A DNA stretch of 32,000 bases, taken from positions 12,428 through 44,427 of the forward strand of contig DAOVER010000024.1 of NCBI GenBank assembly GCA_030668875.1. Reading direction: 5' to 3'. A model generated the notes under the pieces. That model was given only the letters and a program-made list of their open reading frames with translations, had not been told where the DNA came from and ran no database searches. Positions within the stretch are counted from its first letter, which is position 1; each line of letters starts with the position of its first letter. This DNA is from Candidatus Heimdallarchaeota archaeon (GTDB lineage: Archaea; Asgardarchaeota; Heimdallarchaeia; Heimdallarchaeales; Heimdallarchaeaceae). Of the stretch, positions 1 to 32,000 are shown one piece after another. The translations under genes and the position numbers were made by a program.

Positions 1-16
1 TAATAAGAGAGCATCG

Positions 17-541
17 ATGGAAGAGATGATAACTCTTATTTATGAAACTGAGAAATTACCTGAGTTTATTGCGGAATCTGTTGAAGCTCAATTCAATGAA
101 ATAACAGACTTCCATGAATTACTTGATTTAATTCTGCTTGATACTCAAGAACTGTTAGCTGCCAATGAAAACGTTTCTATAAAAGGTAATGATATCAATT
201 TTGATTTTGTTAGGAGAAGAGAGGTTTTCATACCTGTAATTAAAACAATGGTTGAAGCAGTCGAAAACGTTATTTTAGGAGAACTTTTTGCAAAAAGCAG
301 TAAAATGACTAAAGCTGAAGGTAGTTACAATCGAGCTAACAAATTATTCTTTGAGGTTAGTGAATCTCTAGGTAGAATCATAAATTACTTAGAAGATCAA
401 AAAGAGCTCCCAAAATTCATTTACCAATTGTCATTGTTCAGTAGAGAAAATGCTTCTTCTATAAGAAACAGAAGAAAAAGACAAGAACCGCCATACTCAG
501 ATATGATTACAACTTTGGATTACCTCATACTTAACCTTTAA
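17..541 (+). CDS. hypothetical protein (174 aa, helical, acidic N-half)
   Basis: Open frame with ATG and native-looking composition; 38 nt upstream of the GTPase gene on the same strand. No motif recognised. Confidence 0.75.
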   Translation: MEEMITLIYETEKLPEFIAESVEAQFNEITDFHELLDLILLDTQELLAANENVSIKGNDINFDFVRRREVFIPVIKTMVEAVENVILGELFAKSSKMTKAEGSYNRANKLFFEVSESLGRIINYLEDQKELPKFIYQLSLFSRENASSIRNRRKRQEPPYSDMITTLDYLILNL

Positions 542-579
542 ACACTCAGATTTCAATGATTAGTAATTAGGGAAGCATC

Positions 580-1485
580 ATGGAGAATCTATTTCGGTTA
601 AAGCAAGACACAATACCAATCGTACTTATTGGTCTTCAATATGCTGGAAAAACTACACTTGTAAGCTGGTTAAAGGAGAAACGTTTTACTCGTCCAAAAC
701 CTACTGTTGGAGTAGTAGTTGAAAACATAAAAATAGGTGATATACTTTTCAATATTCACGATATATCAGGGCAAGAAGTTTTTCGAGAAAATATATGGAA
801 GTCCAATATATTAACATCCATGGGAGTTGTTTTTGTTCTTGATTCTTCTGATACTTCAAGGTTAGATGAAGCTTTCACTTGGTATTGGAAGATGGTAAAG
901 GAATGGTTAATTGAATCTTATTCAGATAAAGCAATTCTCTTTCTAGCTAACAAATCTGATCTGAAAACCGCCCTTAGTCTAGATGACATAATTAGCAAGA
1001 TGAAACTGGATGAAATGTCTTCATATCCTAATATTTCTTTCCAATTCTTCAAAACTTCAGTAAGAAATGAAGAAAACATTGAACTTTCTTTTAAATGGTT
1101 TATTTCTAAGATTAAGAGTTTTAGGAAACTTCAATTCAAGAAATTCAAGGCACTCATTGTTTCCGATATTTTTGGAAATCCGCTATATGTTTATGACCCT
1201 GATAAAATTGCACAAGACACCGGAATGTTTGTCGGTTATATTAAAGCTTTGAGTGGGTTTGCAAATGAGATTCTAGGGCATGAGCAATTTAAAGTTCTGA
1301 AAGTTGATACAAACCACTTCTTCATTTCAGAGATTAATGAACACGTTGTGCTCATTGCAGTTGATCAAGAAGAAGCACTTCCTGAAGCGCGTAGACTATC
1401 TATATTGTTACATGAGTATTTAAAAAATAAGAATGTTGATATAACTACAGAATTGAACGTGCTTTTGAGTGACTATGTAACATAG
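580..1485 (+). CDS. Arf/Rag-like small GTPase fused to a C-terminal longin/roadblock-like domain
   Basis: G1 GLQYAGKTT, switch I KPTVG, G3 DISGQ, G4 NKSD, G5 region KTSV. The C-terminal ~110 aa follow a longin-like pattern (LIVSDIFGNPLY...YIKALSGFANEILG...VVLIAVD). Confidence 0.88.
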   Translation: MENLFRLKQDTIPIVLIGLQYAGKTTLVSWLKEKRFTRPKPTVGVVVENIKIGDILFNIHDISGQEVFRENIWKSNILTSMGVVFVLDSSDTSRLDEAFTWYWKMVKEWLIESYSDKAILFLANKSDLKTALSLDDIISKMKLDEMSSYPNISFQFFKTSVRNEENIELSFKWFISKIKSFRKLQFKKFKALIVSDIFGNPLYVYDPDKIAQDTGMFVGYIKALSGFANEILGHEQFKVLKVDTNHFFISEINEHVVLIAVDQEEALPEARRLSILLHEYLKNKNVDITTELNVLLSDYVT

Positions 1486-1561
1486 AAAGAATTTTAAAAG
1501 CAAAGAAGTTCCTTCCACAAAGAATATAAAGACTTTAAATTTACTTAATATTGAGTTTCGT

Positions 1562-1566
1562 GGTGA
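1562..1566 (+). promoter_or_regulatory. Shine-Dalgarno GGTGA for the CDS at 1573
   Basis: GGTGA lies 6 nt before the ATG and matches the archaeal SD consensus. Confidence 0.6.
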
Positions 1567-1572
1567 TTATTA

Positions 1573-2157
1573 ATGGACTGTAAATTCTGTAAACTTGAAA
1601 ATATTGATTTGTTAGAAGATGGTATTACCTTTAAGTGCAGTCATTGTGGTTATTCATTTGATGTTGGTAAAACAGCTATACTATATGATAAAATGATGCA
1701 AATGCCTCTTTCTTCATGGTTGTTAGCATCTCTACTCTGGTTTTCTGCAATGGTAACAGGAGTTTTATTAGGTTTAGGATTTAGTAGTGCATCTTTATCG
1801 TCTACTATTTTGTTCCTATTCATATATGGAGCATCAGCTTTCTTATATGGTATATCCGCATCTATTGATTTCTTCAGTGCTATTTGGATATACATTAAAG
1901 GAACATTCTCAAAAGAGAAAATTTCATTTGATGAAGCTAAAAATGAAGTTCAAGTGAAAAGAAAAGAGAAAATAGTAAGTGAAATGGCGACCGGTCAAGT
2001 AATTGATGAAGCTACTGGAAAAACTGTTGACACAGATATTAGACCTGGGGAGAAGCGTGTTCCAAAAATTGCTCCTTCATTCTTAGCAGGTATTTACACA
2101 ATCGTTCTAGCTGTGCTATTTGTTATTGTGTTTACTACATTCTTTCCACCACCTTAA
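1573..2157 (+). CDS. membrane protein with an N-terminal Zn ribbon
   Basis: CKFC...CSHC at the N-terminus, a hydrophobic hairpin at about aa 45-105, and a C-terminal TM segment ending FFPPP; preceded by an SD. Confidence 0.8.
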   Translation: MDCKFCKLENIDLLEDGITFKCSHCGYSFDVGKTAILYDKMMQMPLSSWLLASLLWFSAMVTGVLLGLGFSSASLSSTILFLFIYGASAFLYGISASIDFFSAIWIYIKGTFSKEKISFDEAKNEVQVKRKEKIVSEMATGQVIDEATGKTVDTDIRPGEKRVPKIAPSFLAGIYTIVLAVLFVIVFTTFFPPP

Positions 2158-2184
2158 ATAGAAAAAATCTATTTTTTCTATTTA
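2155..2184. terminator. bidirectional terminator / perfect 13-bp inverted repeat between convergent genes
   Basis: TAAATAGAAAAAA-TCTA-TTTTTTCTATTTA: arms at 2155-2167 and 2172-2184, a T6 tract on each strand, overlapping both stop codons. Confidence 0.7.
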
Positions 2185-3044
2185 TTTATTAAAGAACGAA
2201 GATATTTGATATTGTCTACATCTGTACGTCTTTCATCGACAGGAGTTTCAAGTATCCATGGTTTCTTCCTCAAATCTGAATCCTTAATCAATTCAGAGAA
2301 ACCAATTTCACCTATTTTTCCCAAACCCAAGTGTTCATGTAAGTCTCTTTTTGAGCCCACTTCTGTTTTTGAATCGTTTGCGTGAACTATTGTTATTGAT
2401 TCCATCCCAATAGTTGCTTTTATTTCTTCAATAAAATTAGATACGCCAAGTTGATTACTGATGTCATATCCAGCAGAAAATGCATGACATGTATCAAAAC
2501 AGACCTTTACTTTCGAATCCTTAATTTCCTCAAGAATAGCTTGAATATTTACAAAAGTACCAGTAAGAGTTTTTCCCCCACCCGCTGAGTTTTCAACTAA
2601 AATAGTAACTTTACGTTCTCCAAAATCAATTCCTTTCTGAATAGATCCAACATATTTTTCAAAACCCTCTTGAAAAGTCCCTCCTTTGTAAGATCCAGAA
2701 TGAACTACAAAATAAGGAATACCTAAAATTTTACATCGTTCTATTTCTTTAAGAAATGAATCCATAGATTTAGTATAAATTTCATCATTTAATGAAGCGA
2801 GATTGGGAAGATAGGATATATGGGCTACAACTGGTGAGATATTATAATTCAAATGTTTTTCCCTAAATTGATCAATTTCCTTTTTGGAAATCACTTTGAA
2901 AGCCCATCCTCGAGGATTTTTGGTAAAAACTTGAAATGTAGAACAGCCAATCTTTTTAGCTCTATCAAAAGCCAAATCAATGGATTTTGCAATAGAAACA
3001 TGACAACCAATTTTCACTTCTTCAACCAATTCTTTCACAATCAC
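2178..3044 (-). CDS. nfo: endonuclease IV (AP endonuclease family 2)
   Basis: GCHVSIA, FTKNPRGW, AHISYLPNL, VHSGS, LVENSAG, CFDTCH, HANDS, DLHEHLG and ILETP metal-binding motifs. Confidence 0.95.
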   Translation of the reverse strand: MIVKELVEEVKIGCHVSIAKSIDLAFDRAKKIGCSTFQVFTKNPRGWAFKVISKKEIDQFREKHLNYNISPVVAHISYLPNLASLNDEIYTKSMDSFLKEIERCKILGIPYFVVHSGSYKGGTFQEGFEKYVGSIQKGIDFGERKVTILVENSAGGGKTLTGTFVNIQAILEEIKDSKVKVCFDTCHAFSAGYDISNQLGVSNFIEEIKATIGMESITIVHANDSKTEVGSKRDLHEHLGLGKIGEIGFSELIKDSDLRKKPWILETPVDERRTDVDNIKYLRSLINK

Positions 3045-3116
3045 AAATGATGATACTAAACTAGTAACAAATTACTAATAAAGTATTTGTAGGGTAATAT
3101 GATTTTTGGGATTATA

Positions 3117-4112
3117 TTAGAAATCATAGGATGATGCAAGAACCATATATTCTGACACCAATGATTTTAACTCTTGTTTTTGATCTTCTGAATCTTCTTG
3201 CAAGGCTAAGGAATAATATACTTTGGCTCTGACATAAGCTCTATATGATTTGTAAAAATCAAGCAGCTCAAAATGATCTTCAATCTTTTCTCCCATATTG
3301 TTCATGTATTGTTGAATGAAGAACTCAGATGATCTAACCTGTTTATGAAAATCCAAGTCCATTGAAAGAAAAGCTACTTCTTCTAGAATATCCTGAATCC
3401 TCAACATTTTGTTAAATTCAATACAGTCAAAAATTATTACTTCATTTTGATTATAGAAAATGTTTCCTACTATTAAATCTCCATGTCCATCTATGATTTT
3501 TCCCTCTTCTTTTCGTTTATCGAAGATTTCCTTATTTGTTTCTAGAAACTTGTAAACTCTTTCTTCTAAACTCTCATCAAAAGGGAAGCCAAGGTATGTT
3601 TTAGTAGTTCTGAAATTCTCATCCCATTTCTCAAAAATACTATCATAAATGGAAAATTCTGGATAAACTATATTTTGCTTATGGAATATGGATATTTCAA
3701 CAGCTATTTTCTGTAAAATATAATCATCTATAGAACCTTTGTCCTTTAAGATGCTCAGAAGCAAAGAAGACTGAGGAAGTTGAACCATCTTAACAAGATA
3801 TTCAACGGGATTAGATGTCAAACCAATTTTCCCTTGAGAATCAACCATCTCGACACTTAGATATAAATCTGGAGCCATTCTTTTGTTCAATACTAGTTCA
3901 GCTTTTATTGTTTCATGCCTTTTCTCCAAGGATGTGAAATCTAATACATCGCCAAATTTGATAGATTTCTTCATTTTATAGGCGTATTTACCGGTAAGGA
4001 AAATCCAACTTATGTTTGTTTCAATTACATTAATGCTTTCTTGAACCTCGTGTGGATAAGTTGATGGGTTCCTAAGTGTTCGTACTACGTCTTTCTGTGA
4101 TAGCATTTCCAA
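3117..4112 (-). CDS. aminoglycoside-phosphotransferase-fold kinase (COG2187-like, the N-terminal half of the bacterial APH-AAA bifunctional protein)
   Basis: IETNISWIFLTGKYAYKMKK, ELVLNKRMAPDLY, DGHGDLIVGNI, DCIEFN, EVAFLSMDL and YRAYVRAKV motifs. Confidence 0.88.
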   Translation of the reverse strand: MEMLSQKDVVRTLRNPSTYPHEVQESINVIETNISWIFLTGKYAYKMKKSIKFGDVLDFTSLEKRHETIKAELVLNKRMAPDLYLSVEMVDSQGKIGLTSNPVEYLVKMVQLPQSSLLLSILKDKGSIDDYILQKIAVEISIFHKQNIVYPEFSIYDSIFEKWDENFRTTKTYLGFPFDESLEERVYKFLETNKEIFDKRKEEGKIIDGHGDLIVGNIFYNQNEVIIFDCIEFNKMLRIQDILEEVAFLSMDLDFHKQVRSSEFFIQQYMNNMGEKIEDHFELLDFYKSYRAYVRAKVYYSLALQEDSEDQKQELKSLVSEYMVLASSYDF

Positions 4113-4647
4113 TCATCTCAAGTGTTTTGTAGTGATCTTCTGCCATATCGACTTCAATATGTGATAGATTTGTAGGTTCAAAGAGTTCTTTGTATTTTTC
4201 TAATACTTTTATATCAGCATCGCTTAAGGTTCTTCTGTTTCTTTTCGCTCTTTCTTCAAACCTCTTACGAATTAAGTCTTCTGGGGCTTTTACTATAACT
4301 AATAAAAATGTTGCATCAAAACGAGCGCAGATTCTACCAACCTTGCTTCTAAGTTTATCTTGATAAAATGTTCCATCTAACACACAACCAACGCCATGTT
4401 TCAGAAGGGTATAGAGAACGTAGTAGATAGTATCATAAACCACATTCCTCTGCCTTTGTGAATAAGATCCTCTACCGAAAGAATTTTGTCTGACATCACG
4501 AAATATTCTTTTTCTGACAGAATCTGTGCTTATGTGCTCCAATCTATATTTTCTTGCTAGTTTTCTAGCTAACGTCGATTTCCCAGTTCCTGGTAAACCT
4601 GCTAGTAAAATTACTAAAGGAGTTCTTCTACCTATTCGAGAACCTAT
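4072..4647 (-). CDS. P-loop kinase, AAA_33 / COG0645-like; start extended to a non-canonical ATA
   Basis: The ORF track starts at TTG 4542, but the same frame stays open upstream and reads IGSRIGRRTPLVILLAGLPGTGKSTLARKLARKYRLEHISTD. Walker A is at 4573-4599. Downstream motifs: STDSVRK, VLDGTF, RTLSDAD. The start position is uncertain. Confidence 0.8.
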   Translation of the reverse strand: MGSRIGRRTPLVILLAGLPGTGKSTLARKLARKYRLEHISTDSVRKRIFRDVRQNSFGRGSYSQRQRNVVYDTIYYVLYTLLKHGVGCVLDGTFYQDKLRSKVGRICARFDATFLLVIVKAPEDLIRKRFEERAKRNRRTLSDADIKVLEKYKELFEPTNLSHIEVDMAEDHYKTLEMIGNAITERRSTNT

Positions 4648-4652
4648 TTATG

Positions 4653-7646
4653 TCACTTCCTTTTCTGATGATCAGGACAGAGTATCACTGTTTCTTCTTT
4701 GAAGAGACTCTTTTTAACTACTTCCTTTCCATGAGTACTACAAACTACTTTTCCGCATTGTGAACATTTCTGAATATGATCATTACAGGAAAAATTTTCG
4801 CAGAATTCGCATTTCTCTGCATAATCAGTAGAAACAACACTTTTGCAGGATGAGCATACAACAGCATGATTTGTACAAATTATCTTTTTAGACAATGAAC
4901 CTTCTATAGTATGATCTTGACATAAAACTTTTCCACAAACACTGCAAACATTAGGAGTGGAAACAAACAACATTTTGGAAGATTTCTGTTCTAGACATAT
5001 TTCACAAAGAAGATGAATTTCAGTGCCTAAAGCTGATTCAGCTATCCCTTTAAGTTGGAGTTTATTGCCTTTCTCATCTGCTATAGATATTTCTGCGAGG
5101 GATACAGGTATATAGATAATTGCGGCATAAATATCTTTAATTTCACTAGCTTTTGGAATGATAAAATCCTTTTTACTTAGAGTAAAATTACTGTCTTGTA
5201 GAAGCTTAACTCTTGGAAATGATTTAAGCTGAGTATCGATTGATTTGATTTTTTCAACCCCTTCCTCAATTTCCTTTATGTGGTTCTTAATTACTTCTGG
5301 ACCAAACTTTATTGTTTCTAGAGCTTTATTGTAATCCCCTACCTCACTGTTGCTCTTAAATTTGTATTTGTCTGTCATCAAAGGTTTTAGAGCAACATAA
5401 ATTCCCTTAGCTTGTTCAATTTGAGCATGGAATTTCTTCACTCTATTTCTCTTACTATCAATTACTTTGAAAATCTCAGTTCTTTCATTTTGCAGTTCTT
5501 CTGCCCAGTGATCAATTTCAGCTTTATGTTCTTTTTCGATATTCACTAATCCTTCCTCAACAGATTTCGTCCATGCTTGCCCATAGAAGGTTTCATCAAC
5601 AAGCAACACATCATGAAAGGATTCCAATATTATTTCAGGAGTTCTTTGAATTTCTAACTTTCTGATATTTGAAGATGTAGCACCATATAAACTACCAAGA
5701 TTTTTGAGAGGAAGAACTGAAATGAGCTCTTCGAAAACCTCCTCAGCTTGAATAGGTATTGATTTCTGCCCCCAGATTTCTTCATCTCCTCCAAACTCTA
5801 TTTTATCAAGTAATGGGAATATTCTTTTGATCGGTAAATCAAGAGTTACTTCTCCCCAACGATCAGCATTTGCATAATTTACTCGAATTCTTCGTTTAGC
5901 TTTGATTCTGAAATCCAGGTACAAGAATGGTATGTAAGCTAGCTCTAGGTTTTGAGTCCCCAGATAACTTAATTTTTTGTTTCCGAAGAATTTTTCCAAT
6001 AGTTCCTTAAATTCAACAGGTTCGTATTTCAGATACTGATCTTTCATTGTTTTTATTATGTTAGAAAGATCAATTAGTTCCACTTCTGGTTCTTTCTCAA
6101 TGACTTCATGGAAATCATCCTTTGTTTCTGTAGGTAAGGTTTCTAGTCCTTCGGGTTGAGTTTCTGATTCTGAATCAGAAGTCTCCGTTTTATCGATTCC
6201 TGCTTGTTTATCTAAGAGACTTGTTCTGCTAGAAAACTTTCTTATTGAAGCTAATTCTTTCTCTAAATCATCTAAACTAAGTTCCTTTGAGATATCCTCT
6301 AAATCCATAGAATCGATATCGTGATCATAAGCGCCGATTTGCTTACATAATGTTGGTGGAGGAAAATCATACATTTTAGCGACGTCTTCATCTGATAGAG
6401 TTTTGTGGACTGAATAGAGTCTGCGAGTGCTTATGTGAACTGGATCAGGGAAGACATCAGGTGAAAGAATGTAAAATTCACCACTTTTGAATTGTTGTAA
6501 CTGGTCAACAATGAACCGTGCTTCTGGTTGAGATTGAAGCATGTTATCAACGATTCTGAGATCTTGAGGAGTAACAAAACGACCAAAGAAGAAAGTACTC
6601 ACTTGTCCAAAAGCCTTGTAATCGACATCACTGATATTTTGCGTTGCAACAAGCATTGACAAACCAAATTTACGTCCTTGTTTGAATAGTAATTGCAACC
6701 ATTGTTTCGTTACAGGATTTTTCGGATGAGGGGGTATGAGTTGTGGTGGTCCTGCTAATTCATCTATATAGAAAATCAATTGAGGATCGGGTGAAGGGTT
6801 AGATCTGATGTATGTATAGAGGCTCTGAGCCAAAGTTGTTATGTAAATTTCTCTTAGTCTTAAATTTGTCAAAGTATTCAGGTAAATTATAGAAATTCTG
6901 ACTTTGTTAGGATCTGTTGGTGTTATTAGAGTCTGAATTGAGAGTTTTGGCCCTAGATTGAATACTAATGAAGGTGCTCCAACATTGATAGATTTTATTC
7001 TTTTAATCAACGAATCTTTTTCTCTTTGTGAAAGCAGTGTTCGTATATTTTCTGGTAAGTAAGCAACTTCTGTTTTTATTAAATCAATCAACATCTCAAA
7101 ATCTGCTATCAGAATATCTTTGAGTAGACACTGTTCAAAAAGCGACACCAAATAAGCTTTAATTGCTCCTCCTCTTTCAGAATTTAGTTTATAACCCAAA
7201 ACATTGGCAATGGTTGTTGCTATTCCATCGATAGCAAGAATCTTTTCTTCTCTGTCTAACTCTTGAGGAGGCATGATTAGTGGGTTTATAGAAAGAGGTA
7301 TTCCTTTCTCTGATGCTGGAGTGAAAACAACAATCTCAACCTTATCTTTATACTGTTCAAAAAACTCTTTAGAGATACCATAAGGCTTCAACTTATCATG
7401 TTCCTCAACAATAACAAGACTAGTTATATCCCCTTGTGGATCAATGATAATTGCTGGGATATTATTCCTTACAGCTTCTTCGATGAGAATCTTACAAACG
7501 ACAGTTTTTCCTGAACCACTCTGACCAAAAACACTGATGTGTTTGCTCAAAGCTTTAACAGGTAAATAAACATCTTCCTGTGTGGAAAATTCTTTTCCAA
7601 TATGCATTGATGGGTTCTGAGCATTTTTCTCTGGCATCTTCTTCAA
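4653..7646 (-). CDS. HerA/FtsK-superfamily (DUF87-like) ATPase with a coiled coil and a C-terminal Cys/His repeat array
   Basis: Walker A GQSGSGKT, IIIDPQGD, Walker B IFYIDE, GRKFG arginine-finger motif, ATQ sensor, then an acidic linker, a coiled coil and a Cys/His-rich tail. The start may be ATG 7637. Confidence 0.88.
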   Translation of the reverse strand: MKKMPEKNAQNPSMHIGKEFSTQEDVYLPVKALSKHISVFGQSGSGKTVVCKILIEEAVRNNIPAIIIDPQGDITSLVIVEEHDKLKPYGISKEFFEQYKDKVEIVVFTPASEKGIPLSINPLIMPPQELDREEKILAIDGIATTIANVLGYKLNSERGGAIKAYLVSLFEQCLLKDILIADFEMLIDLIKTEVAYLPENIRTLLSQREKDSLIKRIKSINVGAPSLVFNLGPKLSIQTLITPTDPNKVRISIIYLNTLTNLRLREIYITTLAQSLYTYIRSNPSPDPQLIFYIDELAGPPQLIPPHPKNPVTKQWLQLLFKQGRKFGLSMLVATQNISDVDYKAFGQVSTFFFGRFVTPQDLRIVDNMLQSQPEARFIVDQLQQFKSGEFYILSPDVFPDPVHISTRRLYSVHKTLSDEDVAKMYDFPPPTLCKQIGAYDHDIDSMDLEDISKELSLDDLEKELASIRKFSSRTSLLDKQAGIDKTETSDSESETQPEGLETLPTETKDDFHEVIEKEPEVELIDLSNIIKTMKDQYLKYEPVEFKELLEKFFGNKKLSYLGTQNLELAYIPFLYLDFRIKAKRRIRVNYANADRWGEVTLDLPIKRIFPLLDKIEFGGDEEIWGQKSIPIQAEEVFEELISVLPLKNLGSLYGATSSNIRKLEIQRTPEIILESFHDVLLVDETFYGQAWTKSVEEGLVNIEKEHKAEIDHWAEELQNERTEIFKVIDSKRNRVKKFHAQIEQAKGIYVALKPLMTDKYKFKSNSEVGDYNKALETIKFGPEVIKNHIKEIEEGVEKIKSIDTQLKSFPRVKLLQDSNFTLSKKDFIIPKASEIKDIYAAIIYIPVSLAEISIADEKGNKLQLKGIAESALGTEIHLLCEICLEQKSSKMLFVSTPNVCSVCGKVLCQDHTIEGSLSKKIICTNHAVVCSSCKSVVSTDYAEKCEFCENFSCNDHIQKCSQCGKVVCSTHGKEVVKKSLFKEETVILCPDHQKRK

Positions 7647-7665
7647 TTAAAAAGAATAATCAATG

Positions 7666-7673
7666 TATAAAAA
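7666..7673 (-). promoter_or_regulatory. putative TATA box for the HerA-like gene
   Basis: TTTTTATA on the minus strand about 29 nt upstream of ATG 7637, spacing consistent with a leaderless transcript. Confidence 0.4.
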
Positions 7674-7696
7674 CTATTTTAAATGAAATGAAATAG

Positions 7697-7721
7697 AAAA
7701 AAAGAAGAGTTGTAAACTCTT
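7697..7721 (-). terminator. hairpin plus U7 tract terminator
   Basis: The minus strand reads AAGAGTT-TAC-AACTCTT-C-TTTTTTT immediately after the stop of the 7723 gene. Confidence 0.6.
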
Positions 7722-7722
7722 T

Positions 7723-8079
7723 CTACAAACCAGCAATTAAGAATAGTATTCCACCAATTATAACTAATAGTCCACCGATTCCGCTTCCTACAATACCAAG
7801 CACAATTAGTAGGATACCCAAAATTATCCAATCTAATCCGAATCTTCCAAGTGCCAAGAGAATAGAAATAACACCGATTGCAATCAATATTATACCTATG
7901 ACCAGAGCTTCTAATCCTCCACCAAGTTCACTAACCCAATTAGCTTTATTAAAAATATCAACAATACCACCTAAGGCTTCTCCAAGTATTGTTAATACTC
8001 CTACTGCAACTTCAATTGCTCCTCCTAGAACTGCTAGAATGGAACCTACATGTGAAAGTGATTTATTTCGCTTTGCCAT
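7723..8079 (-). CDS. small Gly-rich membrane protein (DUF4064-like)
   Basis: 118 aa, almost entirely hydrophobic helices rich in Gly; its C-terminus resembles that of the neighbouring gene. Confidence 0.8.
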   Translation of the reverse strand: MAKRNKSLSHVGSILAVLGGAIEVAVGVLTILGEALGGIVDIFNKANWVSELGGGLEALVIGIILIAIGVISILLALGRFGLDWIILGILLIVLGIVGSGIGGLLVIIGGILFLIAGL

Positions 8080-8146
8080 GTTAGTGGGAACTAGTTTTAT
8101 TATTTAAATTTTTAGGAAAAAGATATTTGTTTTTAATGAAAACATA

Positions 8147-8509
8147 TCAACGATTTCTTGTTGAAGCAACAATATAGATGCTTCCCCCAATAATGATTAT
8201 CACGCCTGGAATACCTAATCCTATAATTCCAACTAGAATAACTAATATTCCTCCTAGCAGGATTCGCTTTTCCCAACTCACGAGAATTATTGCCGATGCA
8301 CCAAGTGCTATACAAATAACTGTTAAGATTAAAGGGTGCAGTTCAGTAATATAAAAAGGTGTCCCAATAATCAGTCCAATAGCAAAACTAGGTAGGTCAA
8401 CAGTCATAAAATGGTATATGATTAGAACGATACCACCGATGATAAAGAGTATACCACCACCAATTGAAATCCCTTGACTAATTCTAATATACCCTTGTTT
8501 AGTCACCAT
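8147..8509 (-). CDS. small Gly-rich membrane protein, probable paralog of 7723-8079
   Basis: 120 aa, 3-4 TM. ILLGGILVILVGIIGLGIPGVIIIIGGSIYIVA compares with IILGILLIVLGIVGSGIGGLLVIIGGILFLIA in the neighbour. Confidence 0.8.
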   Translation of the reverse strand: MVTKQGYIRISQGISIGGGILFIIGGIVLIIYHFMTVDLPSFAIGLIIGTPFYITELHPLILTVICIALGASAIILVSWEKRILLGGILVILVGIIGLGIPGVIIIIGGSIYIVASTRNR

Positions 8510-8553
8510 TGTATTTCATTATTGATAATCCCTTTTAAGATTATGGGGAGAGT

Positions 8554-9384
8554 CTACTTAAAGGTAGCTCTTGCAGATATTATATGTGGACTTACTCCTT
8601 TTTGGAATCGTACTATAACAACATTGTTTCTGGAAGAATTTTTACCATGAATGCGTGATATTGTACCAGTTAATTGCTTACCTGATTTAACATAATTTAT
8701 GCTTACCTTTCTTCCTAAATAACTGCTAATTGGCAATTCAATATCATGAAGATGTAAAATTACAGATCTATTAGTTGATTTACCTGATGCATCATGAAGC
8801 ACAGAATGGACAATTCCATATGTCTTAGACAAAGTAACTTTCTTCTTAGCTTTTGCTTTCTTTTTAGAAGTTTTAGATTTTATCTTTCGCATAGCTTTTG
8901 CTCTTTCAATATACTTTACAGTAGCTGGCGAAACACCTTTCTTCACGGCAATAGTTGCTTTGGGTTTGACTACAGGTTTCTTTGTTTCAGATTTTACTGC
9001 GGGTTTTTTAACAACGGTTTTCTTTGCTGGAGTTTTAGCGGCTAGTTCAGGTTTTTTAACAGATGGTCGCACGGATGTTTTCTCTACTTCTTTCTTCAAA
9101 GTGGGAGGTTTAGGTATTGTTGCTTTATCTACTGTTTTTACTTTGGATTTAACTTCAGTTTTCTTTGCGGGTGCTTTAGCAACAGGTTTTTTAGCTGGAG
9201 TTAATACTTCGTTTGCACCTAGAATCATTTTTTCAGCAGTTGATTTTCCTATACCAGGTAATTGTGATAACTCGTCTGCTGAAGCTTTGGCTAGTTTTTC
9301 AACTGTGTTGAAACCACAATCTACAAGAGTTTTAGCTGCTTTGGGTCCAATTCCTTTAATATTCTCTATTTCGTTAATTGCCAT
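8554..9384 (-). CDS. rpl35ae: fusion of a helix-hairpin-helix domain, a Lys/Pro/Ala-rich linker and a ribosomal protein eL33 (L35Ae)-like domain
   Basis: Two HhH motifs (KGIGPKAA, LPGIGKSTA) in aa 1-61. The C-terminal 90 aa (YLGRKVSINYVKSGKQLTGTISRIHG...VRFQKG) match the archaeal L35Ae pattern (LIGRxVxW.SPSGK...GKI.RVHG..G.VRARFEKG). Confidence 0.75.
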   Translation of the reverse strand: MAINEIENIKGIGPKAAKTLVDCGFNTVEKLAKASADELSQLPGIGKSTAEKMILGANEVLTPAKKPVAKAPAKKTEVKSKVKTVDKATIPKPPTLKKEVEKTSVRPSVKKPELAAKTPAKKTVVKKPAVKSETKKPVVKPKATIAVKKGVSPATVKYIERAKAMRKIKSKTSKKKAKAKKKVTLSKTYGIVHSVLHDASGKSTNRSVILHLHDIELPISSYLGRKVSINYVKSGKQLTGTISRIHGKNSSRNNVVIVRFQKGVSPHIISARATFK

Positions 9385-9547
9385 TATATAACCCTTCTGA
9401 ATGTCAAAATTGAGAAGATTCTTTTTAAAAATCTTTAGATTGTAATGTTTTTGTCTTTTGAATGTGTTTCAGAAAAATGTGAAAACTTTTATCTTGTAGA
9501 TTAATATATGTCTCAAGAGTAATTCGAATTTAAAGAAGTGATATTAC

Positions 9548-10180
9548 TTGTCAAAAAAGATAATATTGACCGGTTTCGAGCCTTTCGGAGGATCAAATGT
9601 TAATCCCTCAACATTAGCTTGTCAAGTTCTCGATAAGAAGACAATAGAAGGATATGAAGTAAAAGCAATTGAGATTCCATTGCGCTATAAAGAAATAAAG
9701 CAGACTATTGAGAGTATTTTGATTAAAGAAAAACCGGAAATACTGATATGTACTGGTCAATCCACAAGATCAGTTATTTCCTTAGAAAGGATTGCAATAA
9801 ATATAGCTAGTTTAGAAAAATCTGCATATGGTTGTGGGACAAAACCAAAGGATGAAATTTTAGAAACTAATGGTAGAGAAGGGTATTTCTCCACTTTACC
9901 AATCAGAAAAATCAAGGATTATCTAGAAGAAAATATGATACCATGTGAAATATCGAATTCTGCAGGCACTTTTGGATGTAATCAGATTTTCTACCATTTA
10001 ATGCACTTTATAAATAACAATGAGATTAACATTCCCGCTGGATTTATTCATGTTCCTTCACTCCCTGAGCAGGTTATTGGTAAAAATATCCCTTCAATGA
10101 CATTGGAATTGATAATCCAAGCTTTAAAAATGTCACTAATAACAATTATCAAGCATCTACATGAGGAGAGTGCAGAATGA
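9548..10180 (+). CDS. pcp: pyroglutamyl-peptidase I
   Basis: TGFEPFGG..NPS; catalytic Glu (LERIAIN), Cys (AGTFGCN) and His (GFIHVP); TTG start. Confidence 0.95.
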   Translation: MSKKIILTGFEPFGGSNVNPSTLACQVLDKKTIEGYEVKAIEIPLRYKEIKQTIESILIKEKPEILICTGQSTRSVISLERIAINIASLEKSAYGCGTKPKDEILETNGREGYFSTLPIRKIKDYLEENMIPCEISNSAGTFGCNQIFYHLMHFINNNEINIPAGFIHVPSLPEQVIGKNIPSMTLELIIQALKMSLITIIKHLHEESAE

Positions 10181-10620
10181 AGAAGTTTCAGTTCTTAGCC
10201 TTGAAATCAGAAGAATTTTTTGATATGATAGAGAAGATTTCCCGAGAAAGAGATTTATTAAAACAAAGAAAAAGAACTGATAATGTACTGAAAATAGTTT
10301 GTTTCATTGTTATTCCAGCATCTATTATCACATTCAATGTAAAAGAAGAAAATAATCACTTAACTGTTTCTAGATCAATCAGTTTTTTACCAGTATTGCT
10401 TTTATCCATACCTATTCTAGCAGCACTTGAAGCAATAGTTTATGGTATTTTATTTCTTATTGACTATTTCAGTAGCGTTACTTTCATTCTTGTTGAATAT
10501 TTCAGTAACGTTACTTTCATTCTTGTAGGTGGTTGGATTATGGCAGTTATGTTTCTAATCTACCAAACATATGTTGAAGTAGACGAAATAAACAAGAAAT
10601 TATACAGAGTCAAGGTATAG
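10177..10620 (+). CDS. hypothetical membrane protein (2 TM)
   Basis: ATGA overlap with pcp, two hydrophobic segments, and an in-frame 11-aa duplication. Confidence 0.75.
   Translation: MKKFQFLALKSEEFFDMIEKISRERDLLKQRKRTDNVLKIVCFIVIPASIITFNVKEENNHLTVSRSISFLPVLLLSIPILAALEAIVYGILFLIDYFSSVTFILVEYFSNVTFILVGGWIMAVMFLIYQTYVEVDEINKKLYRVKV
10460..10526 (+). repeat. 33-nt tandem duplication inside a CDS
   Basis: TATTTCAGTAGCGTTACTTTCATTCTTGT (10465-10493) and TATTTCAGTAACGTTACTTTCATTCTTGT (10498-10526) differ at one position; they encode YFSSVTFILV and YFSNVTFILV. Confidence 0.9.
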
Positions 10621-10624
10621 AACC

Positions 10625-11482
10625 ATGAAAATAGATCTACATTGCCATTCAAGTTATTCAGATGGAATATTTTCTCCTCAACAACTGCTAGAAATGGCAG
10701 ATAAGGAGAGACTCACCATTTTTTCTATAACAGATCATGATTCAGTTAAGGGAACCGCAATTGCAAATAGGGAGGCAGTAAACTATTCCTTTTCATACAT
10801 TACAGGAATTGAAATTTCCGCTAGATATAAACAAGAAAAAATAGAAATCCTTGGTTATAATTTTAACGCTGATAATCCAGCTTTTAAACAAAGTTTAGTG
10901 AAACTACAAAATGCTAGAAGGGACAGGATATACAAAATACTTGTAATACTTCAAGAAATTGGGATAAACATATCTTACGATGATGTTATCAAAGAAGTTG
11001 GTGATGCTTCTAGTCCTGGAAGACCACATTTTGCTAGAGCGCTGAAAACAAAAGGGCATGTGAGTTCTGTTAAAGAAGCTTTTAATGAATATCTAGCGGA
11101 GGGACGTCCAGCTTACGTACCTAGACTCACCATAGAACCAAAAGAAGCCATTAATCGAATTAGTAAGGCAAATGGGATAGCTGTTCTTCCCCACCCATTA
11201 TTCGTTGAGAAACATGATATGGGGAGAATGGAAAAATTGTTAGATCTGCTTGTTTCATGGGGGATGAAGGGAATTGAAGTGTATTATAATTATGAATATG
11301 CTTTCTCGAATTTTTCTGCAAAGAGAATTCAAGAAGTTACAAAGTTTCTTTTGGGTTATTGTAAGCAAAATGATTTATTGGTAACTGGTGGAAGTGATTT
11401 CCATGGTGATAAGGGGGTGCTTGGTGGAGTGTATGTGCCAAAAGAATATATTTTACAAATACAATCATTTTTCAATTTGTAG
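10625..11482 (+). CDS. PHP-family phosphoesterase (TrpH/YciV-like)
   Basis: DLHCHSSYSDG, TDHD, GIEIS, GRPHFA, LPHP, GIEV and GGSDFHG motifs. Confidence 0.93.
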   Translation: MKIDLHCHSSYSDGIFSPQQLLEMADKERLTIFSITDHDSVKGTAIANREAVNYSFSYITGIEISARYKQEKIEILGYNFNADNPAFKQSLVKLQNARRDRIYKILVILQEIGINISYDDVIKEVGDASSPGRPHFARALKTKGHVSSVKEAFNEYLAEGRPAYVPRLTIEPKEAINRISKANGIAVLPHPLFVEKHDMGRMEKLLDLLVSWGMKGIEVYYNYEYAFSNFSAKRIQEVTKFLLGYCKQNDLLVTGGSDFHGDKGVLGGVYVPKEYILQIQSFFNL

Positions 11483-12287
11483 AATCGAGAACTTTAATCA
11501 ATAATTCAGGATTGTCAGTAAAGATTCCATCAACTTTCCATGCTAATAAGGAAAGCATAATTTCCTTATCATTTATTGTCCAGGGATGCACTGCAATATT
11601 GTTTCGATGAGCCTTATTTATAGAACTGGCAGTTACAATTTTAATAGAAGAACGTGTCATAGGAACCTGTAATGCACAGTAATCCTTCTTTGAGAACATC
11701 CAAAAATTGGAAACAAAAGTTCGAACCTCTTTTGGATTTGCACTTGTTGGTATTTCAAGATGTTTGCTAATTTCTCTAAATCTAAGAATTTGTTTATTGT
11801 GGAATGAACCAACTAAAACTCTGTGTTCAGCTCCACTTTCCTTTATTGTTTCAAATATCATTGAGGAAGCTTTCTTAAAATCATCTTTGATATCCAGATT
11901 AATTTTCACCTTTGGAAATTTTTCAAATAATGTGTAAAGAGGTAAGATTTGCAACCCTCTATTTCTGAAGGGATAATCCTCTTTCTCTTTATTTAAGTAC
12001 CAATAGCCAAGATCAAATTCTATAAGCTCATCCAGATTAAAGTCTGAGATTCTTCCTTTGCCACTAGTAGTTCTATCTAAAGTTTCATCGTGAAATATAA
12101 CAGGAATGTTATCTTTAGTGATTCTAATATCTGTTTCCAAAACGTCAACGTTTAAGGCATAAGCCTCTTCAAACGCTAATAAGGAGCTTTCTGGTGTGAA
12201 AGCACTTCTTCCACGATGAGCCATTACCAGAGGTCGGTTACCTTTAATGAAAGGAATTTCTGATATCTTCCAAATGGGTTGAAACAT
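11472..12287 (-). CDS. glycerophosphodiester phosphodiesterase (GDPD family)
   Basis: AHRG, ETDIRITKD..PVIFHD, HPWTIN and VDGIFTD motifs; AGGTGA SD at 12292-12297. Confidence 0.93.
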   Translation of the reverse strand: MFQPIWKISEIPFIKGNRPLVMAHRGRSAFTPESSLLAFEEAYALNVDVLETDIRITKDNIPVIFHDETLDRTTSGKGRISDFNLDELIEFDLGYWYLNKEKEDYPFRNRGLQILPLYTLFEKFPKVKINLDIKDDFKKASSMIFETIKESGAEHRVLVGSFHNKQILRFREISKHLEIPTSANPKEVRTFVSNFWMFSKKDYCALQVPMTRSSIKIVTASSINKAHRNNIAVHPWTINDKEIMLSLLAWKVDGIFTDNPELLIKVLDSTN

Positions 12288-12302
12288 TATCTCACCTTTG
12301 CA

Positions 12303-13724
12303 TTATTTATTCAATCGATCCAGAATCTCATTCATTAACATAAGGAGTTTTTCCATTGTATTCTTACCGATGTCTATTGATTTTCCAGGTTCATGGAATA
12401 GAAGATTACGCTTAAACCTTATTTCATGTAAAAGAGTAACCTCATCTTTTGTTAACATTTTATTCTTTTCTAAAATGTCAATCAGTTTTAAGAAGTTAAT
12501 TTCATCGTCTTCAACATCTGTCTTTATACTTGACAATGAACGTCTAAAAATTGTTTCAAGACTTCTGTAGATTAGAAGAAAAGATAAGGTTTGTTCTTCA
12601 CTTCTGATTTTATCCCATTTTACAATTTTTTCTTTAATATAATCTATATCAGCTTTAATTGCTTGCTCTTCATCTGAAGTAAGAATTTGGCTTGATATTA
12701 AATGAGCTAATGGATCATACATGAATTGCTTTTCTATTTTCTCTTTTGTTGCTTTAGGAATATGAATTTCCTCTAAAACCTCTTTATATAACTTCCATGC
12801 AATAGATTTTGCCATTTCATCTCGAGAATACCAGGAAATTGTCTCAACAAGTTTTGTAAAAAGAAGCTGTTTCTTAGCTTCATCAATAATCCCAAAAAGC
12901 TCTCTTTGTGTTCTTCGCACAAATAGATTGCTGATTGGGAATTCAGCAATTGCTAATATTTGTAAAATTCTTTTTTCTCTTTCCTCCTCTGGTTCAAAAT
13001 AGATTATTGGAAGAACTCGAGGAATTAATGAACACAGGTTCCTTGAGGAAGCATACAAGAGATATAAGCTAAATCCTAGTAGAATTCCAAATACACTTGC
13101 AAAGATAATCACATTTGTTAGATTTGATATCTGATCAAGTTCAATGAAATCCAGTTTAATAATAGTAAATCTCATAATTATTACAAGAATAAAATTAAGT
13201 AAGAGTAAGCTTGATGATACGAAGCTAAAAAGAAATAAAGACTCATTATATGTTAGTAATTTTTCATTTCTTGTAGTGTGTGATCGATCTATGAAATTTT
13301 GACTATACTGACTTTGCGCTTCCTTGGTTAAGTCTGGTATTAAGTCATGTTTTATCTTTCTTTCCAAGAGCTCTTGTTCATCTTTTTTTAATTTTATCTC
13401 CATAGAAATAAGTGGGACTGCTTTCTCTTGAAATCTAAATTTTCTTGGTTTTAAGAAAATTTTGTCGTAATTCAAAGTAAGATTTCGAGTTATATGCTTC
13501 TTCACTCCACCTATTTGGAAAAGTAATCTTGGTGTTAACAAATATAGAAAAAGAATTGGGATAACTAAAAATGTATAGAAAAGAATTGCTGAAAACTGAA
13601 AATCACCTGTTCTAAGTCCAGTGTACACAATATAGACTAAAAGTTCTAGTAACAAAGGCAAAATTAATCCAAAACCCACTCTGATAAGTAGGGGAACTAT
13701 ACTTGAATTCGACCTAGTACTCAT
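12303..13724 (-). CDS. 4-TM membrane protein with a C-terminal HEPN (DUF4145-like) domain
   Basis: Two TM hairpins; C-terminal helical domain with YRSLETIFRR and EIRFKRNLLFH (R-x4-H at 12393-12410). The ORF track extends to TTG 13772; ATG 13724 is preferred. Confidence 0.7.
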   Translation of the reverse strand: MSTRSNSSIVPLLIRVGFGLILPLLLELLVYIVYTGLRTGDFQFSAILFYTFLVIPILFLYLLTPRLLFQIGGVKKHITRNLTLNYDKIFLKPRKFRFQEKAVPLISMEIKLKKDEQELLERKIKHDLIPDLTKEAQSQYSQNFIDRSHTTRNEKLLTYNESLFLFSFVSSSLLLLNFILVIIMRFTIIKLDFIELDQISNLTNVIIFASVFGILLGFSLYLLYASSRNLCSLIPRVLPIIYFEPEEEREKRILQILAIAEFPISNLFVRRTQRELFGIIDEAKKQLLFTKLVETISWYSRDEMAKSIAWKLYKEVLEEIHIPKATKEKIEKQFMYDPLAHLISSQILTSDEEQAIKADIDYIKEKIVKWDKIRSEEQTLSFLLIYRSLETIFRRSLSSIKTDVEDDEINFLKLIDILEKNKMLTKDEVTLLHEIRFKRNLLFHEPGKSIDIGKNTMEKLLMLMNEILDRLNK

Positions 13725-13799
13725 TATTATTAAAAACAGTTCTTCATTTAAATGTATGATGGTTAGAAGCAATTATCTTAAGATTTCTTCTATAATGTA

Positions 13800-14882
13800 T
13801 CAAGATTCTAAATTGTCTTGCAGTAATTGCTCTTTCAATAACTCTATTTCTTGTTCTATACGATTTATCTCAGTACATTCTCCTTGATTCAACTCTTTAA
13901 GATCATGTAAGCAGACTAATTGTAGCCTTTCAATTCCTTCAGCAGAATAGCTCTTCATTTCTTCCTTTAATGACATCTTTCCTAGTTCAAGCATTTTAGC
14001 AAGATTCCAATCAGGCGGATATCTATCAATTTTCTCTGCAATTTTACTGAAGAAAAATGGAGCTTGAAAAGCTAGTCCATAATGACCATTATCCAAAAAC
14101 TTCTGGCTCTGGGTTAGTAGTTGTCCTAACTTGAAGTGTGAAGAAATGGTTCTATTTTCTATAACGTCATCTTTCATCACATTGAGCAAAGCAATTAGTT
14201 TAACAATTTCTTGCACATCAATAGGGTTCTGAAAGAGAATAGGAGATATAATTTTCTTTCCTTTTAAGTTCTGACTCTTTCCAGAAGATGTGTTTTCACT
14301 GGAAATTTTTACAATTTTATCATTATCACTTATACGTAGAAAGGCAGTTTTATTTGAAATTCTAAATAACTCAATTAAATTCTTTCTTCCATTTAATCGT
14401 AGTAATTGTATTTTGAATCTATTTATCCATTTATCATAATAGAATAAATTAGATGTTATGTTACCTTTTTGACCCACAAATGTTGTTAAAGGATAATTAT
14501 AATAAATCAATAATTCGATTCTCCATGGCTCAATAAACAAATAAGTAGGAACAACTATTATCTTATCATTAATACATTGTTTTAGAGCCATTTCAAAAGC
14601 AATAATTTCGTTTTCACTAATATTCTGTTCTAGCTCCAGAACTTTGATAGGCAAGTCCAATTGGTTGATTTTGTCACAATCTATAATGTCATTTTTTGGG
14701 ACAGTTAAGATAATTTCACTTACGAATTTCTGTAAAAGATGAATCTTTTTGAAGATTAAAGCAATTGAATCTTCATCTACAGTATAACAAAATATGATAC
14801 CGGATATGCTAGTTCTATCTATCCTATGTTTAGAAATTTTCTCTTGTGCTTTTTCTAGTAGATTTCTTAACGAACTATGCAT
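13800..14882 (-). CDS. divergent MobA-like (nucleotidyltransferase/GT-A fold) protein with a helical C-terminal extension
   Basis: Follows mobB with a 1-nt gap. AFEMALKQCINDKIIVVPTYLFIEP resembles MobA G..xALxxxxxDxVxVxxCDxPFI, but the LAGGxxxR loop is absent. Confidence 0.5.
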   Translation of the reverse strand: MHSSLRNLLEKAQEKISKHRIDRTSISGIIFCYTVDEDSIALIFKKIHLLQKFVSEIILTVPKNDIIDCDKINQLDLPIKVLELEQNISENEIIAFEMALKQCINDKIIVVPTYLFIEPWRIELLIYYNYPLTTFVGQKGNITSNLFYYDKWINRFKIQLLRLNGRKNLIELFRISNKTAFLRISDNDKIVKISSENTSSGKSQNLKGKKIISPILFQNPIDVQEIVKLIALLNVMKDDVIENRTISSHFKLGQLLTQSQKFLDNGHYGLAFQAPFFFSKIAEKIDRYPPDWNLAKMLELGKMSLKEEMKSYSAEGIERLQLVCLHDLKELNQGECTEINRIEQEIELLKEQLLQDNLES

Positions 14883-14883
14883 A

Positions 14884-15423
14884 TCAATCCTCTGTTCTGT
14901 TATTTACAAAGTAGGAATAAATATCATCTGTATCGAATAGAACAACTGTAGAGAGGTTTTTTTCAAGTTTTTTTAAGTCCTCTGAATGGTTGTTGTATTT
15001 ATCCTTTTGACAATAAATTAGTTTGAGATTAGCAAGATTGAATAAAGTGATATTTTCCTTAAAATCTTCAGACCAAACAAGAATTTTATCATATTCCTCA
15101 TCTTTGTAACCTTCTACCAAAATTATGTCAGGATCACTCAATGACTGAATATTCTTTAAAAGTTCAAACAAAGGGGTTTTCTTATTTGTTGTAATTTGTG
15201 TTATATTTGAAAAAGAGACGGTGGAAGATATAGCTCCTTGTGTAAGAAATTTGTCAGAATCTTTATCAGAGGAGCTTATAGTATGACCCCTAGCAGATTT
15301 TATTGTTGCTACAGATAGATTTTGTTTTTCGAAAAGTTTTAACATATCAAGAATTAAGCTTGTTTTCCCAGAATTTGAAAGACCCACAACCTGTATAATT
15401 CTTGATTTCTTCATTTTATCCAT
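14884..15423 (-). CDS. mobB: molybdopterin-guanine dinucleotide biosynthesis protein B
   Basis: IIQVVGLSNSGKTS, VATIK, DKDSDKF...GA and DIILVEGYK motifs. Confidence 0.88.
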   Translation of the reverse strand: MDKMKKSRIIQVVGLSNSGKTSLILDMLKLFEKQNLSVATIKSARGHTISSSDKDSDKFLTQGAISSTVSFSNITQITTNKKTPLFELLKNIQSLSDPDIILVEGYKDEEYDKILVWSEDFKENITLFNLANLKLIYCQKDKYNNHSEDLKKLEKNLSTVVLFDTDDIYSYFVNNRTED

Positions 15424-15471
15424 ACTTTCATTTAACTTTTTAAGTATGATGTATTAATGAAATAATCTGTG

Positions 15472-15500
15472 AAAAAAATAGTTTTGAGGATTTAATCCTC
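15472..15500 (-). terminator. hairpin plus U7 tract terminator
   Basis: The minus strand after the TAA TAA stops reads GAGGAT-TAA-ATCCTC-AAAACTA-TTTTTTT. Confidence 0.5.
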
Positions 15501-15503
15501 TTA

Positions 15504-16910
15504 TTATTCCCTAATTAAGGTATTTGCACCATAGATAAGTTTCTTTGCTGAAGTTATCCCTATACCTCTTATTTTGCTTAATTCTTCAGGTTTAGAGTTT
15601 GCAAGCTGATCAATTGTTTCAACGCCACCATCTTTAAGCAACATAGCAATTTTTTCTCCAACTCCTGATATATCTACTATCCTCAGTTCAGCTTTCTTAT
15701 CTGTAAAAATTTCAGTTGAATCTATTGTTTCTTCTCCATCATCAATAATTTCTATTTCGAATGGTAGAGTTTTTTTTGCTTTAATTGAAGGTTTACTTAC
15801 AGACGGGAGTCTTCGAGTTTTCTTTCTTTTACTTCCTGGAGGTGCAGGGATTTTATCTATCTCAGGATCTATCTTCCTCACAGGATGAATAAAAGCTTCA
15901 GATTCATTTCTGATAAGTTCACTCGGCTTTCGAAGATGCTCAACTTCTTCAAATACAGTTTCCTTATCCTTAAGATAATCTGAAGGTTTTAACAGTCTCT
16001 CACTTTTAGGAGGAGTTAGCTTCTGTTCAACTATTTCTTTTTTCTTGGTTGGTTGTTGAACAAGTTTCTTAGTTTTTGTTTCTGTTTTTACTGTTTCAAT
16101 AGTTTTCTCATGTGAGAGTTCGCTTGGTTTAACTGTTGTATCAGCCACTGCATCGATTGTTTCTCGCTTTTTCAGATACTGTGTGGGTTTGAGTATGTCA
16201 ACAGATTCAACCTTTTTCTCTTTTTTGGGTGAAGGTTTTGTAACAATTGGATCACCCATAATTTTCTTTGGAGCTTTGGGTTTAATTGCTTCTGGCTCAA
16301 AAATTGTATCGCGTTTCTTAATAACATCACTTGGCTTAAGTAGAGTATTTACAAGAGGTGCTTCTGGTTCTTCTTCCTCTTCTTCTACTTTCACTGGAGG
16401 CATTATTGTTACACTAGGAGATATTATCTCGTCTTTTTTAAACAGTTCACTGGGTTTAACAATTTCTGAAGCTGGAGATACAAGACTTTCAACGTCAGTT
16501 GTCATTTCTCTTTTCTTTGAAACAGATTCAAGAGGTTCTTGTACAACTTTGGCTTCTCTAATATCCAAACCAGAAGAGTGCAATGAGGCACCTTTACCCA
16601 AGTTTCTTACTAGTTCAATAAGTTGATAGAAATTGATATTTGTAATACCTACATCTGAAAAATATTCTGCTAACCAGTTTGCAAAACGGTGGACATTTAC
16701 CTCAGATCCTAGCATTTTTTCCCAAAAATTCATTATTATCGTTGTAAGTTGATCAAATGAAGAATATTTATGAGTCTGTGTTATATGTTTACCATCATAT
16801 AAATCTAGAACACCTGTCATGTGCTCACTAAATACATTCTCATTTGGTTTGATGACGACACTATATCTATAACTTCCAATCAAACTTCTACGTTGTGGTC
16901 GCGATGACAT
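15504..16910 (-). CDS. protein with a globular N-domain, a long low-complexity region bearing six KPS(E/D) repeats, and a C-terminal helix-hairpin-helix domain
   Basis: HhH motifs ISGVGEKIA and IRGIGITSA; repeated (L/V)KPS(E/D)xx(K) motif in a Lys/Glu/Pro-rich region. Confidence 0.85.
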   Translation of the reverse strand: MSSRPQRRSLIGSYRYSVVIKPNENVFSEHMTGVLDLYDGKHITQTHKYSSFDQLTTIIMNFWEKMLGSEVNVHRFANWLAEYFSDVGITNINFYQLIELVRNLGKGASLHSSGLDIREAKVVQEPLESVSKKREMTTDVESLVSPASEIVKPSELFKKDEIISPSVTIMPPVKVEEEEEEPEAPLVNTLLKPSDVIKKRDTIFEPEAIKPKAPKKIMGDPIVTKPSPKKEKKVESVDILKPTQYLKKRETIDAVADTTVKPSELSHEKTIETVKTETKTKKLVQQPTKKKEIVEQKLTPPKSERLLKPSDYLKDKETVFEEVEHLRKPSELIRNESEAFIHPVRKIDPEIDKIPAPPGSKRKKTRRLPSVSKPSIKAKKTLPFEIEIIDDGEETIDSTEIFTDKKAELRIVDISGVGEKIAMLLKDGGVETIDQLANSKPEELSKIRGIGITSAKKLIYGANTLIRE

Positions 16911-16939
16911 TTTCTCACAAAATACATATGTTCAATCTC

Positions 16940-16956
16940 TTTATAATCCTTTTCTG
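16940..16956 (-). promoter_or_regulatory. putative BRE-TATA promoter for the 15504-16910 gene
   Basis: The minus strand reads CAGAAAAGGA-TTATAAA about 30 nt upstream of the ATG. Confidence 0.5.
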
Positions 16957-17043
16957 TTATGCAATCAAAACGATTTTTTCTGAATTTAATAGAGGTTTAA
17001 CAAATAAATATAAAGAAAAAGAAAGGAAAAAGGGAAAAATGGT

Positions 17044-18549
17044 TTAGAACTCAGCTGGTTGTTCTTGCTTGTCAATCTTGTCAGATGACCAAGATGTTCT
17101 CTCTTCTTTGTCGTAACTTACCATAATGTTTTCTCTGACTTTAGAGATACTTTCTTGAACATCAGCTGACAACCTTGTTTTGCGTCCTGGCTTTCCTCTG
17201 AATGGATCTGCGATATAGAAGAATAAGATTGTTTGATATGCTGTATTGAGTGGTTTGAGTAATGCAGACATAGGCAAATAACCAAAGATGAAGAAGAACA
17301 CAGCTACAACAGCTCCAAAGAGAGCCAATACACCAACATCAGTTGAGAGCGAAATACCAAACCAATATCGTCCAACAAAGAAACCTGCTACAACAAATAT
17401 GGCAAAGGTCATCACTGAGAATAATCCTTTAGCAATATTGACACCAGTTTTTCCTATGATGATATCTGCACCAGAATCTAATGCTAAATCAGAGGATCTA
17501 GCAATGCTTCGAATGAAGCCTTGTTTCTCTACAACTATGATTGTTAAAGTGTAGTAGTTCAGGAATTTAATAATCTTGAACAACCATTTGAAGAGCAGTA
17601 CGAATATGATAAATACCCAGTAAAGCACCTTTTTTATGATAGTAAAAGCTTTATAGAATTTTGAAGTTTCTTTGATCTTCTTCGCTCCAAAATATTGAAC
17701 TATTTTTACAATCCAATCAAAGAATGCCATGAACATTCCAAACATTACTATGCTTCCTTTTACTTTCCAAACTTCCTTCATAGCATAACGAATACTTGCT
17801 TCTTTGTAATTATTCCATCTTTTGAACATGCAAATATTGATAGCATCAAGGAAGTACATTGTTGTCCAGTAAATTGCCAGATACACATAAATAACAAGGA
17901 ATAACACTAACCATTGAACCCATGTTTCTTGATCACTTAACCAGGATAGGTTAATGACCCACACACTTGCTGCAGCTCCAAGAATGAATATTATAATTGA
18001 TGCAACAGCAAAAATCAGAATAGGAATCAACGTACGTTTATTTTCATTTACTGCTTCACAGCTTGTTTCGAATATTTTAGCTCCAAGAACTATTCTTCTT
18101 GAAACTAGAAGTATCACTACTATAAGCATAGCAGCAAGAGCTACTACGCCAATCCCTATCCAGATCGGTTTTAAGCCTATTATACAGTATATACCTCCAC
18201 CTAAGATTACTAGAGGAATTCCAAATACAACTACACTAACAAATTCAGCACCAACAAAACTCATAATCCATATTTCTAGATATGCTAGCAAAATTCCAAT
18301 TAGGAACAAAGCAGCGACACCACCGATTATCCAGTATTTCATTGCTTCTAAATCTGGAACTAGAACTGGAACTGTTGAGATATCTATATCAGCTATGAAA
18401 GCAATTGCATAATCTAAAAAACCAATACCCTCACTGGCAAAGTTTGTGATAGCATAAATCCCTAAGGCTAATGCTGCAAAAGCTAAAAGAGACCATAAGT
18501 AAAAGAATAATCCAAAATCTCTTACTCTTTTTTCTTCTTGTTCAGTCAT
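17044..18549 (-). CDS. choline transporter-like (CTL/SLC44/Pns1 family) multi-pass membrane protein
   Basis: About 10 TM. SRRIVLGAKIFETSCEAV, YWTTMYF...ICMFKRW, GSIVMFGMF and KIIKFLNYYTLTIIVVEKQGFIRSIARSSDL parallel conserved CTL segments (RIxxAxxxxxxAxxAV; WY; GSIAFGSL; LKFLNRNAYIxxAIxGxxFxxSAxxAxxL). Confidence 0.7.
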   Translation of the reverse strand: MTEQEEKRVRDFGLFFYLWSLLAFAALALGIYAITNFASEGIGFLDYAIAFIADIDISTVPVLVPDLEAMKYWIIGGVAALFLIGILLAYLEIWIMSFVGAEFVSVVVFGIPLVILGGGIYCIIGLKPIWIGIGVVALAAMLIVVILLVSRRIVLGAKIFETSCEAVNENKRTLIPILIFAVASIIIFILGAAASVWVINLSWLSDQETWVQWLVLFLVIYVYLAIYWTTMYFLDAINICMFKRWNNYKEASIRYAMKEVWKVKGSIVMFGMFMAFFDWIVKIVQYFGAKKIKETSKFYKAFTIIKKVLYWVFIIFVLLFKWLFKIIKFLNYYTLTIIVVEKQGFIRSIARSSDLALDSGADIIIGKTGVNIAKGLFSVMTFAIFVVAGFFVGRYWFGISLSTDVGVLALFGAVVAVFFFIFGYLPMSALLKPLNTAYQTILFFYIADPFRGKPGRKTRLSADVQESISKVRENIMVSYDKEERTSWSSDKIDKQEQPAEF

Positions 18550-18645
18550 GAATATTATTTCTATTCCTTATTCAAAAATGTTTGCTAGGATTGTAGTTGT
18601 AAGCACGTAAGAAGATTTAAGAAAGGATTCAGAGAAATACATAAT

Positions 18646-19554
18646 GTGAAGGTTGACCTTAATATTATTAGTCATGCAGTTTTAGATGATAAAATGTTTT
18701 TCACAGAAACGGGGAAAAAAGAAGTGAAAAATCAATTAGGGGGACCAGTTTCTTTTGCCTCTACTATTTTTCCTGTTTTATCAATTAAAGGGAGATGTAT
18801 AACTACAATTGGAAGAGATTTTCCAAAGGAGTACTTAGAGTATTTTTCACAAATCAAAAATTACCATTTTGAGTATGAATTTAGTGAAAAAACAACACGT
18901 TTCCTCCACAAAATTTACGAAAACTTTAGATTTTTATATTTATTAGAACAAGCATCAAATTTAGACGAATACATTACAGAATTTCCAGGCGCTAAAGGTT
19001 GTTTGATATCTCCTATTTATCATGAGGTTACATCAAAAACAGTAGATTGGGCATGTGAAGAACATGATTATATTGGAATAGATGTTCAAGGTTTTATGAG
19101 AGGTTTAGATGTAAATAACAAAATAGTTCTTCTATACAATCCACAAATATTATCAGAGTTAACTAAAAATGCAAGTTTCGTAAAATATTCTCTGAATGAA
19201 GCACAACATTATACCCAGAAGAAATCCTATATGGAAATCTTGGAAGGATTACCCTCTAATAATACACAAATAGTAACACTTGGTAGTGAAGGATTACTTT
19301 TTTCAAAAAATGAACAATACTACAAATTATCAGCCCCATATAGAATAGAAAGAGACCCTACAGGAGCTGGTGATGTACTTGTATCAGGCATTTTATCAAA
19401 ATTAGTAGAAACAGGTGATCTTGAAATATCGATTGCTTTTGGTATGGCTCTTGCTGCAGAAAAAGTACAGATGAATAGATTGCAACCCTTAGCTTCCAAT
19501 GATTATATGAAGATAGCAGAAAAAATACTTGAATCTTTGGAACAATTAAGATAA
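18646..19554 (+). CDS. PfkB/ribokinase-family carbohydrate kinase
   Basis: LGGPVSF, IDVQGFMR, KYSLNEA, IVTLGSEG and DPTGAGD motifs; GTG start. Confidence 0.9.
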   Translation: MKVDLNIISHAVLDDKMFFTETGKKEVKNQLGGPVSFASTIFPVLSIKGRCITTIGRDFPKEYLEYFSQIKNYHFEYEFSEKTTRFLHKIYENFRFLYLLEQASNLDEYITEFPGAKGCLISPIYHEVTSKTVDWACEEHDYIGIDVQGFMRGLDVNNKIVLLYNPQILSELTKNASFVKYSLNEAQHYTQKKSYMEILEGLPSNNTQIVTLGSEGLLFSKNEQYYKLSAPYRIERDPTGAGDVLVSGILSKLVETGDLEISIAFGMALAAEKVQMNRLQPLASNDYMKIAEKILESLEQLR

Positions 19555-19556
19555 AA

Positions 19557-20183
19557 TCAACTAAATAACAATTGAAGGCTTTTCATAGAATTTTCAATCA
19601 GACTAGAAATATCCAATTTACCTTCTTCATTTATTGCATTTGCTAGTACAGCATTTGTAACCGGATGCTTTGGTCCCAATAAATCGCATATTTCCGGCCC
19701 AGCTGAAATATCAAAGATTTTTAATGAACGAGTATAATCGATAATCTTCTCTTTATCAAAAGTGATCAAAGGTTTCAAAACTCTATGTTCTGCTGCTTGT
19801 TCGATAACAGAGATATTGGCTAAAGTTTGACTTGAAACTTGACCAAGACTCTCTCCAGTCCCAATATATTTGGCGTTTTCAATCTTAGCAATTTCTCCCG
19901 CCAATCTCAACATAAATCGTTTCATCAGTACGAAATAATACGAGTGTTTACATTTATCAACAAAGGTTTGAAGAATATCAGCAATATCAATTACATATAT
20001 TTTTTTCCACCCAAAAACTCTTGCAATTTCTTTGCTCTTCTCAATTGAATCTTCACCTGCAAAGTCAACATTAGAGAGGTGTAAAGGGATAATTTGATAA
20101 TCTTGTTCTTGAAGTAGATAACCCGCTATGCTACTGTCAAAACCACCACTCAGCAATAAGACTACTTTGCGGTTTATCATCAA
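19557..20183 (-). CDS. ThiI-like PP-loop sulfurtransferase, catalytic domain only (no THUMP)
   Basis: LLSGGFDS, KRFMLRLA, TGESLGQVSSQTLANI, KPLITFDKEKII and PEIC..GPKHP motifs; only 208 aa. Confidence 0.85.
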   Translation of the reverse strand: MMINRKVVLLLSGGFDSSIAGYLLQEQDYQIIPLHLSNVDFAGEDSIEKSKEIARVFGWKKIYVIDIADILQTFVDKCKHSYYFVLMKRFMLRLAGEIAKIENAKYIGTGESLGQVSSQTLANISVIEQAAEHRVLKPLITFDKEKIIDYTRSLKIFDISAGPEICDLLGPKHPVTNAVLANAINEEGKLDISSLIENSMKSLQLLFS

Positions 20184-20257
20184 GTTATCTGAATTTCAAC
20201 CTTTTAGAATGTTTAGATAAGGAAAAAATTCTTTAAGCATCCATTCTCATAAAATTC

Positions 20258-20692
20258 ATGGAAATTTCTAATTTCTCTATTGATATGTACGAAGATGTTT
20301 ACAGATTGTGGGAAATAACAGGTATTACTTTAGGTACTTCTGATACAGAAAAACAGGTAGCAAGAGTGTTAGATTATAACCCCGAATTATTCATTGTAGG
20401 GAAAGTAGAAGGTAAAATCATTGCTGTTGTAATGGGTGCATTCGATGGAAGAAGAGGATATGTACATCACTTAACAGTTGATCCTGAGTTTCAAAAGAAA
20501 GGATATGGGAAGGTGATTGTGGAGGAATTGCACAAGAGATTTCTAGAAAAAGGAGTGGTTAAGGTTCATCTATTTGTTGAAATTGAAAATGAAGGAGTGA
20601 TTGAATTTTATAAAAAAATGGGCTGGTACATAAGAGACGACCTTGAAATGATGAGTTATAATCCCGATAACAATTATTCTGATAAAAGCTAA
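20258..20692 (+). CDS. GNAT family N-acetyltransferase (YpeA-like)
   Basis: FDGRRGYVHHLTVDPEFQKKGYGK acetyl-CoA motif and N..VIEFYKKMG. Confidence 0.92.
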   Translation: MEISNFSIDMYEDVYRLWEITGITLGTSDTEKQVARVLDYNPELFIVGKVEGKIIAVVMGAFDGRRGYVHHLTVDPEFQKKGYGKVIVEELHKRFLEKGVVKVHLFVEIENEGVIEFYKKMGWYIRDDLEMMSYNPDNNYSDKS

Positions 20693-20744
20693 CTTAGAAT
20701 CAACAGAGAAATAATAGAAATAAAATAGAAAAAGGAGAATGGGT

Positions 20745-21515
20745 TTATACAGGAGATATTTCTATGTTGAGTATCTCTAAAATACTCACCATTTCTTTTA
20801 CATCTTCAACTGTTTTTACTCTCATTGAACTCTTAAACATACTAGAATTTAACTCTGATGCTACTTTGTAGATATTCCTTCTTCTCCATACATCCATTGA
20901 AGGATTATATAGGAGTATATACATTACATTTTTGTGCAAATCACAAAGAAGGTATGTATCAGCATATTCTAATCTCTTACCAATCATTTCTTTCAAAGAA
21001 TTATCTTGATTAACTCCAAAAATTCTGGGGATTTTTCCAGAGAACATATCAACCATTTTTAAGAAAACCTGTTTAATGGACGAAGGATTAATATCTGCTT
21101 CTGCGTTAAGACTTCTCGCTATTAGGGTGAAATAGGGTATAATGAGACCATAACTATCTAAAACTTCTCGTACAGCTGAGCCTTCAAACAGGAAATATGC
21201 AACACATAATCTGAATCCTGCTTGCTCTATTCTCACATCAGTTGATGAGGTTATTTCTGTTTCAAAAGGAATAGCTATAGCTTTCAAACTTTCATTATCT
21301 GGGACAGGGATTGGACCAAGCATTTTTGGTTTTTGGCTTCCATCCAATCTACCGATTGAAGACTTATCCATTTCAACAAGGGTCATACCTGTCATAACTA
21401 GTGTTAGAGCTGTATTTTCTTCTAATGTAGAATTATTGAACAATATTTCTGGTCCATAATCTTTGAATATACTGAACACCAATGTTGGTTCTTTGGAAAT
21501 GTTTGGATTTATCAT
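20745..21515 (-). CDS. uDENN/longin-like N-domain fused to a gelsolin-like C-domain (putative)
   Basis: LVFSIFKDYGPEILF at the N-terminus; PRIFGV...DTYLLCD...MYILL...long helix...RVKTVED at the C-terminus. AGGAG SD at 21523-21527 supports ATG 21515 over 21536. Confidence 0.6.
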   Translation of the reverse strand: MINPNISKEPTLVFSIFKDYGPEILFNNSTLEENTALTLVMTGMTLVEMDKSSIGRLDGSQKPKMLGPIPVPDNESLKAIAIPFETEITSSTDVRIEQAGFRLCVAYFLFEGSAVREVLDSYGLIIPYFTLIARSLNAEADINPSSIKQVFLKMVDMFSGKIPRIFGVNQDNSLKEMIGKRLEYADTYLLCDLHKNVMYILLYNPSMDVWRRRNIYKVASELNSSMFKSSMRVKTVEDVKEMVSILEILNIEISPV

Positions 21516-21528
21516 TATTTTTCTCCTT

Positions 21529-22518
21529 TTAATCATCCTTTATAGGTTCTTGATCTAAAGCAATTGCAATTTCAGGAATTTTGCTTAAGATTTCGTATTT
21601 AACTTGTTTTGGCATTTCTTTAGTCGGATCTCTATTCCGTTCTTCAATAAATGCTTGAAGGATTTCCTCGGCAAGAGATTGTGCTTTAGACTCACTATCA
21701 TCTCTACCAACGAATAATACTATACTCCATCCACTTACTTTTCGAATAATCATCTTCATAGCGCCTAGTTTTACAACATCCATCACAGATTCGCTTTCAA
21801 AGATAGTTGTAGCCATGATATTTAGTGCACTAATCAATCCGCCTAGCAATGTACTATCGTGCTCCTCAATGGAAGCATCAAAGGTATAGTCAAATGCGGG
21901 CACGCCTCCCTCTTGAAGAATAATAACTCTCCTTGGAGTTACATCTTCACGTAATGGTGTCCTCCCTGTCATTCTTGAAATAATCCAATCAAAAGCGGTA
22001 TAGAAAGTTTCTCCTGTTTTGGCACTGATTGGATAAATTGAAACAGAACGATTTATATCGTCCATAATTATTTGAAATGCTGGATCTTGAAGTAAATCTA
22101 CAAAAGGAACAGCATTTGGTTTGTCTATCTTGTTAGCAAGGAAAAGAATTGATGTCTTTTGAGGGATTCTATCAAGTAAGGTAAAAATATATTCAAAAGA
22201 AGCTTCAATATGTCTATTTGACTGAGTATCTATCACGAATACTACTCCATTAATCTCACCAAGAATATCTTGGAAGTAAGGACTTTCGCGAGCAGTTTCT
22301 TCACCTGCTTCAACAACTGAAAGAATGGTTGTACCATACTTTACATTAATGAAACAAGTAGATTGTTCAGGTTGTCCCTCAGCAATAGTTCCAAACATTA
22401 AACGATTAAGAACAGTAGACTTTCCTGAACCTTCTAGACCAAGAATAACTATTTGAGGGATTTTTCTATCCTTCTCAGACATCATCTTATCTCGTATAAA
22501 TGAGAGATAGTTGCTCAA
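21529..22518 (-). CDS. Arf/Rag-like GTPase with degenerate switch motifs, fused to a longin-like domain
   Basis: G1 GLEGSGKST, G4 NKID and G5 SAK are intact; G3 reads EAGEE; longin-like VIILQEGGVP...LLGGLISALNIMA. TTG start with a GGAGG SD at 22529-22533. Confidence 0.85.
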   Translation of the reverse strand: MSNYLSFIRDKMMSEKDRKIPQIVILGLEGSGKSTVLNRLMFGTIAEGQPEQSTCFINVKYGTTILSVVEAGEETARESPYFQDILGEINGVVFVIDTQSNRHIEASFEYIFTLLDRIPQKTSILFLANKIDKPNAVPFVDLLQDPAFQIIMDDINRSVSIYPISAKTGETFYTAFDWIISRMTGRTPLREDVTPRRVIILQEGGVPAFDYTFDASIEEHDSTLLGGLISALNIMATTIFESESVMDVVKLGAMKMIIRKVSGWSIVLFVGRDDSESKAQSLAEEILQAFIEERNRDPTKEMPKQVKYEILSKIPEIAIALDQEPIKDD

Positions 22519-23529
22519 TTATCGTCTTCCTCCCTCTACTTCAAGTGGGAACTTACTTTCGAAGACTTCTCCTAAGTTTCTACTTACTTCAGCAGGGTTC
22601 CTACTGAAATTCTCTAAAATTCGCAGTTGAATCTGTTGAGCTCTTGTAACTGGATCAATTGGGTCAATCATTACGGAAAGACAGTATGCTCCACGTTTAA
22701 CATGACTAACATGTTTTTTATATAAATTCTCTAATTTTATTGATTGAATGCTTTCCTTAGTTTCTACTGCGAACATTTTAGTTAATTCTTTTAATTTCTT
22801 AAAATCATTTGCTACAGTAGCTTGCTCATTGGGGTTACCAAAGATGGCTTCAGATATAATGGTACCTGAGATATCTGTCAATACAGCAGCACCTATCTTA
22901 ACTTTCCATTGCTGAGCACCGCAGAGCACATCAACTACCCAGTCCCACGCTTCATAGACACCTTGTCCTGTCAAAGCTGAAACTTTCTTAATATTGAATG
23001 GTCTGAGATTTCTTAGAAATTTATCTAATTCAAAATGTTCATTGATTTCAGATAATTCTTTAGAATTGGGTAAATCACTTTTGTTTGCTAAAAATAATAC
23101 AGGAGCATTTTGTTTTGCAAAGTTAATATAATGCCAAAATGTTTGTTTGGATTCGTCAAATCTTACATGATCAGCTGAATCTACCAAATATATCACAGCA
23201 TCAGCTCGTTCAATAAATTTTTTCCATAAACTCAATCTAAAAGGTTGATGACCTCCTAGATCAAAGCAAGTGAAGTTTAAATCTCGATATTGATAGTTTT
23301 CTAAATTAATTCCATAAGTGGGTCTAACAACGATATCCTCTTGTTTTAACAGTTTTTTAACTAGCGAGGTTTTTCCAGCTCTTTCTAACCCTAATAACGC
23401 TACACTAAATTTGTTTCTCCCAACCACTGACTCTTGTTGAGCTGTTGTATCTGTCCTAGTTTTCTTTTCTTGCTTCTCTCGCTTAGCTTTTTCCTGCATT
23501 ATACGTTTTCGAAATTCATAGAAAGACAT
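22519..23529 (-). CDS. Arf/Sar1-like small GTPase fused to a longin/roadblock-like domain
   Basis: G1 GLERAGKTS, switch I RPTYG, G3 DLGGH, VIYLVDSAD, G4 NKSD, G5 VSAL, GQGVYEAWDW; AGGTGA SD at 23534-23539. Confidence 0.9.
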   Translation of the reverse strand: MSFYEFRKRIMQEKAKREKQEKKTRTDTTAQQESVVGRNKFSVALLGLERAGKTSLVKKLLKQEDIVVRPTYGINLENYQYRDLNFTCFDLGGHQPFRLSLWKKFIERADAVIYLVDSADHVRFDESKQTFWHYINFAKQNAPVLFLANKSDLPNSKELSEINEHFELDKFLRNLRPFNIKKVSALTGQGVYEAWDWVVDVLCGAQQWKVKIGAAVLTDISGTIISEAIFGNPNEQATVANDFKKLKELTKMFAVETKESIQSIKLENLYKKHVSHVKRGAYCLSVMIDPIDPVTRAQQIQLRILENFSRNPAEVSRNLGEVFESKFPLEVEGGRR

Positions 23530-23573
23530 GTAATCACCTATCTTGTTGTCAGTAAAGGAGTTGGAACATACTA

Positions 23574-23696
23574 TCAGTACATTCTAATATCGTTCTCAAT
23601 CATTTTAATGTTTTCGCTACTTGTAATATCTTTTTTTACCTTTGTTAATATCGTATTTAAATCATTCCGAACTCTCAATTTGGGAGGGGGTTCCAT
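23574..23696 (-). CDS. putative 40-aa small protein (below the ORF-track cutoff)
   Basis: MEPPPKLRVRNDLNTILTKVKKDITSSENIKMIENDIRMY. The ATG lies 1 nt after the uppP stop, the ORF ends in TGA TAG, and it fills the intergenic gap. Confidence 0.4.
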   Translation of the reverse strand: MEPPPKLRVRNDLNTILTKVKKDITSSENIKMIENDIRMY

Positions 23697-23697
23697 G

Positions 23698-24522
23698 TTA
23701 ACTTGGTATCCATCTTAAAACAAATAAAAGGATAGTAAGAATACCCAGGATAATACATACAATTGCGAAATTATACTTGCGTGCAATAAGGAGGAATAAT
23801 TCCATAGTGAGATAGCCAATGATAGCAGTTATCAAAACAGCTAAAATAAGCATCCACCAATCAGCGGGGAATATGCTTTCATGATTAAATAGTTTAAATG
23901 TTAAATTAAGAATAAAACCTCCGAGTACAGCAGGTATACTCATAATGAAACTTCCTTTAATTGCATCTTCTTTATTCACCGATAACAGAAACAAACCACT
24001 CATTGTGACGCCTGATCTACTAATACCGGGGATGATTGTGAACCCTTGGAACAGACCAATAATTGTCATTTCTTTTTTTGAGAGATCTTCAATTTTCTTC
24101 CCCGATTTCTGTTGCTTTTTTGCATAGAAGAGCAATCCAGCTGTCACAAGAAGTGCAACACCAACAATTAGCATAACATACTCACCTATAGAAGGTTCAA
24201 GGTCTAGATAGTAAATAAATAAAAGATAGCAAGGTACACCTATGATTATTGTCCCGAGGGTGCTTAGAACTAAAAACCATCTCCATTGTACGGTTACAGA
24301 ATCCCTAACTCTTGGATTAATATAGAGAACTATTTCTTTGTGATACTTTACTGATACAGCAATAAGCGTCCCCAAATGAAGCCACAAGGCAAGATCTAGA
24401 GCACTAGTAGAAGGAACTCCTAGTAAAGTTGAAACAGTTATTATTTGTCCTTCAGAACTCACAGGTAACCATTCAAGAATGCCTTGAAGAAATGCGAGCA
24501 GTAGAAGTATCCAGAAAAGCAT
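23698..24522 (-). CDS. uppP: undecaprenyl-diphosphate phosphatase (BacA/UppP family)
   Basis: QGILEWLPVSSEG, HLGTLIA, GLFQGFTIIPGISRSGVT and SFIMSIPAVLG motifs. Confidence 0.93.
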   Translation of the reverse strand: MLFWILLLLAFLQGILEWLPVSSEGQIITVSTLLGVPSTSALDLALWLHLGTLIAVSVKYHKEIVLYINPRVRDSVTVQWRWFLVLSTLGTIIIGVPCYLLFIYYLDLEPSIGEYVMLIVGVALLVTAGLLFYAKKQQKSGKKIEDLSKKEMTIIGLFQGFTIIPGISRSGVTMSGLFLLSVNKEDAIKGSFIMSIPAVLGGFILNLTFKLFNHESIFPADWWMLILAVLITAIIGYLTMELFLLIARKYNFAIVCIILGILTILLFVLRWIPS

Positions 24523-24556
24523 CTCGAGAATAGAAGGAAAAAATGGTTATAAAAAT

Positions 24557-24997
24557 CTATTCTTGGCTAATTCTCCACCGAATGTATTCTTCTAGTTTTT
24601 CTCCAACGGGTACAATGTTTTCATTTTCCGCTATAGCGACTTCAAAGTTTTTTATTTTTAATAAAAGAATCCAACCTTCTCCATAAGGGTCGGAATTCAA
24701 GAGATTTGGTTCATTTTTTAGTCTTTCATTCTTTTCTAAAATTACTCCATTAAAAGGAGATTTTATTTGTCCTATCCATTTACCACTTTCATAAGTTCCT
24801 ATCACTTGATCTTTTTTCACTCGTTTCTCAATTTTCATTGTACGAACATATTCAATATCTCCAGCTCTTTTTGATACATAATCATCAACACCCAAAATAA
24901 CTTCAGTGTCAGATTTTTTCTTTATCCAAAAATGACCGGGTTCGCCGGTTACATAAAGCAGATTGTCAGGGAAGATATATTGTTCTATATTTATCAT
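24557..24997 (-). CDS. gcvH: glycine cleavage system H / lipoyl-carrier protein
   Basis: GHFW, LGVDDY, GDIEYV, YESGK (lipoylation Lys), SPFNG and N..L...PNLLNSDPYGEGW motifs. Confidence 0.88.
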   Translation of the reverse strand: MINIEQYIFPDNLLYVTGEPGHFWIKKKSDTEVILGVDDYVSKRAGDIEYVRTMKIEKRVKKDQVIGTYESGKWIGQIKSPFNGVILEKNERLKNEPNLLNSDPYGEGWILLLKIKNFEVAIAENENIVPVGEKLEEYIRWRISQE

Positions 24998-26406
24998 GAA
25001 AACTCACTTGCTATTCGAATAACGAATTTTAACTTAAATAGGGGGAAAAATCTCATCTTAGGTGAACATACTTTCCCAGGATTGCTTATATTTTTTGGAT
25101 CAACTTTTTTCTTGAATTCCTTATAGCGTTTATACATTGCTTCTCCATAGATTTGAGGGTAGTAACCTGCAAACCACAAACCTGTAGAATATGGAAATCC
25201 ACCAATTTTTCTGCTTTTCAAAACATGTTTATTGATTTTGAGTATTAGGAGAGACTTCTTGAAATCATTAATTGGTTCTTCAATTGGAAGATAAAGTAAT
25301 AACGCATAATGAGTCTTGGAGATTAGTTCACCTTCAACTCTTAATGAACCTTCGAAAAGACCAGCTAATTTCCTAAGATATTTTGCGCTAGTTTCAATTG
25401 GTAGTATCACTTCAGAGACTAGAAAATCAGGATACTCTTTTAATAGTGCAAGTGTTTTGAAACGAAAATCCCAGATATCCGTTATGTACCTTTTGTCAAG
25501 AATTTGACCACTTGCTTTTCTTATTGTATTATTGAAATTATTACTAAATGTAAGTTCTTCCTCCTCATAACTGATTTCTTTTGAGATAATAGCAACATAA
25601 CTACGAGGAAGGTTATATCCAAAATAATCATTGAAAGCTGAAACTTGAGAAGGATTAAGGAACCAGACAGAGAAAGGATCAACATTTTGCAATTCCTTCA
25701 ATCCTTTCATTAATTCTACAGGAGAATCAAAAATACAACCAAATTGCTTTAGAGGAATGTCAAATTTGATTTTAAGTTTTATCTCAGTTATAATACCTAA
25801 AGTCCCATTAGATCCAAAGAATAAAGCAATATCCTCTTTTTCATTAAAGGATTGTACTTCTCCATTTGGAAGAACAACTTGCATTTCTGCAATTTGATCA
25901 ACAACATTTCCATATTTTACACTGCCAATACCATGCCCACCATGAGATATCCAACCACCAACTGTGGCAGAATAGTAACTTGATGGGTATGAGCAGAGTG
26001 AGAATCCTTGTAACTTCAATTTTTTCTGTAATTCTGAGAAGATGATTGATGGAGATGTTGTAACGGTTTGATCAATTGGTTCAATAAGAAGCTCTCTGTC
26101 TAATCCTTTACAATCTATGACTAAACCCTTATTGCAAGGGATACTACCTCCAAAACCTGTTGTTCCTCCACTACGAGGTACAATGGGTGTTTTTGTTTCA
26201 GTAGCTAAATTGTATACTCTTTGAATATCTTCAACATTTCTGGGTAAAATAATCCCATCTGGTGTGCTATTGAAGAGTAATTTTGTGAGATTAGGGAGCT
26301 CTGCCATATCTCTAGAATAAATTTGTAACGCAGTATAATCTTCCTTCATTTGTTTTCCAAGATATCTGACAAATTTTGTTCTAGTTTTCTTCTTCATATT
26401 CATCAT
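24994..26406 (-). CDS. FAD-linked oxidase (GlcD / D-2-hydroxy-acid dehydrogenase-like, VAO/PCMH family)
   Basis: PDGIILP, IVPRSGGTTGFGG, ATVGGWI, GSVKYG, GSNGTLGIITE and DP..ISNPGK motifs. Confidence 0.9.
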   Translation of the reverse strand: MMNMKKKTRTKFVRYLGKQMKEDYTALQIYSRDMAELPNLTKLLFNSTPDGIILPRNVEDIQRVYNLATETKTPIVPRSGGTTGFGGSIPCNKGLVIDCKGLDRELLIEPIDQTVTTSPSIIFSELQKKLKLQGFSLCSYPSSYYSATVGGWISHGGHGIGSVKYGNVVDQIAEMQVVLPNGEVQSFNEKEDIALFFGSNGTLGIITEIKLKIKFDIPLKQFGCIFDSPVELMKGLKELQNVDPFSVWFLNPSQVSAFNDYFGYNLPRSYVAIISKEISYEEEELTFSNNFNNTIRKASGQILDKRYITDIWDFRFKTLALLKEYPDFLVSEVILPIETSAKYLRKLAGLFEGSLRVEGELISKTHYALLLYLPIEEPINDFKKSLLILKINKHVLKSRKIGGFPYSTGLWFAGYYPQIYGEAMYKRYKEFKKKVDPKNISNPGKVCSPKMRFFPLFKLKFVIRIASEFS

Positions 26407-27590
26407 TCTCCTATTGCTCTTCTAACTAGTTCAGCAATATCGATGACTTCAACGTCAAGTCCCTTCTTTTTCACACCTTGTTGTATTGTATCTAGACATG
26501 TAGGACAACCATTTACTACAATCTCTGCTTCTGAATATTCGATCTCCTCGATTAATCGAGAATTAACTTGACGTGTTAAATCTTCATCATTAAGCTTAAG
26601 CAATCCTCCACCTCCACAGCACAACGCTTCTTCTCTGTTTGATGGAAGATCCTCATATCTTATTCCAGGTATCTTTTCAATTATTTCTCTTGGAGGTTCT
26701 ATCAACCCACAATGCCTGACTAATTCACATGGATCTTTGAATGTTATTTTTTCCTTGATTGTTTTCTTATATTTCAATTTCTTCTGTTCCAATAATTCGG
26801 CAACAAATTCTGAGATATGTAAAACTTCTAAGTCCCATTTGTCACCTAGAATGCGGGGATAAACAATTTTAAAAGCTCTATAACAGCCAGCACAAGCAGT
26901 CACCACTCGCTTAACACCTAGTTTTTTGAATTGTTCTAGGTTATGTTTAGCAAAGGTTTTTCCAACAGAGTATCCTCCTGCCAAGAACACAGGGGATCCG
27001 CAACACCATTCTTCGTTTCCTAGTATAGTAAAATCCACTCTAGCTTTTCTTAATATTTTTACTACACTAGCTGCAACACCTTCCATCTTACCAGAATATG
27101 AGGCTTGACAACCTACAAAATAAGCTACTGAAGCCTTTCTCTGTGTTCTTTTTGTCATGACCATATTGGCCAAATCTGCCCAAGAAACTCTCTCTTCTTT
27201 AGGAAGACCAAAGATATTTTGTGTGTCTTTAACTTTGTTATATATAGAAAGTAGAGCAGGGTTCCATCTACCTCTTTTGAAAGCTTCTTGTCTTACTTGT
27301 TCCCAAATTTTTAGCAATGGGATATCTGCAATACAGATATTTTCACATGCTTTGCACATTGTACAAGCAAAAATTGAATCAAAGAGAGATTTAGAGATGT
27401 CACCTTTAAGTTCCTCTTTCGTAGTTTCTAGAAAATACATTTTTATTTGTTCCAAAATACCACGAGGATGGTAAGTTTCCCATTTTAACTCTCTAAATGT
27501 GGGACATACAGAACAATAGCCACAATATACACATTGTTGTGCTGCTTCTAAAATATCAACTTGCCATTCATTAGACGAACTCATAAACAA
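26403..27590 (-). CDS. Fe-S oxidoreductase with a ferredoxin-like domain and two CCG domains (GlcF/HdrD-like)
   Basis: CVYCGYCSVCP and CTMCKACENIC; CCG sets GC..WCCGSP..TACAGC and DPC..LCCGGGG..GCPTC. Confidence 0.92.
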   Translation of the reverse strand: MFMSSSNEWQVDILEAAQQCVYCGYCSVCPTFRELKWETYHPRGILEQIKMYFLETTKEELKGDISKSLFDSIFACTMCKACENICIADIPLLKIWEQVRQEAFKRGRWNPALLSIYNKVKDTQNIFGLPKEERVSWADLANMVMTKRTQRKASVAYFVGCQASYSGKMEGVAASVVKILRKARVDFTILGNEEWCCGSPVFLAGGYSVGKTFAKHNLEQFKKLGVKRVVTACAGCYRAFKIVYPRILGDKWDLEVLHISEFVAELLEQKKLKYKKTIKEKITFKDPCELVRHCGLIEPPREIIEKIPGIRYEDLPSNREEALCCGGGGLLKLNDEDLTRQVNSRLIEEIEYSEAEIVVNGCPTCLDTIQQGVKKKGLDVEVIDIAELVRRAIGE

Positions 27591-27643
27591 TAAAAAAATC
27601 GCTTTATTCCTTTAATGTCTTGTGGTTATGTTCGCTAATACAA

Positions 27644-28201
27644 TCAAGGTTTGTATCTATTAAAAACAAAAAAGTGAGGTTTCTTCTTAATAAGAGAAGC
27701 AATTACAAAATTTTTGCGAACAGTTGTAGCTAATCTTCCAGCTCTCACCAGTTCAATTGGATCTAGTTTTCCATTCCTTTCTATAATCTGAACCATGTAA
27801 GGACTATGTTCTAATCCAGGACCTTTGTTGTATACGGCAAAATCTACTCCAAATTTCAGACCAGGCCTAACTACATATCCCTTTTTTCTAAGATGTTTGT
27901 AAACTAACATTTTATTATCAAAACCGGTGTATTTATCTAAACACCTTTCATGAAACGAACTCTTAGTTAAAAGAACTCCATTTTCATCAAGAACTTGCAG
28001 TTTCTTCTTTTCTATTAAATAAAGACCTTCAAAAAAGGATATCTCTGAGGGATCACGAAAATCATCATCTAATTGGGGTTTCCTAACACCGATTGGTTTA
28101 CCATAGAAACCATTTTTGTAGAGAGTCTTTCCTTGTTTTATATCCCATACAATAATTCTATTTCCAATGAATTGTGCAGTAAACTTCGGTGACATAGACA
28201 A
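27644..28201 (-). CDS. endA: tRNA-splicing endonuclease, catalytic subunit
   Basis: VYKHLRKKGYVVRPGLKFGVDFAVY (catalytic Tyr), PGLEHSPY (His), GRLATTVRK (Lys). The start is probably ATG 28195. Confidence 0.93.
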   Translation of the reverse strand: MSMSPKFTAQFIGNRIIVWDIKQGKTLYKNGFYGKPIGVRKPQLDDDFRDPSEISFFEGLYLIEKKKLQVLDENGVLLTKSSFHERCLDKYTGFDNKMLVYKHLRKKGYVVRPGLKFGVDFAVYNKGPGLEHSPYMVQIIERNGKLDPIELVRAGRLATTVRKNFVIASLIKKKPHFFVFNRYKP

Positions 28202-28321
28202 ATAGACGCGTTTTTGATTATTTAAATAGATAACGTTTGTTTAGTTTGAGAAAATAAACAAATTGCATTAAGTCAATTACAACATAAGATAGCATTTTAT
28301 ATCTGATTAACGACAACTATT

Positions 28322-29737
28322 TTGAGAATCATGAATATCTCAACTGGGATTAAAGAATTAGATTATATGATTGACGGAGGATTGAGAACTGGGCAATGTT
28401 ATGCCATAAAAGGAACTGCTGGAGCAGGTAAAACTGTTTTGTCACTTTTCATGACTTTAGGTGCTCTTAAGCAAAATATTCCAGTATTATTTATTTCAAC
28501 AGAGGTTGAGCCTTCAAAAATTATAGATTATGTAAAATCTTTTGGGATGGATTTTGATGATTATATCAAAAAAGGTCTTCTTGTAGTTGATAAAATAGCT
28601 CTAAAACCACAAGGTATCAATGTAGTCCAAACTGATAAGTTTGATTTATCAGCTATTATTGCAAGAACCAAAGCCAAAATGGATGCAATTAAAGCTAAAC
28701 TTGTTGTATTTGATTCTATCTCCGCATTTATAGCAGAATTTCAATATGAAAAAACAGCTAGAAGTGGATTTATGGATTTCATCAGAGAAATTACCAAAGA
28801 GGATGCAGCATTAGTTCTTACAGCTGAATCTCAAATATCTCAGGAGCATGCAACACTTGAGGAATTCCTAGTTGACGGTGTTATAAAAATACGATCAGAA
28901 CTTATAGGTAATCAACTTGTGAAGAGGATTTCAGTCCCCAAATTACGATCAGCTCAACCAATTAGTTTTGAGAACAGATTTATCATCAATAAAGACGGAA
29001 TTATGATCCTTCGTTCAGAAAATCCTCCCACTATCTATATTCAAGAAGAGAAGACAGGTATTGCTAAACTCGATGAACTATTAGGAGGAGGAATTCCTGC
29101 AGGTAGTGTAATTCTTATTGAAATTGATGGTGAGACAAATTATTTCCCATTATTTCTAACAACACTATTCCATCAACTAAAAAGGGACAAAGGCGTAATT
29201 ATACACTCTAATGTTCATATGCATTCAGCAAGGATACTTGAGGAGTTTAACAGAGTTGAATGTGATATAACCTCCCATCTTAATGAAGGTAATCTTGTTT
29301 TTATTGACAAATACAATAGAACTGTCACAGCTGTTGAAGCTAGAGAAATGAGCCAACATATAACTACCGACGACATGATTTCTGTTACAGTTGAATTGAT
29401 GGAAGCTTTCACTAGAACAGAGCAAAGAAGTGTGATTTATGGAGACTTGACTGATGATGTTAATATTCTCTCGGAGACAGATTTCTTGAGATATTTCGCT
29501 CTCCAATCTTTCAATGTAAAAGAAAAAAGAGGTGTTGCTTATTCATTCATCAACCATAATGCCATAAGCAGAGAAATATTAGCACGTTTGAGAACAACAG
29601 CTGACATTATCATAAGATTCTCCAGAGTTAATTACACCAATTATATTGAATGCTTGAAAAGCTCTACAGGAGCCACTTTCCTTCCAAAAGTAGTGAAGTT
29701 CAGAGACAAATACCCACTAGTAGAAATAATAGGTTAG
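28322..29737 (+). CDS. KaiC-like double-domain RecA-superfamily ATPase (second domain degenerate)
   Basis: STGIKELDYMIDGG, Walker A GTAGAGKT, Walker B VVFDS, EEFLVDGVI, VPKLR; the second copy KTGIAKLDELLGGG lacks GKT. The start may be ATG 28331. Confidence 0.9.
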   Translation: MRIMNISTGIKELDYMIDGGLRTGQCYAIKGTAGAGKTVLSLFMTLGALKQNIPVLFISTEVEPSKIIDYVKSFGMDFDDYIKKGLLVVDKIALKPQGINVVQTDKFDLSAIIARTKAKMDAIKAKLVVFDSISAFIAEFQYEKTARSGFMDFIREITKEDAALVLTAESQISQEHATLEEFLVDGVIKIRSELIGNQLVKRISVPKLRSAQPISFENRFIINKDGIMILRSENPPTIYIQEEKTGIAKLDELLGGGIPAGSVILIEIDGETNYFPLFLTTLFHQLKRDKGVIIHSNVHMHSARILEEFNRVECDITSHLNEGNLVFIDKYNRTVTAVEAREMSQHITTDDMISVTVELMEAFTRTEQRSVIYGDLTDDVNILSETDFLRYFALQSFNVKEKRGVAYSFINHNAISREILARLRTTADIIIRFSRVNYTNYIECLKSSTGATFLPKVVKFRDKYPLVEIIG

Positions 29738-29745
29738 GTAGAAAA

Positions 29746-30006
29746 ATGGAAATGAAATTACTATTCTTTACAAGCCCAACATGCAGTTGGTGCCCATTTA
29801 TAGAACAAGTATTAGAAAGGATAGTAGAAGAAGCTCCTCATTTAGAACTTGAGATTATAGACATTACAAAAGATATTGAGAAAGCTGAAGAAATGGAAAT
29901 TGTAGCAATTCCAACAATCGTTCTACCTAACAACCAACGAATAATAGGAGCAGCTGATGAAAGATTCATTAGGGAACAATTAGATTTCTATCTGGTTATG
30001 GGATAA
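29746..30006 (+). CDS. thioredoxin/glutaredoxin-like protein (86 aa)
   Basis: FTSPTCSWCP (CxxC), IDIT and cis-Pro motif AIPT. ATG 29746 is 8 nt after the KaiC-like stop; the ORF-track start at 29650 overlaps the upstream gene. Confidence 0.88.
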   Translation: MEMKLLFFTSPTCSWCPFIEQVLERIVEEAPHLELEIIDITKDIEKAEEMEIVAIPTIVLPNNQRIIGAADERFIREQLDFYLVMG

Positions 30007-30036
30007 AGATATAAGGTTTAATGAAGATTTTTTTTT

Positions 30037-31392
30037 ATGGATGAATTTGACAGAATTGTCGAAACTGGACAGGGCAAAATCTTTGCATCCAGCTCAATTT
30101 ATGAGACAATCAAAGATTTGTGTCTTCTTGGAAGTAGATTCGCGGGTACCAATAGCGAAAAAGAAGCACAAGAGTATTTGAAGAATTACATCAGAGATTT
30201 AGGTGTAGAACCCATAGAGCATGAATTTGAATACATGGGGTGGTATAGAGGTACGTGTATTTTCTTTTTACAAGCTGAAGAAACAAAACCTTTCCCAGCT
30301 TTTTCATTAGTATATTCTCCATCCACGGAAGATGAAGGATTTGTGGGAAAAATCGTTGATGGCGGAGGTGGATCTGAAACTGAATTAATGCGTATTCAAG
30401 AAGAAGTGAAAGGAAACATAGTTATGATTCATTCCGGTCAAACAGAGGAAGGATGGCTCCATCGAAGAATAAAATATGCTAATGCTGTTGAGTTCGGAGC
30501 AAAAGCTTTCCTATTTGCAAATCATAATCCTGGTCAGCTGTTCCCAACTGGATCTGTCAGGTCAAACAGAATGGGAGAGATTCCAGCTATAGGGATTTCT
30601 AAAGAAACTTATGAGTATATTAAAGAACAAATACGAAGAAAAGAGGAAGTCAACGGTAAAATCTATATTCTAAACCATGCATCAACAACCACTTCAAAGC
30701 ACATCATATGGGAGATAGAAGGAGAGGAAAAAGAGGAAGTTATTGTAATTGGTGGTCATTATGATGGTCATGATTTGGCTCAAGGAGCAACAGATAACGC
30801 AGGATCAGTTGCAGCTCTTTTGGAACTGACTAAACTGATGAAAGAAATGAATTACGTTCCTAAAAGAACGATACGTTTTATTGCTTTTGGAGTAGAGGAA
30901 TTCGGCGTTGTGGGATCAACAATATATGTTAATGATATCAATGTCGAGAATATCAAAGCCATGATCAATGTTGATGGATTGGTAGGACACATCCCAAAAA
31001 TAGTAGCGTGTGGAGGTTATGATGAGATGTTTAATCTCGTCAAAGATATAAGAGATCAACTGCTCTATGACCCTATAGTTCTAAAAACAATAATCACTGC
31101 CAGTGATAACTACCCATTTTTACTCAAAGGGATACCTAACGTTTGCATTTATGGTCAAAATCCAGATCCTAAATCAGGTCGAGGATATGGACACACTTCA
31201 GCAGATACATTTGATAAGATAACAAAACTAGATGCAAAACTAGCTTTAGGATTCATTTTCAGTTTTCTTACGTTGTTTGTTTCTATAGACAAACTACCCA
31301 AAAGAATTTCTGAGAAAGAAGTTATCACCCTTCTAAGGGAAGCAAATCTGGAAGAGAATTTGAAAGTGCTTGAGAAATGGCCATTTAACTAA
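30037..31392 (+). CDS. M28 family metallopeptidase with a PA domain
   Basis: SRFAGT, PA insert, GGHYD, GATDNAGSV, FGVEEFG, INVDG, SDNYPF and GHTSADT motifs. Confidence 0.92.
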   Translation: MDEFDRIVETGQGKIFASSSIYETIKDLCLLGSRFAGTNSEKEAQEYLKNYIRDLGVEPIEHEFEYMGWYRGTCIFFLQAEETKPFPAFSLVYSPSTEDEGFVGKIVDGGGGSETELMRIQEEVKGNIVMIHSGQTEEGWLHRRIKYANAVEFGAKAFLFANHNPGQLFPTGSVRSNRMGEIPAIGISKETYEYIKEQIRRKEEVNGKIYILNHASTTTSKHIIWEIEGEEKEEVIVIGGHYDGHDLAQGATDNAGSVAALLELTKLMKEMNYVPKRTIRFIAFGVEEFGVVGSTIYVNDINVENIKAMINVDGLVGHIPKIVACGGYDEMFNLVKDIRDQLLYDPIVLKTIITASDNYPFLLKGIPNVCIYGQNPDPKSGRGYGHTSADTFDKITKLDAKLALGFIFSFLTLFVSIDKLPKRISEKEVITLLREANLEENLKVLEKWPFN

Positions 31393-32000
31393 TCAAGATT
31401 TTATTTTCTTTATTTTGGGTATAATCTTTCCAACATTTTCACAGTATTCAATATATTCCTCATCAAAGAATTCCAATAACCCTTCCTCTTCATACTTGAT
31501 AGTGGTTAGGTATCCAGGGATTCCAAATAATAGAATAAACAGATAGGGAGAGAAAGCAACTAGTGGGAGACTAATAAAACCTGTGATATAGAGAAAATAA
31601 GAAGGGTGACGAACAATCGCATGACCCAATTTTGTTGCTAATTCATGTTCATCCTTACTTAAATAAATTCCTCTATCAATCCTACCTAAACACCCAATGA
31701 TTAACCCTAGAAACATGAAAATGGAACCAATTATAAAAACTGGTAATTGAATCGTTTCATCAACACTTGTTAAAGTTAATATTGAAATATCTGAAACAAA
31801 GTAGACTATAGGAGCTACTAAAAGAAAAATCCAAAAGATCATAGTTGGTATAACAATGGAAAGCCCTTCATAAAGAGAGTGGAAGGATGCTCGCGGATAA
31901 CTTGCTTTTCCTTTTCGAATTAACATATAGAAATCTAATGGAATGTGAATGAGTAGATAAAATGATAGATATGAAATCAAAAAGATATATCTGACTAATG
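31393..32000 (-). CDS. isoprenylcysteine carboxyl methyltransferase / PEMT-family membrane protein (5' end probably beyond the window)
   Basis: HAIVRHPSY, YEEEGLLEFFDEEYIEYCENVGKIIP and several TM helices. The frame stays open from TTG 31980 to the window edge. Confidence 0.85.
   Translation of the reverse strand, partial: LVRYIFLISYLSFYLLIHIPLDFYMLIRKGKASYPRASFHSLYEGLSIVIPTMIFWIFLLVAPIVYFVSDISILTLTSVDETIQLPVFIIGSIFMFLGLIIGCLGRIDRGIYLSKDEHELATKLGHAIVRHPSYFLYITGFISLPLVAFSPYLFILLFGIPGYLTTIKYEEEGLLEFFDEEYIEYCENVGKIIPKIKKIKS

Follow-up and report, generated by a model that had tools for sequence, protein, structure and literature searches.

The window (a 32,000-nucleotide stretch from a Candidatus Heimdallarchaeota archaeon) encodes on its minus strand, at 8554-9384, a protein in which a small double helix-hairpin-helix (HhH) domain, of a type known from DNA repair, is joined through a long basic linker to a divergent version of the large-subunit ribosomal protein eL33 (L35Ae). 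This fusion is real, clade-wide and under selection, and it suggests that ribosomes may carry grabbing arms in a whole order of the Heimdall group. The reading preferred here, to which we give a probability of about 0.55 when the site on the ribosome and the class of target are included, is that of a genuine ribosomal eL33 that carries, on a tether, an arm for binding nucleic acids. At NCBI the homologues are labelled either “helix-hairpin-helix domain-containing” or “hypothetical”, so that the eL33 of the Heimdall group has been present but hidden; the fusion fills a gap stated in a 2023 review, in which eL33 in Heimdallarchaeota is given as “distribution unknown” (PMC9932298). No published description of an HhH-eL33 fusion was found in the literature searched, which did not cover subscription papers.

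Architecture of the fusion gene

The gene is a single unbroken open reading frame of 276 aa (pI ~10.4), and a chance fusion or a frameshift is ruled out by the recurrence of the architecture in 28 genomes. About 40 nt upstream of its ATG there is a BRE/TATA-like element (AAAGA followed by TTTTTAAA; 9424-9436, minus strand), read by eye, which is probably the gene's own archaeal promoter. The (HhH)2 domain (aa 1-61; 9202-9384, minus strand), defined by an HHH_5 match and the predicted structure, leads into a linker (aa 61-185) with 39 Lys, 16 Ala, 16 Val, 13 Thr and 13 Pro residues and a net charge of +35. The linker resembles the Lys/Ala/Pro-rich, basic C-terminal tail of histone H1, a likeness of composition and disorder only, given that Pfam returned no histone H1 family match in the protein. 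Its first part is a disordered Lys/Pro/Ala/Val/Thr tether (aa 62-148; 8941-9201, minus strand), with pLDDT below 50 over aa 65-146 of the full-length model and gap-rich alignment columns (the whole linker measures 67-178 aa among relatives), in which only some islands are conserved, namely IPKP near aa 90 and PSVK near aa 108. The second part (aa 149-185; 8830-8940, minus strand) is predicted to be an ordered N-terminal extension of eL33: it has pLDDT values of 75-87, with a helix at aa 153-161 and then a Lys-rich extended segment, and its alignment shows few gaps from aa 161 onward, with K169 and K171 invariant. Additional N-terminal residues are also present in the ribosome-bound eL33 of Drosophila and trypanosomes. 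The preliminary description of this DNA was right about a basic tail of ~125 aa, with one refinement: ~37 of its residues (aa ~149-185) are predicted to be ordered. The protein ends in a divergent eL33 β-barrel (aa 186-276; 8557-8829, minus strand; net charge +11), recognized by profiles and fold.

No ribosomal protein genes neighbour the fusion gene in the window. This had been taken as an argument for something unusual; the fact holds, but the argument is weakened, since canonical eL33 genes of Asgard archaea are also found among unrelated genes, outside ribosomal protein operons, which makes the position ordinary. Downstream, on the same strand, lie genes for a HerA-like ATPase with a Cys-rich tail (4653-7646), an AAA_33 protein (4072-4542) and a 331-aa protein without a Pfam match (3117-4112), and the order of these three is kept in two relatives (G001 and G026).

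Identity of the C-terminal barrel

Searched directly with the available L35Ae models, as had been proposed, the C-terminal domain does produce matches, but these stay under the curated cut-offs (PF01247: E 0.0012, 19.4 bits against 27; NF003326: E 1.8e-6, 27.9 bits against 85). Profiles built from homologues are more telling. That of 32 homologous C-terminal domains has its match to P. furiosus L35Ae at E 2.2e-12, followed by eukaryotic eL33, nearly all its PDB matches being eL33 chains; a profile without members of the host family recovers the open reading frame at E 1.1e-10; and with a profile of non-Heimdall Asgard eL33 the domain scores 20.8 bits, which none of 2000 shuffles reaches (9.4 for the best of them). 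In the AlphaFold model (pLDDT 85.5), P. furiosus eL33 is the top Foldseek match (E 3e-5, TM 0.73), the 50 matches listed are ribosome entries or isolated L35Ae, and the predicted barrel superposes on P. furiosus eL33 with Z 11.8 (rmsd 3.0 over 84 aa). A wide structure search, in turn, places ATPase and peptidase barrels in a tie at Z ~9-10, so that the fold alone is not specific and it is the sequence evidence that carries the assignment. With the homologue profile, the Foldseek ranking and the shuffles in agreement, the L35Ae-like barrel first noticed by eye is borne out.

The eL33 core residues G224, G240, G247 and R259 are invariant and H246 and F260 are conserved in at least 90% of the sequences, this Gly/His-Gly/Arg-Phe core occupying the matching columns in canonical eL33. 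The basic YRR patch, on the other hand, is replaced here by V-L-H-D, with H197-D198 (8791-8796, minus strand) at the position of the canonical arginines. HD appears in 16/16 host-family rows of a motif table, and in the host-family alignment H197 is invariant and D198 at least 90% conserved. Elsewhere the loop, which has changed stepwise and has lost YRR in only two families, reads RD or RA in family f4, SYRR, SHRR, SFRR or SKRR in the HhH-fused copies of family f3, and SYRR in family f6, and the motif is variable in the canonical eL33 of other Asgard families too. As HhH-fused f3 copies keep SYRR or SHRR, the fusion is compatible with a canonical rRNA-binding loop and the loss of YRR came later than the fusion; the absence of the patch, correctly noted at the outset, is consequently a weaker argument for repurposing. 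Compared with archaeal eL33 (PF01247, NF003326; P. furiosus 4V6U and 9QF4 chain Bc; 1SQR, 2LP6), the protein shares the barrel, the invariant glycines and a vertically inherited single-copy gene away from operons; it differs in its length (276 aa against ~87 aa, owing to the added N-terminal HhH domain and tether), in having HD for YRR, in its sub-cut-off scores and in being known from sequence and model.

The helix-hairpin-helix domain

The N-terminal domain is a genuine (HhH)2 domain, as proposed from the first reading of 9202-9384. HHH_5 (PF14520) matches aa 5-58 with E 2.2e-17 and 63.7 bits (cut-off 27), covering two HHH motifs; the two GhG hairpins are GIGPK (aa 11-15) and GIGKS (aa 44-48), with G11, G13, G44 and G46 invariant in 35 homologues; and the predicted model shows a five-helix fold at pLDDT ~85. 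Hairpins of the GhG type bind the nucleic-acid backbone independently of sequence, and to judge from the motif the same would apply to this domain, which is near-neutral (net charge -1, ranging from -4 to +3). Its nearest fold is the N-domain of RadA/Rad51 (Z 11.6, rmsd 2.2 over 62 aa), which is also its top NCBIfam match (E 8e-11); the fusion protein differs in having no ATPase, and its HhH domain is only 33% identical to the RadA N-domain of the same genome, from which it is separate in the tree. In that tree the eL33 arms stand apart from the arms that uS4 and uL24 carry (84/83, not starred), and the lack of resolution at depth means that no donor is named. The homodimer prediction score (0.02) speaks neither for nor against a dimer, and a feature search of the ESM Atlas gave no usable match.

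Copy number and evolution

No second eL33 was found with six profiles among the 23,282 six-frame open reading frames of the genome carrying the window (G000, 92% complete). A PF01247 search is by itself uninformative about copy number, since it overlooked even the fusion in this genome. In two relatives assembled as single contigs (G026 and G029), a profile free of family members gives one match each, which is the fusion. In the tree of the eL33 domain, each family comes out as a group, as do the order (98/87) and, set against other Asgards, the class (99/97). A sole eL33 and a tree that tracks taxonomy argue for a true orthologue rather than a spare paralogue, and together with the predicted fold they indicate that the protein is the cell's genuine and sole ribosomal eL33, a single-copy orthologue inherited vertically. 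Between the two readings initially offered, a ribosomal protein with a tethered arm thus fares better, and a repurposed paralogue, as it was stated, finds no second, canonical gene in any of these three genomes to be a paralogue of.

In comparisons with the closest relatives, the HhH domain has a dN/dS of 0.13-0.30, eL33 one of 0.12-0.17 and the linker one of ~0.4; more generally the ratio is mostly 0.1-0.35 for HhH and 0.2-0.5 for the linker, and some pairs of very similar sequences from other parts of the family give noisier values of up to 0.5. Such ratios indicate that purifying selection acts on both folded domains, and at greater distances the HhH domain is conserved more than the barrel. 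Across the class, eL33 evolves ~2-2.7 times faster than uL24 and uS4. Under a mixture model the stem of the host family is long (2.35); LG+G4 gives no clear extra burst there, the ratio of stem to within-family distance being 1.1 for eL33 against 1.4 for uL24 and 1.2 for uS4 (with differing taxon sets). In ribosomal-type codon usage the fusion gene lies at the 78th percentile, whereas most ribosomal protein genes lie above 90.

Distribution across Asgard archaea

Homologues are assigned by their database names to Ca. Heimdallarchaeaceae, and 21 further ones (236-299 aa) all have HHH_5. One eL33 match was found in 33 of the 46 genomes of the order; the HhH domain is present in all 28 copies with a complete 5' end, the five others being cut by contig ends, and the eL33 open frames measure 209-452 aa, against ~90 aa for the stand-alone form. 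The survey across Asgard archaea that had been suggested thus makes the fusion the normal form in this order, although no paper was found that documents it as such. Searches outside the order found no HhH-eL33, which is weak evidence, and among the matches listed (69 more exist) the other Asgard eL33 are mostly short stand-alone frames. Within the same class, eL33 of f6 has a Lys/Thr tail without HhH, and the same is true of a family named Hermodarchaeota at source. In several f6 loci (L034-L053, L285-L288), tails of H1-like Lys/Thr/Ala/Ser composition are seen at the N-terminus of eL33 and at the C-terminus of eL32, again without HhH. One f6 genome has, beside its native f6-type eL33, an eL33 fusion ~80% identical to the present one on a short contig (L005; G047 contig C109), which is probably bin contamination.

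Three f3 genomes have two HhH domains on eL33. The f3 linkers contain the conserved motifs GIPTKKKRG, W-x-V, a helix, ITR-x-IP, PVKA and YY (L028-L031, L044, L052, L054, L096) and gave no match in the PDB; this long linker is possibly an rRNA-threading extension. Homology between the linker islands of f1 and f3 is not supported (hhalign E 0.51).

In the host family, eL33 was found in 22 of 29 relatives, compared with 26-28 for uL24, uS4 and eL32. Family f5, with a uS4 that groups among proteins labelled Hodarchaeales, stands further out: three profiles found no eL33 in 22 genomes, nor did a fourth in five of those, while eL32 was found in 22/22, and several f5 genomes are 94-99% complete (f5 includes, e.g., G067, G072 and G058). 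Loss or extreme divergence is the probable cause, and the observation bears on the ribosome of the nearest relatives of eukaryotes. A transfer of the HhH domain to eL32 where eL33 is absent was considered and rejected: the f5 eL32 frames measure 171-216 aa where complete, the tail of the one that was read is acidic, and such short HhH proteins of f5 as were read are RadA paralogues.

Other arms and precedents

The HhH profile, run against the genome, brought up uL24 and uS4 as further proteins with an HhH domain at their end, attached in uL24 by an acidic linker and in uS4 by a Lys/Glu/Pro repeat linker (L142:4758-5531, minus strand, and L143:6541-7815, plus strand; contig C68). Both genes are located in their normal operons. 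Their arms are 79% identical to each other and 45-47% identical to the eL33 arm, which is the most widespread of the three, as the uS4 arm is confined to the genus (11 genomes, none in the other genera read) and the uL24 arm to four genomes. On the same contig, opposite-strand SecY-like open reading frames (76826-78244 and 70807-72288, plus strand) break, as read by eye, the spc-type ribosomal cluster. The same HhH module caps non-ribosomal proteins as well, so it may be a generic tag. Examples are a 468-aa protein of no known family in the window (15507-16910, minus strand; C-terminal HHH_5, E 1e-11), which in G026 and G029 has an apparent counterpart 2-3 kb away from the eL33 fusion, and a helical-repeat protein with HhH at its C-terminus (L144:3461-4132, minus strand). 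Another contig (C32, 9345-21983, plus strand) carries a 4200-aa open reading frame with a Lys-rich segment.

The closest precedent is the HhH-eL32 of haloarchaea (PRK12766; ribosome entries 9L94 chain Q, 1JJ2 chain X, 1S72 chain Y), likewise an N-terminal HhH domain and a linker on a large-subunit protein, and the two HhH domains match at E 1.5e-7. The fusion is nevertheless not a member of that family: the PRK12766 match covers aa 3-122 with E 1.5e-8 but 34.6 bits (cut-off 239), carrier protein and phylum are different, and the linker is strongly basic here. Moreover, eL32 has a gene of its own, located on contig C68, the C-terminal domain of the fusion being eL33, and HhH is absent from the eL32 copies of the class that were read. 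eL14 and eL32, which belong to the same large-subunit region as eL33, are both present in the genome. In yeast, eL32 and eL33 both bind domain II (PMC12825303), and H. marismortui is without eL33 (PMC3553981); by analogy, two lineages may have equipped the same large-subunit region with an HhH arm. No literature was found on the function of the haloarchaeal eL32 HhH domain. A more distant likeness is that of Drosophila eL22 and uL23, ribosomal proteins with a long H1-like N-terminal extension (PMC3074143), although by composition only and with no HhH cap described.

A possible function and its alternatives

In the preferred reading, the barrel would sit on the large subunit at the usual eL33 site, which adjoins ES7 and ES39 (PMC7594248). 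With the YRR loop changed to HD in the host family, the Lys-rich extension (aa 149-185) may replace the lost rRNA contacts, and on the flexible basic tether, with an estimated reach of at most ~30 nm when stretched, the (HhH)2 domain would stand out from the solvent face. The two GhG hairpins would then grip the backbone of a duplex without sequence preference, be it nucleoid DNA, structured mRNA or rRNA, and the outcome would be a weak tether keeping ribosomes or assembling subunits close to nucleic acid, reinforced within the genus by the similar uS4 and uL24 arms. A ribosomal eL33 is favoured by the sole copy, the taxonomic tree, the retention of HhH in every complete copy, the purifying selection, the uS4 and uL24 arms in their normal operons and the haloarchaeal precedent. 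It is weakened by the sub-cut-off barrel, the acidic HD in place of YRR, the fast evolution, the long mixture-model stem, the modest codon percentile, the incomplete recovery of eL33 among relatives and the near-zero charge of HhH. The recurrence of HhH arms on eL33, uS4, uL24 and haloarchaeal eL32 points to a selected ribosome accessory. A possible but rather doubtful version is that up to three flexible arms (on eL33 order-wide, on uS4 genus-wide and on uL24 in some species) bind chromosomal DNA or transcription complexes and anchor translation to the nucleoid, with a separate evolution of the arm on haloarchaeal eL32. If the arms do bind DNA, this would matter for the way in which Asgard cells arrange translation and chromosome.

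The arm might instead dock proteins such as RNA polymerase or an elongation factor, which would couple transcription to translation, or a ribosome-dimerising or hibernation partner, as the acidic repeats AR1 and AR2 of NusA do, also tethered modules on the gene-expression machinery. The domain superposes on NusA AR2 with Z 10.1 (rmsd 2.0 over 65 aa; Z 9.8 for AR2 in the SuhB complex), matches the corresponding TIGR01954 (E 2.6e-8, although its 33.8 bits fall below the cut-off of 48.15) and is near-neutral rather than basic, and an HHH_5 arm is also found on thorarchaeal Rpo6 (PMC13257274). Yet both GhG hairpins are intact and conserved, the acidity of the NusA repeats is missing, and RadA N-domains fit equally well or slightly better. 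The archaeal RNA polymerase, moreover, is not known to have an alpha-CTD, the partner of AR2. All this leaves protein docking unlikely.

More unlikely still is that the sole eL33 of the host family has left the ribosome to become a stand-alone nucleic-acid-binding protein, either nucleoid-associated or an RNA chaperone, made up of HhH, an H1-like tail and a remodelled barrel. The conserved HD, the long family stem and the weak codon signal would fit such a departure, as would the dispensability of eL33 in archaea (bioRxiv 2021.01.31.429008) and the failure to find it in the 22 Hodarchaeales-family genomes; against this, the LG+G4 stem ratio does not exceed those of uL24 and uS4 (their differing taxon sets considered), the barrel is still basic, the fusion is older than the motif change, and canonical eL33 in other Asgard families varies at YRR as well. 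Least probable of all is an arm with a role solely in assembly or away from the mature ribosome (by chaperoning pre-rRNA or binding its own gene or mRNA), or one that is an almost neutral addition in a slow-growing lineage that readily gains charged tails. Long charged tails are indeed habitual in the class (those of uL24, uS4 and eL32 in this genome and the K/T tails of f6), and the linker varies widely in length, but the HhH domain is conserved at least as well as the barrel, is never missing from a complete copy and occurs twice in three f3 genomes. That conservation argues against neutrality, not against a role in assembly.

Ribosomal RNA context

The genome carrying the window has no assembled 23S; the expansion segments were measured in relatives. 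The span of ES39 is 113-115 nt in the host family, compared with 127-191 nt in others, and that of ES7 is 117-119 nt everywhere measured; a linker serving as a scaffold for supersized ES39 or ES7 is thus unsupported, ES39 being short precisely in the host family. Inserts of ~190-420 nt in total are seen in the peptidyl-transferase ring, near E. coli positions 2449 and/or 2500 as read from their flanks, in five 23S loci (L226, L228, L231, L227 and L230, from G026, G029, G024, G035 and G081), and the 23S of G029 has an additional 678-nt insert near 1930. The inserts look like group I intron sites.

Follow-up and report, generated by a model that had tools for sequence, protein, structure and literature searches.

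A 468-residue protein of Candidatus Heimdallarchaeota archaeon carries six copies of a motif that is conserved throughout its family, distributed along a disordered spacer that joins an N-terminal domain to a C-terminal (HhH)2 domain. We propose that this protein is a nucleic-acid-anchored, multivalent scaffold, a reading to which we give an even chance of being right. Coordinates refer to the window, i.e. the whole 32,000-nt stretch of DNA that was analysed (assembly GCA_030668875.1, contig DAOVER010000024.1, forward-strand positions 12,428 to 44,427).

Results

Architecture of the motif protein

The gene was delimited from its open reading frame and translation and occupies positions 15504..16910 on the minus strand, on which all the parts of the protein described below are therefore encoded. 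AlphaFold2 (AF2), run on an alignment of 41 sequences, divided the chain into three regions: aa 10-105 and aa 410-467 were modelled with confidence and the middle was disordered. The spacer of about 300 residues (aa 107-403), rich in K, E, P and S, was mostly predicted at pLDDT below 50. A homologue search covering 5.8 billion proteins returned 47 homologues, all of which share this build of N-domain, motif-bearing spacer and (HhH)2 in the homologue alignment; those that are named are annotated as 'helix-hairpin-helix domain-containing protein' of Candidatus Heimdallarchaeaceae or Heimdallarchaeota. Literature and full-text searches gave no description of the motif or the protein, and matches to the motif string were antibody framework sequences or unrelated.

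Six motif copies in the disordered spacer

A sequence-only reading of this DNA had listed six decamers between positions 15906 and 16463. All six are present in the translation at the residues given for them, and their outer limits agree exactly with that interval. We scored each copy with a position matrix built from the orthologue copies. Copy 1 (IVKPSELFKK, aa 150-159, 16434..16463) reaches 28.9 bits and has an aligned copy in orthologues. Copy 2 (LLKPSDVIKK, aa 190-199, 16314..16343) reaches 41.0 bits, with L190, L191, P193 and S194 invariant in the 41 sequences, and copy 3 (ILKPTQYLKK, aa 239-248, 16167..16196) reaches 35.3 bits, with P242 and Y245 invariant in the same alignment. Copies 5 (LLKPSDYLKD, aa 306-315, 15966..15995) and 6 (LRKPSELIRN, aa 326-335, 15906..15935) score 41.6 and 29.0 bits. 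These five strong copies thus range from 29 to 42 bits, and copy 4 (TVKPSELSHE, aa 259-268, 16107..16136) is degenerate, since it scores only 13.5 bits; only its P-S is kept family-wide. Four of the KPS sites, those of copies 2, 3, 5 and 6, are followed by short helices in the AF2 model (197-201, 242-255, 309-318 and 329-336, pLDDT 50-66). The spacing had been called irregular, which is correct overall, as copies lie 16 to 126 residues apart in the family proteins, but not throughout: two pairs are separated by 20 residues, and one of them (aa 308/328, copies 5 and 6) is fixed across the family at 20-21 residues.

A spacer rich in K, E, P and S might produce such strings by chance from its low complexity, and repeated copies might likewise be the remnants of a recent DNA duplication. 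We consider this explanation virtually negligible. None of 20,000 residue shuffles of aa 106-400 attained six copies of the pattern [LVIR]KP[ST][EDQ]xx[KRSH], the mean being 0.01 copies per shuffle, and KP[ST] alone occurs eight times in this segment as compared to 0.76 expected. The copies had also been described as divergent in DNA sequence, and we find them to be about 50% identical, with proline encoded by CCC, CCA, CCT and CCG and serine by AGT, AGC and TCA. The use of all four proline codons and of both serine codon families, together with this low DNA identity, indicates that conservation acts at the protein level and that no recent duplication is involved. Finally, the motif was found in all 47 homologues, down to 30% identity. 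Absence of the motif from orthologues, or a frequency no higher than in shuffled sequence, had been named as grounds for giving up the proposed motif; given the orthologue conservation and the shuffling result, neither applies.

The number of copies per family protein varies from one to six, with a mode of five (strict pattern); 51 of 52 proteins have two to six copies and the remaining one has a single copy. Mean column conservation is 0.68 in the motif and 0.45 in the rest of the spacer. A logo was derived from 220 distinct motif instances in the family proteins. The core proposed earlier, (L/V)KPS(E/D)xxK, is retained in this logo, but the conserved unit is longer and spans about 19 residues: PPx(D/E)x-LL-KPSE-(Y/L)LK-x-(R/K)ETI. 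Upstream of the core, PP occupies positions -7/-6 and D, E or N position -4, followed by L (72%) and again L (55%; L or V, 80%). The core consists of K (84%), P (100%), S (94%, with T in 5%) and E (72%; E or D, 83%), and it is followed by Y/L/V, L/I/F, K (75%), any residue, R/K, E/D, T and I/V.

A position occupied by Ser in 94% and Thr in 5% of the instances, next to one that is acidic in 83%, might be a modification site, whose phosphorylation by a kinase of the organism would switch the behaviour of the spacer. A kinase site would require far less than the approximately 19 residues conserved here, which include two hydrophobic pairs and the PP, and a serine placed just before a helix can also be explained as a helix cap. 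We thus see only a slim chance that the copies are primarily modification sites; phosphorylation is nevertheless compatible with the scaffold, in which the motif would be a regulated docking site.

Likeness to actin-binding motifs

The sequence-only reading had also compared the motif with the actin-binding WH2 motif. An actin-binding array of WH2 or RPEL type would account for a multivalent and disordered region such as those of MRTF, Spire and similar proteins, and there is a loose likeness between LKK(R)ET and the thymosin/WH2 sequence LKKTET, or between [KR]P..E.L and the RPEL sequence RPxxxEL. WH2 is an amphipathic helix of about three turns followed by an extended LKK[TV]. The comparison fails on this order of elements: in the motif protein a helix, where one is predicted, begins after KPS and covers LKK, and the upstream PPx(D/E)xLL is proline-rich and extended. 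The spacing of RPEL, in which the RPxxxEL core lies between two helices, is not reproduced either, since [KR]PSE[YL]L falls two residues short and the first of these helices has no predicted counterpart. Furthermore, none of the 41 members gave a Pfam match to WH2, RPEL or thymosin at E<=10, profiles of such short motifs being insensitive. Actin binding of either type therefore appears very improbable to us. We also considered a membrane-binding amphipathic helix and rejected it, as the six helices do not exceed shuffled sequences in hydrophobic moment.

Other conserved islands of the spacer

The motif copies are not the only conserved segments of the spacer. Directly C-terminal of the N-domain, the island GKGxSLxSSGxxIREAKV (aa 105-122, 16545..16598) has near-invariant columns, and its residues 107-120 were modelled at pLDDT below 50. 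The conservation profile also reveals a proline-rich island, KIDPxxxxIPxPP (aa 346-357, 15840..15875), in which P349 and P357 are invariant or nearly so, as well as GDPxVTxP and, in agreement with the alignment, LPFEIE (aa 383-388, 15747..15764). The IPxPP core of the proline-rich island presumably resembles, by sequence likeness, the MIM2-type peptide of crenarchaeal CdvB that binds the MIT domain of Vps4.

The motif is private to one protein family

Apart from this open reading frame, the 3.2-Mb genome contains no occurrence of the motif by strict regular expression or by position matrix, the next best score being 12.3 bits. When the spacer alone (aa 140-345) was compared with 5.8 billion proteins of 257-819 aa, only this family was recovered and the motif appeared in no other architecture. 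The motif thus belongs to this protein family alone. Classical short linear motifs (SLiMs) are common to many unrelated client proteins. The motif resembles those catalogued in ELM by its disordered location and by forming an island of conservation kept in orthologues, and differs from them by its restriction to a single protein where several unrelated clients would be expected. The SLiM-type docking scaffold proposed in the sequence-only reading is thus borne out as far as disorder, conservation islands and repetition are concerned, and is weakened by the privacy of the motif.

The N-terminal domain

The earlier description of a globular N-terminal domain of about 105 residues is corroborated by AF2, which models this region (aa 1-105, 16596..16910) at a pLDDT of approximately 90; the domain modelled alone reached a pLDDT of 85 and a pTM of 0.77. 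Three long strands (16-22, 33-39 and 42-49) and a short edge strand are followed in the model by three helices. The domain matched no Pfam or NCBIfam family, and fold searches returned nothing convincing (VIA against the PDB, best Z 4.9 over 69 residues; Foldseek against the PDB, E>=0.029; viral structures of BFVD, E>=0.031), nor did a comparison with the ESM Atlas give a usable match. Several of the weak fold matches are winged-helix or HTH DNA-binding domains.

A search with the N-domain found only 26 representatives among 1.84 billion proteins, with identity falling to 38-45%. Among 300 genomes sampled across the phylum, 53 contained N-domain matches, all but two of these genomes belonging to the same class. 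Matches at the level of orthologues (E<=5e-24) were confined to one GTDB family, Heimdallarchaeaceae, where 26 of 27 genomes contain one and the last has a paralogue match only; the corresponding open frames measure 223-562 aa, the shortest of them lying on short contigs. The weaker matches are paralogues that have the same domain, always N-terminal, in front of different tails.

One type of tail extends over about 400 aa and gave no Pfam match in the copies scanned. This genome has one such copy (G000:C74, 520 aa, L021:5468-7030, plus strand), whose N-domain is 28% identical and is followed by about 400 aa matching neither Pfam nor NCBIfam; a 201-aa ORF lies upstream and stops a single base short of the start of G000:C74. 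Proteins that resemble it and measure about 520-560 aa are widespread in the order and the class. Other paralogues (L057:2532-3218, L058:2447-3130, L060:5413-6213, L061:331-780 and P0060), from other lineages of the Heimdall class, carry variant tails, and among the tails observed are a short basic one ending in KKRAPRKK and long acidic repeats (ATEEEAE...). The end of P0060 shows a sub-threshold HTH_NPRL3-like match (23 bits for a cut-off of 27.2).

A pattern search detected no motif in the N-domain paralogues with other tails, and the orthologous type of N-domain has additional invariant residues of surface type (GKH, N78 and D86) that the paralogues lack. This co-occurrence raises the question of self-association, whereby the motifs would bind the N-domain or the HhH of the same protein, in cis or in trans, and lead to autoinhibition or to a DNA-bound network or condensate instead of recruiting a foreign partner. 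Such a scheme would be consistent with a motif that is private to this protein and occurs only together with the orthologous type of N-domain, never with the paralogous ones, and GKH, N78 and D86 set that type apart. The chain modelled at full length contains both elements, yet AF2 docked the motifs with confidence on neither the N-domain nor the HhH and left them at pLDDT 50-66. Moreover, the N-domain falls to 38-45% identity and the motif is better conserved. We consider self-association unlikely, although it has to be taken seriously.

The C-terminal (HhH)2 domain and its relatives

The C-terminal HhH assigned from sequence is supported by a match to PF14520 (HHH_5) over aa 412-459, with 45.4 bits for a cut-off of 27, and by AF2, which models aa 410-467 (15510..15683) as an (HhH)2 domain at a pLDDT of approximately 90. 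HHH_5 was matched in all 41 aligned members, and both of its phosphate-binding G-hydrophobic-G hairpins (G416-V-G418 and G449-I-G451) are intact and invariant in the 41 sequences. Other domains were looked for in these members and only HhH-type families of Pfam (E<=10) and HhH-containing families of NCBIfam were found. With the full model as query, Foldseek likewise returned only HhH domains, the matches including the N-domain of RadA/Rad51 and the AR domain of NusA (rmsd 0.8-2 A over 56-62 residues); profile matches in the PDB were Pyrococcus furiosus Rad51 (2.8e-7) and the HhH of Haloarcula marismortui L32e (5e-6). The N-terminal (HhH)2 of RadA/Rad51 is the closest match in both structure and sequence, but the motif protein has no recombinase core and its (HhH)2 is C-terminal. 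In a subgroup of homologues of 526-551 aa (P0015-P0025, P0029, P0035 and P0036), a second, duplicated HhH is present at the C-terminus, so that the anchor is doubled.

An HMM of the family HhH was used to search this genome and identified the ribosomal proteins uL24 (3e-22), uS4 (7e-20) and eL33 (5e-17) as well as a helical protein of 239 aa, well ahead of RadA (1.6e-7). The four genes are located at L054:755-1531 (minus strand), L055:741-2018 (plus strand), L056:658-1377 (minus strand) and 8554-9384 of the window (minus strand), the eL33-HhH fusion being the one inside the window. These HhH fusions were confirmed by Pfam and by BLASTP (43% identity). In all four proteins the HhH is carried on a disordered tether, which in uS4 is formed by a KPEVKKETP repeat, and the ribosomal-protein tethers contain no KPS motif. 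The presence of the same HhH subtype on four other proteins of the genome indicates that one HhH 'head' is reused by this organism as a putative addressing module. A comparable arrangement is known for haloarchaeal eL32, which has an N-terminal HhH (PDB 1JJ2/1S72) and shares with uL24, uS4 and eL33 the HhH subtype and the long disordered tether. The motif protein differs from these ribosomal proteins in that the other end of the tether bears a domain of unmatched fold and that the tether itself has conserved motifs instead of simple charged repeats.

Since uL24, uS4, eL33 and the motif protein have this HhH subtype in common, they may share a common target. The motifs could accordingly be auxiliary contacts that help the HhH to engage nucleic acid or the ribosome without docking any protein, a possibility suggested by the tethering of the same subtype to uL24, uS4 and eL33. 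With its acidic residue, its hydrophobic core and its small net charge, the motif is unlike known nucleic-acid-binding repeats, and the ribosomal tethers do without it. We regard auxiliary contacts as decidedly unlikely.

Genomic neighbourhood

The order CTL-like membrane protein, motif gene, MobB and 360-aa protein recurs at six loci drawn from four genera, in one of them although the further flanks are rearranged. In the window, MobB is encoded at 14884-15423 (minus strand; TIGR00176, 89 bits, cut-off 76.2) and adjoins the ORF of the 360-aa protein (13800-14882, minus strand), which occurs in 26 of 27 genomes and is confined to the family just as the motif protein is. Weak leads connect the 360-aa protein to an NTP-transferase or MobA-like fold (atlas, 0.82; PDB 2xme, E 0.22). 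They are too weak to bear on its function, though a degenerate MobA acting with MobB is one possibility. The stop codon of the motif gene is immediately followed by a hairpin GAGGA..TCCTC with T7 (15472..15500, minus strand), as read in the DNA; it is probably the gene's own transcript end, and an A/T-rich stretch lies between it and mobB. The hairpin with T7 and this stretch make co-transcription with mobB doubtful. We therefore did not retain an operon link to MobB in this genome; in the relative L022 the ORFs overlap. Because the synteny extends broadly throughout Heimdallarchaeaceae and because of the hairpin and T7, MobB and the 360-aa protein were not treated as partners of the motif protein.

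Discussion

In the scaffold that we propose, the (HhH)2 would serve as an anchor that grips duplex nucleic acid irrespective of its sequence, as the family membership of the domain suggests. Each motif copy would be a docking site for one and the same globular partner, consisting of a proline-rich lead-in, the extended LL and then a short helix capped by Pro-Ser (YLKKRETI). Combined with the anchor, these equivalent docking copies would allow one anchored molecule to gather several copies of the partner, and the N-domain would add a further function, possibly oligomerisation or docking. Either a core protein of the cell or the protein's own N-domain could be this partner. As the motif is near-invariant in proteins that otherwise diverge to 30% identity, the surface of this partner should be strongly conserved. 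Three considerations count against the scaffold: AF2 placed the motifs with confidence on neither the N-domain nor the HhH, the genome encodes no second protein with the motif, unlike typical SLiMs, which many clients share, and some related HhH domains, e.g. the AR domain of NusA, bind proteins and not nucleic acid. A more specific version, in which a DNA-anchored array captures several copies of a conserved cellular component such as actin (the target of RPEL and WH2 arrays), ESCRT/Vps4 or the HhH heads of the ribosomal proteins, seems improbable to us.

Short linear motifs within extended disordered segments are a mode of regulation usually associated with eukaryotes and considered rare among prokaryotes. 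The eukaryotic arrays of RPEL (MRTF/Phactr), WH2 (Spire/Cobl) and BRC (BRCA2) motifs are similar to the scaffold in presenting several conserved motifs of 15-35 residues, irregularly spaced in a disordered region and predicted here, as in those arrays, to form a short helix; BRCA2 in addition combines its array with a nucleic-acid-binding domain in one chain. The motifs themselves are different, the logo having no RPxxxEL, no helix-then-LKK[TV] and no FxxA, the last being the Rad51-binding core of BRC. In contrast to the eukaryotic arrays, the motif protein comes from a single archaeal family and its motif is private. The principle of coupling multivalent motif arrays to a tethered binding domain is therefore already known from eukaryotes; what is new is an archaeal, family-specific version of it, the motif, and the unmatched fold of the N-domain.

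Heimdallarchaeia are the closest archaeal relatives of eukaryotes. The motif protein provides, in this archaeal class, a clear and strongly selected example of a disordered-region motif, and it combines the motif array with an N-domain that has no convincing match in the fold libraries searched and with a putative nucleic-acid anchor that is also hung on ribosomal proteins. If the capture of a conserved component were true, a multivalent motif regulator or an organiser of condensates, in the style of eukaryotes, would have arisen within Heimdallarchaeia. The motif makes a clean bait, since it is short, hardly varies and is confined to one protein. The interest of the system would rise sharply if the partner were a cytoskeletal, ESCRT or ribosomal component, and knowing this partner would tell us whether multivalent motif scaffolds are already at work on the chromatin or the ribosomes of Heimdall archaea.

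Follow-up and report, generated by a model that had tools for sequence, protein, structure and literature searches.

A compact choline transporter-like (CTL/SLC44/Pns1) membrane protein encoded by a Heimdallarchaeaceae archaeon

The gene at 17044..18549 on the minus strand of a 32,000-nucleotide stretch of Asgard DNA (the window, in whose numbering positions are given unless a contig or locus is named) encodes a 501-residue protein, P0001, that is almost certainly a genuine member of the CTL/SLC44/Pns1 family (PF04515). As modelled, P0001 is a compact ten-helix CTL without an ectodomain, with both termini inside, and most like yeast Pns1. The source genome is a MAG of the Heimdallarchaeaceae (Heimdall, Asgard). 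SLC44/CTL proteins occur eukaryote-wide and are tied to lipid homeostasis, trafficking, autophagy and disease, and their molecular function is disputed. The whole explanation that we favour, a true compact CTL member with a lipid-head-group-binding, non-importer mechanism, we hold to be about evenly poised between right and wrong.

The reading frame at 17044-18549 (-) is intact, running over 501 residues from an ATG start to a stop codon at 17044-17046; this start is supported by the N-terminus (KVRDFG...), which is kept in homologues. The host assembly comprises 3.23 Mb in 99 contigs, is estimated to be 92% complete, and holds the PF04515 gene in a single copy (51.8 bits in the genome search). 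The closest homologues of P0001 share 48-92% identity with it, and every one carries the label Heimdallarchaeaceae or Heimdallarchaeota, strain AB_125 among them. Precomputed Pfam annotation already assigns PF04515 to close homologues of P0001, and the link to this family is therefore not new. Elsewhere in the 32 kb there are three genes for Arf-family small GTPases, at 580-1485 (+), 21529-22518 (-) and 22519-23529 (-), two of them adjacent to each other and beside an ORF without a Pfam match (20745-21536). The window also encodes a pyroglutamyl peptidase and, at 4653-7646 (-), a 997-aa protein in which only the N-terminal part could be assigned, to a HerA/DUF87 and TrwB-like ATPase domain.

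In an initial annotation of this DNA the gene had been read as an archaeal CTL/SLC44 homologue, several segments following the conserved CTL/Pns1 pattern in the right order. When P0001 was compared with Pfam by hmmscan, it matched PF04515 (Choline_transpo) with an E-value of 2.8e-13 and 50.2 bits, above the gathering cut-off of 26.9. The match is one single stretch, in which residues 135-449 of P0001 cover profile positions 3-325 of 326; the conserved CTL blocks are thus present, in order and from end to end, as the initial annotation had claimed, and the agreement greatly exceeds what chance would give. No other Pfam family was found at E < 0.1 and a comparison with NCBIfam gave no match. Against the sequences of PDB entries, P0001 alone and a profile restricted to Heimdallarchaeaceae (A1) found no CTL, and a broader Asgard profile was therefore needed to reach the eukaryotic proteins of known structure. 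Such a profile, built from 75 Asgard sequences (A3), matched PNS1 with an E-value of 4e-23 and CTL1 with an E-value of 5e-10, and reached no family other than CTL. Among the subgroup profiles, the one made from Heimdallarchaeia scored highest against PNS1 (52.4 bits, E 2.6e-13); 43 bits were obtained for families f11/f24/f25, and the profile of f31/f12/f15 did not reach PNS1.

The predicted fold points to the same family. An AlphaFold model computed from 75 Asgard-wide sequences had a pLDDT of 88.2 and a pTM of 0.87; a first model, made from a shallow alignment of 19 close homologues, had been discarded (pLDDT 56). A Foldseek search of the PDB with the predicted model gave only three matches at E<=1e-3, namely yeast PNS1 (9f63, 1.7e-9) and human CTL1 (9qu3 and 7wwb), and nothing beyond these three CTL-family structures fell below 0.06. 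The profile search with PF04515 and the Foldseek comparison with SLC44A models had both been proposed with the initial annotation as ways to check it; their outcome supports the reading of the gene as an archaeal CTL/SLC44 homologue.

A hydropathy scan of P0001 detected 10 TM segments, and the count of lysines and arginines, 26 in the parts predicted inside and 5 in those predicted outside, is consistent with the N-in/C-in topology of eukaryotic CTLs. Helices M1-M4 (residues 13-149; 18103..18513, minus strand) were delimited by the hydropathy scan, the helices of the model and the structural alignment with PNS1, which spans model residues 9-477. They are followed by the core M5-M10 (residues 154-453; 17191..18090, minus strand), made of three helical hairpins that the cytoplasmic amphipathic helices AH1-AH3 connect. 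The C-terminal tail (residues 450-501; 17047..17202, minus strand) is charged, with 11 K+R and 11 D+E, and is predicted to be cytoplasmic; the last 30 residues of the model have a pLDDT of 39-58. A CTL is recognised by ten TM helices arranged, together with three amphipathic connectors, about a pseudo-threefold centre (PMC13160678), and the predicted P0001 structure has all of these.

The large M1-M2 extracellular domain of the animal CTL1-5 type is absent in P0001. While M1 and M2 of human CTL1 are separated by a domain of some 150 residues (63-213), the corresponding part of P0001 is an acidic loop of 27 residues, which makes it a compact, Pns1-like form; nor are the lipid modifications and glycosylation of CTL1 expected in P0001. 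The M1-M2 linker is similarly short in the PNS1 alignment, so a large ectodomain does not define the CTL family as a whole. Identity to the eukaryotic proteins is low: about 15% to Pns1 of S. cerevisiae (PDB 9F63), itself of the compact type, and 11-13% to human CTL1/SLC44A1 (PDB 7WWB, 9QU3). PNS1 also has a longer N-terminal tail, and its alignment with P0001 begins near PNS1 residue 77-81.

In two recent studies of CTL1 and PNS1, the protein is described as an outward-open bowl whose pseudo-threefold centre holds a polar pocket (PMC13160678; bioRxiv 10.64898/2026.10.02.755950). The best-conserved motifs of the Asgard proteins (FLNYYTLP in M8, S352 in AH3, G369 in M9 and P433..T440 in M10) fall on the segments that line this central pocket in CTL1. 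The M8 motif KFLNYYTL (K328-L335; 17545..17568, minus strand), located by translation and by alignment to CTL1 and PNS1, corresponds to 'EYFNH' in PNS1 and, in the pocket of CTL1 (residues as given in PMC13160678), to N494-Y495-L-N497-Q498. It is invariant within the Heimdall family, and over the 75 Asgard sequences F329 is conserved in 70%, T334 in 76% and L335 in 80%. The M10 motif PLNTAYQTIL (P433-L442; 17224..17253, minus strand) was located in the same way, by translation and alignment, and here T440 is conserved in 86%, L442 in 78% and P433 in 70% of the Asgard sequences. S352 is found in 100% of the 75 sequences, and W245, G389, G393, P426, T440 and D448 are 85-96% conserved.

Residue by residue, K491, N494, Y495, N497 and Q498 of CTL1 align with K325, K328, F329, N331 and Y332 of P0001, N533 and D537 with K367 and N371, and E591 and M592 with N435 and T436. 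The only pocket tyrosine common to CTL1 (Y495) and PNS1 (Y394) is thus a phenylalanine, F329, in P0001, and the asparagine aligned with CTL1 N497 is retained as N331. The pocket positions of P0001 are polar and differ in identity from those of PNS1 and CTL1, just as these two differ from each other.

Within Asgard archaea, PF04515 was detected in 136 of 399 genomes at E<=1e-3, 99 of which were over the cut-off; it was present in 38 of 85 genera and in 27 of the 29 genomes of the GTDB family to which the window belongs. The distribution is patchy, since none of the 135 genomes of the largest Asgard family (f20) has a match, the gene being either missing there or too diverged. Nearest homologues widespread in bacteria, the observation named in the initial annotation as counting against it, were not seen: PF04515 was over the cut-off in none of 301 Bacillota, 251 Pseudomonadota and 251 Halobacteriota genomes (0/803 in total), which gave a few partial matches of about 19 bits, and in none of 14 control genomes. 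This absence refers to genomes sampled from these three phyla, found via a universal 16S motif, and to the controls. A Heimdall-only profile run against 1.84 billion representative proteins gave 68 matches, each standing for a cluster. The named ones were all Asgard (Heimdall, Hod, Thor, Hermod, Prometh and Njord), and the unnamed clades could be tied to Asgard genomes via BLAST or genome search. When an alignment of 47 Asgard sequences was used as the query of a homologue search, only Heimdall proteins were returned. Among prokaryotes, the full ten-helix form is restricted to Asgard archaea in the genomes sampled and, among the groups tested, M1-M4 joined to the M5-M10 core was found only in Asgard archaea and eukaryotes.

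When 76 sequences were placed in a tree, GTDB families sampled more than once formed separate supported clades, with the exception of f5, and the deeper nodes were weak; the P0001-type gene tracks taxonomy within Asgard lineages. Such a pattern is difficult to reconcile with a gene acquired recently from a eukaryote or with a contaminating contig. Either might be thought of for a family that is otherwise eukaryotic, in an assembly with an estimated contamination of 4.4%, and we consider both effectively refuted. The 44-kb contig carries archaeal and Asgard-type neighbours, with a uniform GC of 30-35% across the whole window; the 27 family genomes that have the gene include single-contig genomes, and it keeps a conserved neighbour; sequences from other Asgard lineages are 15-29% identical to P0001 and group by taxonomy; and identity to PNS1 and CTL1 is merely 11-15%.

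Two variants of the gene were seen in other Asgard families. In f3 and f4, sister families of the Heimdallarchaeaceae, a second, divergent CTL-like paralogue exists besides the main copy (L063-L066; genomes G043, G041, G042 and G050), and is 35-41% identical to P0061 and about 23% identical to P0001; it makes up one of the unnamed clades among the 68 matches. In the CTL-like proteins encoded at L058:226-2244 (G279, family f21) and in P0050 and P0109, of 709 and 718 aa, the C-terminus is extended by some 200 residues with four extra hydrophobic segments and no Pfam match.

The M5-M10 core has a wider distribution than the ten-helix form, being common to eukaryotic CTLs, bacterial DUF6159 proteins and, by fold, CysZ. 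The matches of DUF6159 and CysZ start only at about residue 154, and it is M1-M4 that set the CTL architecture apart from the six-helix core of these two families. DUF6159 proteins, small six-helix proteins of bacteria and archaea, are homologous to M5-M10 of P0001 and, unlike P0001, have no M1-M4. Among 47 diverse Asgard members, PF04515 was matched in 41, and the same C-terminal residues were matched by DUF6159 (PF19656) in 13, by GPDPase_memb (PF10110) in 13 and by DUF7544 in 6. A cyanobacterial DUF6159 protein of 277 aa scored 90.7 bits against the Asgard profile, at positions 155-436, and hhalign gave 98.8% for 251 aligned columns; several Asgard subgroup profiles each found this protein independently. 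P0001 itself gave no match to PF19656 at E<=10, nor did the host genome; P0001 is homologous to DUF6159 at the superfamily level only, by way of the Asgard profile. In our samples DUF6159 is rare (1/151 Cyanobacteriota and 0/14 control genomes).

The three-hairpin core is thus part of a wider prokaryotic superfamily in which CysZ is a fold-level relative, and the six-helix core, common to bacterial DUF6159, is older than the ten-helix form. The proposal made in the initial annotation, that the protein is a candidate eukaryotic-signature membrane protein, stands for the full-length form, absent from the 803 non-Asgard genomes and the 14 controls, and not for the core, which is found in bacteria. 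CysZ (PDB 3TX3) has the EI24/CysZ fold and is a putative sulfate permease from bacteria. It resembles P0001 in its core fold, and its description as a permease makes transport by this scaffold conceivable. P0001 as a channel or permease for some other small polar solute, for example an inorganic anion, acting through its CysZ-like six-helix core, is in our judgement improbable.

The third family matched by the core residues, GPDPase_memb (PF10110, e.g. WhyD of S. pneumoniae), has local similarity to Asgard members around M8-AH3. With true Bacillota GPDPase_memb proteins, hhalign gave a probability of 70% (E 4e-5) over 55 columns, and the PF10110 matches of Asgard members were sub-threshold in every inspected case. 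P0001 itself has no match to PF10110 and, the similarity being merely local, we rejected its classification as a GPDPase_memb protein. The bacterial GPDPase_memb proteins have 596-628 aa, the length expected for a fusion to a GDPD domain, and none of the Asgard members examined has such a domain. Elsewhere in the host genome there are two partial GPDPase_memb-like matches of 21-22 bits (G000:C38:68721-68939 and G000:C94:35916-36206; L021 and L022), both of which could be remote relatives within the six-helix superfamily.

A GDPD gene does lie in the window, at 11472-12287, on the same strand as the CTL-like gene and 4.7 kb downstream of it, and in the initial annotation it had been suggested, as a weak link, as a source of choline or ethanolamine head groups. 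This link is not supported, given that the GDPD has no signal peptide and no TM segment, that four unrelated genes lie between the two, and that a GDPD gene within 7 kb (<=7 kb) of the CTL-like gene was found only in genomes of the same genus. The same observations, together with the short local alignment to true GPDPase_memb proteins and the lack of a PF10110 match in P0001, make it very improbable that P0001 is a membrane partner of this GDPD in the manner of the Bacillota GPDPase_memb-GDPD fusions of the WhyD type. What speaks for such a partnership, besides the position and strand of the gene, are the 13 of 47 Asgard members with sub-threshold PF10110 matches and the reported remote similarity of the WhyD TM domain to PF04515 (PMC9208761).

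With regard to other neighbours, a gene for a disordered HhH scaffold (15504-16910, minus strand) is immediately downstream of the CTL-like gene in all 10 Heimdallarchaeaceae loci inspected (10/10, from four genera), and is not beside it in other Asgard families. A PfkB kinase gene precedes the CTL-like gene divergently in Heimdallarchaeaceae, while the neighbours in other lineages include a universal stress protein gene in f31 and scattered ABC ATPases. A neighbour conserved throughout the phylum was sought in the Asgard loci and none was found.

The name of the Pfam family, the older CTL1 literature and the polar, conserved central cavity would all suit a secondary transporter that takes up choline, ethanolamine or a similar cation and so supplies head-group precursors or osmolytes. 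Against this, two recent studies, working with oocytes, cells or proteoliposomes, found that neither CTL1 nor PNS1 transported choline (PMC13160678; bioRxiv 10.64898/2026.10.02.755950). A search of the host genome found neither EutB nor BCCT, and the CTL-like gene has no conserved neighbour related to uptake. The genome does hold a weak match to the Choline_kinase family, a 277-aa ORF (G000:C29:83517-84092; L067) with 36.3 bits, just over the cut-off; the same profile also matches 7 of 14 control genomes, and the match is therefore non-specific. We consider a transporter of this kind unlikely and, by analogy with the human CTL1 work, P0001 probably does not import choline.

We tentatively favour a different mechanism, to which we assign slightly less than an even chance, in which P0001 would be a lipid-binding, non-transport membrane protein, by analogy with the work on CTL1. 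P0001 would bind the head groups of polar lipids in a polar cavity that M8, M9 and M10 form and that opens to the outside, and its conical shape may affect the local organisation of the membrane. Serine- and ethanolamine-type head groups are probably among the products of the host archaeon, whose genome has a gene for a PS decarboxylase (93 bits). Archaeal ether lipids are unlike the lipids found bound to CTL1, which counts against lipid binding by P0001, as do the lack of a conserved operon partner pointing to lipid metabolism and the different pocket identities in P0001, PNS1 and CTL1. For CTL1, one of the two recent studies reports bound PE, PS, PI and PA, and membrane thinning in simulations. 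This model is recent and partly simulation-based, a preprint is among its sources, and it carries over to P0001 as an analogy. Taking all this together, we infer the order of plausibility to be a binder of lipid head groups first, then a transporter of small cations, then a permease for another solute.

In one genus of family f19, a CTL domain is part of a 2040-aa protein (L056:2122-8241, G135), which has an anchor of about 9 TM segments, an Adaptin_N/HEAT solenoid of about 1100 residues (PF01602, 51 bits, cut-off 37) and the CTL domain at its C-terminus (residues 1537-2014). The fusion was found in two genomes of the same genus, the second of which is complete (G133:C1:3180968-3187078), with 79% identity, and in sister genera the solenoid and CTL parts are separate, unlinked genes. 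This arrangement suggests that solenoid and CTL proteins cooperate on the cytoplasmic side of the membrane, and points to a scaffolding role there rather than solute uptake.

A search of the literature found no dedicated study of choline transporter-like proteins, PF04515, DUF6159 or PF10110 in Asgard archaea. The main text of a 2021 census of Asgard transporters mentions neither 'CTL' nor TC 2.A.92. The cluster is listed in a preprint of October 2026, and the published ESP catalogues have been reported, in a recent preprint, to lack the family. What is gained from P0001 by itself is therefore modest, one further member of a family already noticed.

A broader scenario, to which we give a low probability, is that the ten-helix CTL arose in Asgard archaea by the addition of four helices to a DUF6159-type core and was then inherited by eukaryotes, its ancestral role being the recognition of lipid head groups and the local shaping of the membrane together with cytoplasmic alpha-solenoids, a partnership hinted at by the f19 fusion. 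If this were true, CTL would add to the pre-eukaryotic toolkit for trafficking and remodelling a membrane component that earlier catalogues lack, and the Asgard proteins would provide a tractable prokaryotic model for SLC44 function. Archaeal and eukaryotic lipids have head groups in common and differ in their backbones, so a comparison of archaeal and eukaryotic CTLs could reveal whether head groups are read by the family. As a simpler protein, P0001 lends itself to structural and biochemical studies of what the CTL fold does, and the family is a candidate addition to the membrane proteins passed from Asgard archaea to eukaryotes.

What the first reader, a model, noticed from the sequence alone, without database searches (positions are those of the whole stretch)
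20745..23696. Candidate new system: Rag-like GTPase heterodimer encoded with an FLCN/NPRL2-like GAP carrying a gelsolin-like domain
Seen: abutting or near-abutting co-oriented genes, the three large ones each with its own SD: smORF, GTPase A (intact G1-G5, DLGGH) plus longin/roadblock, GTPase B (degenerate switches) plus longin, and a uDENN-like/gelsolin-like protein. Established: eukaryotic RagA/B-RagC/D are GTPase-plus-C-terminal-roadblock proteins that heterodimerise through that domain and are switched by longin/DENN GAPs (NPRL2 in GATOR1, FLCN) using an arginine finger. Asgard genomes are known to encode such domains individually. Inference: this operon is a self-contained prokaryotic switch (asymmetric GTPase pair plus cognate GAP) whose output may reach actin or membranes, a possible precursor-like analogue of Rag/GATOR or Sar1/Sec23 modules. 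Whether this arrangement is undescribed needs a literature and database check.
Basis: partly seen in the sequence, partly recalled or inferred. Interest (0 to 1): 0.88.

Follow-up and report, generated by a model that had tools for sequence, protein, structure and literature searches.

The report
Heimdallarchaeal GTPase pair with longin-gelsolin regulator
A three-gene operon conserved across Heimdallarchaeia encodes a working Arf/Sar-like GTPase, a disabled sister copy and a protein joining a folliculin-type longin domain to a gelsolin-like domain, which gives a concrete, testable candidate pairing of an archaeal small GTPase with its regulator.

Summary
On the minus strand lie GTPase A (22519-23529), GTPase B (21529-22518) and protein C (20745-21515, 256 aa).

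- **A and B:** both are Arf-family by sequence, not Rag. Each has a C-terminal domain with longin topology.
- **A:** G1-G5 are invariant and it carries a Sar1-type DLGGH.
- **B:** it keeps the P-loop but has lost the G2 Thr and the G3 motif.
- **C:** it matches no Pfam family. Its model (pLDDT 89) is an N-terminal longin closest to Lst4, FNIP2/FLCN, SMCR8 and NPRL2, plus a C-terminal gelsolin fold closest to Thor ProGel. It carries the invariant GP motif reported as specific to GAP-type longins and a near-invariant Arg95.
- **Synteny:** the order A-B-C is kept in all 36 informative loci of 40 Heimdallarchaeal genomes. In other Asgard families the same longin type is fused to a GTPase domain.
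- **Binding:** a complex prediction gave only weak support for C binding (0.52, best control 0.00).
- **Small ORF:** it is not conserved and overlaps a conserved BRE/TATA-like promoter motif.

The most likely reading is a self-contained GTPase switch with C as its regulator, probably a GAP. GAP activity, A-B dimerisation and any link to actin are inferred, not shown.

Paired Rag-like GTPases and GP longins are already published. The linkage between them and the gelsolin fusion were not found in the literature searched. This scan has found the same operon before on other Heimdallarchaeal DNA.

The parts
23601..23620 (-). Conserved BRE/TATA-like promoter motif (core AGCGAAAACATTAAA) about 75-90 nt upstream of the GTPase A start
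   Evidence: An alignment of upstream regions from 12 Heimdallarchaeaceae loci shows this as the only conserved block besides the AGGTGA Shine-Dalgarno. The promoter function is inferred from its resemblance to the archaeal BRE/TATA consensus (own knowledge).
23574..23696 (-). 40-aa small ORF of the finding; probably not a gene
   Evidence: Its frame is broken by stops or frame changes in the closest relatives L012, L013 and L037, and it is absent in the others. It overlaps the conserved promoter-like motif. It has no Pfam match.
22519..23529 (-). GTPase A: an Arf-family G domain (about residues 38-200) plus a C-terminal longin-fold domain (about residues 207-336). It looks catalytically competent and has a Sar1-type His in switch II.
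   Evidence: Pfam Arf E 1.2e-39. The best PDB sequence matches are Arf1. G1 GLERAGKT, G2 Thr71, DLGGH (His94), NKSD and SAL are invariant in 20 orthologues. The C-terminal domain model has pLDDT 87 and topology bb-a-bbb-a-a. Its best fold matches are the VAMP7, Sec22 and Ykt6 longins at Z 10-12.3.
23248..23262 (-). Switch II motif DLGGH of GTPase A
   Evidence: Read directly from the sequence. D90, G92, G93 and H94 are invariant.
21529..22518 (-). GTPase B: a degenerate paralogue of A with the same two-domain build, and a likely pseudo-GTPase
   Evidence: Pfam Arf E 7e-20. hhalign of the A and B profiles gives probability 99.9% over 270 columns, including the C-terminal domain. The P-loop GxxxSGK(S/T) is kept, there is no conserved G2 Thr, G3 reads EAGEE or DLGKE, and the NKxD Asp is lost in the second clade.
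22297..22311 (-). Degenerate G3 (EAGEE) of GTPase B
   Evidence: Read directly from the sequence. No orthologue has the DxxG glycine or a Gln/His at this position.
20745..21515 (-). Protein C (256 aa): an N-terminal GP-motif longin domain (residues about 8-160, 21036-21494) plus a C-terminal gelsolin-like domain (residues about 162-256, 20748-21032)
   Evidence: No Pfam or NCBIfam family matches. The AF2 model has pLDDT 89.4.

Longin domain matches: 8yqg_B Z 12.9, Lst4 Z 11.7, 6nzd_H (FLCN-FNIP2 complex) Z 11.3, a C9orf72-SMCR8 complex chain (7o2w_A) Z 10.8, and 8fw5_B (GATOR1) and 6ulg_N (FLCN-FNIP2 complex) Z 9.6.

Gelsolin domain matches: Thor ProGel Z 10.2 and adseverin Z 9.4. The family profile also hits Thor ProGel by sequence at E 2.8e-4.
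21450..21455 (-). GP motif (Gly21-Pro22) at the start of longin strand beta2
   Evidence: It is invariant in 32 family members and in 35 longin domains, including those fused to GTPases. Strand beta2 begins at residue 21 in the model. PMC12290439 describes a GP motif at this position as specific to GAP-type longins.
21231..21233 (-). Arg95, the candidate arginine finger, in a D-x-R motif between longin strands beta4 and beta5
   Evidence: Asp93 is invariant and Arg95 is conserved in at least 90% of 32 family members. An Arg is also kept in this loop in the longin-GTPase fusion proteins. Its role as a finger is inferred; its equivalence to FLCN R164 or NPRL2 R78 could not be tested.

Best explanation
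This is a conserved Heimdallarchaeal operon for a self-contained small-GTPase switch. One promoter drives three genes.

- **A** is an active Arf/Sar-like GTPase. Its switch II carries His instead of Gln, as in Sar1, so it probably hydrolyses GTP slowly on its own.
- **B** is a paralogue that still has a P-loop but has lost the gamma-phosphate-sensing and catalytic motifs.
- **A with B:** both end in a longin-fold domain. By analogy with Rag/Gtr pairs and other longin/roadblock dimers, these domains are expected to pair, giving an asymmetric A-B heterodimer (inferred).
- **C** is the regulator. Its longin domain has the GP motif and a conserved loop Arg that mark the FLCN, NPRL2 and SMCR8 GAP longins. 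It most likely docks on A's G domain and stimulates GTP hydrolysis (inferred, with weak computational support for binding).
- **C's gelsolin-like domain** either helps to hold the GTPase, as the gelsolin domain of Sec23 does for Sar1, or links the switch to actin (inferred).

Shown here: domain folds, motif conservation, synteny and gene fusions. Inferred: dimerisation, GAP activity and the output of the switch.
For: **Operon structure.**
- The order and strand A-B-C are kept in all 36 informative loci of 40 genomes. These fall in two clades whose C proteins are only 41-43% identical to each other, and the flanking genes differ.
- Gene junctions abut or overlap in the window's clade.
- The only conserved promoter-like motif lies upstream of A.

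**Distribution and linkage.**
- Family C is present in 80 of 81 sampled genomes of families f1-f7, the families nearest the window's own.
- Some C paralogues also sit next to GTPases of about 310 aa with C-terminal extensions (L053, L055, L058, L068).
- In other Asgard families the same GP-longin type is fused N-terminally to an Arf-like G domain in proteins of 460-470 aa (L077, L078, L082, L084). This is a Rosetta-stone link.

**The GTPases.**
- A has invariant G1-G5 and DLGGH.
- B is degenerate.
- A and B are paralogues over both domains.

**Protein C.**
- C's fold matches GAP-type longins.
- Its nearest structural clusters in the ESM Atlas carry the Folliculin, C9orf72, SMCR8, NPR2 and Avl9 families.
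- The GP motif is invariant and sits where PMC12290439 places it.

**Complex prediction** (A + B + C + 2 GTP, C scored).
- The verdict was weak support: median score 0.52 against a best control of 0.00.
- That mark was reached by 58 of 80 solved complexes and 2 of 110 mismatched pairs. Scores of 0.60 or under were seen in only 7 of those 80 and in both passing mismatches.
- The runs agree in at least 40% of contacts, and the partner's pLDDT is at least 76.
- Replacing chain A with an unrelated protein dropped the score to 0.00.
Against: - There is no biochemical evidence of any kind.
- The complex score is in the weak band, and no interface was reported, so Arg95 could not be placed in A's active site.
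- C has no sequence-level match to the Folliculin or NPR2 families. The equivalence of Arg95 to known arginine fingers therefore rests on loop position alone.
- Most longin domains act as GEF platforms or adaptors, not GAPs.
- The eukaryotic longin GAPs work as heterodimers with DENN domains, which C lacks.
- About half of the C paralogues sampled have no GTPase gene within 6 kb.
- A-B dimerisation was not tested.
Confidence: 0.45

Rival explanations
1. C is not a GAP. It is instead a GEF, a scaffold or an effector of the A-B pair. In this reading its longin domain is a GTPase-binding platform, as in TRAPP, Mon1-Ccz1, DENN and Ragulator, and its gelsolin-like domain carries out the output, for example capping or severing actin when A is GTP-bound.
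For: - Longin and roadblock folds also match TRAPP, Mon1-Ccz1, DENND1A and AP sigma/mu subunits at Z 6.6-8.8.
- The gelsolin-like domain is related by sequence profile to an actin-binding Asgard gelsolin (7c2f, E 2.8e-4).
- The genome encodes two actins and two 2-domain gelsolins, so an actin system is present.
- Synteny and fusions show functional coupling but not its direction.
Against: - According to PMC12290439, the GP motif is absent from non-GAP longins such as TRAPP, adaptin and DENND proteins. Here it is invariant.
- The best fold matches are the GAP-complex longins.
- A's His-for-Gln switch II fits dependence on a GAP (own knowledge of Sar1).
- PF00626 does not detect C's gelsolin-like domain.
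Confidence: 0.3
2. C is a Sec23-style GAP. In this reading the gelsolin-like domain, not the longin domain, contacts the Sar1-like GTPase A and supplies the catalytic residue, while the longin domain only anchors C to the A-B longin platform.
For: - A carries the Sar1-type DLGGH.
- In Sec23 the gelsolin-like domain contributes the catalytic residue for Sar1, and Asgard Sec23-like proteins lack that domain (PMC11914678).
- C's C-domain aligns to the Sec23a gelsolin domain (2nup_A, Z 7.3, rmsd 3.4, 88 residues).
- The gelsolin domain has conserved basic and polar positions (Arg/Lys164, Asn223).
Against: - The Sec23 match is weaker than the matches to true gelsolins (Z 8-10) and falls within the range the tool calls common.
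- The strongest conservation in the family lies in the longin domain (GP, GPxPVP, DxR).
- In other Asgard families the longin domain alone is fused to GTPases, without a gelsolin domain.
Confidence: 0.1
3. The three genes are co-transcribed and co-inherited, but their products do not form a complex. C acts in another pathway, and the linkage reflects shared regulation only.
For: - The interaction prediction is only weak support.
- About half of the C paralogues sampled lack a neighbouring GTPase gene.
- Tran et al. note that MK-D1 GTPase genes are generally not in operons with longin or roadblock genes (PMC10933270).
Against: - There is not one exception to the A-B-C order across two deeply diverged clades with different flanks.
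- Direct longin-GTPase fusions exist in other Asgard lineages.
- The predicted interface disappears when A is replaced.
Confidence: 0.1

Closest known systems
Operonic pair of 'Rag-like' GTPase-roadblock/longin proteins of Prometheoarchaeum MK-D1 (Tran et al. 2024, PMC10933270)
   Same: Both have two adjacent genes for a small GTPase fused to a C-terminal longin/roadblock-superfamily domain. The proteins are annotated Arf-like by sequence. AF2 predicts the MK-D1 pair to heterodimerise through the C-domains, like Gtr1-Gtr2.
   Different: - The pair here is asymmetric: an active copy and a degenerate copy.
- The C-domain has longin topology.
- A third conserved gene for a GP-longin-gelsolin protein follows.
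- Tran et al. state that MK-D1 GTPase genes generally do not sit in operons with longin or roadblock regulators.
Eukaryotic longin GAP complexes with their client GTPases: FLCN-FNIP with RagC/D, GATOR1 (NPRL2-NPRL3-DEPDC5) with RagA/B, and C9orf72-SMCR8-WDR41 with Arf1
   Same: - The longin fold matches (Z 9-11.7).
- The GP motif sits at the start of beta2, and a conserved Arg lies in the longin domain.
- The client is an Arf/Rag-type GTPase.
- The GTPase comes as a pair joined to longin/roadblock domains.
   Different: - C shows no sequence-level membership in PF11704 or PF06218.
- C has a gelsolin-like domain instead of a DENN domain.
- There is no second longin subunit in the operon.
- The GTPases are Arf-family rather than Rag-family, and one is a pseudo-GTPase.
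- GAP activity is untested.
Asgard 'FLCN/SMCR8-type' GP-motif longins (Traffic 2025, PMC12290439)
   Same: These are Heimdallarchaeal longins with a GP motif and an Arg in the same arrangement. That paper explicitly asks which GTPases (ArfR or Rag/Gtr) are their partners.
   Different: The published examples are partly recognisable by InterPro or Pfam as Folliculin/SMCR8 longins, whereas C is not. No gene context and no gelsolin fusion is reported there. I could not check whether C's family is among their 15 sequences, because the supplement is not held.
Sar1 with Sec23 (COPII)
   Same: The GTPase has DLGGH, and the regulator contains a gelsolin-like domain.
   Different: C has none of Sec23's trunk, barrel, zinc-finger or helical domains. 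A has an extra longin domain and a pseudo-GTPase partner. The resemblance may be convergent.
MglA-MglB (bacteria), and the Asgard LAMTOR1-like / Rab-like GTPase / DENN operon (Liu et al., bioRxiv 10.1101/2020.10.19.343400)
   Same: In both, a prokaryotic small GTPase is encoded next to a roadblock/longin-superfamily regulator. These are precedents for operonic GTPase-regulator modules.
   Different: MglB is a roadblock homodimer with no Arg finger. The Liu et al. operon uses a Rab-like GTPase and a DENN protein, so its gene families differ from those here.

Membership tests
Arf family GTPases (PF00025), tested on GTPases A and B | The G domain scores above the Pfam Arf gathering threshold, and Arf is the best-matching family | tested here: met
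   A scores 136 bits and B 71.6 bits against a cut-off of 22.3, the best of all families. The top PDB sequence matches are Arf1, Arl3 and Arl8.
Arf family GTPases (PF00025), tested on GTPases A and B | An N-terminal amphipathic helix for membrane binding | tested here: inconclusive
   The N-terminal SFxEFR / SFLRRL motif is conserved. However, its hydrophobic moment does not exceed that of shuffled sequences; 19-63% of shuffles reach it.
Arf family GTPases (PF00025), tested on GTPases A and B | A canonical switch II DxGGQ with catalytic Gln | tested here: not met
   A has DLGGH with an invariant His, as in Sar1. B has EAGEE or DLGKE.
Rag/Gtr GTPases (PF04670) | A G domain of the Rag/Gtr family by sequence | tested here: not met
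   Gtr1_RagA scores 27.1 bits for A, just over its cut-off of 22 and far below Arf's 136 bits. B scores 17 bits, under the cut-off.
Rag/Gtr GTPases (PF04670) | A C-terminal roadblock domain | tested here: inconclusive
   The C-terminal domain belongs to the longin/roadblock superfamily. Its predicted topology is bb-a-bbb-a-a, which is longin. The best VIA matches are longins at Z 10-12.3, while roadblock proteins (MglB, LAMTOR, LokiRag C-terminal domains) score Z 7.6-8.4. Foldseek ranks Ego3, LAMTOR and roadblock proteins first.
Rag/Gtr GTPases (PF04670) | An obligate heterodimer formed through the C-terminal domains | not tested
   The single complex job scored only protein C. Dimerisation is inferred from paralogy, adjacency and the MK-D1 precedent.
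FLCN / NPRL2 / SMCR8 GAP-type longins | A longin fold | tested here: met
   The model has pLDDT 89. Matches: Lst4 Z 11.7 (rmsd 2.8, 125 aligned), 6nzd_H Z 11.3, 7o2w_A Z 10.8, and 8fw5_B and 6ulg_N Z 9.6. Foldseek gives a GATOR1 chain at E 7e-4. Atlas neighbours carry the Folliculin, C9orf72, SMCR8 and NPR2 families.
FLCN / NPRL2 / SMCR8 GAP-type longins | A GP motif at the loop/start of the second beta strand (PMC12290439) | tested here: met
   Gly21-Pro22 is invariant in 32 and in 35 sequences, and strand beta2 starts at residue 21.
FLCN / NPRL2 / SMCR8 GAP-type longins | A catalytic arginine finger in the longin domain, next to the GP motif | tested here: inconclusive
   Arg95 (D-x-R, in the beta4-beta5 connection) is conserved in at least 90% of members. 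An Arg persists in that loop in the fused forms. Spatial proximity to GP and insertion into A's pocket could not be read, because no coordinates or contacts were returned.
FLCN / NPRL2 / SMCR8 GAP-type longins | Sequence membership in PF11704 (Folliculin) or PF06218 (NPR2) | tested here: not met
   Neither C nor any of the 32 family members gives a Pfam hit to these families. Neither family is found in the whole genome at E up to 0.1. The profile search against PDB finds only the Loki longin 8yqg.
FLCN / NPRL2 / SMCR8 GAP-type longins | A C-terminal DENN-type domain and a second longin subunit that pairs with the first | tested here: not met
   The C-terminal domain is gelsolin-like, and the operon has no second free longin gene.
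FLCN / NPRL2 / SMCR8 GAP-type longins | GAP activity on a Rag or Arf GTPase | not testable with these tools
   This needs biochemistry.
Gelsolin/villin domain family | The gelsolin fold | tested here: met
   Residues 162-256 match Thor ProGel 7c2f at Z 10.2 (rmsd 2.6, 86 of 88 aligned), adseverin at Z 9.4, gelsolin at Z 8.9 and Heimdall 2DGel at Z 8.2. Foldseek probability is 1.00 to gelsolin domain 2 and ProGel.
Gelsolin/villin domain family | Sequence-level relatedness | tested here: inconclusive
   The family profile hits Thor ProGel at E 2.8e-4 and villin at E 0.24. Pfam PF00626 does not detect C.
Gelsolin/villin domain family | Actin binding | not testable with these tools

The most novel reading that the evidence does not exclude
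The operon is a complete archaeal forerunner-type switch. A GP-motif longin acts as an arginine-finger GAP on a Sar1/Arf-like GTPase that is held in an asymmetric dimer with a pseudo-GTPase. The fused gelsolin domain couples the GTPase cycle directly to actin. This would identify the first cognate GTPase-GAP pair in Asgard archaea. It would also show that the FLCN, GATOR1 and C9orf72-SMCR8 type of GAP chemistry predates eukaryotes and was originally wired to the cytoskeleton rather than to lysosomes.
Probability: 0.2. Interest if true: 0.85.

Novelty: new variant of a known kind. Interest (0 to 1): 0.64.

Why it matters
Two recent papers leave exactly this point open. PMC12290439 asks which Asgard GTPases, ArfR or Rag/Gtr, are the partners of the GP-motif longins that resemble eukaryotic GAPs. 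[quoted passage not shown]

A strictly conserved operon, backed by longin-GTPase fusions in other Asgard lineages, names one specific GTPase pair and one specific longin-gelsolin protein. These can be expressed and assayed together.

If C proves to be a GAP, the longin-GAP mechanism used at eukaryotic lysosomes would be traced back into Heimdallarchaeia. The gelsolin fusion would point to an early link between GTPase switching and actin. If C is not a GAP, the module is still a clean system for studying active/pseudo-GTPase pairs.

Tried and rejected
1. **Small ORF 23574-23696 as a gene: rejected.** It is not conserved as a frame in the nearest relatives and overlaps a conserved DNA motif.
2. 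**N-terminal amphipathic helix on A or B.** The hydrophobic moment is no higher than in shuffled sequences, so the idea is left open and not claimed.
3. **Family searches for C and 31 relatives.** Pfam and NCBIfam gave nothing. PF11704 and PF06218 gave no match in the window's genome (for PF06218 nothing rang in the controls either, so that blank is weak).
4. **Sequence bridge from the longin profile to FLCN, NPRL2 or SMCR8 in PDB.** Only the Loki longin 8yqg was found, so the position of Arg95 could not be aligned to known fingers.
5. **The search for related loci with the wide alignment A2** failed for lack of a conserved stretch. The closer alignment A1 worked.
6. **Sigma-70 promoter and terminator scan.** It found fewer sites than in shuffled sequence and does not apply to archaea.
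8. **Literature search for 'LokiRag'**, the name on PDB entries 8yl2 and 9m28, found no paper in the library.
9. **The protein-language-model atlas** gave only sub-threshold leads, including one cluster with 19% NPR2.
It was re-sent without Mg.

Full report
**Where the window lies and what is in it**

The window is contig C71:12428-44427 of a 3.2 Mb genome that is 92% complete, with about 33% G+C. Close protein relatives are annotated Candidatus Heimdallarchaeaceae.

On the minus strand, downstream of a BacA/UppP gene (23698-24522), lie these features:
- a 40-codon ORF (23574-23696);
- GTPase A (22519-23529, 336 aa);
- GTPase B (21529-22518, 329 aa), whose TTG start directly follows A's TAA;
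- protein C.

All orthologues of C are 254-256 aa and align from the second ATG. C is therefore 20745-21515, starting 13 nt after B's stop. AGGTGA, GGAGG and AGGAG lie in front of A, B and C respectively.

**The GTPases**

Both GTPases match Pfam Arf best: A at 136 bits and B at 71.6 bits. Gtr1_RagA scores only 27 and 17 bits. The best solved relatives by sequence are Arf1, Arl3 and Arl8. These are therefore Arf-family G domains. 'Rag-like' applies only to the build of a G domain plus a C-terminal dimerisation-type domain.

In 20 orthologues of A, the motifs G1 (GLxxAGKT), the G2 Thr, DxGGH, NKxD and SA(L/K) are invariant. The His replaces the Arf Gln, as in Sar1.

In 19 orthologues of B the P-loop is kept but the other motifs have decayed:
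- no G2 Thr is conserved;
- G3 reads EAGEE in the window's clade and DLGKE in the other;
- the NKxD Asp is lost in the second clade.

B is thus a degenerate sister copy of A. Profile-profile comparison aligns A and B over 270 columns, including the C-terminal domain, at probability 99.9%.

A's C-terminal domain was modelled alone on 33 A and B sequences. It gives pLDDT 87 with strand-strand-helix-strand-strand-strand-helix-helix order, which is the longin topology. By VIA the best matches are the VAMP7, Sec22 and Ykt6 longins and the AP sigma/mu subunits (Z 10-12.3). Roadblock proteins and the C-domains of the Loki Rag-like GTPases score lower (Z 7.6-8.4). Foldseek puts Ego3, LAMTOR and roadblock proteins first. 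The safe statement is 'longin/roadblock superfamily with longin topology'.

**Protein C**

Neither C nor any of 31 relatives matches a Pfam or NCBIfam family. An exhaustive HMMER search of 1.84 billion representatives finds only 47 clusters at E up to 1e-3.

The AF2 model (pLDDT 89.4) has two domains.

*Residues 8-160 form a longin domain.* The matches below come.

| Match | Z |
|---|---|
| Loki Roadblock-Longin protein, longin domain (8yqg) | 12.9 |
| Lst4 | 11.7 |
| FLCN-FNIP2 complex chain 6nzd_H | 11.3 |
| C9orf72-SMCR8 complex chain (7o2w_A) | 10.8 |
| GATOR1 chain 8fw5_B and FLCN-FNIP2 complex chain 6ulg_N | 9.6 |
| SEA complex chain 8adl_S | 9.0 |

A shape search of the ESM Atlas returns clusters carrying Folliculin, C9orf72, SMCR8, NPR2 and Avl9.

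*Residues 162-256 form a gelsolin fold.* The matches are Thor ProGel at Z 10.2 (rmsd 2.6, 86 of 88 residues), adseverin at 9.4 and Heimdall 2DGel at 8.2. The family profile also reaches Thor ProGel by sequence at E 2.8e-4.

Across the family the invariant or near-invariant positions are Gly21-Pro22, Gly67-Pro68, Asp93 and Arg95. Gly21-Pro22 sits at the start of strand beta2. PMC12290439 places a 'GP motif' at exactly that position. It reports the motif in FLCN, NPRL2, C9orf72 and SMCR8 but not in non-GAP longins, and says it lies next to the arginine finger. Arg95 lies in the beta4-beta5 connection.

I could not align Arg95 to FLCN R164, NPRL2 R78 or SMCR8 R147. No sequence bridge exists, and no coordinates or contacts were available.

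**Gene order elsewhere**

A scan of GTDB species genomes found 40 loci, almost all labelled Heimdallarchaeota. The outcome was as follows:
- 36 loci have A, B and C in the same order and on the same strand;
- 2 loci have only B and C before the contig ends;
- 2 loci have C at a contig end;
- none is an exception.

The loci fall into two clades. In one, C is 63-96% identical to the window's copy. In the other it is 41-43% identical, with A at about 38% and B at about 30%. The flanking genes differ between loci.

In the window's clade the gene junctions abut or overlap. In the other clade they are 100-160 nt apart, and a small Arf-like GTPase of 173-197 aa often follows C.

Across 399 genomes of the phylum, full-length C-type proteins occur in 80 of 81 genomes of families f1-f7, the families nearest the window's own, plus three genomes filed elsewhere. 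There are up to six paralogues per genome. Some paralogues again sit beside GTPases of about 310 aa with C-terminal extensions (L053, L055, L058, L068). Others have no detectable GTPase within 6 kb.

Outside families f1-f7 only the longin part matches. In several genomes it is fused directly upstream of an Arf-like G domain within one protein of 460-470 aa. These fused longins keep the GP motif and an Arg in the same loop. Such fusions are independent evidence that this longin type works with Arf-like G domains.

**The small ORF and the promoter**

The 40-aa frame is broken in the three nearest relatives and absent elsewhere. What is conserved there is DNA. A block with core AGCGAAAACATTAAA lies about 75-90 nt before A's start, and it resembles an archaeal BRE plus TATA box by my own knowledge of the consensus. 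AGGTGA follows at the start codon. No comparable space exists before B or C in this clade, which fits a single transcript. No RNA data set was available to check this.

**Interaction test**

One complex job was run with A, B, C and two GTP, with C as the scored partner. The verdict was weak support. The median score was 0.52 against a best control of 0.00.

The tool's calibration is as follows. The mark was reached by 58 of 80 solved complexes and 2 of 110 mismatched pairs. Scores of 0.60 or under were seen in only 7 of those 80 and in both mismatches that passed. The runs agree in at least 40% of contacts, and the partner's pLDDT is at least 76. My own alignments and the ligand depart from the calibration conditions.

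Replacing A with an unrelated protein gave 0.00. No interface was reported. The result is also open to the 'likeness to solved complexes' caveat, because Rag-FLCN and Rag-GATOR1 structures exist.

**Interpretation**

What is shown:
- a strictly conserved three-gene unit;
- an active and a degenerate Arf-type GTPase, each with a longin C-domain;
- a partner protein with a GAP-type longin (by fold plus the GP motif) fused to a gelsolin fold;
- fusion of the same longin type to GTPases in other lineages.

What is inferred:
- A and B dimerise through their longin domains, with the AF2-modelled MK-D1 pair as precedent (PMC10933270);
- C binds A and acts as its GAP through Arg95;
- the gelsolin domain either helps to grip the GTPase or reaches actin. 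The genome has two actins and two canonical 2-domain gelsolins.

The main rival reading is that C is a GEF, scaffold or effector. The Sec23-style reading and mere co-regulation are less likely.

**Comparison with the literature**

Several building blocks are already published:
- operonic Rag-like pairs, and GTPase-longin and GTPase-roadblock fusions (PMC10933270; Liu et al.);
- Asgard GP-motif longins (PMC12290439);
- another GTPase-regulator operon made of LAMTOR1-like, Rab-like and DENN genes.

Searches for Asgard with longin and gelsolin, and for Asgard longin GAPs, found no description of this operon or of a longin-gelsolin protein. [quoted passage not shown] I therefore class the finding as a new variant of a known kind.

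Earlier notes of this scan describe the same operon in other Heimdallarchaeal genomes and reach similar conclusions. I reached mine from the tests above.

Noticed in passing
window 17-2157 (+): A second Arf-family GTPase with a C-terminal extension of about 120 aa lies at 580-1485 (301 aa, Pfam Arf E 7.7e-32). It is flanked on the same strand by two ORFs with no Pfam match (17-541, 174 aa; 1573-2157, 194 aa). This may be another small GTPase cassette.
   Followed up: partly
window 23601-23620 (-); same block in L012-L035: A DNA block with core AGCGAAAACATTAAA is conserved upstream of GTPase A across Heimdallarchaeaceae, while the surrounding sequence is unconserved. It is likely a BRE/TATA promoter.
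   Followed up: partly
L039 6906-7430, L041 6893-7444, L042 3496-4089, L046 4886-5407, L048 1017-1541, L062, L065, L071: In the second clade of the operon, a small stand-alone Arf-like GTPase of 173-197 aa follows protein C on the same strand, making a four-gene version of the cassette.
   Followed up: no
L077 1501-2919, L078 233-1636, L082 1498-2886, L084 574-1977: In other Asgard families, single proteins of 460-470 aa join a GP-motif longin domain (with an ARGQ loop) to an Arf-like G domain. Other proteins of 560-630 aa carry the same longin type at their C-terminus.
   Followed up: partly
G000 contig C18 (1769-3178 and 14568-17400), C47:4391-4921, C17:22814-23311: The genome holds 39 Arf-family matches, and about ten lie in open frames of 300-340 aa (G domain plus extension). 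Four of these cluster on contig C18. One (C18:16879-17400) lies just downstream of a weak match to the C-type longin profile on the same strand.
   Followed up: no
L012 3984-4993: In one closely related MAG, the GTPase A gene is split into two ORFs of 216 and 85 aa. This is a frameshift or an assembly error.
   Followed up: no
L009 2075-3567 (Heimdallarchaeum endolithica CP084167): In that genome, two further genes are transcribed divergently from the operon: a 255-aa protein with weak Arf/Ras matches and a 235-aa protein with no family match.
   Followed up: no
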